In this document: piece by piece, positions 1 to 64,000 of the stretch
Position numbering within the stretch: the first letter of the stretch is position 1
Layout of the letters: each line of letters opens with the position of its first letter
From: Yuukianura sp. NJ FZ-2021
Lineage: Eukaryota
Length of the DNA: 64,000 nt
NCBI GenBank assembly: GCA_046563655.1
Contig: CM102289.1
Location: 7,626,001 to 7,690,000, forward strand
Reading direction: 5' to 3'
Made by a program: the position numbers and the translations under genes
Notes under the pieces: generated by a model
What the model saw: only the letters and a program-made list of their open reading frames with translations
Databases searched by the model: none
Told to the model about the DNA's origin: nothing

Positions 1-750
1 AAAAGAAATACCTCAAACCAATGGAAAAAGTGATAAGATCTGCAGGAGATTCACTTTAAGCGTCAAAAAGTTCGATCATGTCAAGCTAGAAATTACTAAG
101 AAGTTACAATGGCTATTCCCTAAGCATCTAACCGATTACCGGCGTCTACTTCTAGCAAAAGGAATAGTTGCTATGAATTGTCCAAAATACTTCGAGGGGT
201 ACTTCGACGAGATAGAATCACGCAAAAAGAAAATCGTCACCAGAAAACATACACACACCAGCGTCATGCCAAACAGCGCTAATCATCCGCTCTCCTTCAA
301 AACATCTGCAGTCAGCAAATGGGAAAACTTACCAGAAGATCTCAAAAATGAAGCGAACTCGCATAAGTTCAAAGTAAAGATTAAGAAGTACTTCCTCACA
401 AAACAGGAAATGGAAGCGGAAGCCAAGGAAAATTCAGACGATCATCACCTCTCAGAGCAAGATTAAAAGCAATTACAATAAACAATAATTTTATACCTAG
501 ATAATTCGTAAACATACAACTACATTCCCATACCTCATAGCATTTATAACTCAATTTATCTTAACAAACACACCCGAAAACCAGCAATTTTAAACTAGTA
601 CACATAATTTTTCTTAACCATCACCCGATAACAGTAGCAACGTAATAATCTCATAATTTTGTAAAACATTTATTCCGAAAAACCTGCGCATTTAGTAGGA
701 GAATAAATTATTGAATTGAATTGAATTGAATTGAATTGAATTGAATTGAG
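1..750 (+). mobile_element. 3' end of a non-LTR retrotransposon (L2/CR1-group LINE), frameshifted
   Basis: Frames 3 then 2 give KKYLKPMEKVIRSA / RRFTLSVKKFDHV..LQWL..RRLLLAKG..PKYF..SFKTSAVSKWENLPEDLK..FKVKIKKY, the typical post-RT C-terminus of L2/CR1 ORF2 (stop 466). Followed by a 3' UTR, short stem-loop CCTGC..GTAGG (683-699), AATAAA (702-707) and a short-repeat tail. Confidence 0.8.
711..750 (+). repeat. (TTGAA)7 + TTGAG microsatellite tail of the LINE
   Basis: Read directly; starts just after AATAAA at 702-707. Confidence 0.9.
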
Positions 751-1510
751 TTGCAAGATTTTGAAACTTTTTGAGTAGACAGAGATGGAATAAGCATTTG
801 AATCAAAACCTCAACTTTTTAGAAATGTGAAAGTAATGATAGACTTATTGGCCTACCTCAATTTTCCCCGTTTTCTTCCATTTCTTAGAAACCGCTATCG
901 TGTACGTGCCCTTTTGGAAGAAAATCCTGTTCAAATCCCTGATTTTCAAAATCCTGTCTTATTAAGTCAATGTCTAAGGTAGAAGAACTTGACTCCTTCG
1001 AATAGTAATTTGTTATCCACTCGTGCCATTTTTTTCGGTTTTCAAAAAAAAATCCACAAAACTTTTATTTTTACCACTAGTTTATTTTAGTGCATTTTAT
1101 GGCAGTTTCTACTTTTATTTCAACGTATTGACATTTACATTCAAGTTTTTATGCTGGAATTATTTCTCATCTCATTCCATCTCATCTCATTTCAAAAAAA
1201 AGTTTTTTGCATAAATTTTTTCTTCCAAAAAATTGAAAATTTTCATAAGAATTCGATTGACCTATGGAATTTCGATGCCAGACAGTATTAGGTGAAAATT
1301 TGAAAGAAAAAAATGTTTACAAGTTAAATTTGTGGTAAAAAGAAAGCTTCAGGGAACCATTGCGCATCTGAACAGAATAAATTCTAAATAAATTTTGTTG
1401 TTAGAAGAAACAAAAAGTTTAAAATTCAGAAAACGAATTGAAAAGTGCAAAGTTGGGGTGAACAAATTGGAAAAACGGAGGTTTTAGGTGTCAATAAATT
1501 TTGAAAATGT

Positions 1511-2144
1511 TCACATATAGTAGGCAATGACAATCGTGTAGTCATCGGCCGTTCCAACTCCAATTCCCAGGAACTTCGTCGTGTTAGAATAGAGTACGTA
1601 GTCGTTGATGGACAAAATAGCAGTTTCTGGAGTAGGAACTTTGGTGTAAAAGCTATTTGTAGCATCCCGCGTGTCCACAGCCAGAGGTCGAAGTTCACCA
1701 AAATATGCCCACACATTTCTCAGTTTATATTTACCGTCTGTTGGTCCATAGAAAGTTAGTTCAAAACTTTTGGTTTTGGCTAACTCTTCGGCACGAGCGT
1801 GGGCTTCGATATTGAGCTGCGTTCAATCGAAACAATGTTTATATTTTCAAATTTCAACGCGGAAGTTGTTGACCTTTGACCTTTTACTTTTACCTGAGTA
1901 CTGAGCAAAAGTGGAGGAGCATTGCTAAGGGCCCTGTATGTGTTGTGTAAATCGAGAGCCACTTGCCTGAATCCACCATCGAGTCCCACCGCCGACTCTG
2001 TGACATTGAGTATTAGTTGTAACCTTGATTAACTCGTAGATCTTAACTGCCTTTGCAACTAACTAATTTTAACTAACCAGTGATTACACTCGGTAGGGTG
2101 ACGACAAGAAGAGCCAATCCAAAGGAAGAGACTGCTTGGAGCAT
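1511..2144 (-). CDS. Secreted CAP/SCP (PR-1/GAPR-1-like) protein, 158 aa, 3 exons
   Basis: Exons 2144-2078, 1997-1894, 1816-1511 with GT-AG introns and consistent phases. Signal peptide MLQAVSSFGLALLVVTLPSVIT; FRQVALDLHNTYRALSNAPPLLLSTQLNIEAHARAEELAK (CAP N-terminal motif); FLGIGVGTADDYTIVIAYY (CAP C-terminal motif). TATATAA on the minus strand at 2325-2331. Confidence 0.8.
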
Positions 2145-3920
2145 GATTAATTGAAATTTTAATAAATTTTAATTAAAAAGAAGTTGAGTGACAGTAGCTA
2201 TCTGAGCCTCTTTTGTCAAAAAACTCCTAACCGAGCAAGAAGATTTTGCTTTTAACTAAAAATTTTAGCAATGATCTTTTTTTGAAAATTCTTGATTTTG
2301 AAAATTGAGGTTGTGGGAAGACGGTTATATAGTGGTGAGGTACATGCCATATTACTATTATTTTATAATTAAGAGTTCGTCATGCCAAGGTACGTTCACA
2401 AATTATTTATAAATTACCTCAAGCTTTTAGCCTTGATTGGCTCAAGCGACGCATAGTCAAATTTTACCTTCGGGTAGGTTCTGTGCTTGTTTAAACCGAG
2501 TTAGGTCAAATGCCAATTTCAAAAATTTTGGTAACGCCAGGATAACAAAAATTTACGACAAAAGTTGACGAAGACTTTCAGAAGCATGTAAACCGACGTT
2601 TTTCTACTCAGAAGATCCAAGAAGGCGTATAAGAGAATTGAGAAAAACAAAAATTTAATTTTTGTTGAAAGGAGATTCAATTTCGAAAACTTATGTCCTA
2701 ATAAAACGAATTTTTGACGTCCCTAAATTTCTAAACTTTTCGAACTTTTAGTTCCTTTAACTGAATTAGACGACAAGGAGTAGTGTACAAGCATTCACTA
2801 TTTTACGAAAATGTAATAACTTTTTCATTTGAATTTGTGCTTTGCCGGGTAAAAGTTGCTTCTTCTCATTTGTCATGTATTTTTTTGAATGTACATCGAC
2901 TTTTTGTACAAAATGTCAACATTAAGTTCGCATCAGTAATTCACTGTACACCAAACTTTTTCAGACGCCAAAATTCTAACAGTAGACTAAATTCAAACTG
3001 ATGCTGTCTTTCTCTTGCTCATGCAATGCGGGTGCTACGGATTTGAGTGACTTTAAAATATTGAATAACGTATATAATTTTTGTTGTAACTAATGCGGGA
3101 GCATAAAAAAATACGTTTTAAAAACAAAGCACTTTTAGAACAAAGTCTTCTTCGGAACGTCGTAAACATGCGTCTCCAGAAAAATAAAAATAGGTCGACT
3201 TAAAACAGAAATTTTTGTCTCATGTTTTAGTTTTACTAAAAAGCTAAATTCAGTGGTGTACCGCTGTATCCTTATTAATTTATAGATGTCACGCGTGTTT
3301 CAGAACTCCGCGTTTTAACTCCATGCATTACCACAATTTCAGCCGCTTTGCTAAACACTAGTTTTGCGAAACATGAATAACGAGCGATCAGCGTCGCCCC
3401 TAGTTAATTTTGGTTAAGCAGAACGGCGCTGAAAACAAGGTTATCTAGTGATAAATTATCTGCCCGAGTTGATGCAGGAGCCTAAGGATATTTTAGACAC
3501 CGCTGATCCAGAGAAATGTTGGTGGATTATGGCTTAGAGGAAGTGAAATTTTAAAATGAGGAAAACTACTGAAAGTGCAGAAGGGAAAAAGTTTTGGACC
3601 GAATTTGATTATATTTTTAATTGAAGATGAGAACTAGATGAGAACTTAATTGGAGAAAAAAAAGAAGAGAAAAAAATTACGCAAGTAGACCTAACTTGAT
3701 TCTAAGTTCATCCGTATTGAAGCCTAAAAATTTAATTATACGGCACGCGAACTTTTTTATTCAAGTGCTTATTCGAATAAGGAAATTTGAAGTTTTAAGG
3801 CACAAAAGAAAATCAAATTTTCTCCACACTAAATTTTCCTTAATCTGTAAATCCGTTTGAATCCTCTTCTTCACTCTGGCTCTTCTTCATCCTAACTTTC
3901 TCTTTTATGATTTTTGCAAG

Positions 3921-6900
3921 ATGTGGATTGACTACAGTCTGCGATGGAATCCAGCCGAATATGGTGGTATCAAAGTAGTCAGAATACCTGCATCACAAGT
4001 TTGGCGCCCGGATATCATCCTGTACAACAACGTAAGAACAAAACATACTGAATACACTTTAGGCCAACATTTCTATTTTAACATTTCAACATTTAGCCAA
4101 CAACACAATTTCTACAAAGTTTTTGAATTTGTAACACTATTGTCAGTTGAAATTGTCCTACAAACAAATCAAAATCGCTAGAATATGGTGCGAAAATTGG
4201 AAAAAAAATTAGAAGGGGAGAATTTTCTAACAAAAAGAAAGTCGAGGTTTAGCTGCATAGGCTGTAGAGAAATTTACTTTTTTGTAGTAAAATTTCCAAA
4301 TTAACTGAGGAAACTGTATTATGTTGTCTTGCATATGTGCAGTTATTTTTAGAATTCAATTCTTGAGCGCAGCAGTATCAATACATTTAACTTTCAACAT
4401 TTGAAAAGTTTTTGGAAAACAGACGCAGAAAAGGTTTTGGAGTTAAGAGATGCGGAAAATATGGTGATTTTGGTGCAATTCTGCCAGGAGGATGAGTGAA
4501 GTTAACCTTCTCTTAGGTTCCAGCTTTCTCTGTCGGTAGCTTTCACTCGATTTTCTCCAAAGAAAGCTTTCCTTTGTCTCTGTCAGGCTTATTGTCACCT
4601 ATAGTTAGAGGAAGTCTGTATTTAAGAGCAAGAACTTAGCCTTAGTAGGAAAACAGAGTCTCTAATGTATGCAGTCCAGCGACGCGAAGTCTAATCTAAC
4701 GCTGCTCTAAAATCTAGAACTGCTGATGGTCTTAGAACTCAGAAAAACCACCAAAGGACAACGTTGAAATTCTAAAATGGTCTGTCGCTAGTCTTATACG
4801 TGCTTAAATTTTGGAAATAGCGTTTCAGGGAATCTACCTTGGAACATCATAATTGGTTAAATTGGACATGATTCATTTTGAATTAGAAGCGTAGAAAAGA
4901 AAATCCAGTTGCGTTTGTCTTAATATTTTCTATTTGATTTCTTTCTTGTACGTTTCAGGCTGATAGTCAGTACAACTTGGCCATTCTAAGCACGAACGTA
5001 ATCGTTACATCAGACGGAAATTTAACGTGGTTGAGCACAGCAATTTTCAAATCCTCCTGCCAAATTAACGTCGAGTACTTTCCATTTGATGAGCAAAAGT
5101 AAGTTCTTGAGTAGCGAAAGTTGAATCATAATTCAAAAATAATTTGTGACTCAAAAAGCTTCCTAAAGGACAAAAACAAAAAAGTTTGTAAGAAGACTGC
5201 TGTTTTCAAACCTTTTACTTTCTCTTTTCTATCTGTAGATGTGAAATGAAATTTGCCAGTTGGACTTATGATGGTTTTCAGGTAAAGTTGAAATGCTTCC
5301 AAAACGTTATGATTTATAGCAATGATTTATTATTAATTATTTATGAAATTTAAGGTTTCAATTAAGTTTAGACTTAACGATATTAAATTTTTGTCTCTAG
5401 CTCAACCTGGTGATTCAAACGGAGGAAGGAGATTTGTCCAACTATGTTAGTGCATTTACGCTTCCAGATCAAAAGCACCAAACAATTAGCGCGAATTTCA
5501 CAAGTTGGCAATACTGCACCCAAATGAAATTTAACCCACCCTTTAAAAAGCCTAATCTTTACATCTTCAATATGATTCAGTTCCACCGTTGCCAGCTTGT
5601 GAATTGTTTATTATTTTTTTATTTTTGTTTTTTGCACTTATTGTTTTCGCAATAATGACTTGCTACAGAATTTACCATGAAATCTTTCAGTTCGTAAAAA
5701 TAATATTTGCGTAATTTAAGTTATGCTGAATCATCATTCATCAACAATATTGAAACATATTACACTATGTTAATTCGTTTAAAAATATATTAAAATATAT
5801 TATGTTGTGTTAATCAAAATGTCATTAGGTACCCAACGGAGAGTGGAATTTGATTTTGATGCAACAGAAACGCCACTTGGTTTTCTACTCCTGTTGTCTC
5901 GAGCCATATCCTGACATTACTTATTACATTGTTCTACGTCGTAGACCGCTCTTCTATGGTAAAAACAAACCCAAGCTATAATTTTTTAAAAGTTATGATT
6001 TTGAACTTTTTAAATTTTAGTTTTCAATCTCATCCTCCCCTGCGTCCTCATCTCTGGGCTGGCTCTGCTCAGTTTCTACATGCCGTCAGACTCTGGTGAA
6101 AAAGTGACTCTGGGGATCACGACGCTTCTGTCCATGACTGTCTTCTTGATGGTCATCGGAGAGAGGTAAATGGGTGCCATTTTGTCATTCTTAAAAGCCC
6201 CTACGACATCAACAGATGCTCCCAGTAGTTACTCCCGCCAACCAAACTTCTCATGATTTACATAAGACATTTGTCTTATGGATTTCTGGAACATGCTCTC
6301 TTCTCTAAACTACTCATGTACATTTCCCAAAAAGACTCAACCCAAAGACGACTTCATCGATGTACCACTTTGTCCATGAGTCTGAAAACCTTTTATTGCT
6401 TGAATCTGGAAATGTCACATCTTGCGATTTACAGAGTTGTAGTTAGAAAAGCCTAAAACCGAAAATGTTAAGAGTAAGACTGAAGTGAAAGCAAAGCCAA
6501 ACTCTACTTTCACGTTCAAAAGTTTTCCCAACTTTCTTCTTCTCTTTATGGAGTTTGACTCTGATCTTATTTCTGAAACATGGATTTGGTGTTCCAAATT
6601 TTTGTAAAATTGACTTTGTACTTTTGTTGCAGTATGCCACCGACGAGTGAGAAGCTTCCTTTGATCGGTAAGTGGATCTCATACCTTGTTTCAAATAAGG
6701 TTGAACAAATAAAGATGCTTGGCACGAAAGTCACCTCTCTTCATCTAACTTTGAAGCGTCCATTTCCTTCTGAGTTCTCCTTCACGGAACAATACATCTC
6801 GTGAAAAATTCAAGAACCAAATTAAAACTTTTAGAAATCACTTTTTAACTTCAGTTTCAATTCAGTTAGAAAGTTCCACTTTCTGAACTAGTTTAAAAGC

Positions 6901-8865
6901 AATTTTTGAAACTGAAGCTACCAATTATGTTAAGCAAGGTAGGAGGTACAATTTGTAATTCAGGAAATTGAAACTAAAAAAATGAAATTGTACAGATCCT
7001 ACTCACGATTCTTAGAAAAGGATTCATTTGACGTATTTTGTCATTCCAATTCCTCTTAACTCGCTAGAATACAAATTCATAGGATGAAAATCAAATTTTT
7101 CGTTGTTCAAAGGACCGTAAAATGAATCTCACAGCACGAAAATTTGTCTGGCTTACATAATCCGTTTAGACATTCAGAAAATGAATCCGTGACAAAATTA
7201 TGACAATGACAAGTACAAGACGGTTTGCAACAAAATTTGAAAAAACCTAAACAAAAAAGCTCCTTTCATTTCAGAAACCTTCTTTTCTTGTTTAAAAAAG
7301 AACGCATTAGTTGTAACAAATTCCTAAACAACGTAGTAGTTTCATGTGACGGCGATTTCTCTGGCATTGTATTATGCGTTTTACATATATGGCGTAGGTT
7401 GATTTAAAAATGATTGTGAAAAATGTTGACGTTTCGATACATACGTTTTAAAAATAATCAATAACATCAATTTGGACCGCTTGATTTATGCTCTCTTTGT
7501 TTTTCAATTTTAGGACTGTACTATGGTGTCACAATTTCACTTGTTTCATTTGCAACGGGTCTCTCTGTAGTGACACTCAACAGTAAATCACGATTTCCTT
7601 TCAATTTCAACAATTCATTGAATTTTGGCGGGTAATTTGAATTTATTTGTTTATTTACTTGTGAAGTCCATCACCGAGGAATGCGCGGCACAGCATTGCC
7701 ACGCACAGTTCGAAACTTTATTTTCTACGTTCTTGCACGGATCGTGTTCATTCGTTTAGACTTTCCTAAACGGGATGACGAAGGTGATGAAAACGAAGTG
7801 TCCCAGACAGGGACAACTCTCAATGGAATCCCTCCAAGAAAACTACCCGCCGTTAGTTTTACATATTTAACTGAATAACAAAAAGTTAATGAAAAAAGTA
7901 AAAAAGAAAAGGAAAATTTTTTAATTTTGAAAATTGAATTTTTTTTTGAAAACAGGGTGATACTTGGCGCATCGTTTATCCAGACATGCCGTCTCCAACA
8001 AGTTTCAGACGCTGCACAGCACATCACAGTCTTCTGGACATGTGGAGAGACGTTGATGCAGAGTTGTCAAACACGTAAGTCTAACACGTAAATACGTCAA
8101 CATAACAACAACCTAATTGTTGACGTGTTGACGTACGTGTACGTGTAGTTGATACTTTCTACGCCTAGATTAGTTATGGTTTGGATGTTGAGCAGACTAA
8201 CATAACCCAGGATAGGCTTATTTTTACCGTGATGTACCGTTGATACCGAATTTTATTGTGATAGGTATGGTACCTATGGAAACTTTTGCTGTGAAAGATG
8301 CAGTTCCTGTTGCTCCGAAAGCGGGCGGTTTCGACCTGTCATGCGCGTGCGTGGAATCCAATCTGACAGCGGCAGTGGTTCAAAGTCGCCGCCGCTTCTA
8401 CACAAACACCGTTTCCAGCACCACTACCTCCGACGTACCAGGGACGATTCTTCCATTAAGCTCAGGTCACCTCCAACCAATGAAACGCTCCAAAGTCACC
8501 AACAAGCTACAACCTCATCGTTCATTACGCATGTCCAAAAGCAACCAGAATGGGAACGACGACTCTACTCTGTTCTACAACGACTTGTCATTACAATGGA
8601 AAGAAACGAATGTCGCATGTCAGATCAAGACAAGAAGGATTCAATTAAGTTGGAATGGCAACAGGCAGCTCTCATTCTAGACAGGTTTGCACAAAAAAGA
8701 TTTCAAAAGAAGTTCTTTTTTAAGTGTTTGAAAATTGCATTTCGGGCAATGACCTTTGTCATTTTGGTTTTCAGATTCCTTCTTTGGGTTTTTGTTATTG
8801 CAACGATTGGAGCGACATTTGGAATCCTGTACATGTCACCTCATACGAAACTCTTCACAACCTAG
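3921..8865 (+). CDS. Nicotinic acetylcholine receptor alpha subunit (alpha7/alpha9-related, resembling non-dipteran alpha5); 5' exons not in window
   Basis: Exons 3921-4031, 4959-5098, 5239-5281, 5401-5445, 5829-5958, 6021-6165, 6633-6667, 7514-7582, 7667-7851, 7956-8074, 8265-8684, 8775-8865. [10 protein letters not shown]; Cys-loop [21 protein letters not shown]; vicinal cysteines YSCCLEPY (alpha); M2 [19 protein letters not shown]4 [17 protein letters not shown]. Confidence 0.95.
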
Positions 8866-9118
8866 AAAACTCGAAAATTGTCGAATTTGTCAAAAAATAA
8901 AATTTTGACGGAAGTGAAGCCTTGTTTACAAATCTAGTTGATAATTCTGTATTTTCAAAAAACTGAATTTAATTTGTTTTAATTGTTGTTATTTAATAAT
9001 TTACAGGTGTATTGAAATAAACGTAATTCGAACTACTAAAACAAATCAAATCGCTTTTTCACATATTCTTATGAAGTGAAATTTAATTATTGATTTTTTC
9101 AACTTGGCTTCAAATTTT

Positions 9119-10174
9119 TCAAAATTTCAAAACAAAAATGCAAGCAGTGAACAGCGTTAGCGCAACTGGAAATTTTGAGTTCCCAACTCCAGAATACTTC
9201 GGTGGATCATGGATCACAATCGATTTGGAATTCAAAATTGGTTCACTCGAAGCAATTCGAGTGTGGTGGTAGTTGATACTTCCTAAAAAGTAATTTTTTG
9301 ATATTTCAATTCCGAAATTTGATTTTAACAGTACTTTGAATTTTACAATTATGCTTTTGTACCTTTTTCTGGATCGAAGTTTCCCATTGCCAACAGAATG
9401 TAATAGCCAGGACCATTTTTCAAATTGAAAACTGTATTCTTCACCTCGGTGTTCACATCTCGAGTAAAATCGCAAAAAATTGTGTCGTTTTTCACAGTCA
9501 CCCATTTGTTAGAAATGTAGTACGAGTCGTCTTTCTAGAATTATCAAGCTTTCAAATTGTGAAGTTTAAAAAAAATTGAAAGCTAATACTGAGCAATAAT
9601 AGTTAAGTTAACATACCAATCGCTCGTTGGCTTTTTCGTTGTTTGGTGGATAGTTCCATGACGTGTAGATGGCGGGTTTTGGGTGTGTAACGCATTCAAC
9701 TACGCTATCGAATCCCTGCGGAAGAAACCAAAAATTGCACTACTTTTAATTTCTTTTCATTTTTTTTTAAATTTGATGACTTAACATGGCTTACCATTCG
9801 ATCATCTTCGGAAATACCAACGGCAATGTAAGTTCCGTCATAACTCTCCTTCTTTGGTTTACCAAACAACTGAAATCGGACTTTGGACGGACTGCGCTTG
9901 TCTTCGAAAATGCTAACAGCCAAATCACAATTTTTTGTGCAATGGCGATAAGTTGGATCCGAAAAGCTCATTCCAAAACAAAGAACGGATGGATTTGAAC
10001 ATGACTTTTCAAAAGTCTTCTCACTGAATTGCTACAAATGGTGAACATAAAATCAGCAATTTTGAATTAAAAACTGAAATGTGAAACAATACTAATTAAT
10101 GGTAAATGTTAGAAAAATACCGCAGATGAAATTGTAATGAATGCCAATACGCCCGCGACTACAAACAGCGTCAT
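9119..10174 (-). CDS. Secreted, probably GPI-anchored single DOMON-domain protein (ferric-chelate reductase/SDR2-type DOMON)
   Basis: 5 exons. Signal peptide MTLFVVAGVLAFITISSA; YIAVGISEDDRMGFDSVVECV; CDFTRD; YYILLAMG; SINYHH; hydrophobic C-terminus VALTLFTACIFVLKF. Confidence 0.85.
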
Positions 10175-11180
10175 TATTGCTCTCCAAATTTATTAACCGT
10201 GGGAATAAATTTACTAATCAAACTGTTTCGTTTTCAACTCTGTAGTTTAGTTTTAAATGCGGTAAAAAATAGGGTACCCAGAAAACTTTTTGTTGGTTAG
10301 TTCAACGGATTTCCGGTCCCTATGCGGTTGTTTACAAGTGATGTGAGTACTTCGCAGTTTTTGTGAGTAATTGTATGATTTAAACTTGCGGTTATTACGA
10401 CGAATAGGAGCGTTTGATGACTAGTTGTTTGCAAAAGGGAAGCCTGAAATTATGATTAACCTAACAGTAAATGAACATTTAGCATTAACAGATTAGCAGT
10501 ATAACGCTGACGTTTGATTCGTAAATGACTGGATTGAATTTTTTTTCAATTTAAATTTACAGTGTGTTAACGTTCGTTATAATGAGGCAACCTATCTGAT
10601 GTATGCTGTAGTAGTTTTTACTGTAGGAATTTATTCTCATGTTTGTAAATTCTAAATTGTTACGCACAATTTAGCTCGAGAGAAAACACAAGGCAAGGGT
10701 GAAACTTCTGAGTGAGTGGCGGCGATTCAAATTTTCCCGGGTGCTTGAAAGGTTCGAACGAAGCAGCGCGAATTTTCAAATTCAAATTTACAACGTGGGG
10801 TTGTCGATACGGTAAAGTGAGACCACGACTCACGCGCCAAACATAAACTGAACCACCCAAACATCAAACAGCTGATCAGATCTACATTATGTAAAGTTAC
10901 TTTGACTGACAGTCACTTGTCACGTGCGTTTCTTTGTTTATCTACTGTCTGTCCGTGACCACGATACTGTCTACGGTACTACGCATTGTACAGTTGAAAG
11001 TTGTTTTGCATAATTGTGAGTTAGATGTAAAACGTAAATGCACCAGATCACAATTTGGGTTGTTCAAAAATCTTTTAACTAATGTTGCGTTAGTTTTTTG
11101 GTCACGTGCACGGTGCACGTCTAAAGTTGTACTTGACATTGTCAACTGAGCCGTTTTTTTTTATTTGTTTACAGGCGCAG

Positions 11181-11283
11181 GCTGCAAAAAGATGCCATTC
11201 ATGCCCGGGAGGTCGTCTTAAGAATGTTCGTTGACCTCAACTCTGACAGAAAATCACCTATTCCCACTTTACGTGTGCCACAG
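11181..11283 (+). pseudogene. Isolated, frameshifted G-protein alpha-q exon fragment
   Basis: [22 protein letters not shown], then after a frameshift [11 protein letters not shown]. Flanked by a CAG acceptor and a GTTAG donor. Matches Gq '[36 protein letters not shown]'. No other G-alpha exons seen. Confidence 0.8.
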
Positions 11284-11494
11284 GTTAGATTTAGTCATCG
11301 CCCATTTTTGGACGGAGTTTTACATCTGATTAATTGGTAAGTGGCTACTTAAAATATCTGGTAAAATATTCTTTGCCTTCATTGATTGTTTGTAAGTCGT
11401 TTGAAGGACTTATGTTGTAGTAGTGTCATCGTCGTGGAGTCTTGACGGCGACTGGGCAAGTTCGTAACATTGGATTACCAGTAGTCATACGAAA

Positions 11495-13468
11495 ATGGCA
11501 TCTACAGTTATCAGTGGTGGTCGTGGCCTTCTCCTTATGAGTTCCAAGTGTAATCATCTTGCTTCAAGAGTTAAAACTTGCTTGTCATCGGTCAAAGAGC
11601 GTGCCTGCCAAACACTATTTGTGTATCTGCTGAGGGACAAGGAATATTCTACAAGGGATGAAGCCAAATGTCAACCTCAGCTCTTACGAACGGACGATTG
11701 TTCTAACGTAAGGATTTGTAGATATTAAACATATTACCGTTTTTCAACAAATAATTATTAGTTTTATATATTGCAGAGTGTGAATGGATTCAGCCATGCA
11801 ACTCGGGTTATATACTCTCAAGCCAGTGCTGTTTGTCCGTCGATAGATGTCAGACTTCTGCTCAGCAGAAGGGAACTCGTCGGTCATAATTCCAAGCAAC
11901 AGCAACACTCACTCGTTCCGAACGGCTTAAATTTGAAGCCAGTTGAATGGATTGTGGCTGAATCTTGCTTGTCTAGGCAAGACGTGGATCAGTTTGTTCA
12001 GTTAAACTTCAATGGTGGAAGTCAGCAAAGCCAGTCGACATCATTCCCAACCATAAATGTTGTGAATACTGTGGAAGGATCTGCCAATGACGCTGACGAT
12101 TACCGACCTGATGAGTCTGTGCGAAATACTGATGCAATATTCTCCTCGGTTGTCTTGGGCGGTACATTTGACGGTATCCATAATGGCCACAAAGTGCTAC
12201 TTACAGAATCTGCTATTCGATGCTCCTCGGAACTAATCATCGGAGTTACCGATGACAACATGGTTCGAAGTGAGTATTTTCAATTTTTTATTCGTGAGAT
12301 TTAATTATTGATGCCTCTTATTCTTTAGAAAAAACACTTTATGAGTTAATCCAGCCAACGGACGTCCGGATCGAACGTGTCAATGATTTCTTACGTGACA
12401 TTGCGCCCAATTTGACCCTCCGTGTTGTTCCAATCGATGATCCTTTCGGTCCAGCCATTATGGATTCACATATTGAGCTTATCGTCGTTTCGGAAGAAAC
12501 GATAAGAGGAGCCAACAAAATTAACGAAATTCGGATCCAGAAAAACTTTCCTCCACTTCTGATTCATTCCATTCCTATTTTCGAGGATACTAGAAGAGAA
12601 AACGATCACGAGGAAGAGAAAATCAGTTCCAGTTCTATGCGAATTCGCTTACTAGGACATCGATTGGCACCTCCGGTATCTTAATTCAACCTTAATCGTC
12701 ATGAATTATGTCACTTGATTTATTTTTACATTTTCAGCTCAAAACTCCGTCTTTGCCGTATATCATTGGCCTTACCGGTGGAATAGCAAGCGGAAAGACG
12801 AAACTAGGCGAGTACATGGTAGAAGTAAAGGGGATTCCTGCTATCGACTGTGATAAATTGGCCCATGAAGCTTACAGAGCCGGAACACCGTGTTTTGACC
12901 AAGTCGTAGCAACTTTTGGTAACGATCTCGTCAACGCCGAGGGACAAATCGACAGAAGAGTACTTGGAACCAAAGTGTTTGGAAATCCTGCAGAACTGAA
13001 GAAGTTGACGGACATTGTTTGGCCAGAGATTAGCCGATTGGTACAACAGAAAATTGAGGGATTTGTGCAAAATGGTGCTAAAATTATCGTAGTAGAAGCA
13101 GCAGTACTTGTAGAGGCTGGATGGGACTCTTTGTGCCATGAAGTCTGGGTAGCATTCATATCAAGAGATGAGGTAATGACACAATCCAAAAAAAATTACG
13201 CAACTTACACGATCTTGTTAACGTTTTCTGGATGTTTAAGGCCATAACAAGAATCCAACGGCGTGACAACCTACCGGAAGACCGTGCAGCACAGCGAGTC
13301 GATTCTCAAATTTCAAACATGGCCAGACTGAAGAAAGCCACATTTGCTTTTTCGTCGCTTTGGGATGTAGAATTTACACGGAAACAAATTGAGAAAGCAC
13401 TGGCTGATATCCAACTAATCGTAGATTCCGTAACGGTAACACCCAACACTTCAAAAATTAATCAATGA
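11495..13468 (+). CDS. COASY: Bifunctional coenzyme A synthase (PPAT + dephospho-CoA kinase)
   Basis: 5 exons. VVLGGTFDGIHNGHK (HxGH); DPFGPA; VVSEET; KISSSSMR; IIGLTGGIASGKT (P-loop); IDCDKLAH; LTDIVWPEI. AATAAA at about 13493. Confidence 0.95.
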
Positions 13469-13659
13469 ATGCCCTCCTATTTGTAGCTCATCAATAAAAC
13501 TGGAACTGGAAGGACGAGTTTAGGAAGAAACAGGTTGTCATCAGTTTATTTATTCCTACAACTAATTAGAATTGAATCATTATACCGGAAAATAGAGTCA
13601 TATCTGGAACAAGGCTAATGTCATTATTCGCTGGCTGGAAGAATTTAAGGAGAGGAGGA

Positions 13660-15038
13660 TCAGATGAACTGTTTCTGCATTTCGTCGTACATCACAAGCA
13701 CAATGGCTCCACCGGTTCCACGAAGAATATTTGAAAAACAGCCCTTAAAGAATGCTCTCGGCCCTTCGTTAACCTGGAGAACCAAAAATGCGTCAATTCC
13801 TGGAAGTCTGGACACATTTAGACTGTCGACTGTCCTAAAGAACGACAGTAAAAGAAAAAGAGATCGGGCGCAAAAAAAATCTCTCACCACATACATACGG
13901 GAAGGTTTTGTGCCCGATCTTTTTACTGGCGTTCTTTATGACGATTGACCGTAGCATAGCAGTAACTCACCAAAATCTTCCTCCAGCAATCCATCGTTGA
14001 GCGGTAAATAATGTCTTTTCGACCAGCCTGCATCATCATGCGACGTCGTACTGTGTCAAATGGATAAGCAATGACTCCGGCTGCTGTTTCTACTCCAAAG
14101 CCAATACCAAAGGTCAAGAATGGATTAGACTTCTTGGGGTCATCATAGATGAGGGCTTTTATGCTGTCGTAAAAGCCGAAGAAGGCAGCTCTGAAATATA
14201 ATTACATAAAGGTAGCTGAATTTGAATTTGTCAATTTTTGTTTGGATTGTTGCTAACTAACCTGTAAATGATGATTCCAGCTAGAGACACTCCAAAACCG
14301 TAGTACAAACCACGTACTCCATCCTATAAAAAACGACCATACTGTTGCCTCATACTGTACATGGACATTCAAACAGTGTTAAGGATTTACACTTTGGTAA
14401 GTCTTCTTCAAGCAATCTAGCAAGCCGGTGTATAGACGATCGTTGGTACTTCGTCCTACATCTGCACCCATCCGGGTTCTGGCGAAATCCAGCGGATATA
14501 CAAACATGAGGGAAGTAGCACCAGCGGCCCCGCCACTAGCTAACATTCCAGCGAAGAACTTCCAGAAATCCGTTTTCTTGTCATGTCGAACGAAAAGCTT
14601 CTGGTACTTTTCTTTGAAGGCAAAGTTCAGCGCTTGAGTTGGGAAATATCTGTCACGTAAAAACTTCAATAATTTCAACAACCGATGGAACAATTGAATT
14701 GATTCGTTTAATTTGTGTACCTCAAGACATTAGCCCAGTTTCCTGTGTTAGAAAGATCAATTTTAGCACCAATTCAGTGTTAACGGGCAACTAAAATCAT
14801 TCTCACCTCTCCAATACGAAACTGCTCCTTGTTCCTTGTATACCCTGAGCAAGCAATCCATGAAACCATTATATTTCACAGTTTTAGCTCCTCCTCCAAT
14901 TTGTGTTGAAGCATCCTGGACCTGAAGCAGTAATTTAACACGCTCCAACGGTGACACAACGGTCTTCGATACTCCGCCGGCGACTCCACCAAGAATGAAA
15001 TCTCGAACGAAGTGGTCGTTCTTTCCAGATGATCCCAT
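13660..15038 (-). CDS. ANT: ADP/ATP translocase (SLC25 family), 302 aa, 6 exons
   Basis: Exons 15038-14807, 14742-14721, 14649-14391, 14323-14262, 14190-13971, 13773-13660. [33 protein letters not shown] and the RRRMMM signature. Confidence 0.95.
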
Positions 15039-16126
15039 TTTCGCTGTAAAGCAAATCGAAAGTACACAACTATTAGAATTAGACTAAACGTATTGATGTG
15101 TGTCTGTCAACCCAAAATTGAACAATCAATTTCATATTTGATTAGATTATTAATACTAATTGTGTCAATTATGGTTACATAAATAGATTATCAATTTACC
15201 TTAACCTTAACAATCACTTCCCTGTAACCGATTCGGATGATAACAAAGGTGCGTGACGGAACTGGTTACCCAGATATTACGTTACGTTTATTAAAAAAAT
15301 CTTTTTAATCTATTTAAGGGCGTCAGGTGAGTGGAGTCAACAGTTGGTGCCGGCCAAAGTCAAATGTCCAAGGTAAGTTAGTCGAATTCTGAATTTACAC
15401 CAAAAAGTGAAGCAAATTTAATCACCTCTTCACCTTTACCTTAAGATAAAGCTACAGCCAACTCCTCCTCTGCGAAATTCACACGGTATTTTTTAATTCA
15501 TTTTAATTGGTCAATTGGTGTTGACAGATTGAGTTAAAAGTTGGCGCCCCGGTATTTTTTGAAAGTGCATGCAAATATTGCTATGCAGAAGTCGGCACGG
15601 CAGTTTACCGTCGCATTTAACGAATCCGACGATTCTGTGTATTGGTCAGCCCAGACAACAGGCCCACCCTGATTAGCCCAAATAACATGTGGAAAAAATA
15701 TTGAAACTTTACACGGGGTACACTTGGCTTAATGAGTCATTCATTCCAGTATGCGGATGTCACTGTTAAATGCCAACAGTGTCAAATTTGCTTCTAATTC
15801 ATCTGCGATCATCGCATCGTGACTCAAGATTCACGAAAACTAAATCTCAACGTCATTGTCATTGCTGACTTCGTCATTTCTTCTAAAAGGTGGGGATATT
15901 TTGCGTAATTGTGGTTCGCACTCGCAATTTTTGGTTTTGCGGTAGTAATTGATTGCTGTGCTGATTGCGAACTAGGCGAATTAAGTTAACTACGAATTAC
16001 ATTTTGGTTTTCAGTTATAACTAGAGATACATTAGCAGTTGAAGTGGCAACGAAGGGTTGTTTAAAGACTCTCGTGTAATATTTAAAGCACAGCTAAAGA
16101 TTTAACTCTTTTTTGCCTTAGATTCA

Positions 16127-17677
16127 ATGGAAACGATAATACCATCCCGGAAACCACAGTTCGCAACCGTAACATGTCCAACATGCAATACCAAGGTGGA
16201 ATTTGCACTACCTAGTCAGAATTACCTGTCCTCTGGTGCTTCAACTGTCAAAGTTGGTTGTTATGCATGTACGTTTCACATAAGCTACAATGTTGGTAGT
16301 GGGTCACACGCAGCGTCTGCAAATCACACACCGTCGTCAACCACTCCGACTACAAATCGAAAGAAATTTAGAATCGGGACAGATGAGGAACCATATTCCT
16401 TGGAATACTACGAAACACTTGGAATCGGTCCCACTGCTACTCCAGCTGAAATTAAGAAAGCTTACTATGCGTTGGCCATGAAGTTTCACCCGGACAAATG
16501 TAAAACGGATGACGCTGAGGAGAAGTAAAAAAAAACCGGAACATAAATTAGTACATTCACATTCAAATTCGAAAATTGTGATATTACTTTGATTTCTTTC
16601 AGATTTAAGAAGATATCCGAAGCTTATCAGGTGCTATCTGATCCCGTTCTAAGAAAGAAATATAACGAATATGGTCCGAAGAATGCAGCCCCCGAAGGTA
16701 ACGAATTTCTTAGTACAAAATGTTTCTATATGCGGCCATTTTTTAATGTCGAGCTTTGAACTTTATTTAGGTGGATTTATGAATCCCGAGGAGTTTTTCC
16801 AAGCTCAATTTGGAGGAGATCGATTTATCGACATCATTGGGGAATTGGCAATCGCCAAACACTTTAAATCTGCAATGGCTGATGCTGAAGACGTTGGGGA
16901 AGGCGATGCTGGAAGTACAGCAGGAGCAGGAGGTGGATCAGCCGTTTCAACGCAAAATGGACTCACAGCGGAAGAGAAAAAGAAAATCACCATGGAGAAA
17001 CGAATGGAAGAATACGAATTACGTAAAAAGGAGAGGGAGGAGCGTGTGGCTAAACTAGCAGAGAATTTAGTAACGAAGTTAAAGAACTTCAGAGTAGGGC
17101 AAGAAACGGAATTTCGGAGATTCATTCACGATGAAGCAGAAGAATTGAAAGTCCAGAACTATGGTGTTCAGCTACTTCATTCGATTGGGTACATTTACTC
17201 AAACAAGGCAAACGAGTATTTGACGAAAGATGATCTCCTTGGAGTGACCAGTTTCTACCACAAGATGAAAATGAAGGGTCACGCTATTAACGAAACGTTT
17301 TCAACCATAAAGTCCGCTGTAGACGTTCACAAAACGTTTGTCCAGCTACAGGTACGTTTGCAAACTGAACTTCACCGTTTTCAATTACTTTTTTGTTGTT
17401 TATACTTCACCTTTTGTAATTTTAGGAAGCTGAGAAACGAGGAGAACTGGCAAACGAAGACGTCAAACAAAAGTGGGAAGCTGAAGCTGCGAGGAAAGGA
17501 ATCGAAGCACTTTGGCAAGGCAGTAAGTTGGAGGTTGAGTCAGTTTTGAAGTCAGTGTGTGACCGAGTTCTGGGTGACAAAACGATTGATTCAGCCGAAA
17601 AGAAGCGAAGATCAGAGGGACTCAAAATTATTGGAGAGATTTACCGTTCTGTAAAACCTGTGTTTGAGCATGCCTAA
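16127..17677 (+). CDS. DnaJ protein with N-terminal CxxC..CxxC motif, J domain and DnaJ-X domain (Djp1/Caj1-like), 441 aa
   Basis: Exons 16127-16524, 16603-16697, 16771-17351, 17426-17677. [108 protein letters not shown]. Confidence 0.9.
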
Positions 17678-18546
17678 AGTGCGTTAAGCAAACACAATAA
17701 TACTTATGCATGAATATGAATAACGTTTTTTCGAAATTTTTCTTGTTCATGTCATACAAATTTCACCAATCAGCATTACGTATATGCCTTCGTTGTCTTT
17801 GTATCTTACCATTTTACCTAAAATACACACTCCATTGCATTGTAGTCACTTACATGTGTAAACGTTTTAACGCAGCTTCTTGCTAGTCCCTTTTATTCTT
17901 TAGACTTTCGAATTTAGTCCACAAACATACGCTAGAAATTATAAGACGAATTCATTCCTTAAAATGGTGGGAAATGTGTACCTTTGTGGTGATGTGGTTA
18001 TGAAGATTTTATTATAATGATATGAAAAATCCGCTAATAATCTATTAATTCAAAAAAAAAAGATTAAATTAAATCAAATGTATTTGTCACAAAACTTTTT
18101 TTTGTAAACTTAGTATTTATCCAATTTCTCCAATACTTTTGTCAGGTTAGTTTACATACGTCTTACAAACGTTGTCGCATACTACGTGGTATAGTATTAC
18201 CTACGTCAAACATTGTCAGAATGTCAGAGGTTCTTTCGCGTACAAGACGATAATTACCATTACCAGGAACCTTACTGTATTTGTAGTATTGTAGTAACCG
18301 TATGTCTCAATGTTACCCGTCTACCCGCGTATCACGTAATTTTGAAAGTATCGAAAACTTGTCAACTAAAAACATTGACATTTGACATTGGTGAAAAATG
18401 TATTACTACAGTCAATACAGTGGACAGTGGAGTAATGTAGTTGTTAGTGAAGGTCAAGGGTCAGCATTTAGCATTCTACCTGAACATTGGTAATGTCTGT
18501 ATCTAGTTGTTTACAATTAACGTCAGAAACTCAAAGTTTTTAAGTA

Positions 18547-19722
18547 ATGTTAATGTTATGGAAAGAGGGTCTCGGAAATAAGAGATTGGAAATTAGCAGC
18601 TTAATTGTTATATACTTTGCCTACTTTATAACAATTACCCCAACGGAACTTGTCGTCAATGTCAAAAATCATGTAAGACATCGTTACTTTTGAATTATCG
18701 CTTAAAATGTGTCGATTATTAATCAAAAATGTTGTTTACTCTTCTTTAAACAGGGAGGAGAAGTATTTCAAGAGTCTATTTGGGCTAATTTAACCGATGA
18801 CACGGTCCACCTTGAAGTGGAACAGCCAGACGGGAGTGTCATTATCCAGTTGATTGATTTCAGAAACGTATGACGATATAAACTATTAGTTTTTTTTTTA
18901 GCTAAAAGTAAAGATGAAGTAATTTTTTTCTAGGAAATACAAATCCTAAACGCATTTATTTTGGGGGAAGAGGAACGGAATGCAGCACAGTTCCAAGTAC
19001 TGTGCTTTGTCAGTCATTTTGACAAGGCTGACTTTATTCCTACTGACGCAATGGCCAAATTAAGACAAGTATTAACACTTTAGTTTTTAGTCCTCAGAAA
19101 CTGTCGTCAATGTCGCCATGTCACTTTTAATTGTCATTGCATCTAGAAAAATCCTTGGGCCATACGAACTCCCGAACGAGATCTCGGAGACGAAACATTG
19201 ACAATGGACGTCCTCTTGGACATCAGCACATCTGGCTGGATCTCACCACATATTAGTCATGTATGCGCAGAAGCTAGAGAAACTACTTACGGTTCTGAAT
19301 CACAATTGAAGCAAATTGTTGCCAAGAGACTCGCGGACAAAGCTAACGACACTTCTGTTGAACGAAGCATGGCATTTGCGGATGCTCAGGAACGTTATCT
19401 TCGAACAGTCAAGCCATTTCCTATTGAAAAGTTTGACTGCAATTCGCGTTACATCTATGACAAACCGTGTCAGTGTCAACTTAACCTCTGTATTCGTAAG
19501 TAACTTTTGAATTTGAATCTACTGTTAACACCATCACTTTTAGACAACATTAGTACGTATCAATTTTCATTTTTCATAGGGTGGTATCCATGTGCTCTCA
19601 AATATTGTCAAGTACATGATTCTTCTGGAAAATCTACTTCGTCGTATCGTTGCGGAATCCAAACATGCAAAAAGTGTCGCCATTTTATTTACTCTGTTTC
19701 GCGTAAATTCTTTTGTGTTTAA
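18547..19722 (+). CDS. oaf: Out at first protein
   Basis: 5 exons. ELVVNVKNHGGEVFQESI; QLIDFRNEIQI; ILGEEER; DAMAKLRQKNP; WYPCALKYC; YRCGIQTCKKC. Confidence 0.9.
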
Positions 19723-20421
19723 TAATGACTATTAGTTATAAACTATGTAAATGTTTTCCGAGTTTGACCTTTAGTCTTTCTCAGGATTAGTTTGTTTTTA
19801 TTACACTTCCAACATTGCATTACTGAAATTCATGTTCCCAGCCTTTAATTATCACTCTAGGTTAATTTTCTTTAGCGACAAACCTAATCGAAAAGTAAAG
19901 TTGAAGTAACTCCGTTCATCGCATAACTTACACGACTGTCACATAAAAACCCAAGTTAAACGGATCCTTTAAAATCTCAGAATCTCTATGTCGTCGCTGG
20001 TACATTATGGTAGCCGTATTTCATTTCGTTAAAAAGCTTCCCAATGATGTTATGTACATGTTGCATTATGGACTATAGGATTTAGAATGTCAATCATTCA
20101 AAAAACCGCATTCGGTAAGATGAGTTATATAACCATCTATTAATTCCCTCTAATCGGCATCTGCACTTTCTGGTAGTCCAGCAAAACCGAAGATTTATCA
20201 AGTCAACCGCATTGAAATACTTTAGGCATCATTATATGCCAATACCACAAATAATCAGAAAAATTAACACGAGATTTATGAAGTGATGTTGAATTGATGT
20301 AATCCGTAGTTACGAATCGAACAGTTTCAGCTTGATCCGGAATGTGTTAACCACTGGTGTAAATGTTTAACTTTAAGGCAAAATTAAGTCCCTTTAAAAA
20401 GATTTGAACAAAACACAAATT

Positions 20422-22456
20422 ATGGACCACTCGGCTACAGCAAACCGTCCAACGCCAAACGGAAATGGCGAGCACAATTTGAACGGCGCGAATTACAACG
20501 AAGCTGAAGCCAACAAAACGCTTAGCATTCAACAATGGATATTCTTTGTCTCATTTTTTGCAAGCAGCTTAATGCTGGAAGCCATTGGTCGCCTTCCAGG
20601 TCCAATCTTCCCACAAAAAGTAAATTTTTCAAAACCTAATCATTTTTGAATATCATTTTTGAAAATTTCTAATTTTGATTTATAGGCTGAGGAGAAAGGC
20701 TTAAGCTTATCAGTGTATGGAGCCATAATGGGAATGAGTGGATTCGCAAGAACGTTTGCTATTTTTATTGGGATAACTGTAAGACAAACCTTAAATTTTG
20801 AAATCGTGTTTTAGAATCTAAATTTTTTCTTAGAAACTCTTTGAAACTCTTTTAGAACTTGGATAGAATTTGCATTCGAAAAGTATACTTGATGTCCGTT
20901 TTCATTGATGGATTGTGTCCAACACTCTTTGGGTAAATCGTTTTGAGTCATGTTCAAATTGAAATAATTTACGCTTTTTAAATATTTATTGTCTCCGTTT
21001 TAGATTACTGGACCACGTAAATTCGGAGCACATTTTTGCTGGAATAGCTTTTGCTATACGTGGGACAGAAGGCGTGTCCAACATTGGAGTACAGTATGCA
21101 ATCTACGCAACTTGTGCTGCGATGTTTCCTAAAAAATTTGGCACTGCGATTGTAACTTGACATTTACAACATGAGTTAACTTAAACAAAAACTTAAAATT
21201 CTTTTTTTTCTCTGTAGAGTATTCCAGAAACAGGGTTTTTGATGGGTATGCAGATTTTGATCCTATTTTTGAAACTTACGATTAATGTTTTTTAAATGCA
21301 ACGTTTTTAAAATTTTTGAGGTGGCGTGCTGGGTCCATTTGTAGGATCAACAGTGGTACCACATTTAGGCTTTATGTGGACGTTCATAGCGTTTGGAATT
21401 GTGCAAATGGGAATTGCACTTCTATCATTTGCGTATCTCCCTCCAGTTCCAAAATACGAATTCATTGACGTTCCACTCAAACATGTTTTGAAACGTTACA
21501 AAGAAATGTTTAGTGTTCCGGATATCCTGTTCAGCGTTTTGGTCCTTACGTTGGTTGAAGTTGGCGCTGATTTCGTGTCGACGATTCTGGAACCAGGATT
21601 AAGAGAAGTAATAATCCCAGTGCACGTTTGGTGCCAACAGTTTTAACTTTGTATGTTTCTGTATTTCAGCATCACTTTACTCATTATCACATTGGATTGA
21701 TGTTTCTTTGTGTTGGAGCACTAAATGTGCTGTCTCCAGTATGGGGTGTCGTGCTGGATCATATTCCAATGCCAGAAGTAGTCGTCGGTATAAGCTATTT
21801 GCTACTTTGTATCTCACTCATTTTTCTAGGCCCTCTGCCGTTTGTCCCGATTCACAGGTAAAGGTCAAAGGTCACAAAAAAGCCAAGTTTGGTCATAATT
21901 TGGTAAATAGTGGCTCAAATTTGTATTTTTGCAGGACTTATACTTCCATTGTATTTGCACTTTTACTGTTTGGATTCGGTCAGGGAATGTTGAATGTTTC
22001 GGCGGCGGTAAATTTCAAATTGGAATTGGGGTAAGTTGAGAACCTTTTACATTCGGATCAAATTTTTGCACTTCAAAATCATCTTTTATGTGAAATCGCA
22101 GAAATGGAGGCTTCACTGACAATGACTCTGTCGTCCGAACGTTTTTGCCAGTTGTTTATGTTGCGTCAGCCGGAATCGGAGCATTGATTGGATCTTCCTC
22201 TGCTGGAATTCTGTTTGATCATTTTGAATTTTCGCATGCGCTGTTATTTCTATTTACATGTGACTTCACAATGGTACAGCAACAATCCAACCAAAACTAA
22301 ACACAGGAGTTTCAATTGCTTTTCATAAGCTTTTTTGTGTTCCAGAGCTGCTTTATCTTCTCACGATTGGTATCCAAAAAATGTCGCTCTAGCAGGAGGA
22401 GGAGCAAAGAATACTTTTTAGATGAGGAAAAGAAGCCACTGACCAGTTCAAAATAA
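20422..22456 (+). CDS. MFS transporter, SLC18B1-like (divergent)
   Basis: Multi-exon hydrophobic protein: PIFPQKAEEKG, AIRGTEGV, ETGFLMGGVLGPFVG, STILEPGLR, IGLMFL, LIFLGPLPF, GALIGSSSAGILFDHF. Includes a 27-nt exon at 21219-21245. Confidence 0.8.
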
Positions 22457-23599
22457 TAATTAATGTCAGCTAATTTTCAATTGATCAAATCATTATCAAT
22501 ACGTTATGTCCAAGTATTTTTATAAACACATCGGAATTACAATCGCTACTTTTGGTCATACTCCAATTCGGTTTTTAAAATTGCGTTCTGTAATTTTTAT
22601 TGTAGCACTTCATCTTTGCTATTTTTTTCATGCGGTTAATTGATAGAATCTAATTGAATATTGATACAAAGTTATCGCTTCTTTAAATTAGTTTAGCAAA
22701 GCTCAGAACGGAAATACTAAACCGCATAACCCTCAAGCTTTGATAGGCTTTGATGTGTGGTATGTTTGGACTGCTAATTTCGTGCATTTCGTGCGAACAA
22801 AATTTCAGGTTTCGCAAAAATTCTACTTAGCAAATTTTTCTTTTTCGCACAATTTGTGAAAAGAAAACTTAAAAAAGTTTTAAAACCCAGAACTTTTGAA
22901 TAACTAGAAGTAATCAAATTTTCTTACAACCAAGTAAAACTTACAGCTCTATTTTGAGATGTTCAGCAATATTAATAGTAACTCATATGAAAATGCTTAT
23001 GCGTAAAAAATTACCAAAATGAGTTTTATTTTGAAATTGGCAACACAAAAGTACATCCCAACTTTATCCCTGTTTTATTGAGACATGCATTTATAACCCC
23101 CTTGGGAAGGTCACTGAAATTTAGGCCAATTTGGTAATTATTGCTCCCCATCATTGTTCGATTGTTGCGATTGTTTGGTAGTACTCAATTCTGCTATGCG
23201 AATTTTGTATTTGCAGCACGAAGTGTAGTTAATCTTTAACCACGTTTAGTTATTCAGTTTCTTCAGTGCATCACGTCGTGTTTGGACTGACTGGTTATAA
23301 AACTACGATTACTTAGCGTGTGTTCTGTTCCGTCATCCTATTGTGTTCCGCAATCATCAACGGCATATATGTTTCTTGGTTTTCAATTTCCAGCAAATCT
23401 GGACGAATATTATTTTTATTCTATTTTAGTATTTTACCTAGAAAAATTTTCTGAAAAACAAATTCCCAAAAAATATTTTTAATGAGCAAAACATTAAAAA
23501 AGTTAAAAGTTCAAGGGCTCTGTTCGAAAATAACATTGTTGTTAAGCTAATTTGTGACCTTGTAACTAAAGATTGAATCTACAAAGTACATGAACAAAT

Positions 23600-25838
23600 A
23601 TGAAAACTAAACTTCCGAAAGATTTGATCAAGGAAAGTTTTGCCAAGTGCTCTGGTGATTATGGATCGACAAAAAGTCCAGCAAAAAACGAAATACGACT
23701 GCGCAAAGAAATCGGATTGCTAGAAGCAGTAGCGTTAACGGTTGGTGCTATCATTGGGTCAGGTCAGTAAAAACCAATATTAAAAAAACGAATTTTGGTG
23801 TAGAAAAATGTTTAGTTTTGGTTTTTGTAGGAATTTTTATATCGCCTAAAGGCATCTTGGAATCCGTTGGTTCTCCAGGAATGACAATCGTTATATGGAT
23901 TTTGTGTGGATTTATTGCAACTAGTGGAGCCATGACACTTATGGAAATTCAATTGGCAATTCCAAGTTCTGGAGGATTCTATAGTTACTTCCTGGAAGTT
24001 CTTGGTCCAATTCCAGCATTCCTAAATCTTTGGATTCACATGTTCATTTTTGGGTACACTTTTTTGAGAATTTGAAAAACGAAAATTTTGTTTCATGTTT
24101 GCATAGTACGTTTTACATTGGTTTTAGGCCATCCAGTTTAGTAATTCTAGGACTCGCCATTGCCAGGTACATTACTGGTGCTATTTTTCGAGAATTAGGT
24201 AATTTAGGAAAAAAATTGAAATTTTATTCAGAAAAAAAACGCTTGAAACCTTGATGATTGATTTTTAAATTCGCATTTTTTAGAGTATCCAGCTCCAGAA
24301 ATTGCGTTAAAACTAATCGCCGTTTTGTCAATATGGTTGTTTATTTTTTTGAACTGTTACGACGTCCGTGTTACGGCAAAACTGCAACAAGTGTTTTTCC
24401 TTGCCAAAATTGTTCCGTTGGTTGTAGTGATTGTAGCTGGACTTTACTATGGCTTAACCACGGGCGGTGCAACTATTACGCAACTTTGTAGTTTTGAAGG
24501 TGCCACTACCGATCCAGGAAAAATAGCTTTAGCACTGTACTACGGTGGATTTACATACGGCGGATGGGATTCTCTGTGCTCACTTACAGAAGAAATCAAA
24601 AATCCAAACAGGTTCCAAACTTCCAATCCAAACTTCCAAATAAAAAAAAACTTAAAAAAAATCTTAGCCAATTTTTTCTTTGTTTAATTTTAGAAACATG
24701 CCGCTTTCAGTCTACATTTCAATTCCCTTAATCACTGCCATTTATGTGCTAACCAACATAGCCTATTTGATTGTCCTTCCACAAGAGGAGTTCTTGGCTT
24801 CTGAGGCCATTGGAGTAGTAAGTTTTGGCGAATTTCAAATTTTAGTGCTAAAGATTGATGTCTAACTTGAGAAAATACTTTTAAATCACACGATACATGA
24901 ATTTTATTTATGTTTTTTAAACCATTTTTTTAGACATTTGTTGAGAAAGTTTTTGGACCTTACGGTTGGATGATGAGCGTTGTTGTGTCAATTTCAATTT
25001 TAGGTGTTCTGTCAATTAATATTCTGACAGCATCTAGGTAAGCTTTGACCGTGACCTTCAAATGACCTTGACGAATTTAGATGACTGATTGACATTTGTT
25101 CACTTCAGGCATGTTTTTGTTGGCGCCAGAAATAGACAATTTTTGAGCGTGATGGGACACTTAAAAGAATCAAGAATGACACCAGTCCCAGCAATTCTAT
25201 TTCTGGTAAGTGTCAAAAAACTTCAAAATATGTTTATCAAAAAACTTCAAATCAATCAAATCTTACGTAATTTGTTTTTTCAATTTCAGGGAATTATGTC
25301 ACTGGCCTACCTGATTACAACAGACATTTTTCTACTGATTGACTACACCAGCTACATGCAGAACATGAACAATTTCGGAATTTTGGTTGTCTTCTATTAC
25401 CTCAGATGGAAACAACCAAAACTTGAACGACCTATTAAAGTAAAATTTATTATAAAATAAATTATTCAAAACTTACAATTAAAAAATTATTTTGGCGCGC
25501 TTTTTTTTAGGTATCACTTGTTCATCCATTTCTGTTTTCCTGTTCTACTCTATTCATGATGATCTTCCCAATTTACAATCGACCAGTTCAAGTTGGCGTT
25601 GGACTTGCAGTAGGATTGACTGGCCTTCCAATTTTTCTATTGTTCTTCTATGCCAATGGAAAGCCTAGAAACACTTTCCGCATTTCAAACATCACAGGTT
25701 AAAAAAAAGTGTTACAAAAAACTAAATGTTACAATCGCTGTTGACAATTTCACAGTATTTTTTTTAATTCCATCCTGATTTGCAGGAAAAGTGACACATT
25801 TTTTGCAGAAACTATTTCTGTGCTTACCTGAAGACTGA
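23600..25838 (+). CDS. SLC7 L-type/y+L amino-acid transporter light chain
   Basis: [87 protein letters not shown]. Confidence 0.9.
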
Positions 25839-26826
25839 AAACCGAGCATTTTAAGATTAAATATAAAACATGAACATGAAGTGCAGCTTTACTTTATTTT
25901 GTTTTACTTTGTATATTACTTTGTACATCATGAACTATATTTTATTTGTTTATTCTAATATTCTAAAACCTTAACACTTCATACAAAAGTTTCTAAAAAA
26001 TTCAAAAATAAATTTTGGAATGTGTAATGTCTCTGCACTGATAGCATTATTGCGCATAAGCACAAATTAGAGCCGTTGCTCCAAATTAATATTCCCGTGT
26101 TAAACGAAGCATGACTTTGAATTTTTTACATTAAAAATGACTATAAAGTTACGCAATTCTTATCCATGTGATAATTAATTAATGGATTTAGGAAACAAGT
26201 GATGTAAATTAATTTCATCATGGAAAGAAGATACTGCTTCCGTATTGTCACCTTCAGTTGTGTGATGACGTCAGGGAAATTGTTTTTAAGTATTTTTGGA
26301 TAAGCAATAAGGACAACCTGGCCTTTGATTAAAAAAAAAATCAGCTTGACAATGCACAAATTTCACTGAAAATCACATGAGATAAAAAATATTTTAAAGG
26401 TGATGTCAACTACTGTGTTGGAATGTCGGTGATTATGTGAAACAGAAGGCTAATCTCGATCCCAATGATACTGTTCTCATTTTAGTTTTTTATAATTGGT
26501 ACTTACTCTCGGAAAAACCAATTTGCGAATTTCAGCTGAGGGCATACAGCAACTCTCAATTTAAAGGGAAACAAAGGAGGAGCTGTCAGTCAGCAAAAAA
26601 ATCCTTGCAAAAATTAACACGGCGCGACAATTCGCAAGAAGATTGTTGAGCTGCATCTCAAATTCTGAGAAATTAGATTCACGTCTATACAAGCGTAAAG
26701 GTGAGTCAAGGATTTTATGTGTGCGAATTCTCGACCATCACAAAAGTGGAACTCTTTCATTTCATTTCGCAAAAAATTTGCAAATCATCCCACCGTGCTG
26801 TGCTCAAAAATACTTCCTTCTAAACA

Positions 26827-29800
26827 ATGGTAAGTGAAACAAATTCTTTCTTTTTTTGTACAAACAAAGTTTTAAATAAATTGAATTTTTTCTTTACTTT
26901 AATTAAAATTCTGATCTTTGAAAAAAAAATTCAATAGTTAAAAATTCGGACGTTAGTTAATTTTTATTTTTCGCAACTGTAAAGTTTTGATCCGTGGGCG
27001 ATTTCGAAATTGTGCAATTTGTAGTTGGCAAAATTGGAAAGTTGTTAGGGAGTTCTCAATGATTTGGCAATGTCCTTTATGAATAAGGCATGAATTTACA
27101 GTTAACATTCCTTAAGGATATGCAGATCTGTCAAATTTGGCACCAAACGATTCGAATACAAAAACCTTGATTGACTATTTAAAATTTCTTGTCATTTTTG
27201 GCAACATTTTATGAATTTTTTTTTATTCTAAAACTTTTTGATAACTTTTTGTTTTAGGCTGATGGACATGCCAATTTAGGATTTCAAGAAGACAATAAAA
27301 ATGAAAATCAGCCACCATTTTCGCTACCAAGAGAATCAGTGGATAGCAACGAAGATTTTAAGACAAAAACACATTTTAGATGGGAATCTGCATTGCCTCC
27401 GGAACACAACAACAGGAATGCTTCACTCGGCACAATTTCCAAAAAAGTAAATTTGTCTAAAATGAGTTTGATTTGATGAAATTTGTGAATTGATGATGAA
27501 AATTTGTCTAAAATTTGAAAACGTGGCCTCTCATGTTCTCACCACTTGGTTTGGATTGTGTAATACTTAGGTTAGTGACGCCGAATCATATTCATCATAC
27601 GATAACTACGCCCTCGAACGTGGACAATGGACAAATCAACTTGAATTTTTATTCAGTTGTTTATCTATGAGTGTTGGTCTTGGAAATGTCTGGCGATTTC
27701 CAGTAACTGCATGTAAATTAAAAACTTATAGCAAATTAGCCAAGCACTTAAATCTAAAGTTTAAAAAAATATTGAAAATGTCAAATTTTTTGAATTTTAG
27801 ATGACAATGGCGGTGGAGCATTTCTGATTCCGTATTTCATTGTACTCATATTTGTTGGTAGACCGATTTACTTTCTGGAACTTTGCGTTGGTCAATTTTG
27901 TTCGCAAAGTCAAGTCAAAATTTGGCGTGCCAATCCTTTGTTCAAAGGTACAACTTTTTGGAAAAAAATTTCACATAAAATTAATTTTTTTAAAGTAATT
28001 CTTACTAACTTTCTTTATGTTTAAGGCGTGGGATGGGCAGCAATGATAGCAACTTTGAGTGTGATGTCTTACTACAGCTCCATCATGGCGCTGACAATTT
28101 TCTACTTTTTCGCATCTTTTTCAAAAGTTCTTCCATGGACAGTCTGTGATCCCACTTGGGAAGGAGTAGATTGTGATGCCGTTAATACAACATCCACAGC
28201 AGAACTCTATTTTAAGTAAGCTAATTGCTCTAATTGTCAGAAAAATCAAAATTTGAAGTTCGAAAATTTTTGGAAAACAATCAAACCAAACAATTTTTTT
28301 TTCAGAAATGAAGTGCTAAAAGAACTGCCCAACATCGACAACGGTATTGGATACCCAGAAATACGCTTATCCCTGTGTCTCTTATTAACCTGGATCATCA
28401 TCTACCTATCACTGATCAAAGGAGTCAAAAGTTCAGGAAAAGTTGCCTACTTCACAGCACTTTTTCCTTATGTCATTCTCATTACGTTTTTGATTCGTGG
28501 AGTTACGCTGGAGGGGGCATCGATTGGCATAGAAGCATTTCTGAAACCTGATTGGCATAAGCTGTATGACCCTGTCGTTTGGTACGTTCAAAATTTTACA
28601 AAATTTGATTTTCATTGTCCAGGTTTGAAAATTCAATTTTGAATTTCCAGGTATAATGCTATTAGCCAAGCCTTTTTTAGCTTAAATACTGGATTTGGCT
28701 CTGTCATTATGTTTGCGTCGTTCAATCCATTTCGACATAACATTTACAGAGGTAATCCGTCTGACCTTTGACCTCAAAAATTTAGCATAATGTTAATTGT
28801 ATGTTTATTTTTTGAGTTTAGACGCTGTTATTCTGAGTGTTATGGACACACTGACTTCGTTTGTGGCTGGAATCACTGTATTTTCTGTCATGGGCTACTT
28901 GTCATACAACTCTGGTGAAGATATTAGCACTATTGTTGGTGGTGGTGGTACGACAATTGCATTTGTGGCATATCCTACCGCCATTGCAGAATTTCCGTTA
29001 CCACAGGTAAAAAAGTTTCAAAATATCATAATTTTGACAAAAATTCAAAAATTTAAACAAAAGTTTTGTTTTTAGCTCTTTGGCGTATTGTTCTTCCTGA
29101 TGTTGTTTACATTGGGAATTGGCTCAGCGACGGCTGACGCCGGCGCAGTAATTTCCCTCTTTGCTGACAAATACACCACCTTCAAACGTTGGAAAATTAC
29201 GACAATAGTTTGTATCTCGGCATTTGCAGTGGGATTAGTATACTGCACTCCTGGTGGCCAGTACATCCTAACGTTGGTGGATTACTACGGTGCTGCTTTT
29301 GTCATCTTCTTAACCAGTATACTTGAGGTAAAGTCATTGACCTGTTTTGAGAAATTATGAAAATATGAAACTTAGAACAAATTTGTTTTTAGGTTATTGG
29401 CCTATGTTGGGTGTACGGTCTGAGCAACTTCTTGAGTGACATGGAGTTTATGTTGAACACGAAATTGGGATGGTACTGGAAGATTTGTTGGGCAGGAATA
29501 ATTCCAGTTGGTCTCAGCTGCATTTTAGTCTACGGTTTGATTTCGGCTGAAGCACTCGAATACAACGATGTTCCTTTCCCGACTTCAGCCATAGGTGAGG
29601 CAAAATTTGATTAAATACATTATATTACATACATATATACTATAATTATAGTTATCATAAATCAACTAATCTTTTGTAATCTGATTTTGAAGTTGCCGGT
29701 TGGTTGCTCGCTGTGGTATGTCTTCTGCCTCTACCAATTTGTGCATTTTTAGCACTGCAAAATGCTGAAGCTGAGGGTTTGGTTGGTGTAAGTTGAAATT

Positions 29801-29970
29801 GTAACTTTATAACTCCAAAATTTCTACAACTCAAAATTTTAACTTGGAAATGTTTCTTAAAAATTTAGAAACTAAAAGAAGCGACTTCTCCTGCAGCTAA
29901 CTGGGGTCCGATGAATCCTAAAATTCGAGCGGAATGGATTGAACATAAGCGCCAAAATGGTCGAAAATGA
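26827..29970 (+). CDS. SLC6 sodium-dependent nutrient amino-acid transporter (NAT-like), copy 1
   Basis: ATG immediately followed by an intron. [69 protein letters not shown]. Confidence 0.92.
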
Positions 29971-30417
29971 AATACAAAACATGAATGTACATAAAAGAAA
30001 CATGCTATACCAAACACATTTTTCCCATGACCGAATTAAATTATTTAAATATTTTTAACATCTTATTACACAATAGTTCAAGTGTAACACAATTTTGTTA
30101 ACAACGCTTGTCAATATAAATCCATTTTTACGCAACTGTTCACCTTTTCAACATCTTTTCTTCGCTTTTTTAGTTGACAGTGATTTTGATTTGGAGAAAA
30201 AAAAAGGCAATAGTTGCAATCCTATCGTATGCTTTACCTTGGCAACTTAAATTGTTGTATAAAAAGTACCTTACTTAATGTAAATATTTTTAACTTTTTG
30301 TTTTAAAAGTCTTATCAGAGGCCAAATTCGAATTCAAACGTCTATTCACTTTATCATGCTGCTAAAAGAAAAATTGTTTAGTAAGTTTATTTAATTTTTG
30401 TCACTTTATGCTTCAAA

Positions 30418-33058
30418 ATGCCTAAAGCTCAAGATTTGGACGACAATGTAAAAAGACAATTTTTCAGCTAAAACTGTTTTGCAAAATTTTATTCAGTGAA
30501 CATTTCCATTTTGAACAGGATTACAAAGCTGATTCCGCCGATGCATCGGCCAGTGAAGTTGGATTTGACGGAGACGGTGAAGGAACGTGGGATGACATTC
30601 CGCTGTCTCAGTCATCTTCCGTAAATGACATGGAATCACGGGCTCGAACAGTATGTAAAAATTTTGAAGTATTTCAAAAAACTTAAACTGAGTTGGAAAT
30701 TGTGAACAAATGCAGAAGTCGGAAATAGAAGAGCTTCAACTAGATTCCGAAGAAAGAGATCAATGGTCCAATCAATACGAATTTCTGTTTTCTTTGATCT
30801 CAATGAGCGTCGGTCTCGGAAATGTTTGGAGGTATCTTTTTGTAAATTAAATTCTTCGTAAAACCAATTTCAAAATTTCGAACAGATTTCCAATAGTTGC
30901 TTCAGCCAATGGCGGTGGAGCGTTCCTCATTCCGTACTTGATTGTACTCATGTTCGTGGGACGCCCAATTTATTTTTTGGAATTGGCCATTGGTCAGTTT
31001 TCATCTCAAACACAAATCAACATTTGGACTTGTTGTCCAATTTTGAAAGGTAACGTTGGTTTTTAAAATTTCTACACTTTCACTAAATTTTAAATTTTGA
31101 AATAGGAATTGGAATCTCTTCGATGTTGTCTACAATTTGTGTTTTGACATACTACACAAGCATCCTGTCTCTAATTACTATGTACTTTGTTGAATCATTC
31201 TTCCCTGTTCTACCATGGACTCAATGTTCTGAAATGGTGAAACCAAACTGTACTTTTCATAACGTCTCCACTGCCAAATCTCACTTGAAGTAATTAAATT
31301 TGCAAAAAAAAATTGTTTTTCTAAGTTTCTGTTGTTAATTTTTCTCATTCTTAGGTACGACGTTTTACATCAGAAAGAAAACATCGACGATGGCATTGGT
31401 CGAGCACAGTGGCATTTGACCCTTTGCCTTCTGTTTGCATGGCTTTGCATTTGCTTTTCTTTGATCAAAGGAGTCAAAAGTTCAGGAAAAGTGGCCTACT
31501 TCACAGCATTGTTTCCGTATGCGGTGCTGATCATACTGCTCATCCGTGGAGTGACGCTGGAAGGAGCAGGAACGGGGATTCTAGCGTTCCTCAAACCAGA
31601 TTTTTCAAAATTGATCAAACCAAAGGTACAAAGCTGTATTTTAACAAAATTTGCAAGGTTGTTTTTCATTTTGAAATTTAGTTTTTGGTCAGGTTTGGTA
31701 TGAAGCGACTAATCAAGCATTTTTTAGTCTCAACACTTGTTTTGGATCAATCATCATGTTTTCCAGCTTCAATCCTTTTCGACACAACATTTACCGGTAA
31801 ATTTGCAACAGTTATCGTTAATTTGCATTATTTATTTGCAAAATTACAATATTTGGCGGCAAGCTTTGTGTAAACGAAAAGTAATTGTCCAATTTTGTTC
31901 ATTTTTTTTTGCAGAGATGCAATAATTCTGAGTTTCATGGACACTTTGACGTCACTAATCGCCGGAATCACTGTTTTTTCAGTTGGTGGATTTTTGGCTG
32001 TAAAAACTGGAAAAAGTGTTGAAGAAATTCTTGACGGTGACACTGGCATTGCTTTCATAGCTTATCCAACAGCCATTTCGGAATTGCCGTGGCCAAATGT
32101 ATAGTTAATTTAATTCTGAAACCTTCAAAATTTCGAGAAAAAAAATTTTTTTTTTCTGGGTTGCAGTTTTTTGCTGTACTGTTTTTCTTGATGCTGTTTG
32201 CACTGGGCCTTGGCAGTTCTGCGGCGGATGCTGGCGCTGTTATTTCCATAATCGCTGACACTTTTCCGAGACTCAAGCGCTGGATAATCACATGCACAAT
32301 TTGTCTCTTAGCGTTTCTTGTGGGAATTCTCTACGTGTAAGCTACGATCCAAAAATTTTCAATCTTTTTTATACTTTTTAATTTACTTTTCAAAAACATA
32401 TTTGCAGGACTGAGGGAGGACCGTTTGTTTTGAATTTAGTAGACACTTTTGGAGCATCATTTTCAATTTTCATTGTGGGAATTTTGGAAATTACCGGAAT
32501 TGCCTACATTTACAAACTGAGCAATTTCATCAGTGATGTGGAGTTTATGCTGAATAGGAGGTTAGGCTGGTACTGGAAAATCTGCTGGTACGGAGTCATT
32601 CCTGTAGGTCTGTCTGGAGTGCTGATTTACGTCTTGGCCTTCCAATTGTTCAGTGAACCACTTAGCTATGCTGGGGCTCCTTACCCCGTTTCAGCTATTG
32701 GTAAGTTAAAAAAAATCAACAACAAATAGTTCAGACAGAACTGAAACTTTACTCATCTTAAGTTGATTTAATTTTGTTTTGTAAATTGTAGTTATGGGGT
32801 GGCTGGTGGCTGTGATGTGTTTGTCTCCGATAGTGATTTGTGCAATTATAGAACTGATTCAAGCTAAGGGCGTGACATTTCTTGACGTAAGTGTTTGAAC
32901 CTGCGAGTTAAAGTTTTCAAATGCTTTAGTACATTTTTTTAAACATTCTTTTTTAGAAATTGAAGCAAGCTTGTAAACCAAAGAGGACTTGGGGTCCTAG
33001 AAATCCATCGATCAGGGCTGAATGGAAAGAGTGGAAGGAAGGACACGGAAGAACTTAA
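30418..33058 (+). CDS. SLC6 sodium-dependent nutrient amino-acid transporter (NAT-like), copy 2
   Basis: [71 protein letters not shown]. Tandem paralog of copy 1. Confidence 0.92.
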
Positions 33059-33530
33059 AAAATTTTCACTTCAAAATCTTTAATTGGCAAAAAATTAAAA
33101 TTTCGTATGTTTACCCGATTTCGAAATTCCAAATGGTCTCTGTAAAAAAAATTGTGTTTTCGGCTGATGTGTTTCAGTGCTTATGTCTTTGTTGCTGATG
33201 TGTTTTCTGCTTATGTCTTTTTTCTAGTAAGTATAACAATGATTGACGTTTGCATGTTTAATATCTTTGTGATCAGAACGAGGAGGAGTTGAGACGTGGA
33301 AACAAATTCCTATTTTCGTCAAGGCTAAATATATTAAAAAGACGTAGACCCATTAATTTTTTTTGCATGGAATTCACGCTTCGCAGTTCCTCTGATTTAA
33401 GCTTTCAATAGTTTCTTCCTTGAAGTCAATTTCATTTCTTCTTCACATTCTCTGCAACTGTTGAGCAGAGCAGACAGTTGAAGTTTTAACTTCAACAAAA
33501 GTCAAACAGTTTAAAACACAATTTTCAAAA

Positions 33531-34042
33531 ATGTCTGAAGAGGGAAAAGATTTGAGAGGTGGCGCGTGTTGTGCTTCGAGCAAACATTACGTACAATACC
33601 TGGTAGAGCAGCAACCCATGGTCACTCCATGTCCAGAAGTTGTGGCTCACCTTGTACATTTGACGTTCCCTCCTGGTGACATCGGAGCTCCCCCACATAC
33701 TCATCCTGGCCCAGTCGTTGGCTATGTTCTGGAAGGCGAATTCCTGTTTCAGGTAACTGCGCTAAAGTTTTGCTATTGAAAGTTTACTGAATTGTACGTT
33801 CCATTTTTAACATTCTTGCTTAGATGAACGGTGAACCACGACGCATACTCAAAGCTGGTGAAGCATTCTACGAAAGATATGGTGACATCCATGTCTGGTC
33901 TGCCAATGCATCGGACACTACGACCTGCAAGGTCGTGTCGACAGTATTCGGCATACCAGGGGAACCTGTCTCAACAGACGTCGAAGGTCATCCACGCGAA
34001 AGTCGACGAGAGGCATTGGAACTCGCCCGTCAAGGAAAATAA
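33531..34042 (+). CDS. Cupin-2 domain protein A, 146 aa
   Basis: Exons 33531-33752 and 33824-34042 (phase-0 intron). PPHTHPGPVVGYVLEGE and LKAGEAFYERYGDIH cupin motifs. Confidence 0.9.
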
Positions 34043-35027
34043 ACATATACTATTAAGTAACTTTGCCGTTCTTAAATTCATATTTCAGAAATATAGCCTA
34101 AAAAGCGGTGGCATTCGATTTCGTCTATCTTAAAATTTCATCTGCTTAGCATTCTTTTGATATTTGTAAAAAATACGCTGACTTCTGATGTCATAAATCA
34201 TGTTTTGGCACTGTTCCAATGAAATGACGCACTTATTCGTGAACCTTTCAACTTCAAATTTCTGGTATCGTTGTATTCTTGGTAAAACGACTTTGCCAAA
34301 CATCTTTAACAAGCAGTTCTCACACATTTAAAACATAATTAAAACCAAAACTGGATAAATTGATTGAATTTTAGACTAATCGTGGAAATCAGAAATAATT
34401 ATCTTTTTCTAATGTCAACTGGAAATGAAAAATGTGACATTTATGTTACAAGTGCAAAAAAGAAATTTTTTCGAAACACATGGACTTTTTTTTACCACTG
34501 CACTGGTCGTTCTTCCGCCGCAAGGCGGCCGGCTTACTTTTCAAAAAAAAAATCGAAAAATAACAAAATTCTGAACACCTTCATTGTAATTTAGATGCAC
34601 TGTAATGCATTTGTAATCAGAACAAGATAACGTTGAGGCGGAGGAAACAAATTATATTTTAATTTTCGAGAATTTTAGTTTGTATTGTTTCCAAATAATA
34701 ACGTTCACCCGGCTGAGGGCTGAGGCATAATAATTAAACTAAATTAAATAATTAAATGTAATTATTCATAAGGGATAATTGCCAAAAATTATTTATTTCC
34801 GTCAATGTGAAACAAAAAGCAGCGAAGCCGTTCAATTGACAAATCAATTTTTGATTTTTTGCAAGATTATTACGTTTGCTTTGCAGTGTTTAAGCTATAA
34901 ATAAATAGTTTCTCCCATGATGTCATTTTGTTCGCATTCTGTGGAACGCTTGCCCTGAGAGGAGACTGTTTAAGTTTTAATTTCAACAAAAGTTAAGGTT
35001 AAGCAGGTTAAAACGTAACTTTCAAAT

Positions 35028-35561
35028 ATGTCTGAAGAGGGAAACGATTTGGGAGATAGCGGATGTTGTGCTTCGAGCAAACATTATGTGCAGTACGTCA
35101 TGAAGCAACCTTTGGACATCCCATGTCCAGAGGTTACGGCTCATTTGGTCCATTTGACGTTCCCTCCTGGTGACATCGGAGCTGTCCCACACACACATCC
35201 TGGCCCAGTCGTAGCGTACGTTCTGGAAGGCGAATTCCTATTCCAGGTAACTGAAAAGCTGAAGCTTGTTTAGCGAAAGTTAGTTACTGAATTGATTGCA
35301 AGCTTTAAAGTAATTAGGCATTTTTCCTTTTTGAACTTTTAGATGCACGGTGAACCACGACGCATACTCAAAGCTGGCGAAGGATTCCACGAAGAACATG
35401 GCGGCATCCATGTCTGGTCTGCCAATGCATCGGACACAACGACATGCAAGGTCGTGGCGACCGTGTTAGGCAAACCTGGGGAACCAATCGCGACCGACGT
35501 CGAAGATCATCCACGCGAAAGTCGACAAGAGGCGTTGGAGCTTGCGGCTCAAGGAAAATAA
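35028..35561 (+). CDS. Cupin-2 domain protein B, 145 aa
   Basis: Exons 35028-35246 and 35343-35561. VPHTHPGPVVAYVLEGE; LKAGEGFHEEHGGIH. Confidence 0.9.
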
Positions 35562-35705
35562 ACATATTGAGTACCTTGATCGTTCTTAAATTCATATTTA
35601 AGAAATAGAGCATGAAAGCAGCACATTCCAATACGTCCATTTTAAAATTTCAACTTCTTATCATTATTTTTCGAAAACGTGTTGTAAAAGTTTTGTAAAT
35701 TCTAG

Positions 35706-35977
35706 TCATGGGGTGGCTTGTAGTTTGTGGTAGGTGGTTTGTTTGTCCCAGGTAGTGATTTGCGCTTTAATAGAACTGATTCAAGCTAAGGATGTGACAT
35801 TTCTTGACGTATCGTGACGTTTCTTTCGATTTACGAAACCGAGTTAAATTTTGAAATGGTTTTGTCCAAACTCGTTAATCAATTTTTCGTTTTAAAAGAA
35901 ACTGAAACAAGCTTATACACCAGAAAAGACTTTAGAAATTCATCTTAAGGCTGAATGGAAAGAGTGGAAGAACTTAA
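35706..35977 (+). pseudogene. Degenerate duplicate of the last two exons of NAT copy 2
   Basis: Sequences such as TAGAACTGATTCAAGCTAAGG..GTGACATTTCTTGACGT and GGCTGAATGGAAAGAGTGGAAG match 32792-33058, with indels. Confidence 0.85.
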
Positions 35978-36541
35978 AAATTCTTCGCTTCAAAATATTT
36001 GGTAAACGATTGGGAAAAGGTTGGGACCAAATTAAGATTTCACATTTTTTGCCCAGTTTTTGAAAATTTCGGCATACAATTTCAAAATGGTCTCTGTAAA
36101 AAAAATTGGAACGCGCTTTCACCACTGTGATGCTGGTCGTCCCGTATAACTTATAACATTGCTCAACGTTTGATAACTTCGTAATCAGAAATACGTAACG
36201 CAGAGGCGAGGCGGAGAAAATTTTTTATTTTCGTCAAAGTGAAATATCAGACGGCGAAGGCATTTGTCATTATAATTGATGTAATTTTCTGCTTATGTCA
36301 TTTTTCTCATGTATTGGCGTATAGCAAGTGTTTTTCGTCAAGGCTAAATAGATTAAAACGACGTAGACCCATTAACTTTTTTGCATGGAATTCACGCTTC
36401 GCAGTTCCTCTGATTTAAGCTTTCAAAAAGTAAGTTTCTTCCACGTAGTCAATTGCTTCTTCAAATTGTGTGGAATCCACAGTAGACTGTTTAATTTCAG
36501 CAAAAGTTAAAATTGAACAGGTCAGAACAAAATTTTCAAGA

Positions 36542-37050
36542 ATGTCTGAAGAGGGAAAAGATTTGAGGGATGGCGGTTGTTGTACTTCGAGGAAAGCTAA
36601 TTTGCAATACGTCATGCAACAACCCCTGGTTACTCCATGTCCAGAACTTGTGGCTCACATGGTCCATTTGACGTTCCCTCCTGGTGACATCGGGGCTCCC
36701 CCACATACTCATCCTGGCCCAGTCGTTGGCTATGTTCTGGAAGGCGAATTCCTGTTTCAGGTAACTGCGCTAAAGTTTTGTTATTGAAAGTTTACTAAAT
36801 TGTACGTTCCATTTTTAACATTGTTCCTTAGATGAACGGTGAACCACGACGCATACTCAAAGCTGGTGAAGCATTCTACGAAAGATATGGTGACATCCAT
36901 GTCTGGTCTGCCAATGCATCGGATACTACGACCTGCAAGGTCGTATCGACAGTATTCGGCATACCAGGGGAACCACTCTCAACAGACGTCGAAGGCCATC
37001 CACGCGAAAGTCGACAAGAGGCATTGGAACTCGCAGCTCAAGGAAAATAA
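36542..37050 (+). CDS. Cupin-2 domain protein C, 145 aa
   Basis: Exons 36542-36760 and 36832-37050. Intron and exon 2 nearly identical to copy A. Confidence 0.9.
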
Positions 37051-37380
37051 ACATACCATTAAGTAACTCTGTCGTTCTTAAATTCATATTTCAGAAATAG
37101 AACCAAAAAGCAGTAACATTCGACTTCGTCTATCTTAAAATTTCATCTGCTTAGCATTCTTTTGATATTTGTAAAAAAATTCACCTACTTTTGATGTAAT
37201 TAAATCATGTTTGCCGCTGTTCTAGTTGATGAAATGACACACTTATTCGAGAATATATCAACTTTTTTTGGGGGTGGAACGACTCAAACATCTTTAACTC
37301 AGTTCTCACACATGTAAAACATAATTGTTTAACTTCGACAAAAGTTAAAGTTGAACAGGCTAAAACAAAATTTTCAAAAA

Positions 37381-37892
37381 CTTCTGAAGAGGGAAAAGAT
37401 TTGAGAGATACATGGCGGTTGTTGTACTTCGAGGAAAGCTAATTTGCAATACGTCGTGCAACAACCCCTGGTCATTCCATGTCCAGACGTTGTGGCTCAA
37501 ATGGTCCATTTGACGTTCCCTCCTAGTGACGTCGGATCTGACCCACACACTCATCCTGGTCCAGTCGTTGGCTATGTTCTGGAAGGCGAGTTCCTCTTTC
37601 AGGTAACTGCGCTAAAGTTTTGTTATTGAAAGTTTACTGAACTGTACGTTACATTTTTTACATTCTTTCTTAGGTGAACGGTGAACCACGACGCATACTC
37701 AAAGCTGGTGAAGGATTCTACGAAAAATATGGCGACATCCATGTCTGGTCTGCCAATGCGTCGGACACTATGACCTGCAAAGTAGTGGCAACCGTGTTAG
37801 GCAAACTACGGGAACCAATTTTGACTTACGTCGAAGGTCATCCACGAGAAAGTCGACGAGGGGCATTGGAGCTTGCCGCTCAAGGAAAATGA
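37381..37892 (+). pseudogene. Cupin copy D, probable pseudogene or N-truncated form
   Basis: Start ATG lost (AAAACTTCTGAAG vs GAATGTCTGAAG in C) and a 4-nt insertion near 37410. Downstream frame intact from ATG 37501. Exons end at 37602 and resume 37674-37892. Confidence 0.7.
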
Positions 37893-39233
37893 ACAATAGT
37901 CCGACGTTCCTTACCTTCAGCTTTGAGATATCGTTTAAAATAGACATTCCACTGCATCCATTTCAAATTTTCATATGCTTAACATGCTTTTGATGTTCAC
38001 TTAAATCCGATCTCGACGTTATGAATTATCACCGCTCTGATAGTTACACATGCGAAAACGTGTAGCAAAAGTACTATCAAAATTATCAATAAAACAACTG
38101 TACTACTAGTATGTTATACGATTATCTAACAAGTGTAGTCAGCTGGTGAGTTAATTTCCTGCTGATAACCGTATTCCACAATCAATTAATTTATATTACA
38201 TTAATTTAAAATGGTTAAAAAATTGTTACTTGAATGAGGTTTACGTACGATTTATTGATAGTTTACGTTTCTGAAACAAGGAATGTGATTGCCTTTGACT
38301 AAGTTCGAACTTGGCGCTTTGTTCAGATTTTCTGCGCAGACACGCTGGGTTTACAGCCTATGAACTATAAACGCGCCAATTTCAAAATTGAAAACAGAAA
38401 ATATTTGAACAACGGTTGTTCTTTCAAAAAATCTAAATAATGCATCATACGATCAATTTAGCGGTTTTTCAAATGAGTTGGGATGCATTCCGTAAGCAGG
38501 ACATTCTTACTTAATGAGTATCTGAAACGTTTTAAAGACGAAGGGCATAATGTTAAATTAAATTGGATTAGTTGATTAATTAACATGCTAAATGCCCAAC
38601 TATGTTTGACGCGGTAGTGAGAATGAATCGACTGCTTTTGGAATGTGTGTCATTGAGACTTCCTTCACTCGACTCGAGAGATCACAAACGAGAAGATTGT
38701 TCTATTTTTGTTTCCTCCTCTTTTTTTGTGTTCTCCTTCGTATGTTCTCTCATCTTTCGATTTATTCCGAATTCGGTCATTTCTTCACAGAACGAGGACA
38801 ACCTTAGAAGGTGAAAGGGACCAAAGTCTGAACTACTCCTTGTCCTTGGTAAGCAAGCGCCGTTTCTACCCGAATTCGGGTTGGGTTTTCTTCTTGACTT
38901 TTTTGGCAATGATTTTGGCACTTTCTCTCATCATAACTTACAGTCCTATACATAAATACATAAGCTTTAGTACTGCTGCACTCAGAATTCAACGTATCAC
39001 ATAACCTTATTTCCGTTCTTTCTTTGATTTTCTTTTAGTTTGTCGTATTTGTGGGCGGAAGAAGGCTTGGTCAAACAAGATCCTACTTTCATCTTCTCCA
39101 GCAGTTCCAGTAAATTCTAGAGCGTGATCTGTGCCTGACCTTCGCAAATCTTGGACAAGGAGAGTTGATTTTCGCTTCGATCAAGTATTTATAGCTGCTC
39201 GTCCATAGTTCACGCCTGTGTCGATAAGACAAG

Positions 39234-42200
39234 ATGGCTTTCTCGGGGCTGAGAAAGCAGATTAACAAGGCTAATCAGGTTAGTTTACTTTGGACCTTCG
39301 TTAGCATCGAGGTTAACGCCTGCTAATCATATTATAGAATCATCGGATGTGTGCGTCAAACGAGTATGACTGATTCTCAGAACGTCTTTGTTTTTGTTGT
39401 CACTCGAGCTGCGTGAGATTGTGTTGGATAAGATGGATGAATCTGATGGATGAGAAAGAGTCACATGATGAACTTTCAGTTTTCCCTTAAGTTCTGACGT
39501 GACTTTCCAGTTTTTTTGCTTGGGTGTTAAACTGCTTATGAGTGCATTTTCGTGTTAATGGGAACATGGGACCGGTTAGGGGAGAATGGACGTGGATGTT
39601 TATAAGAAAGTCAAATAGTAAGTTTGCTTCTGGATAAATGTTCCAATTGACAAAATGTTTTTTGTTTGAACTGTAATTTGATAGTACATGACTGAGAAGA
39701 TTGGCGGAGCCGAAGGCACGAAGCTCGACGATGATTTCGTGGAAATGGAGAAGGTTAGACTCATTGCAATTTGAGATTTTTGTTAACGGTCAATTTACAA
39801 GAAATTAATGTTCATTAATGTTTGTATTCCAGAGAACTGATATAACTTATGAACTGGTCGAAGATTTACAACTGAAGACTAAGGAGTACTTACAACCGAA
39901 TCCAACAGCACGGGCTAAAATGGCAGCAGTCAAGGGGATATCTAAGCTTAGCGGTCAAGCTAAGGCATCTACTTATCCTCAGCCGGAAGGAGTACTTGGG
40001 GAATGTATGACTACGTATGGCAGGAAGCTGGGAGATGATAGCTTGTTTGGTACGTAACGACTATGATAATTAAAAAAAGAATCCTGGAGTTTCATAATTT
40101 AGTTTAAGTTTTTGGTATTTAGCCCAATCACTCATGGAAGCCGGGGAGAGTCTGAAGCAAATGGCGGATATCAAGTACTCTCTGGATGACAACGTAAAGC
40201 AGAATTTCTTGGAGCCACTTCATCATCTCCAGACGAAGGACATCAAAGAAGTTATGGTAAGAATACAGTCAGTTAGATAAAATATCATGTCGACTAACAG
40301 TAAAACTACTATATACTAATTTTGATTTTGTTATGGCCAATCAGCATCATAGAAAGAAACTGCAGGGACGTCGATTAGATTTTGATTGTAAAAAGAGGAA
40401 GCAATCTAAAGGTACGGGTAAGCGCAAATACACTTTACTTTTACTACTTTTCTTTATAATTTTTTCAACAAGCACCGCGCCCCCTCTTCATGACTGCTCC
40501 TCAACCTCAACTCACTAACACCACTTCAACAGTTTTATAAAATAACCTACTTTCAATCAAGGTTAGTCGAGTATAGGCTAACAAACTCACCAGCCTAACA
40601 AACAGTTAACAATTTATCACTAAAACACTCTTGGACGTTGACTTTCTTTTTGGCGAGACAAGGCAACTTTCAAGTATGGTTAAGGTTTGGGAAGTACATA
40701 CTTGTAAATTTTGAGAGATCAAAATATGTCAAACAGGTTTTCGTTAATACTTTCTTGCACTATACTATGCACAACTCACACGCATGATTTTATTTAAGCT
40801 TTTTTGTACAATGCATGACTTTAATTTTTATTTTGGTTGACATTTTTTTCAAATGAAACTAAACTTAGCTCTACTCAAAAATCCGCAACCAAACCGAAAT
40901 CCGAACTCTTCCGACAATTTTTCCGGGAGCTCAGGATCCGTTTCATCCCACGGTAAAAAAATTTTTTTTTTCATTGATTTTTTGAAGTAACGTTCTGATT
41001 TTATTGAATTGAGATTAATTGGTTTGACTGTGGATTTAAGTCCGTTGGACAAAAATTTGGATTTAGAGCAGTTCTAGTTCTAATTATTCCAAAAACTTTT
41101 CGTGTTCCAAAAAAGTTTACGATTGTTCAAGTCATTTTTCTAAACAAATAACTCTCAAATGAATTGAAAACTGCTCCTCAAATGCGTTGTTAGTCTTATC
41201 CATGTTTATATTGTACATAACATTTTTTTTTGCAAAAACGTGACTCTTGCTTAAATCTATTTGCTTGAATTATCACTCTGATATAACCCAAAGCACGCTC
41301 AATTCTGTAAAAACAAGGTAACTTAAAACACGGAATTGGCATTGGGAAGTTGGTTTTACTTTTAAGGAAGGAATGCTAATGAACTTTGTTAGTGCAACAT
41401 TTAAACACGAATTAGTGTGAGATTGGATGATTCCTAAATCTTAGTTTTAGATATGCGCTATGAGAATTTTAAAAACTAAACATGGATTTGTTTTTTATTT
41501 TTTTTATGTTTTGGTTCTTGCCTGCCAATTTTTACAACGTGATCTTCAAAACACTAATTTACAAAAACAACGTTTAAATCGAATCGTTTGGAATGGAATT
41601 CTGTTCCTCTTCTTCGGAATTTTTCGTACATAATCTGGACTAGGATCTCATGTTGCAGATGATGAAATTAAGTTGGCGGAAGACAAATTTGCGGAGAGTC
41701 TTCACTTGGCACAAATGGGAATGCACAATTTATTGGAGAATGATGTAAGTCGTTTTTAAAAAGTTGTAAACTTATCTTCTAATTTTTTCCAAAGAAGTTT
41801 CCGTTTTTATAGCTTTTTGGTTTAAACTTTTTTTTAGGTGGAACAAGTGTCACAACTGTCGACGTTTGCTGACTGTCTCTATGATTACCATCGTCAGTGT
41901 GCTGAGATTTTGAAAAATTTGTGTGAGACGCTGGAAGAAAAGTATGCATTTTTATTACTTTGCATTTGGAAGCTATAAAATCCGATTTTGAACTTCATTT
42001 TTTTTGGTTTTTAGGAAGCAGGAAGCAGCTCGTCGTCCAAAGAAGGAGTTTCAGCCTAAAACTCTGCAAGATTTGCAACTTCACTTGGATTCTGGGGATG
42101 GAATCAATCATCATTCAAATGATGGCTTAAATGGTAGTCGATCTTGCGGTCCTCCACCCCCGTACTTCCCGCCTGCTCAACCTTACCAAGGCATGGTTTA

Positions 42201-43552
42201 GTTACCGTTTTACGCTTGTATTTGTTGTTCGTTTACAAAAGTTGCAAAAGTCCCGTTGTCTCAATTCCATGCCACTTTTGAATATTTGTCGCACCATATT
42301 ATTCATTTCCTGATCGCTCGTTTACCCATGACGCTCGTAATATTTTTTTGTTTTCTCTCCCTACGTGGCAAACTTTTCTCCCAAAGTTGTGAAAAATATC
42401 ATTTTTCGTTTGAGTTTGTGATGCTGGTAGTCGCCCGCTGAGAAAAAAAAAATCAATTTTGATACTCTCAGCTTCTCGTGCCCCATCTAAAAGTTGTGAG
42501 TTTTTAGTCCATGACTAATTTCTTTAAGATGCAAGGACATGGAAGAAATTTGATGAAACTTCATCATTTTCCCTGCTTTTAGTAATTTTTATGTTTTGAG
42601 TTATACGTGAAAATCCTTAACGTGACGCTATTTTTTAATATTAGATGTTCTGCTAGTTCCGCTAAAAACTTGTTGTGCTCATTTTCGCATCCCGTTTTTT
42701 TCTCATTTCGCTCTTCGCTTTCCCCCGAGAAACTAATTCATCTATTTACTTAATTTTCTCTTGAAAGTTTTAATTAATTGTGCTAGGCTCTACGCCAACG
42801 CGTTCTCCTATTCCTTCCCCTGGACATTCGAATCCCCAACAGGGGTGGGATCCACTCTTTTCTCCAGCAAATCCACCAAAGTCGCAAAATGGTATTATAA
42901 CACACACCTCTTTCTTCAATCTCTATCTTTAAAATGAACTTTGGCCTTAAATACTTGTGGCCTGTTGCTTTCGGTTGTCAATTGACTATACTTTTAATTA
43001 CCGTTGATTTTAATTAATCTCCGGAGTGTCATCTGTTGACACTCTAAGTTTCGGACGACATTCGGTTACAAAATGGAGTAAGATGCGGAGTATTTTTACG
43101 GCCGTTAAGTGACTACGATTTTATTAACGTTGGAATTGGATAGTTGGTTGCGACAATTCAGCTATACGCTTAGCACATAAGAAGAATAGCGGCAAATATG
43201 AAAAATTCAAAATTTTCGTTTTTTTTTGTAGCTTCGCCGTTGCCATCTCCGATGAAGTCCTCACCAGCGCGTTCTCCTACTAATCAAGGCGGATACTGTC
43301 AGGCACTTTATGATTTCGATCCAGAAAATGCGGGAGAACTCGGATTTAAGGTAAAGAGATTCGCAATTTTAGTTGGAATGGAAAAAATGAATAATTGAGT
43401 AACGCAGTTTGTTTTCTGGCTTTGTGTAGGAAGGAGACAAAATTACTTTGGTGAGTCGGATTGATGAAAATTGGTTTGAGGGAAGTCTCAACGGGAAGAC
43501 GGGATACTTTCCAGTATCTTACGTGCAAGTCGTCGTTCCACTACCTCAGTAA
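39234..43552 (+). CDS. EndoA: Endophilin A (N-BAR + SH3)
   Basis: [103 protein letters not shown]. Confidence 0.95.
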
Positions 43553-44804
43553 ACTGGTCAACACGTGAAAAGCGAAAGTAAAAAAACAGAAGAAGGTCAA
43601 GGTCACGCGGGAGCAAAAATGAACAATGAAGGAGGACAGTAGCGAGTTATTATTTGCAAAATTTATGATGTGCTTTTTAGAAAAACAGAAACGAAATTAC
43701 TAAGGTCCATTCGAAACGAAATGTTTGAAAAATTATACGTTTTCACTCTGTTTTTGTGGCTGTGTTGTTTAAGTTTACACTAATGGATTGAAACTTGTAA
43801 TTAAGTTAGTTCTTATGCACAAAACAGGACTGTATTAACTTGCAGGAGTTAAATGGATGTGTGTTACAATGGCGAGAGAAAGTTGGAAAAATTCAATAAT
43901 TTAAAAGAAATCTCCATCAAATTTTCAATTTAGACAATACGAATCTCGAAGGAAATTCAGAGGCTAAGGAAATCGTCTCCAAACTTTTAGAATTTGTTCA
44001 AAAATTGTACAAAGCTAAAAGTTGAAAGGCGATTGACTTGGACTTGAATTTATTCAGCCTAAAAAGTGTTTTAAGTAGTAGAGATTTTAAGAATATTGGT
44101 GTCTAAAGTCATAATTATAAAAATGTCGTGGCTCATATGTTAACTTTGAATTCTCTCTCGACAACACAACAAGGTTTTGGTGGTGCTCCAAGAGTCAATC
44201 GGGCCAACAGTGGGTTGTTGTTGACGATGTCCTAACCTTGGTAGTCTAGAAAATAGTAGTTTTTAGAAATCCTAAAAAATGCTAAAAACTAGAACCTTGA
44301 ATTCTAAAAAATTACTAAAAAGTACTAAATGTCGTCTCGTGTCATATTATACAAAATTAATATTAACGTAAACCTAATGATATTGCAGTTAATGTCTAAT
44401 TTTTTGCAGTTTAAGTTTTGATGATGTGAAATATGCTACAATTTGTTCCATTCCTAAACCTTCAACTGATTTTTATTCCAGAGCAATTTTAATCATTACT
44501 GTATTTTTAGTTAAATATTGCGTTAGCTAACTCAAGAGGAAGGGTTTGTTGTGTGTTGATGTCTACAAACGAGAAAATACGGTATTTGGTAGAAGTTCAA
44601 AAAATATACTTTATGGAATCAGTTAACACGTCCACAATTTCCAACGGTTAAGTTAAAACGTTAAGTTAAAGTTAGTCATTGTTAGGACTAGGAGTTAAGT
44701 TAAAAATTTGTCAATTTCAGTGTAAAATGGAACTTATGTTATACTTTTAGGAAAAGAAAACTTAAATCAAGGTTTTAATTGCCAAAAGTAGGTTTTTGCG
44801 TTGG

Positions 44805-44870
44805 TACTTGTAAGTAATACTTGCCAGTACATACTGGTAAGTAGTACTTGCCAGCAAATACTTGTAAGTA
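44805..44870. repeat. 27-bp minisatellite, about 2.5 copies
   Basis: TACTTGTAAGTAATACTTGCCAGTACA / TACTGGTAAGTAGTACTTGCCAGCAAA / TACTTGTAAGTA. Confidence 0.8.
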
Positions 44871-45123
44871 TAACACATATTCAAAACGATACCTTTAAAA
44901 ACACGAACACACATCAGAGATGTCTTAAAAAACGGAGAAAGTTTATGATTATGATTGTGAAATATTGGAAAGTAGAAAAGTTTAGGAATGGAAGACGGTT
45001 AAGTGTTTAAAAATGTAATTTAACATTGAAGTTGTTCTTGAAACTTATTCCTCCAAATGATCAATAAATTAATTAACTATTCAAGCAAATTTTACACAGT
45101 CTATGTGAATTCGGTTCCAAAAC

Positions 45124-45184
45124 TGTATTTCCTGGCTTATAACGTGGAGTAAAAATGTATTTGCTGGCTTATAGCGCGGAACAA
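45124..45184. repeat. Direct repeat of about 32 bp, 2 copies
   Basis: TGTATTTCCTGGCTTATAACGTGGAGTAAAAA / TGTATTTGCTGGCTTATAGCGCGGAACAA. Confidence 0.7.
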
Positions 45185-45679
45185 TGGAATTGTTATGCAT
45201 TTTTTGAGACAGGCGTCTGTCTGTTTTCTTTTCTTTTTTCGAATCTTGTTTGAATTTATGTTACAATGAACTTCATTTTGGGTTTTGCCAAATCTGCTGC
45301 CCACACATCATTAAACACTTCAAAAAATTATTCTCTCTTTGCCATTTGGCGTAACAGAGAATGGATTTTTGCAACTGGGAGTGAGACGTTATCACAAGAA
45401 TCGAATCTTTTCTATTGCAAAGACGACGCTTCCTCCATGTTTGTAAAGTGGGATGATTTTCTTATGCCCTGTTATGGTCAACGTACCCTCTCGTTTTGAC
45501 TTTGGTTCAGGTCACTTGCTCAAAATTATGCTAACTTGATAACATAAAGTCGCCAACGCAAGGTTTGGGAATCTTTTTGGTGGTTTTTGAGGTACATATG
45601 AACGAAATTGTGCCTAAGAAATGAATTTTTGCTGAAAAGTTTTAGTTTTGGGAATATTTTGCAATCCAGTGCCAGCGAA

Positions 45680-48600
45680 ATGTTTCTAGCAAATTATTTC
45701 GCGCTGCTTGTCCTCGGTGCTTTTGTGCAAAATGTCAACTGTCAAGATTTTGAAGGTAAGAAATTTTGTTTTTGAAAAATTAGTAGTTTTTTCTTAAAAT
45801 TTGGAAATGTAAATGTTTTGATCTTTGTAGATGTGCAGCCACTCCTTGTCGATACGCTGAACAGTCTCAGAACTTCAATTCTCAATCTGCAAAGAGAAGA
45901 GGCCCAACTTGTATGCTTTCACCAAAAAATTTTCCCAAAATCTAAAAACAAAAAAAAATTCTGTTTCTTTTAGGTAGCCGAGAAGGATGCACTGAAAGCG
46001 ATTTTGGCTGGGTGTGACTGTGGTAAGTTCGTTTAAAAAAAATGTAAATTCGATTTTTTTTTGGGTTTCTAATTTTTAAAATTCCGCGTGTCACAGAACG
46101 ACCAGATCCACTTTCTGCATGTCAAGCTTTTCCACCGCCGTGTTATCCAGGTATGAATATTTTTGAATGAATTTTTATGAACGAATTCTATAAAATTTCG
46201 GTTTTTGATGTTTTTTTTTCGTTTATAACAGGAGTATCGTGCCGCCCGCTTCCTGGAGGACGAGCTGAATGCGGCGCATGTCCCGAGGGCTTTTCAGGTA
46301 TGTAACGATATTTCAGTCAAGTTGCGTTAAACTTTGTTAGAAAGCAAAATTCGTTATTAAAATATTGACGTAAAAATGTAGGAGACGGACGGAGATGTCG
46401 CCCAGTTAGCATATGTATTCAGCGGCCCCCATGCTTTGAAGGAGTTCAATGCTACGACATTTCGACGGCACCCGGCTACCAGTATGTTTGTTTAAAAAAA
46501 AATCACTTTTTTTCTCTTCTGCGATAATACTTCATCTTTTTTTGTAAAATATAGGTGTGGTCCATGTCCACCAGGCTGGACAGGCGATGGAATAAGGTGT
46601 CGGCAGGAAAGAATACGCTATTGTGACAGCAGTCCATGTTACATTGGTAAGCATCAAATTTTAAACTTTTCTCAAGTTTCCTAAAGTTTTCTATTAAAAG
46701 ATTTCAAAATGAATTTTAGGTGTTCAATGTCACGAGATGGAACATGGTCATCGATGCGGTCCTTGTAAGATTAATTTTCAGTTGCTAACTAAAAATTCAA
46801 CGTACAGTTTTAATTTGTTTTTACTGAAATCCGTCAGGCCCACGTGGGTATACTGGCAATGGCGAGGACTGTAGACCAGAACGTCCAAGATATTGTGACA
46901 GAAATCCTTGCTACGCAGGTTAGCTTAACAGAAATTTAAAATTTTGAACATTTTTTAAAATTTGGATTCTCTTGTTTGAAGGTGTTCAATGCTATGAAAC
47001 GGAGAGCGGATACCGGTGTGGTTCTTGTAAGTATGAAAATTTTAGAAAAATTTAATTTCGTCAGTCAGTTTTTGTAACTTAAATTTTTATATAGGTCCAC
47101 AGGGCATGGAAGGTAATGTCAAATATTTTGATTGGTTTTACGATTGTTATTAATATTTTTCACTTTCTTCAAGGTGACGGACGTCAGTGTCGCCCGGAGC
47201 GTCCAAGATACTGTGACAGAAATCCATGCTACGCAGGTTAGGCAAATATAATACCATTTTCGAACTTTTGTGCTAACCAAATGGTATTTAAACCCAAAAT
47301 GTTTCAATTGTTAGGTGTTCAATGCTACGAACTTGAGGGTAGCTACCGATGCGGTTCATGTGAGTACAGACCATTTAAACTAAAAAATTCATTCAAAATT
47401 ACGTAGTAGTTCAAAATTACACTGATTTTTTCTGTGAAATATAGGTCCAGACGGGATGGAAGGTATTAAAATTTTACCAGTTTCAAAATTACTGAATCTC
47501 TCTTGTTCATCAAAAAAAAAATTCAACGCAATGATCCGTCAAACTTAATTGGAAATTGGGAAACAATTAGTGAAAAAGTTTTCTTTTTAACCAATAGGTG
47601 ACGGGCGCCAATGTCGTCCCCAGCGCCGCAGACACTGCGACAGCAACCCTTGCTTTGCAGGTTAGTTAAATCGCAAATTATATCGAAAGCGACATAAACT
47701 TCTTACCTTGATGTATCCATTAGGTGTCCGATGTCACGAAACGGAAGGTGGCTACCGCTGTGAGCAGTGTCCAGTAGGCTACGAGGGAGATGGCGAAAGA
47801 TGTCGAGAAATCCGCGCATGTGCTTCAAATCCATGCAGTCCAGGTTGGTCCCCACGGCAGAACTTTAGTAACACGTTGTAGAATACCCGAGAGTTAACTT
47901 TTGACCTTGAATCAAAGGTGGACAGTGTTATGAGCGACCACCGCACGGTTACGAATGTATCTGCAACACTCCAGGCTACGAAGGGGACTCCAGAAGATGC
48001 TGGCGTGTCAAGCCGTGTGACAACCAGGACCGAAGACCCTGTGCTGCAGGTACTACATGTACCAAACAATGTACCCCGACATATTCCGTCTTCCAGCTCG
48101 GCAAACCGTTCGCTCTTCCCAGCCACTCAACTAACAAATAACAAACAAAAGAAGACGAATCATGAATCTCCTTTGCTTTTCAATACTGTTGTAAATATGA
48201 ATTTAATCTTGGGAATTTGGGCAAATAAAACTTACTTTTAATCGCTCCTTCCTTAAGACTGTCCGAGCAGCATCAATCTTCCACCGACGACATTCAAGCG
48301 ACATCAGCTCTACAATTGGCTTCAGTTTTCCTAAAATTTCATTTAAAAAAAGCAAAATTAGAATTTGTGGTATTATAATTAAATTTTGACTTGCGCAGGC
48401 GTCCAGTGCAGAAACACTGAAGTTGCTCCGTACTTCATGTGCGGTGAGTGTCCACACGGAAGTTCTGGAAACGGCATTACTTGCGTCGATATCAACGAGG
48501 TTAGTGGCTCAAAAGTAAAATATCACCTCAAAATATTGAAATACTGCCAATACTGGAATACTGCCGATATTAGTACTGTTCTTATTTCAGTGCGATGAAA

Positions 48601-48884
48601 ATCCTTGCGATCCCCGTGTTCGTTGTATCAACCTGAGTCCAGGCTTCCGCTGTGAAAACTGTCCCGCTGGATTCACTGGTCACCGTGGATTTGAGGGAAT
48701 CGGAATCGAGTTTGCTCGACGAAACAAACAGCGTTGTCAGGATATTGACGAATGCTTGTATGATAACGGTGGATGCGACAAAGACACAATGCGTTGTGTC
48801 AATACGGAAGGATCATACAAGTGTGAGTACTGCGAATGGAAAGAAACTTCTCCAGCACGGAAGTGGCCTTTCAGTTTCAGTTAA
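45680..48884 (+). CDS. COMP/thrombospondin-like secreted protein: signal peptide, coiled coil with CxC, about 10 EGF repeats; no type-3 repeats or C-terminal domain in window
   Basis: About 19 short exons. [60 protein letters not shown]; repeated PC(Y/F)xGVxC..CGxCPxGxx[42 protein letters not shown] (group-B thrombospondin EGF). The 3' end is uncertain: splice donor at 48823 or stop at 48882-48884. Confidence 0.85.
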
Positions 48885-49036
48885 AAACTGAAACTTTTAA
48901 AACTAATTCCAGTTAAAAACGTATCGCCTTTACCACTGCCAAATTCTAACTGACTAATTTTAACACTAATAGCTTCAAAGTAAAACGTAGGAACATCGAA
49001 CGTTTTGGAATTAAAACTTAACGAATTTTATTATTG

Positions 49037-50521
49037 CTACTGTACCGGCTGAAGAAGACTAGTGACGCTTGCGTTAGTACTTTCAGTTCTATTCTTGCTA
49101 AAAATCATCAGTAAAATCAAGACGGGAAGATGAATCAAAGAGTATCGGAAGAGTTTTCTCGAACTTGCACTGTCCTTGTTTTGGTAAAACTGGTACGCTG
49201 AAATATGAAACAATTTTAGAACAAGTTTTAAGAGAGAATTAAAGTTTCAACTTTACCTAAATATACTGCATATAAGTTGACTGGCAGTGACTCGATTGGA
49301 AAGAACCAAGAAGTTAGGCCTGCTGCGGGGGCTAAAGAAGAGAGGACGACTAAACTTGCGCTATATCGGAGGCAAGTACGAACACACAAGTCAGGATGAG
49401 TCACGGACATCATTCTGTATCCAGCTCTCTTGTAGTCGGCTCTCAAATTCCAGGACAGAGAGTTGAAATGGACGAATTGCCAAGAGAACAGAATTCCAGC
49501 AAGAAGGAAACCGCCAGCACTGAGGGTTCCTTCCGCAGCAGCCCAGCCCATCAATGGCGGTAACGCACCGACTAGAATGAGAAACCACATTAATGACTCA
49601 TGTTAATTTTTAATTTAGTAAGCATAAATACTTACCGACGGATCCCACCCATGTATTTAGAATACTCTGTCGCTTCAATGGGGTGTAGATGGAGGTGTAA
49701 AGAAATAAGTTTGTGGCTCCGAGAACAGCAGTCAACGGGTTTGCCATGTAAGTCAGCATTAGTAACCCAGCGGAAGCGGAGGTCAGAGCAAACCCAACAG
49801 CATGCGGAATGCTAAAAATGTGTGAATGGTGAGCACAATCATAAAGTACTTGATGAAATATATCCTAGTCCTACCTTAGTAGCTCTCGCACAAGAACTCG
49901 TCCCTTCGTCCTAATCATTTCCGAGTCATATGGTATCTCTACGATCTGGTTCACAGTGTTTGCTCCAGCACTTAGCAGCAACGTTCCAACGGCCGTTGCG
50001 AAGAGAATACTTGGATCGAAAACTCCAGGAGCCATCATGTATCCAGCGACACTCGTGGACATTACTAACGAGCTAAGTCTGAATTTGGATAGACTCATGT
50101 AGTAAGCCGGTAGTTGACTAAACTTGAGCTTTTCTTTCACCAATACTGCTGGGTCAACGGTGGTCACGAGTTTCAGCGGATGTGACGAAATGGGATGGTA
50201 AGCGATGTTGGGCTGATCCCTTTCTTCAGCAGCCTCTCCATTTAAAGTTGACGTTGGCGTCAAATGTGTCGAACTGGGAGTTGCTACGCAGTCGAGTCCA
50301 GCTGATGCAGCAGCAGCATTCTCTCTTGGTTTTGAAACTAGTGTCTGCAGTAATCTAAAAATAAGAAGAAAAGAATCAGGGCATACCAGTCGAGACCATA
50401 CTTGTTTTTGTTTATTTGTTAAGTGTATTGCGAACCTCAATTGTTTTAGGTAATAAGTACTGGTGTTAAGTTTCAGTAGCCTTCCTTGATGTCTTCCGAG
50501 ATATAGAACAGTTCTAAACAT
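49037..50521 (-). CDS. COX10: Protoheme IX farnesyltransferase, mitochondrial
   Basis: [89 protein letters not shown]. Confidence 0.95.
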
Positions 50522-51082
50522 TATGGCGAATACTGCTTAACTTCTTCCGATTACAAGCAGTTCCTTAATACCCAGAGCCGGAGTTTTAGTTTATGGTTCA
50601 GGGCATTTCGGAATATTGTAAAATTCAATTGATATCACGAATATGACCCCTTACTTTTCAGATTCGAAGATTACATTAGATATCAATTCAGCTGCTATTG
50701 GCATTAAATTAAGTTACTACCTAATAACTTATTAGCTATTACTAAATAAGAATAAGAATTCTCAACTGATAACCACAACAAATGCCCTTTTGGAGCACAT
50801 GTATACCGAACCAGTCAACCAGTGAACAAAAACACATGCAAAATCAAAATCAAATTCACTTTTTAAAAATGTTCAAATCCCTCGATTTCCCGCCTCCGTC
50901 TCGGTCTCTTGGACAAACACAAAAGCGATGAAAAATCTTCGCTACTTTTTCAAATAATTAATCAGGCTTTGCATTTGCCGTAAAATTAGATGAATTAAAA
51001 AATAGAATTAGTTATATTGATAACAATTAAACTGTAAATAGTACTTGCCTTAATCGTTCTATAGTGTAGGGAATCCGTTAAG

Positions 51083-52358
51083 CTAATACACAGCTACGTT
51101 TGAGCCAAATTCGGGAAAAATTCTTAATGTCATTGCTTGAGGTGCATCTGATGCCAAAATCAAGAACGTGGAGACACTGTCGTCTCGAACTGTGAGAAAT
51201 GACATGGCGGTGATATTGGGATGGACGGGCCATTCGAACGATTGTAGAAAGTCCATCCCTGGGAAACTGAAAAGCCGAACTTTGGAGTCCCATCCATGAA
51301 CCAGTATCTTGTCTTTGTCAGGATGCAGTAAAATCCTATGTACTCCAGGATTCGGGATACCTTTTGCTTTTACTAATCGAAGTGATATTTTAGCTGATGA
51401 GATTTCAAGGGTTACGAGAACAAGGACGTTGGCTCTTGTTCCCACCAAAAAATGTCCACTGACTTCATCCCCAGCACAGCAGAGGGGAATAGGCATGTTT
51501 TCGTCGGACGTCTCGTGACATTGTCGTTTTGCGTTTTGAACAGTATCGCTCTTAAGGAGGTCGACTTCTTCTAATATTGTAGGACGTTGATCCGATAAAT
51601 CAACTAGGCTCAGTTTCCCACTCTCACTGCCCACAAGAACTAAGTTGATGTGACGTTCAAATGCTGTGAAGAACGTGATATGAGTAATGTTTAGAAATTT
51701 TAAACGTTTGAGCGACCTGGAAATGGGATCAACTTGAATCAAGCTATCTTCATCGTCTATGTACTTCGTTTCATTGTTTCCGTGGCAAAATGGTGTAGAA
51801 AATCCGGGATTGGCTCCAGGCGTGTACTGGATTAAAGTCCATCTTACAATTCCAGACGACGAACACTCTGACAGAACCTCAACAAAGAGTCCAAAACCCC
51901 TCGAGTACACCAGAAATGTAATTTGATCGTCAATCACACGAACGGCGGCCCAAGAGCTACTGGAATGCCCCGTTTGCAGTGACAACACGCTCCTGCAAAA
52001 CAGCTATTAGAAAAAGAACAATGTGTGAATCCTCAACGTCCATAATAGTAATTTGAAAATTCGTATGGTTAAAAATAGCTTACTCCTACTCCCCAAATCT
52101 GAATCAATCCTTCATCCGTAAGAGTTCCAAAAAACGACGAGTATGGCTTCATCATCGGTCCTAAATGTTCGTGTGTTTTTGAAATCCTTTGAATAATATC
52201 CACTTCCACATCAAATATGAACCTGACAACACCCTCCGGTTGAAGTGTCACCAATTTCTGAAAATTGAATCATTAGTCAGTCATAGTCTTTACATAAACA
52301 GGTTTAAATTGGCCTTAAACTAATTTGTTACTTTTTGGTTTCTTACTTTTGGAGCCAT
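51083..52358 (-). CDS. Divergent WD40 protein, GNB1L/Asa1-like
   Basis: 3 exons: MAPK, then KLVT..GLIQIWGVG, then a long last exon. LVGSESGKLSLVDL and PGVHRILLHPDKDKILVHGWDSKVRLFSF resemble the GNB1L C-terminal motif. Confidence 0.65.
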
Positions 52359-52466
52359 TCTCAAAAAATTCTAACGTTGTCTACGAAGAGTTCACCAATA
52401 AGTCACACAATTCCACCGTCTCAGTGATATAGTATGTAACGTAGCAAAGAGGTCAAAGTTCAACCA

Positions 52467-52474
52467 TATCGATA
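52467..52474. promoter_or_regulatory. DRE element TATCGATA upstream of the WD40 gene
   Basis: Perfect palindrome about 110 bp upstream of the ATG at 52358; known housekeeping promoter motif in insects. Confidence 0.5.
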
Positions 52475-52898
52475 ACACTAGCAACAACAAAAACGATTTC
52501 TTCAATTAAATCAATGCAAAACTGCTGTCATTCGCACATCGCACGTGGACTTTCATCAAAACCAAAACACCAGAGCTGTTCAGCTTTGTGTGAATTTACC
52601 ACCAGAATTTACACGTGACGGGAGCGTCTAATCTATTAAACAAGCTGTACCGATAGATGGCGGGAGCGTCTGTATTTGAAAATCTCGTCAAAATTTAAAA
52701 TTTCCAACATCTTTGAAATTTACACATTCCAAATACGTTCCTTAATGCCAAAAAGTGATATATGTAGAAAATTGCGCAGTGTTTAATTAACCTAAAGAAT
52801 AAATCATAGCTGCCTTCTTTACACGGGAGGCTTATTAAGCATTAGTTCCTAAATTAGTAATAGACCAACGATTTTTCAGACAAATTCTGTTCAGAATT

Positions 52899-54189
52899 TT
52901 ATCCCAGCAGAACTTTGCGCATTCTGTTATCTTCACATTCAGAATCCGAAGATGTTTCGTATGCCGGGGAATGATGATCTGAACATTTCGGTGAGCAGAG
53001 ATATTGCAGAAGAGGAACTCGATACTTGCCACAAAAGTCCACAAATTTGATATGCTCCACACAAGTGTCGAAGTAGACACCTAAATAAAAATTAAGAGGT
53101 TAGTATAAACTGAATAACATTTTAAAGTTCCCGGGCAATTTAAAAATGTGGTCATTCACCTTTGCATTTTGGATTGACACATTGATGAGCACAGCCCAAG
53201 TAGTCGTTCAAGTCTTTCGGTAGATCTTCAGCCTTGTACTGCACTTTTTTAGTCTTAATCATGCGTCCCGCCAATTCCATCAAAGATGGAGGGTTGTACA
53301 CCAGGTCACGGACGAATCGTACTACAAGTGGATTGTCACGCAGACTCAGCTAAAAACAAAAAAAAACCAAACGTGAATTCAAAACCGTTACAAATGAAAG
53401 CTAAATTCAAAATTTTAGAAAATTTCCCACCTCCATCAAATTTCGAAGTTTGATCAGCTCAACAGGAAGTGCTGTGATACGATTCCTGTGAAGTAGAAGT
53501 GACTTGAGCTGCTTCAAATTTGAAACGCTTGATGGTAAAGTCTCCAGAAGATTTTCACACAGTACGAATACTTTTAATTCCGTAAGTAATCCAATTTCCA
53601 ATGGTATTTCCGTCAACTGATTTCCGCCAATGAAAAATACTTGCAGTTTTTTCAGTTTTCCAATTTCTTTAGGAAGACTCGAAATCCGATTTCCGCCAAG
53701 ATGAAGCGAGATGAGAGACGGAGCCAATTGAATAATTGCTTCTGGTAGTCGTGTGAGGAAGTTTCCACTTAGATTGATTTCCTTCAAGTGTCTTAAGGGT
53801 GTCAAGTCCTTCGGTAAGCCCGAATCTTCCAGAAGATTGTTTTGGAGAAACATGGTACTCAGAGAGCGACATTCCGTAATTGAATCTGGTACACTCGTTA
53901 ATTGATTTGAACTCAAATCCAAACTTTTGAGATTCGAGTACAGGGCAAGTATAGAAGGAAACTGAATAAGAGAAATGTTGATTCCGAGTATAGTTGTAAC
54001 GGATTCCAAAATTTTTGAAGGTTGATTGGCCAGGGCTTCTTCAAATTCTGTATTTTCAAATGGAGTGTAGGAGTAGTCCAGAACCAAAGACGTACCGGAG
54101 TAACCAGATTCGGTTTCGGTTTTTTCGGGTTCTTCTGAACCGGTATCGCTCCGACCTTGCTCGGATTTGTATAAAAGTGATTCGGCCAT
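52899..54189 (-). CDS. LRRC58: Leucine-rich repeat protein 58
   Basis: 3 exons. Tandem LRRs, then LSLRDNPLVVRFVRDLVYNPPSLMELAGR, CVNPKCKGVYFD, HIKFVDFCGKYRVPLLQYLCSPKC, MRKVLLG*. Confidence 0.92.
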
Positions 54190-54748
54190 GTTGAATTAAA
54201 GTTCGTCACTGAAAAAAGTGAACGTTGGGAGCCAAATTTGAACTTTTGGTGTCGAGGTTCTTCTGGAAGAGGATGGAAGTGGACTGCTCGTACTTTTTGT
54301 GTGTGTCTCTTTTGTGTTGTGTATATCTGTATCTATTTAAAAACAGAAAGGGATATCTTGTTAGTATGAAAAAGTAGTACCGGAATGGGGCTTAAAGTGT
54401 TTTAAGTGGCAGTGTCAAAGCTGTCTCATCTTTTAAGCTTTGGGCATACTTTGAACTCTGCGTTATAAGTTTAGGACAGTATCAGTATGACTTTGGACAG
54501 TCTAAGTTATGGAACTAACGTAAGTTATGGTATGTTTCATTCTTTACTCAAGAGTCAATTCACCCGTAACTCACTAAAAGTTAGACTTACGTTACGTAAA
54601 GGTCAAACATGCACAATACATCCTTGGAACTGATGCTTCTCTTGATTTGGAGGAACGTAGAATGTACACGAGAGTTCAGAAGTCGACAGAATAATCTGCT
54701 TAATATTGCATCACTGTTTGTATTCAACTTAATATGTACTTAACTTAC

Positions 54749-55985
54749 CACAATTAACGCCTTCTATCATGCACTGAGAGAGTGAGACTGATCTAATCGT
54801 AAGCTACCAGTTGACAATATTTATGGAATTTGGAATGATGTCAAGGCACAAGATAGAACAACAATGCACGTGATGTGGAATTGGCTGACTAAATTGACAA
54901 ATTTTCGAAAAATTTATAAAGTACAAAGTGCTCAATACACAAAAAAAACAACATGAAAACATAGTTTATCAAACTGAACTAATCTTCAGTCCCCAGCGAT
55001 TGTAACTATCAGTCAGTAAACTTTAGTTAAGTTGAGATACTAAATTTTCCGAAGATTGAAAAGGTTAGATTCATAATTTGGAGGTCATATGTACACTCAT
55101 AGTATGCCTCAAGGTCACAAATCTTGAGTGTCCGACAAGCTAATGTTGTGAATTTTGACTACAAATGCTACCTAAATTTTCAAGAAAGTTGAAAATTTTT
55201 GACGTTTGAGGTGTGTGCTGGTTTAATTATTAGTTTAATACGTTAAACATACCATTGCATCCCATTTACAAAACACGTGATCAAAAATGAAATTTCAGTT
55301 TCAAAATCACGCGTTGAAATTGGGGTCAAATTTCAGTAAATTAAATCTCTACCACTATAGTTGCAATGAATTTTGTGAATTAATTACACCCAAGACTAGA
55401 ATAGCGAAAACTGAACTTCACCGATTAACACAAAATTTGAAAAAAAAAGTTCAACCATAATTTAAAACTTGCAACCAACATTACTTCGTTCATTGTTGTC
55501 TTCCAGTCATTGAAATTGCGCAGTATTTATTTAGTTTCGAAACAGGATACAATTTTTCCAAAATTTTCCATAATGGTGACCTCAATTTCATAAAATCAGT
55601 TTAAACTGAATTCATCAAGCACCGAATCCAGCCCAATCTAGTTTGTATTTACAATTTATTTTCTTCCGTATTAGCATTTGAGCATGTAGAAGTTCCAGAT
55701 TCTAAGGCGTCGTTGTTTTCTGCCTTCTTCGTATTGCATGTAAACCAACATTCGAAATTAGAGAAGCTTTTGCATGTGTGATCTATGTGGATTCCTGCTG
55801 CCTCTGCAGAAGTGATTAGCGCTTTAATCACGTTCCGCGGCAAAACTCAAAAGCGCTGAAACTGGAGAGAAAGCAAAGGGAAAGTGGAATTATGGTCCAA
55901 ATTGTGTGAACTAAGGACCAAAAACTTACCAAACTTTGGCACGTCCACAGTCTATGCACAAGGTAGCAAGCGACGGTAGAACTGA
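54749..55985 (-). promoter_or_regulatory. Two putative alternative TSS/first exons of LRRC58
   Basis: Inr-like TCAGTT at 55985 followed by a GTAAG donor at about 55929; Inr-like TCAGTC at 54791 followed by a GTAAGT donor at 54748. Confidence 0.5.
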
Positions 55986-58900
55986 CATTTGGAAGTTGGT
56001 TGTATCATCATTACTTGGTTAGACGCTAATGAGCTAAACGTGACTAGGCATTAGGTTGTCCTCATCAAGAATGAAGAACCCGGCAGAAAAAAATAAGCGG
56101 GTAACTTTCCCTTCCTAGGATTCGCACCAGCAACGGAGAATCAAAAAACGGGAAACTGTGACCCCTAACTCAAAATTTCAGAAAACCCGGGTAGCCTGAG
56201 CCCATTTATTCCCCGAATTCTACCAAACCCGTCAGACCCCACAAAACTTTGTGTAAAAAAGAAGCTTAGCGAAGTGTAACCAGAATAATGGGAAAGTAAC
56301 ATTTATTTGAACAAGGATTGTATCAAAGTAACCAAAATTTTAAATTTTACCGCTCCTTGTCACAATCGACTACATACATGGTACATATGGTACGCATCGA
56401 ACTGCACTACAAGTAGCAACGTTTCAAATTTTTGTATTCAATTTATGTAACAAAATTGAACAATGCTTTGTTCAAATCATGTCGAAATCTTGAATTTTCG
56501 TTTTTGAATTGTTGGATTTTATTGTTGTGCCACTCTAGAAAATGAAGATGAAAGATGAAGAAAGTGTAAAGAAGAGGTGTTGAATTCAGGAAGTTTTTGA
56601 AGATGTCTTTTGAGAATCCGTGTTACTTTGGACTCCCATTGTCCACCGAATCGTGTTGTTCTCATTCCGGATTTCAAAAGGATAATAATAGGAAACATAA
56701 TTTCCCGGCCCCTTATGTCAACACAACATTTTGAGTTGCCATTGTATCGTACAATTACGCTGTCAAGCAGCACCGAGCAATTTGTTACGACCGTCTTTCA
56801 AAAAGTCTTCAAGGAGTTGGACTTTCTTTTGTTGTTTCCTTAAAACTTATCAAATTATCAACTACACCAGTGACATATTATCCTATCATCAAAATATGCT
56901 CTCAACAGTTGCAGGAAAAGCATTCTTCAACATATGCTACAACATTGTTTAAAATACTTTAGTGTAGGTGTAGTACAAAACCTAAAGTAAATACAACAGT
57001 TTTCAGCATCTCAAGAACATTCCACGTTCCAGAAAAAAACAGAGTAAAATTTCAAAAATCAATCAACATCTTGTGTATTTTCTTCAATTTTAATTTAAAA
57101 ACACGAAAAGTAGGGTCAATAAAATTACGTTTTTCTAAGCTGGTGTTTAAAAGGAAAAATAACTTAAATTAAATTTTTCTCCAGGCGATACGTATAAGTT
57201 AGTGTATTAAAGTCCGGTTTAGTTAAGCTATTGAACTGTCAAGGTCACAAAAATGTTGTTTTAGGCTTACCAATGTTACTTGGAAAATTTTTACTGAAAA
57301 TGTCGTAAGTACACGTACTTCGACTTATTTTTTGCTTCCCGTTTAAGTTTGGGATTTTTGAATTGTAAATTTTTCGTGGATCTCTTGGAATATCTTACTG
57401 TCTGTTTGAATTAAGTTCACGGATACTGGAAAGACAGTGCTGGTTAGCAGTTAGTGGTGGGGAAGCGGGGTTGACTGATCGTTAGGGCTAAAGTTATGTC
57501 TTGGTTAAGACTGTTTCTTCTTAGGGGGATGAAATATTAGAGGCAGAAGTTAGGGTGACTTTGGAGGGGAAAGAGAAAGTGAGTGGAATTTGTGAAATTC
57601 AGTTTTCACCCAACAGCCTCACACCCTTTAAGTCATTAATGAAGTTGTATTCTTTCATTCACTTTCCAAGAACAAAGGGAAACTGACTTCTAATGTCCCA
57701 GGAAACACATTTCACGGATTTCAATAAAGAAATTTAGGAATGAACGAAGTTTGAATCGTGCTAAATTATTCTGCCAAGTCCCCGAGTCATTCCCTACAAT
57801 TCATTAACTTCTAAACTCGAATCATTAATCTTCACGTTCACTAATTCAATTGCCACTGGTTGGAAGTTTGTACAAATTATGGAAATTATGGTAAACTCTC
57901 AGCAGTTTACTCACGGATAATTTAATTTCATGTTTTCAGGATGAGTACTCATTCATTAATCATCAAATGAAGAAAGTGTGAAATTTCCATTAAAGAAGCA
58001 AAATAAATTTCATTTAAAAGAAATCAGAGATGTGAAACGGAAAGCATATCAAGCCCAACACCAAAATTTTTCGAGCAAATAAACTTCCTAGTAAAAGTGT
58101 TTGTATGTTTTTGCAAAATTTCCAAATTCATTACTTTAAAATAAATTTTGAGGAAGATTTTCAACATACTACCACTGGGCATTTTTTGTAAACTTGCCGA
58201 CTTGTATTTTGAAATGAGTTTGAAATCGATTTTTAAATGAGTTCTTGAAAAAGAGATGAGAGAGATTTTGGAATTCGGAATTCGGAGTTACCCGGTTTAG
58301 TGACATTGACCACCAGTAATTAAATATTTGACTTCCGTACTATAGTGAGTTACGCGGGAGAGAATCGGAGTTTTATTTCAAATTAATGCGCCGGCACAGA
58401 ATTAGAGACAATGAACATTCCATTCCTCCCCAAAATGCCATTCCAACTTATTGAGCTCATCAATTTCACGGCTTAGGGGACATCTTTCAAGCGACATTGT
58501 TCTCTCCAAATTAAGTATTTAACATAACTACTATTAGTCAGGAAGTTCTGTGTTATTACTGTATATTAAATATAATGTTGCATATGGTAGTACGTATAAT
58601 TTTTAAGATAAGATCGACATTGCTTAAGTGTTCGTATTCAAGATTGCATTTAACACCTACAACAAATTTACAACCGAGAAATTATGACCACATTTGGGCG
58701 TTTGAGTTTTCTTAGGAGAAATTTTGGAATTACGTTTAAGGAAATTTATGAAATTGGCGTTGGGTTTTACGACTTTGAAAGAAGTTTTGCCAAAAGTTGC
58801 GCTCCGTGAGTTGTGCTTGTTAGGATCCTAAATAAGTCATTTGAATGTGAAAGTAGAGTTTGTATTGTTTGATTTTTGAAGGATTTGGAGCAATGGAGGT

Positions 58901-61675
58901 TCGGTTGAATCCTCCCTCCGTTACAAAATAGGCGGAGCAGACCCACCTTCGGGCGTTGGAAGAGGCGTTTCCAGCTCAGTGAAGATTGGATTTCCGTTCT
59001 GAAATTCGGTTCCAAGGCTTGAACAGGGGAAATGTACATTACAGACTCCCGTGTGGTTCTATCCAACGATGTGCTGAAGTTGGCTACACGGTGGTTGTAA
59101 AGTTTGTGAAATGGAAAGGGGTTTGAGGCTTTCCTTTTGAAGTTAAAGGGAAAGTGAATGGGGGGATTAGAGGGCTTTAATCCATTTGCTACTTTCAAAT
59201 CTTGGATCAAGTTCTGCATGGGGAAATGCTCAGTGGACGTAAACCCACAAACACGCTTGTTAACATCATCGGATTAAGCTCATAAACTTACTTTCTCCAC
59301 CGATTACTTTTCATAAAATTTAACTCACAGGTATTTAGCGACATTGTAGTTATGGAAATTGACGCCAAATTGTCTCAGTAGTTACATTATAATCCGGTTC
59401 ACGTAATTTTCGAGTACCATCAACATAGACGTGTTTTAATAAAATTGGTATACTAGTTTAGTATTGGGTGTTTACCTAATGTTGTACAATGTAAGTTTTA
59501 ATGTGTACAGTCGTTACGTTCACAAAGTACGCATACCAGGAAAGGGGTAAAGAAGAGGGGTGTAAACAGATCTCAAATTTGTTGTGACAACAAATACCAG
59601 TAGCAAGTTGGGGCGCTATAAAATTTTTGAATTGCTGTATAGCCTAAATGTTTATATTGTAGTATAGTATACGTATACGCACGCACGTACCGTATATAAC
59701 GGAATATTTAAACGGTTTAAATACAGTTGAAAATGTGCTTCTAACGAAGAAATGCGTATCCAATTATGTAATGTAGTTATGTACGTAGTAATGAAGTATC
59801 TGCTTTTAACGAAATTTATGACATGAAATCTAAGTTATTACTATTCTGTTTTTGACGTAAAATTTCTTAAAAAGATACTTGTCTTTCGTATTGCGTGCAA
59901 GACATTGGGTTATTTTGGGAAGGTAAATTTTTCTCTTAGGTCAGGAATTCTGACACTCTCTGTTGAGCTGTTGGAAATGTTTACGTAGATGATTGAGCAC
60001 AATTTGAGGTCATGTTCAGTTTCCACCTGTGGACTTGTGCTAGGTCATGGAATTGCAGTAAAGTATAGGGTATTGTTACGGAGGAGGCTGAGGTAAGGCA
60101 TTATTCCAAGAAGGCCTCATTAAGTTAAACAATTGATAAATTAAAGTTGTAGAAAGTCTTTTGAGAACTGCGGAAAAGGAGAGGAAATGGTGGAAATGGT
60201 TGTAGAAAGTATTGAGTTACTAAAATTGAATAATAGAATTTGAAGGGAAAAGAAAGGCTGTTGGAAGTCTTTTCGGAGTAGTGTAGACTGGCATTCTGCA
60301 GGGAGACAAATAATATAATTAAGTTGTCCAAAGGAGGGGAACAAGAAAAGAATGGAGAGATTCTTTTTCCAAGGAACTTCAGTCGTCTATTATGTGATTT
60401 TCAATTATATTTCCCCTCACTTCCCTCTCTACCACTACCCGAACTTACCCGCTCCCGCATATCCCTCTCCCGTTCCTTATTCAATTTAGATTTATTATAA
60501 AACCAAAACCTTTTCTTTACTACTCAACTATATCCACAGCTCTCCAACCATCAACATTCACTCGGGTTATAAGAACCGCCAATATCCGTCTGTCAAAATT
60601 TTTTTGCAATAGAAATCATCAAATGTTATCATCTGAGTAAAACATTTGCCCAAATTTTCTGTGTTAGCTTTTGTACCTAGATGTAAGTTATCATGAACTA
60701 AGTAGAAGAAATGCTCAAACTCCCGCTAAAAATTTACCGCATACTATTTGTATTCGATACTATACATGATATAATGAAAATGTAAGCAAAGAGTTATCAA
60801 ACTTTTTGCTCAAATTTCTCATTTTGACTTTTTCTTGGTATTCTAAGCATTTATACAGTAAAGCATTAGCACAGCACAGCAAAAATTGCCAAAAATTTAC
60901 ACCGAAGGAATTTTTTTGTTTCTAACATTCTTACCTGAGAATGCAGTTTTAGTTACTTTACATCGCTGTTAATGATAAATGTATAAAATAATTATAAAGT
61001 TAAATTCTGTTTTAGGGCAATGTTGAGCATACGGCTAAAGTAAAATTTAAAAAAACGCGGTTTTTACTTTCGTTTTTGCCGTGTTCCTTTCAACTTATCC
61101 CACAAAATATTGTTATGTAATTGAAAAGGGACGATTGTTGGGTAGCAGTAATTTGTACGTGCCCTTACCGCTAACGGTCCGTCCGTCCGTCGGTGTGATG
61201 TCGTTTAATGTACTAATCTAATAGAGAAAAGAAGAAGAGGGGGAGGGGTCGGGAAATTAAATGACGGAAACGCTAAATCATTACGTTAACGACGTAACAG
61301 CACCAGCTACACCCTCACATGTCATCCACTCCAACTGAATTAAAAGTTTAATCAATTATTCTTCCCAGAAAATACAAATAACGATTCTTGATTTTTGATT
61401 TTCCTAATGCAATTCATAACTCGAATTAAATTTGAGAGAAAACTCTTTGTTTTTGGTCAGTTTCGTTCTTACCCCAAATATGGAACTTTTCTTTTATTTT
61501 CTTTGTGGACTAAAGTAGAAGACATCGTGTTTCCGTTTATTTCTGTACATTAATTACAGTACAAATGAAGTTGTTTAGAAAAGAGTTCACTAAAATTTAA
61601 ACATACGCTCCACCGGTTCATTTGGAACGACGAAAATGTTCTCTTTACTGAAAAAGTTCGTTGCTTGTGAAAGTT

Positions 61676-63322
61676 TTAAATTTCTCCGCCGTGTTTATCG
61701 TATAACATTAAATATTCATTTGCTTTAGCACGGAGATTAGCAATGGATTCGTTCCTTCGGATTTCAATGGAATGGTGGTGGGCGGGTGGGGCCTCGACTG
61801 AATTGTCTGCTTTGTCTCCGCAATTAGATGATGATGAAGACGTTTCTTTGAGAGCATCAGCAGCTTCCTGAGACTTCTTGTGCATCCCTGCAAGGTCAAT
61901 GCCATTTACACCTAGTTAATCCATTTTCATTCGTTCACAGTTTGAAAAAAAGCGGAAACCTCAAACTCATTCAAACTTATGTAGCGGGAACGGAAGATTC
62001 TAGTTTCTGTGCAAAATTTGGGTGTGAAAATTTTTGTTAAAGATTTGCTGTTTCTTAGTAACTCGAGAACTGGATTGTGGGGCAAAAAATTTTTGTCAGT
62101 GGTAAAATTTTCTATTTTCCTCAAAAAATTTTTTCGTCGGCAGAGCAAAGTAGAAATGTTAATGTTAAGTTGGTAGTAAACGTTATGTAAATTTTTAAAT
62201 CAGAAAAATGTATATAAAAACTGATGTAAAAATTTTGAGAAGTTGTTACCTAGCAACCAGGGAGCCACGGATTCGTCTGTTTCGGTTGACTTGAGAATAG
62301 TTTCAGGTAGCGGTAAGGAATGTCTGACCATTGCCCCGTAGAGACCATACTCAGCCATTATTGTGGAACGACCCCAACACTTCTCCGTTTTGCGCCATTT
62401 GGCACGCCGATTTTGAAACCAAACCTGGAAGTAGATTTCGGAATAACTATTTACTTAAGTGGCCCGACGTGGCGCTGTGACCTTTGACCTCCATCTCTAA
62501 TTTCCTATTGTTACTTTGATTTTTTGGCTACAGTACCTGGATCCTGTCTTCCGGTAAGTCTGTTTTCAAACTAAGCATTTCCCTGGCATAGACGTCTGGA
62601 TAATGTGCTTCCTTGAAGGACTTTTCCAGTTCGTCCAATTGGTAGGAAGTGAAGATTGTCCTGTGTCGTCTTTTCTTTTTCTTCTTCTTACTCGTATGCT
62701 CTCCCTGATAATTCGGCGGTGGCTGATTGTTGTAATTGAACCCTAATTAAAAAAAAATTCAAGAATAACATTGTGGCTTAAAATCTCCTTCGGTGAAAGC
62801 ATAGGAAGATAAGCTAGACCGGCGACGCTTCTGAACAGGCAAAAAGTTTTTAGACTGAAAGTTATCAATTTTTTTTCCATTACATTTTCACTTGTACGTT
62901 CATTACAAAATTTCATTTCAAAAAAATTGACTTTAATTTAAAAAGATGTCCTGGTGCCAGACTGTAGTACAATCGTAACTACAACTTTAAAAAATGTTTT
63001 TTTCTTTAAAACTCACAATACAAAAGGAATTGGAAAAATCATCTCTATTTTTTCTATTAGTCTTTTGTCTAACCTTGCCCAACGATTATGCAATTCACAC
63101 AAACTAAAGTTATCTGAATTAGTTCCAAGTTTTACTCAACTCAAAAATCTTACGTTTCAAAAATTTAACCAATTTAATTGCTGGATTAAAATCAGATTGA
63201 CAGTTACCTATGTTATAGTATCCTTTCGTTGAATTCGTTGGCGAGTCATTAAGTCCTAGTAGTTCCTGTATTGCAAATGGAGTCCGTTGTATATAATTCG
63301 TTGCTTCCATTGGTTTGTACAT
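61676..63322 (-). CDS. Vsx: Visual system homeobox (Vsx/Chx10 family), 235 aa
   Basis: Exons 63322-63208, 62742-62537, 62424-62250, 61887-61676. Octapeptide FAIQELLGL; homeodomain [32 protein letters not shown] domain [44 protein letters not shown]. Confidence 0.95.
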
Positions 63323-64000
63323 TGAACTCCGCTTCACCTCATAACACAACTTATACAAAAACACTAACTACACTTTTACTTAAAATTATCCATTTCGCAC
63401 TAAATGATCTGAACGCAATCAAATATTTCTTCCAACTCTTTCTTTAGAACTCTAACTTTAGCAGTGTTGAAGCTGTGTCAAAAGCACTGAAAGTTAGTAA
63501 TTGCCCCAAGAGTTGTGCAGGTAATTGTGTTGAAATCTGTAGTAAGAGTCTTCCGTCGGTTTGATCCGACTAGTTGAGCCTCTAAAACCTAATTGAGCTA
63601 GTTGTGTTTCTGGTGGTGGCCTGGATAGGATCCCTATAAGTCCTCTTGTGCAGTAGCCTCCTGGTCCCACGGTAGCAAGTTCTTGGGTTCCAAGTGGCGG
63701 GTAGGCATGGCGTTCCCGCATTCTCCGGCTCCCTCATTCTGATTTCGGTAAGATGAAGTGGATGGTTGAAGTGGGCCTTAATGGTTTCCTAGAATTGAGT
63801 CAAGGGAGGGCTTAGCCACCCAAGCCGAAGGAAGGGAGGCGGGTATCCTGGGCGGGAATGAAGGACGTAAGGGCGGGACTTTGAATTTTCCTGTAGAACA
63901 AGCTTGAGGCTTGAGTATCCCGGGGAATAGAACCCGGAAGAATTGAACGGAGGTTGGGGACCATGATTAAGTTTTGATGGTAATGATAAGTGTTGCGTAC

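What the first reader, a model, noticed from the sequence alone, without database searches (positions are those of the whole stretch)
16127..17677. Fungal-type Djp1/Caj1-like DnaJ-X chaperone inside an animal gene neighbourhood
Seen: an intact 4-exon gene with CxxC..CxxC, J domain (HPD) and X domain. Established: J plus DnaJ-X proteins are known from fungi (Djp1, Caj1), plants and apicomplexans and are not a standard animal family. The PEGGFxxPEEFFxxQFGGDRFxDIIGE motif and the N-terminal Cys ribbon look, from memory, like early-diverging fungal proteins. Inference: a fungus-to-arthropod transfer of a chaperone, a class less often reported as transferred than metabolic enzymes.
Basis: partly seen in the sequence, partly recalled or inferred. 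Interest (0 to 1): 0.72.

Follow-up and report, generated by a model that had tools for sequence, protein, structure and literature searches.

The report
Fungal-type co-chaperone gene in a springtail
A springtail chromosome carries a working gene for an Hsp70 helper protein of a kind otherwise found mainly in early-branching fungi; it was probably taken from a fungus long ago and later passed from springtails on to fungus gnats.

Summary
Four exons give an intact 441-aa protein with a Cys4 ribbon, a J domain (HPD) and DnaJ-X; it is the only such locus in the genome. It is not contamination: a related species keeps the order COASY-ANT-gene-oaf and two of three introns, with dN/dS about 0.05. 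The host is a springtail.

Relatives in Allacma, Bradysia and unnamed soil sequences form one clade (100/100). Its best non-animal match is Basidiobolus (49%). Bradysia nests beside Allacma (73-75% identity, against 56-57% for this gene), and trees that keep gnats outside are rejected (p-AU 9e-6). This points to a second, springtail-to-gnat transfer.

Two corrections. The protein is not a Djp1/Caj1 orthologue but belongs to a ribbon-bearing paralogue with no study that I found. The fungal origin is favoured but not proven by the tree (p-AU 0.23 and 0.13), and an amoeba has the same architecture.

Likely function: cytosolic Hsp70 co-chaperone, perhaps for organelle-bound precursors (inferred). 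Both transfer routes have precedent; this gene was not found in print.

The parts
16127..16524 (+). exon 1: start codon, Cys4 ribbon, Ser/Thr-rich linker, first two thirds of the J domain
16175..16270 (+). Cys4 zinc-ribbon-like module (C17, C20, C45, C48)
   Evidence: all four cysteines invariant in 8 of 8 aligned N-termini; beta-ribbon model, mean pLDDT 82; zinc binding itself is inferred
16403..16672 (+). J domain (about residues 93-156, interrupted by intron 1); end is approximate
   Evidence: Pfam PF00226
16487..16495 (+). HPD motif, residues 121-123
   Evidence: sequence
16525..16602 (+). intron 1 (78 bp, phase 2); same position in relative L009
16603..16697 (+). exon 2: end of the J domain and start of the G/F-like motif
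16698..16770 (+). intron 2 (73 bp, phase 1); absent in relative L009
16771..17351 (+). exon 3: G/F-like motif (to about 16844), acidic Gly-rich linker, long helix, first half of DnaJ-X (from 17034)
17352..17425 (+). intron 3 (74 bp, phase 0); same position in relative L007
17426..17677 (+). exon 4: second half of DnaJ-X and stop codon
11762..13468 (+). neighbour: bifunctional CoA synthase (COASY); bounds from ORFs, approximate
   Evidence: same order in L009
13660..15038 (-). neighbour: ADP/ATP-carrier-like gene, head to head, start codons 1089 bp apart (1273 bp in L009); low end approximate
18544..19722 (+). neighbour: out at first (oaf), the exons matched by L007; bounds approximate

Best explanation
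A domesticated, horizontally acquired J-domain co-chaperone. SHOWN: the gene is intact, single copy, chromosomal, under strong purifying selection, and belongs to one clade with springtail and sciarid sequences. INFERRED, history: an early springtail (or a deeper soil arthropod) took the gene from an early-diverging terrestrial fungus, Basidiobolus-like on present sampling. Lineages then gained different introns, some springtails appear to have lost it, and an Allacma-like lineage passed it to sciarid fungus gnats. INFERRED, mechanism: a soluble cytosolic protein whose HPD loop triggers ATP hydrolysis by host Hsc70, while the helical X domain holds the client and the N-terminal ribbon binds zinc and acts as an adaptor (about 85% for Hsp70 co-chaperone). 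By analogy with its yeast paralogue Djp1, the likeliest clients are hydrophobic precursors bound for mitochondria or peroxisomes (about 40%). A J domain needs only the conserved Hsp70 surface, which would let a foreign copy work at once.
For: Synteny: L009 has COASY-SOD-ANT-5' half and L007 has 3' part-oaf, at 84-85% aa identity. Depth in 30 of 30 bins in 4 of 4 contig sets from 2 studies, with no step at the gene. dN/dS 0.049 against L009, compared with 0.089 (COASY exon) and 0.112 (oaf exon). Host: a neighbour's best named hit is Orchesella dallaii at 56%, a beetle 41%. Animal clade 100/100 in all four careful trees. Best non-animal BLAST hit Basidiobolus meristosporus, 402 bits, against 197 for S. 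japonicus Caj1/Djp1 and 204 for the amoeba. Basidiobolus is sister in 4 trees (93; 90/79; 81; 85/96). With long outgroups removed and the root set on chytrids, animals fall inside terrestrial fungi (91/93). Gnats sit with Allacma plus P0004 (100/100); exclusion of gnats is rejected (p 9e-6 and 5e-5). Intron patterns differ: none in L004, two at other sites in L008. No hydrophobic segment (max KD19 0.91). Papers (passages seen): Basidiobolus is isolated from mite and collembolan cadavers (PMC7466969) and is a commonest top hit of transfer candidates in another springtail (PMC5644144); 17 P450s moved from springtails to Bradysia (as cited in PMC12051294); Djp1 needs all domains and its HPD (PMC13640660).
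Against: The fungal backbone is unresolved. Forcing fungal ribbon proteins into one clade without the animals is not rejected (p-AU 0.234), nor is forcing terrestrial fungi together (p-AU 0.13). Basidiobolus-plus-animals is never starred in a careful tree, and it is part of an open fork with two unnamed rows. An amoebozoan has ribbon-J-X, so the architecture is older than the animal-fungus split. Only 120 of 703 hits were listed, and most outgroup rows are unnamed, so holozoan or other animal copies are not excluded. Most animal-clade rows are unnamed: the L004 host is only 'animal, arthropod-like', and the non-Bradysia gnat labels rest on clustering. Groups for the AU tests were drawn after a first tree was seen. 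Function is borrowed from a paralogue at 35% identity.
Confidence: 0.74

Rival explanations
1. Vertical relic: the ribbon-J-X gene was in the opisthokont ancestor, was kept along the stem to springtails and was lost in nearly all other animals. The springtail-to-gnat step may still hold.
For: The AU tests do not reject placing animals outside the fungal sequences. The architecture exists in Amoebozoa. The animal stem is long (0.41).
Against: It needs many independent losses across animals (inference). No other named animal appears among 120 listed hits or 32 hits. Identity to Basidiobolus (50%) is about that between Basidiobolus and other fungal groups (43-54%). PMC10410713 (passage seen) reports the Djp1/Caj1 architecture as fungal in its survey.
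Confidence: 0.13
2. Several independent transfers from one unsampled, arthropod-associated fungal or protist lineage into different springtails and into gnats, so no animal-to-animal step.
For: Insertion sites and introns differ between sub-clades. Many rows of the clade are unnamed and their hosts unknown.
Against: Every row of the clade with genomic context lies among animal genes (L004, L007, L009, window) or is named as an animal. Allacma has two paralogues that are sister to the gnats (99/93), and 3 residues are shared by the Allacma, P0004 and gnat rows and by 0 of 82 other rows.
Confidence: 0.08
3. One transfer into a hexapod ancestor, with duplication and differential loss, so gnats inherited the gene vertically.
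For: A single animal clade; duplication occurs (two Allacma copies).
Against: Allacma-Bradysia identity is 73-75%, far above springtail-springtail identity of 56-57% for the same gene. No other insect is among the listed hits.
Confidence: 0.04
4. Fungal contamination stitched into the assembly.
For: No listed contig spans the gene and a neighbour (the table was cut, 524 pieces not shown).
Against: Same neighbours on both sides in another species, shared introns, host-like composition, even depth, and animal sequences as nearest relatives.
Confidence: 0.01

Closest known systems
Allacma fusca (P0003, P0005) and Bradysia odoriphaga / B. coprophila (P0013; P0034, annotated 'uncharacterized J domain-containing protein C3E7.11c')
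   Same: Same ribbon-J-G/F-X architecture, same clade (100/100), 56-57% identity.
   Different: They form a separate sub-clade; all are automatic annotations with no study that I found.
Ribbon-J-DnaJ-X proteins of early-diverging fungi and Basidiomycota, nearest Basidiobolus meristosporus / B. ranarum
   Same: All modules, including the N-terminal SRKP-like motif, the four cysteines and the motif before the J domain; 49-51% identity.
   Different: Fungal hosts; five alignment columns are fixed in the animal rows and rare elsewhere (0-3 of 75 rows); no functional study found.
Yeast Djp1 and Caj1 (S. japonicus Caj1/Djp1-type protein P0209 as the sequence used)
   Same: J domain, G/F-like stretch and DnaJ-X.
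   Different: No Cys ribbon (0 of 9 rows), separate clade, 35% identity. Roles in peroxisomal import, ER-SURF and Mim1/Psd1 biogenesis are shown for yeast only (PMC11014988 and PMC13640660 passages; PMC2133058 abstract start only).
Reported transfers among springtails, mites and Sciaridae (P450s, terpene synthases, a chimeric gene; AOX acquired separately)
   Same: Same taxa and, for 17 P450s, the same direction (PMC12051294 citing Feyereisen 2023; PMC11665903; PMC13389597; bioRxiv 10.64898/2026.06.01.729305; passages seen).
   Different: The P450s, terpene synthases and AOX are metabolic enzymes; this is a proteostasis co-factor that must work with a host partner.

Membership tests
J-domain proteins | J domain with intact HPD | tested here: met
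   PF00226 over cut-off, HPD at 121-123
J-domain proteins | helical J fold | tested here: met
   model of homologue P0001 (67% identical) matches the ERdj5 J domain, Z 11.0, rmsd 1.8, 73 aligned
J-domain proteins | stimulates Hsp70 ATPase | not testable with these tools
   needs an assay
DnaJ + DnaJ-X architecture | PF00226 followed by PF14308 | tested here: met
Djp1/Caj1 orthologues | N-terminal J domain, no zinc finger (PMC13640660 passage) | tested here: not met
   about 90 residues with four cysteines precede the J domain; 0 of 9 Djp1-type rows have them
Djp1/Caj1 orthologues | groups with Djp1/Caj1 in a tree | tested here: not met
   Djp1-type rows are a separate clade, 97/93; Umbelopsis vinacea and U. 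nana each hold both types
Djp1/Caj1 orthologues | acts in mitochondrial or peroxisomal precursor import | not testable with these tools
   inferred by analogy only
Class A DnaJ (DnaJ/Ydj1) | Cys-rich repeats after the J domain and a beta-sandwich C-terminal domain (definition recalled; PMC10410713 gives the architecture) | tested here: not met
   cysteines lie before the J domain, and the C-terminal part is all helix in the model
Zinc ribbon | two Cys knuckles on beta hairpins | tested here: inconclusive
   four invariant cysteines and a four-strand model; best fold matches are zinc ribbons but weak: ZitP Z 3.6, rmsd 2.2, 40 aligned; Pfam ribbon families below cut-off
Domesticated fungus-to-animal transfer | physically inside a host chromosome among host genes | tested here: met
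Domesticated fungus-to-animal transfer | intact, host-like introns and composition, purifying selection | tested here: met
Domesticated fungus-to-animal transfer | nested in fungi with the alternative rejected | tested here: inconclusive
   ML trees nest it; p-AU 0.234 and 0.13
Domesticated fungus-to-animal transfer | absent from other animals and holozoan protists | tested here: inconclusive
   none named among 120 of 703 hits listed; unlisted and unnamed rows unknown
Springtail-to-sciarid transfer | gnat copies nested inside springtail copies, alternative rejected | tested here: met
   100/100 and 99/93; p-AU 9e-6 and 5e-5

The most novel reading that the evidence does not exclude
A core proteostasis factor crossed two barriers in series (Basidiobolus-like fungus to springtail, then globular springtail to fungus gnat) and gave these soil animals a Djp1-like route for delivering hydrophobic precursors to organelles that other animals lack. 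It may serve the many other foreign membrane and organelle proteins that the two groups share, and be one marker of genome-scale gene flow from springtails into Sciaridae.
Probability: 0.25. Interest if true: 0.8.

Novelty: new variant of a known kind. Interest (0 to 1): 0.52.

Why it matters
Reported transfers into springtails and gnats that I found are mostly stand-alone enzymes. A co-chaperone that must dock on host Hsp70, kept at dN/dS about 0.05, shows that partner-dependent genes can move as well. It is a clean marker for the debated animal-to-animal route into Sciaridae, because the family seems absent from other insects. It also flags a zinc-ribbon paralogue of Djp1/Caj1, widespread in early-diverging fungi and Basidiomycota, with no functional study found; Bradysia is a laboratory model in which it can be tested.

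Tried and rejected
Expression: no RNA holder listed; the 4 runs laid were contigs only.

Structure of the X domain: sequence search of solved structures matched only the J domain in the 60 of 68 rows shown, as did the Foldseek rows shown. VIA gave only generic helical matches, Z 6.8 or less; the domain was not folded alone. The ribbon had no Foldseek match at E 0.001 or better. Its top row, yeast Tim15/Hep1 (an Hsp70 co-chaperone; E 0.23), is a lead only. The Atlas gave nothing usable for residues 1-80 (score 0.79).

A shared ANT/DnaJ promoter element: no conserved non-coding block with L009 (local score 22 against a shuffle mean of 24).

Naming the L004 host: its acetyltransferase has a 43% orthologue in G000, but no shared neighbours were found in 20 kb. 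Naming outgroups: of 20 proteins looked up, 4 gave a taxon.

Fungal intron positions could not be compared: the only likely fungal locus with flanks (L012) is Djp1-like by its N-terminal J domain. No DNA for Allacma or Bradysia was available. The mixture-model AU test on 52 rows did not finish and was replaced by smaller sets.

Literature: 0 papers hold J-domain protein + springtail + horizontal gene transfer. 3 papers hold the family identifiers, none on animals by title or abstract. No DnaJ or PF14308 term in 3 Folsomia supplements. No DnaJ term in the Holacanthella transfer table; none of its 17 DnaJ rows is clearly this family. Feyereisen 2023 is not held, so it is cited second-hand. Supplements of bioRxiv preprints and of PMC13389597 were not seen and could list this gene.

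No complex prediction was run: the J-Hsp70 pair is textbook. A strict tie to AOX is doubtful: F. candida has AOX, yet no F. candida protein is among the listed hits.

Full report
Observation. The four exons splice at GT-AG sites into a 441-residue open frame (one search was a first try with wrong bounds). Pfam finds DnaJ in exon 1 and DnaJ-X across exons 3 and 4. Four cysteines (17, 20, 45, 48) precede the J domain, HPD is at 121-123, and there is no hydrophobic segment. The locus is at G000:C7, in a 98.7-Mb assembly of 22 contigs, and is the only match for exon 3 and for PF14308.

It is a host gene. Neighbours are a bifunctional CoA synthase, a mitochondrial carrier lying head to head, and oaf. 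A neighbouring LRR exon has Orchesella dallaii as best named hit (56%; a beetle 41%; 2 of 15 hits carry a taxon), so the host is most likely a springtail. A metagenome scan returned 11 loci. L009 carries COASY, a Cu/Zn SOD, ANT and the 5' half of the gene; L007 carries the 3' part and oaf. They share introns 1 and 3 and lack intron 2. Identity is 84-85% with nearly saturated synonymous sites: dN/dS 0.049 for L009, and dN 0.098 with dS beyond correction for L007, against 0.089 and 0.112 for COASY and oaf exons. Contigs of 4 runs from 2 studies cover 30 of 30 bins with no step at the gene, though no listed piece bridges gene and neighbour. Contamination is excluded for practical purposes.

Relatives. 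Exon 3 found 32 proteins: 3 named animal (two Allacma fusca, one Bradysia odoriphaga), 17 named fungal, 12 unnamed. A profile search found 703, of which 120 were listed: 2 named animal, 100 named fungal, 18 unnamed. The Bradysia cluster has 14 members, including B. coprophila. No Folsomia, Orchesella or other insect is among the listed rows; the 583 unlisted rows were not seen. A full HMMER scan added 150 unnamed representatives, and the Atlas's nearest clusters are Mucoromycota and Basidiomycota J + X proteins. For the whole protein the best non-animal match among those held is Basidiobolus meristosporus (49%, 402 bits).

Trees. Of 285 proteins, 247 covered both J and X and went into a FastTree. 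I then picked 94 rows and subsets of 52, 35, 27 and 20, dropping long branches and near-duplicates. All recover one animal clade at full support. It has three parts: the window's gene with L007, P0001 and P0002; Allacma, P0004 and the Bradysia-like rows; and P0007, P0010 and L008. P0007 is an intronless gene between an intron-bearing trypsin-like protease and an acetyltransferase, in an unidentified animal. L008 has two introns at other positions. Differing introns fit gain after arrival (inference).

Second transfer. Bradysia is 73-75% identical to Allacma, whereas the window's gene is 56-57% identical to either. Gnats plus Allacma plus P0004 is 100/100 and gnats plus Allacma 99/93 (89/82). 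Holding the other animal rows together without the gnats is rejected (p-AU 9e-6 for 7 rows, 5e-5 for 10; LG+G4). The groups were drawn after a first tree, and most rows are unnamed. This route has precedent: 17 P450 genes from springtails in B. coprophila (PMC12051294, passage citing Feyereisen 2023, which I could not read), terpene synthases from mites (PMC11665903) and a chimeric gene (PMC13389597).

First transfer. Basidiobolus is the sister group in four trees, at moderate support (90/79 and 85/96 in the careful ones). With chytrids as root the animals fall inside terrestrial fungi (91/93). But the data do not reject fungal monophyly without animals (p-AU 0.234) or terrestrial-fungal monophyly (p-AU 0.13), and the amoebozoan Phalansterium has ribbon, J and X. 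So the fungal origin rests on similarity, patchy distribution and ecology: Basidiobolus occurs on collembolan cadavers (PMC7466969) and is a frequent top hit of springtail transfer candidates (PMC5644144). I put vertical retention at about 13%.

Family. The protein is not a Djp1/Caj1 orthologue. Those lack the ribbon (0 of 9 rows; 12 of 12 animal rows have it), form their own clade, and coexist with the ribbon type in Umbelopsis. The N-terminus folds as a four-strand module (pLDDT 82) whose weak fold matches are mostly zinc ribbons. A model of homologue P0001 shows ribbon, flexible linker, J domain, a long helix and an all-helical X domain.

Mechanism. The J/HPD-Hsp70 cycle is established knowledge. 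In yeast Djp1 the J, F/G and C-terminal domains and the HPD histidine are each needed (PMC13640660), and Djp1 serves ER-surface delivery of mitochondrial precursors (PMC11014988) and peroxisomal import (PMC2133058, abstract start only). I infer a cytosolic Hsc70 co-chaperone (about 85%), most likely for hydrophobic organelle precursors (about 40%), with the ribbon as adaptor. None of this was tested here. The head-to-head position beside ANT is kept in L009, but no conserved spacer element was found, and L004 has other neighbours.

Novelty. No paper on this gene was found; for all papers I saw search listings or keyword passages, plus keyword searches of supplements for PMC5644144 and PMC5490193, and no whole text. 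Earlier notes of this scan list several other genes in this genome shared only by springtails and gnats; they are unchecked leads. Verdict: a real and probably twice-transferred co-chaperone, new as a gene class on a known route. Interest 0.52.

Noticed in passing
window 36449-37050 and 37405-37892 (+): Two near-identical tandem two-exon cupin genes (Pfam Cupin_2). They look microbial to me from recall; no solved-structure match at E 0.1. Possible further transfer.
   Followed up: partly
L009 5632-6260 (-): A Cu/Zn superoxide dismutase gene sits between COASY and ANT in the relative; the window has only about 200 bp there and no match.
   Followed up: partly
P0005 (Allacma fusca, 942 aa): The J-X protein is annotated as fused to a carboxylesterase; the join falls inside the last X helix, so probably a merged gene model.
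   Followed up: partly
L008 near 1030: A one-base frameshift in an A run inside the J domain of this homologue: assembly error or a broken copy.
   Followed up: no
P0211, P0218, P0242 group: Ribbon-J-X proteins also occur in a protist clade that includes the amoebozoan Phalansterium; other members of the wider clade carry different N-terminal modules.
   Followed up: partly
window 23659-25460 and 28220-32729 (+): An amino-acid permease and two tandem SNF/SLC6 transporter genes; ordinary.
   Followed up: no
window 47800-54200: EGF/thrombospondin-like gene, COX10-like prenyltransferase, a 306-codon ORF without Pfam match and LRRC58-like gene; ordinary host genes.
   Followed up: no
L010, L011: Very AT-rich (GC 0.30 and 0.24) uninterrupted homologues that group with chytrids on a long branch; possibly anaerobic gut fungi (guess).
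   Followed up: no

Follow-up and report, generated by a model that had tools for sequence, protein, structure and literature searches.

Foreign-derived gene families have been described in soil arthropods. Sciaridae are reported to hold terpene synthase genes that are otherwise known from Collembola and mites (PMC11665903), and 28 'alien' P450 genes, 17 of which are ascribed to springtails (PMC12051294). The cupin family presented here is probably a previously undescribed member of these families. It shares with the P450 and terpene synthase genes the pattern of Collembola plus Sciaridae, i.e., animals of soil and litter, whereas the proteins belong to another family and mites were not seen among the cupin relatives. 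If it was captured once and later moved between arthropod lineages, it would join the P450s and terpene synthases as the third family in a foreign-gene pool that soil arthropods share.

The classical metallo-cupin site consists of His, His and Glu in motif 1 and of His in motif 2. Among described cupins, the Mn-dependent hydroxynitrile lyase GtHNL (PDB 4bif) and TM1010 (PDB 2f4p) give the longest structural alignments among the fold matches listed for the AlphaFold model of a 65%-identical relative from Folsomia candida (pLDDT 91.5); they extend over 113 residues for GtHNL (Z 13.6) and over 117 for TM1010 (Z 13.4). Both have a single barrel and a C-terminal helix as in this family, although their identity to it is only 18-20%, and TM1010 is the sole PDB match by plain sequence (E 0.0016). 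In total, 142 PDB representatives matched the fold with Z >= 8, and the best 50 of these 142 (Z 11.1-14.0) are cupins or related jelly-roll barrels. From the model of the F. candida relative we infer a cupin-barrel fold, with a single barrel and a C-terminal helix, for the proteins of the array. The Z-scores are tied with those of dozens of other cupins and therefore no function follows from them; the cupin domains of CENP-C and Mif2 match the fold as strongly as enzymes do.

The best profile match is germin or oxalate oxidase (PDB 1fi2, 2et7; E 4e-9), in which the HxH and the distal His align, and the F. candida protein bears the name 'Germin-like' in UniRef. Identity with germin was rejected, as the match covers residues 45-140 of 201 and the germin Glu, which the profile alignment places opposite a one-residue gap of this cupin family, is absent here. 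Moreover, within the aligned region germin has gaps at 8 to 10 positions of the profile, and comparison of germin with the F. candida model in Foldseek yields a TM-score of 0.55 and an rmsd of 9. (R)-mandelonitrile lyase (NF049940) was rejected as well, the two F. candida proteins scoring 16.6-20.3 bits where 140 are required; a bacterial relative (P0012) reaches 16.6 bits, and this model has no match for the Bradysia protein P0167 or the actinobacterial proteins P0152 and P0169. None of the NCBIfam models comes close to its cut-off for the tested proteins.

The window analysed here, i.e., the whole 64-kb stretch of Yuukianura DNA, contains a tandem array of four cupin copies, of which c1-c3 are intact genes (146, 145 and 145 aa, respectively) and c4 is a pseudogene (Table 1). 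These four are the sole copies in the window (tblastn with three relatives as queries). At the amino acid level c2 is the most diverged copy, being 80% identical to c1 and 81% to c3, while c3 and c1 share 89%. The first-pass annotation had described four tandem genes between ordinary animal genes; the tandem arrangement of four units and the host setting stand, but c4 is not intact. An SLC6 gene pair lies upstream of the array and an endophilin gene downstream, both recognized by Pfam and physically linked to it within the one window, and OAF, Neur_chan_LBD, DnaJ and CoaE genes are found at a greater distance.

Table 1. Positions of the cupin copies and of neighbouring features in the 64-kb window. 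The AATAAA signals listed each overlap the stop codon.
Feature	Position	Strand	Details
SLC6 (SNF family) host gene, second in a tandem pair; downstream part	31263-32898	+	Pfam SNF on ORFs 31263-31700, 31874-32101, 32041-32337, 32382-32726; last coding exon at about 32785-32898 (translation)
Cupin copy 1 (c1)	33531-34042	+	Intact, 146 aa; exon 1 33531-33752, intron 33753-33823 (71 nt), exon 2 33824-34042; AATAAA at 34038
TATAAA (candidate box)	34896-34901	+	Pattern search; 132 nt 5' of the c2 ATG
Cupin copy 2 (c2)	35028-35561	+	Intact, 145 aa; exon 1 35028-35246, intron 35247-35342 (96 nt), exon 2 35343-35561; AATAAA at 35557
Last SLC6 coding exon, decayed second copy	35699-35817 (about)	+	Direct repeat, blastn, translations
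Cupin copy 3 (c3)	36542-37050	+	Intact, 145 aa; exon 1 36542-36760, intron 36761-36831 (71 nt), exon 2 36832-37050; AATAAA at 37046
Cupin copy 4 (c4)	37380-37892	+	Pseudogene; exon 1 37380-37602, intron 37603-37673 (71 nt), exon 2 37674-37892
Endophilin-type host gene exons, downstream of the array	39809-40515	+	Pfam BAR on 39809-40054, 40261-40515

Host sequence is also present inside the array. The last SLC6 exon occurs there a second time in decayed form, with a frameshift between ..MGWLVV and CLSQVVICALIELIQAKDVTFLDVS*, and this copy is recognizable from a direct repeat (32812-32889 and 35734-35811, 86%) and from a blastn match of 35690-36108 to 32776-33154 (67%). This relic marks where the second duplication unit begins, and its position within the array indicates that the unit was duplicated in place. 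The duplication had previously been thought to carry several host exons, named NAT; what it contains is host SLC6 sequence, in the form of a single decayed last exon. Concerning the linkage that the first reading wanted checked, Logan contigs of four runs from two studies connect c2 with the SLC6-like relic. In three of the runs the shorter flank of the joint measures 72 letters, in the remaining one 35. All listed holders of the locus are DNA runs, from two studies, and include no RNA run. The candidate box upstream of c2 has no second such box in the array (pattern search).

As originally noted, FLFQ is followed immediately in all four copies by a phase-0 GT-AG intron, which begins with GTAACTG and ends with TTAG. 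In five of six metagenome loci the intron site is identical and cleanly spliceable; the sixth is broken at the identical place and has a stop in exon 2. The introns of F. candida and Bradysia are read solely from look-alike ORF fragments: 14 fragments that consist of exon 1 stop just past the Q of the intron site, the next residue is V (GTN) in 13 of them, and nine are most like Bradysia proteins. The presence of the intron in the four copies, five metagenome relatives and 14 ORF fragments agrees with the earlier view that amplification followed intron gain.

Copy c4 shows several signs of decay. Its start codon is ACT in place of ATG, and frame 0 meets stops because a 4-nt insertion in exon 1 shifts the frame 29 nt in. 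In addition, the nearly invariant G49 is replaced by Ser and PGEP by LREP. Homology upstream of the former start reaches back no further than 46 nt, and a pattern search found no AATAAA at the stop codon, in contrast to c1-c3.

At the protein level, seven of the eight exon pieces match Pfam Cupin_2 (PF07883) at E <= 1, i.e., all four exon-1 pieces (E 2e-6 to 9.5e-5) and three of the four exon-2 pieces. With their exon-1 pieces, c1 and c3 alone lie above the gathering score (27.8 versus 27.2 bits), although each piece holds just half the domain; full-length relatives carry a precomputed PF07883 assignment. H56, H58, G60, G69, G86, F89 and H97 (F. candida numbering) are invariant in 88 bacterial and animal sequences, in which a Glu and a Tyr are nearly invariant as well. 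The first-pass annotation had reported an intact H-x-H..E and distal H. All four copies, c4 included, have the three His at the metal positions, but the 'E' is not the canonical cupin ligand: that position, four residues past the second His, is occupied by Val in the window copies and by V, A, T or F in the family. Most likely, judging from these residues, one divalent metal would be bound through H56, H58 and H97, with no canonical Glu taking part.

Relatives were searched for in sets of 5.8 and 1.84 billion sequences. Among the 1.84 billion representatives there were 1423 matches at E <= 1e-3 and six at E <= 1e-30; when the ten best relatives were looked up, Bradysia was the only organism name, the others being metagenome proteins or proteins with a generic cupin label in IMG. 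A word-indexed search gave 23 matches at E <= 1e-8, with two F. candida, one Bradysia coprophila and four Streptomyces proteins as the named rows. Among named proteins in these searches, animal relatives come from F. candida and two Bradysia species only, while most animal-type relatives are metagenome or Logan contigs. Identity to the window copies is 64-66% for F. candida, 48-58% for Bradysia and about 40-53% for bacterial cupins, in the latter case over nearly the whole domain. In a prokaryote scan with one genome per species, relatives were encoded in 582 of 602 matched stretches (38-55% identity), and 79 of the best 80 belong to Actinomycetota by record title. Both the assignment to a bacterial Cupin_2 type, unlike metazoan cupins, and the expectation that orthologs are not broadly distributed in Metazoa, made from the DNA at the outset, are thus in line with the searches.

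The animal proteins, namely F. candida LOC110849722 and LOC110855649, B. coprophila LOC119071017 and LOC119073106, and B. odoriphaga KAG4068601.1, belong to the same family and clade as the window copies, measure 146-158 aa and are annotated as uncharacterized or hypothetical. LOC110849722 has a G-x-C-C-T-S N-terminus as in the window copies, whereas the N-terminus of LOC110855649 and of the Bradysia proteins is hydrophobic and, judged by eye, resembles a signal peptide. The soil-bacterial Cupin_2 proteins (Streptomyces, Mycobacterium, Nonomuraea) are single-domain proteins of similar size (about 130-160 aa), called 'cupin domain-containing protein' by NCBI and 'quercetin dioxygenase-like cupin family protein' by IMG; searches of PDB sequences and NCBIfam models found no characterised member. 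They share with the animal clade the core motif PPG..G..PH.H.GP..GY.LEGE..F...GEP.R..KAGE.F.E..G..H, the three invariant His and the lack of the canonical Glu. Unlike the animal clade, the bacterial relatives have no intron, a GC3 of 0.80-0.93 and, in one subgroup, Tat-like signals. The animal clade in turn has its own motifs, HVW.ANAS (HVWxANAS), PGEPxxTxV and a C-terminal ..RE.R.EAL.A, besides a long stem.

Unrooted phylogenetic trees of animal-type and bacterial rows were computed, a check that had been proposed at first reading; the animal clade stands between or inside two bacterial groups in them. The 17 animal-type sequences form one clade in a 133-row tree (SH-aLRT 99) and in a more careful 79-row tree on 146 alignment columns (100/100, stem length 1.02), separate from the bacterial sequences and with no bacterial row inside. 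The backbone of this clade is a polytomy that includes the Bradysia rows, one Bradysia gene pairing with a metagenome locus (L085) at 98/76. In the free 79-row tree the clade lies among Tat-signal bacterial cupins (90/81), and in the 133-row tree 49 sequences group with it, 22 of them bearing an RR-type Tat-like motif. The tree in which the animal clade is constrained to Actinomycetota is 8.0 lnL units better than the free tree (AU p 0.64), and the sequences are compatible with an actinobacterial donor.

The three intact copies are under purifying selection, as dN/dS among them, which had been named as a check, is 0.23-0.35. GC3 is 0.42-0.49 in the cupin copies, 0.34-0.44 in host exons and far from the bacterial values, and the introns and spacers of the array are AT-rich (GC 0.30-0.32). 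The early proposal of a domesticated, foreign-derived family is supported by dN/dS, the host-like GC3 and the poly(A) signals, and such an origin and fate of the family are considered very probable. It is also probable, with somewhat less assurance, that a bacterial gene was acquired long ago by an arthropod lineage and is now a local tandem Cupin_2 family. After arrival, this gene would have adopted host-like codon usage and poly(A) signals and acquired a single spliceosomal intron at a CAG|GT site, and its descendants would later have split into a secreted type and a type that has no signal peptide. In the present genome, a two-gene unit would have been duplicated in place together with the last SLC6 exon, one further partial, promoterless copy (c4) would have arisen and decayed, and three copies would have been kept under purifying selection. 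The distribution over arthropods would reflect a single capture that was followed by arthropod-to-arthropod transfer or by many losses. A bolder version, in which a soil arthropod captured the gene once and gained the intron, the gene passed from a springtail or mite to a fungus gnat, the protein performs an undescribed cupin chemistry and the intracellular Cys-Cys form is a membrane-anchored derivative of the secreted form, is offered tentatively and is, taken as a whole, rather doubtful.

Springtails and fungus gnats share a soil full of such bacteria, and both could have captured the gene independently, with the intron inserted by chance at the same proto-splice site. The exon junction, CAG|ATG or CAG|GTG, does fit a proto-splice site, and relationships inside the animal clade are largely not resolved. 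Nevertheless, independent captures have a small probability, given the strongly supported common stem of the 17 animal-type rows, the intron site that is identical in every animal-type sequence examined and the common HVWxANAS and PGEPxxTxV motifs. The single clade, which is not nested in a named bacterial clade, and the single old origin suggested by the common intron would also suit an ancient arthropod or hexapod gene that passed down by vertical descent and disappeared from nearly all lineages, with no transfer within arthropods. This is less probable still, since F. candida and Bradysia are the only sources of named animal proteins among the billions of sequences searched and the bacterial relatives are similar over nearly the whole domain; moreover, Sciaridae are reported to hold springtail or mite genes. 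As to the donor, an Ascomycota cupin cluster in the ESM Atlas has a language-model feature score of 0.96, level with bacterial clusters, and springtails are reported to hold genes of fungal or bacterial origin (PMC5200902). A fungus or other eukaryote as donor nonetheless appears improbable, because the named non-animal relatives that score best in the searches all come from bacteria, and the Tat-like motif in part of the sequences that group with the animal clade is a prokaryotic feature. Bacterial contamination or misassembly, finally, is extremely unlikely: no single Logan contig reaches from the SLC6 gene to c1, but spliceosomal introns, AT-rich spacers, host-like GC3, AATAAA signals, an SLC6 relic inside the array that is joined to c2 in four runs, and the recovery of the stretch in two studies all argue against it.

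With regard to function, the reading of the cupin as a metalloenzyme is built on the three invariant His and the fold, and a metal-dependent enzyme is slightly favoured. The protein could alternatively be a module for metal or ligand binding or for oligomerisation, as the fold search gives the dimerisation domains of CENP-C and Mif2, auxin-binding protein and seed globulins scores equal to those of enzymes, and no characterised enzyme family was matched among the NCBIfam models. This role is rather unlikely in view of the classical positions of the invariant His, the nearly invariant Glu and Tyr, and the frequent oxidoreductase neighbours among 32 actinobacterial loci, which are of the NmrA, NAD_binding_10 or epimerase type in nine and adh_short in three.

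For the metal-dependent enzyme, we think of an oxidase, dioxygenase or lyase type of activity, whose substrate may be a small metabolite of soil, fungal or litter origin; any specific chemistry is improbable when taken singly. The window copies have no signal peptide and should act inside the cell. The N-terminal CC pair that had been pointed out before is found in c1-c3, as part of a conserved G-x-C-C-[AT]-S motif in the disordered N-terminal tail, which may be a site of lipidation, metal binding or redox activity.

On the + strand of the window, between 33.5 and 37.9 kb, a small cupin gene is repeated in four head-to-tail units, copies 1 to 4 (c1-c4). Each unit consists of two exons of about 220 nt each, separated by a phase-0 intron that directly follows the codons for F-L-F-Q, starts with GTAACTG and ends with TTAG. 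The first-pass annotation had described the same spliceosomal intron in each copy, and this holds for all four units. When spliced by coordinates, copies 1, 2 and 3 give open proteins. The Pfam model Cupin_2 matches seven of the eight exon pieces at E <= 1, with the half-domains of c1 and c3 already at the gathering score, and an AATAAA overlaps the stop codon in copies 1-3. Copy 4 is without this signal. In place of the start codon it has ACT, its frame is shifted by a 4-nt insertion located 29 nt into the exon, and conserved positions are altered at two sites (PPGD to PPSD and PGEP to LREP). Upstream of the former start, homology to the other units extends over only 46 nt. The possibility that copy 4 is a working gene with an alternative start was rejected, as no in-frame ATG follows the upstream stop. 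Since copy 4 has no open protein, the array comprises three intact genes and one pseudogene; the four tandem units noticed earlier are there, but not as four genes. A tblastn search with three relatives found no further cupin copies in the window.

Coordinates of the cupin array and of neighboring features in the window
Feature	Position (nt)	Strand	Intron (nt)	Remark
Cytidylyltransferase-like exon, then dephospho-CoA kinase exon	11762-13244	+		
SLC6 (SNF family) transporter gene, first of pair	28220-29357	+		
SLC6 (SNF family) transporter gene, second of pair	31263-32898	+		
Exon stretch repeated within the SLC6 pair	28371-28553 / 31420-31602			183 nt; 72% identity
Stretch followed in DNA runs	32700-35700			
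Repeat-containing region	33104-33305			
Stop positions of many Logan contigs	33178-33225			
Cupin copy 1	33531-34042	+	71	146 aa
Cupin copy 2	35028-35561	+	96	145 aa
SLC6-like relic (duplicated last SLC6 coding exon)	~35699-35817			decayed, frameshifted
Cupin copy 3	36542-37050	+	71	145 aa
Cupin copy 4	37380-37892	+	71	pseudogene

The DNA surrounding the array is ordinary animal DNA, with a G+C content of 37% for the window. Pfam matches in the window comprise a ligand-gated channel exon, a CoA-synthase-like gene, a mitochondrial carrier, a DnaJ gene, OAF and transporters, as well as EGF, UbiA, LRR and homeodomain exons. Directly upstream of the array lie the two tandem SLC6 genes and directly downstream an endophilin-type BAR gene (Pfam), in agreement with the earlier placement of the cupins between ordinary animal genes. 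The cytidylyltransferase-like and dephospho-CoA kinase exons are arranged as in a bifunctional CoA synthase gene, which is ordinary host content. The stretch around copies 1 and 2 is present in five DNA runs from two studies, with no RNA run among those listed. Logan contigs, which are short and of which none covers the whole stretch, join copy 2 to the SLC6-like relic in all four runs compared. A run whose label names a second organism contains a diverged version of the stretch, intron included. In all four runs, the summed depth of the Logan contigs rises to several times that of the flanks in a region between the SLC6 gene and copy 1, and many contigs end there, with continuations into unrelated sequence. 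This region holds short imperfect repeats (..GCTGATGTGTTT..CTTATGTC..) and probably represents a dispersed repeat or a minisatellite.

The array grew in place. The stretch from the last SLC6 coding exon through copy 1 recurs approximately 2.9-3.0 kb downstream, and copy 3 is 85% identical to copy 1 over 1045 nt, flanks included. It had been proposed that the duplication carries host exons along, at that time read as NAT exons. An SLC6 exon was indeed duplicated alongside, but it is a single last coding exon, in decayed form. Copy 4, which has the same 71-nt intron, is a duplicate of the copy-1/3 type that is shorter and lacks a promoter. An exon stretch is additionally repeated within the SLC6 pair, besides the array, which indicates that the neighborhood has been duplicated more than once. 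The similarity among copies 1 to 3 is a mosaic. The coding sequence of c1 resembles c2 over its first 70 nt (..SSKHYVQY..), whereas in exon 2 it is almost the same as c3; dS between c1 and c3 amounts to 0.22 for exon 1 and 0.10 for exon 2. The difference between the exons and the c2-like 5′ part of c1 suggest gene conversion among the copies. Among the intact copies, dN/dS is 0.23-0.35 (Nei-Gojobori, own script). The GC3 of the cupins (0.42-0.49) is near that of seven host exons (0.34-0.44) and far from that of bacterial relatives (0.80-0.93), while the introns and spacers of the array have 30-32% G+C.

Exon 1 of copy 1 as query retrieved one metagenome protein and two from Folsomia candida, the latter with 68 and 67% identity. 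A full-length F. candida query gave 1423 matches at E <= 1e-3 and six at E <= 1e-30 among 1.84 billion representatives, the top matches bearing an organism name being from Bradysia coprophila and Bradysia odoriphaga. Streptomyces proteins with 47-52% identity were added by a word-indexed search. Across prokaryotes, with each species represented by a single genome, relatives are encoded at 582 of the 602 pattern matches; by record title, the best 80 comprise 79 Actinomycetota and one member of the Ktedonobacterales. The spliced window proteins share 64-66% identity with the F. candida proteins and one metagenome locus, compared to 48-58% with Bradysia and at most 53% with the sampled actinobacterial proteins. 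NCBIfam has no model for this family. Of ten proteins sampled from the bacterial group nearest the animal clade, five carry only a generic cupin label from IMG. Three bacterial proteins of 280-322 aa (P0005, P0011, P0016) consist of two or three tandem domains of the same cupin subfamily, so the domain also occurs fused to itself.

The intron is found beyond the window. Animal-type relatives are encoded on six contigs of one metagenome. Five of these splice cleanly at the same site; their donors are of the GTGAG- or GTCCG-type and their introns 73-125 nt long. The sixth is interrupted at that point too but meets a stop early in exon 2. Moreover, fourteen database 'proteins' are exon-1 ORFs extending only a few residues beyond the Q before a stop; the residue following Q is Val (GTN) in 13 cases and Ala in one, and nine of these ORFs are most similar to Bradysia proteins, N-termini included. 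Given the same site in the metagenome contigs and the exon-1 ORFs, the intron is older than the array and common to the springtail-type and gnat-type branches, the gnat side being read from the Bradysia-like ORFs. In the metagenome locus L083 (1632-2122), which is of the Cys-Cys type, an in-frame stop is present at the fourth codon of exon 2. Either the family has a second pseudogene here, or the acceptor in use lies a few codons downstream. Four animal-type sequences from metagenome or Logan contigs of about 1 kb (P0004, P0007, P0009, P0010) have an ORF that is uninterrupted across the intron site, and could be assembled transcripts, i.e., spliced relatives, or intron-less copies.

The cupin family is probably of foreign origin and domesticated. 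In a 133-row tree, the 17 animal-type rows, i.e., the window copies and their F. candida, Bradysia and metagenome relatives, are united in a single clade (SH-aLRT 99). The careful 79-row tree supports this clade at 100/100, on a long stem (1.02). Within it, the window copies group first with the metagenome locus L082 (100/93); the F. candida proteins join them next (95/86). We favor one origin for the animal clade, and one gain of the intron. The donor had been sought among the actinobacteria. The named Actinomycetota form a separate clade in the 79-row tree (100/97), and the free tree puts the animal clade among unnamed bacterial cupins, but the node is not strongly supported (90/81). When the animal clade is constrained onto the actinobacterial clade, lnL is 8.0 units better (AU p 0.64). 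An actinobacterial donor is thus one candidate, compatible with the data. In the 133-row tree, the sister group of the animal clade comprises 49 rows of such unnamed bacterial cupins, 22 of which have an RR-type Tat-like motif. As to a possible fungal donor, one ascomycete cupin cluster in the Atlas has the same feature score as the bacterial clusters.

For the presence of the family in both a springtail and fungus gnats, transfer between arthropods would be a reasonable second step, by analogy with other genes. The same pattern is reported for terpene synthases (PMC11665903) and for 28 'alien' P450 genes in Bradysia, 17 of which are ascribed to springtails (PMC12051294). Springtails and fungus gnats are already known for genes of foreign origin; the cupin family is absent from the texts searched. 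No mention of it in springtails or Bradysia was found in the literature searched, including by gene and protein identifiers, nor in the titles, abstracts and some passages of work on horizontal gene transfer in arthropods. In the F. candida genome paper, two of the supplements contain none of the terms 'cupin', 'germin', 'PF07883' and 'quercetin'. The genes may be present, unnamed, in some published candidate list. The family offers a compact, datable example of a bacterial gene turning into an animal gene, covering one intron gain, the gain or loss of a signal peptide, a local block duplication in which a host exon was carried over, and the decay of one copy into a pseudogene. The common intron additionally provides a clean marker for testing gene movement between soil arthropods.

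At the protein level, H56, H58, G60, G69, G86, F89 and H97 (F. candida numbering) are invariant in 88 animal and bacterial sequences, and P48, G49, G64, Y65 and E91 nearly so. The two motif-1 histidines and the motif-2 histidine are the classical cupin metal ligands. Of the H-x-H..E and distal H ligands read previously, the three histidines are confirmed but the classical Glu is absent: the window copies have Val in its place, and the germin Glu aligns to a gap. The AlphaFold model of an F. candida relative (pLDDT 91.5) consists of a disordered N-terminal stretch of 20 residues, a barrel and a C-terminal helix. Assignment of a specific function by fold was rejected, as the Foldseek and VIA-align matches are many tied, generic cupins. 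TM1010 and the Mn-dependent hydroxynitrile lyase 4bif give the longest structure alignments, and germin is the best profile match; membership follows from none of these. Membership of three NCBIfam families was likewise rejected on score: PuuR (15.8-23.9 bits vs 211), mandelonitrile lyase (16.6-20.3 bits vs 140) and ureidoglycine aminohydrolase (17.8 bits vs 200).

Judged by eye, the window copies, one F. candida paralog and two metagenome loci have a G-x-C-C-[AT]-S motif without a hydrophobic N-terminus, and the other F. candida paralog, the Bradysia proteins and four metagenome loci have an apparent signal peptide. As the two F. candida paralogs still align through the N-terminal region, small changes account for the shift from one form to the other. 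We infer a mononuclear three-His metal centre that would act on a small molecule, intracellularly in the case of the window copies. The protein belongs to a very large, wholly uncharacterized bacterial three-His cupin subfamily, and any activity found would annotate hundreds of bacterial genes.

Among the 61 flanking ORFs of 32 actinobacterial loci, neighbors of the NmrA, NAD_binding_10 or epimerase type occur in nine loci, adh_short in three and ECF-type sigma factors in three, one of the latter also matching SnoaL_2; the remaining neighbors are varied. This neighborhood gives a weak hint of redox chemistry, and is too loose for a pathway to be named. In four of these loci (L002, L004, L013, L037; ~3320-4260), the start of an NmrA or epimerase-type gene coincides with the cupin stop codon or lies no more than 3 nt from it, which suggests a two-gene operon in several actinobacterial loci.
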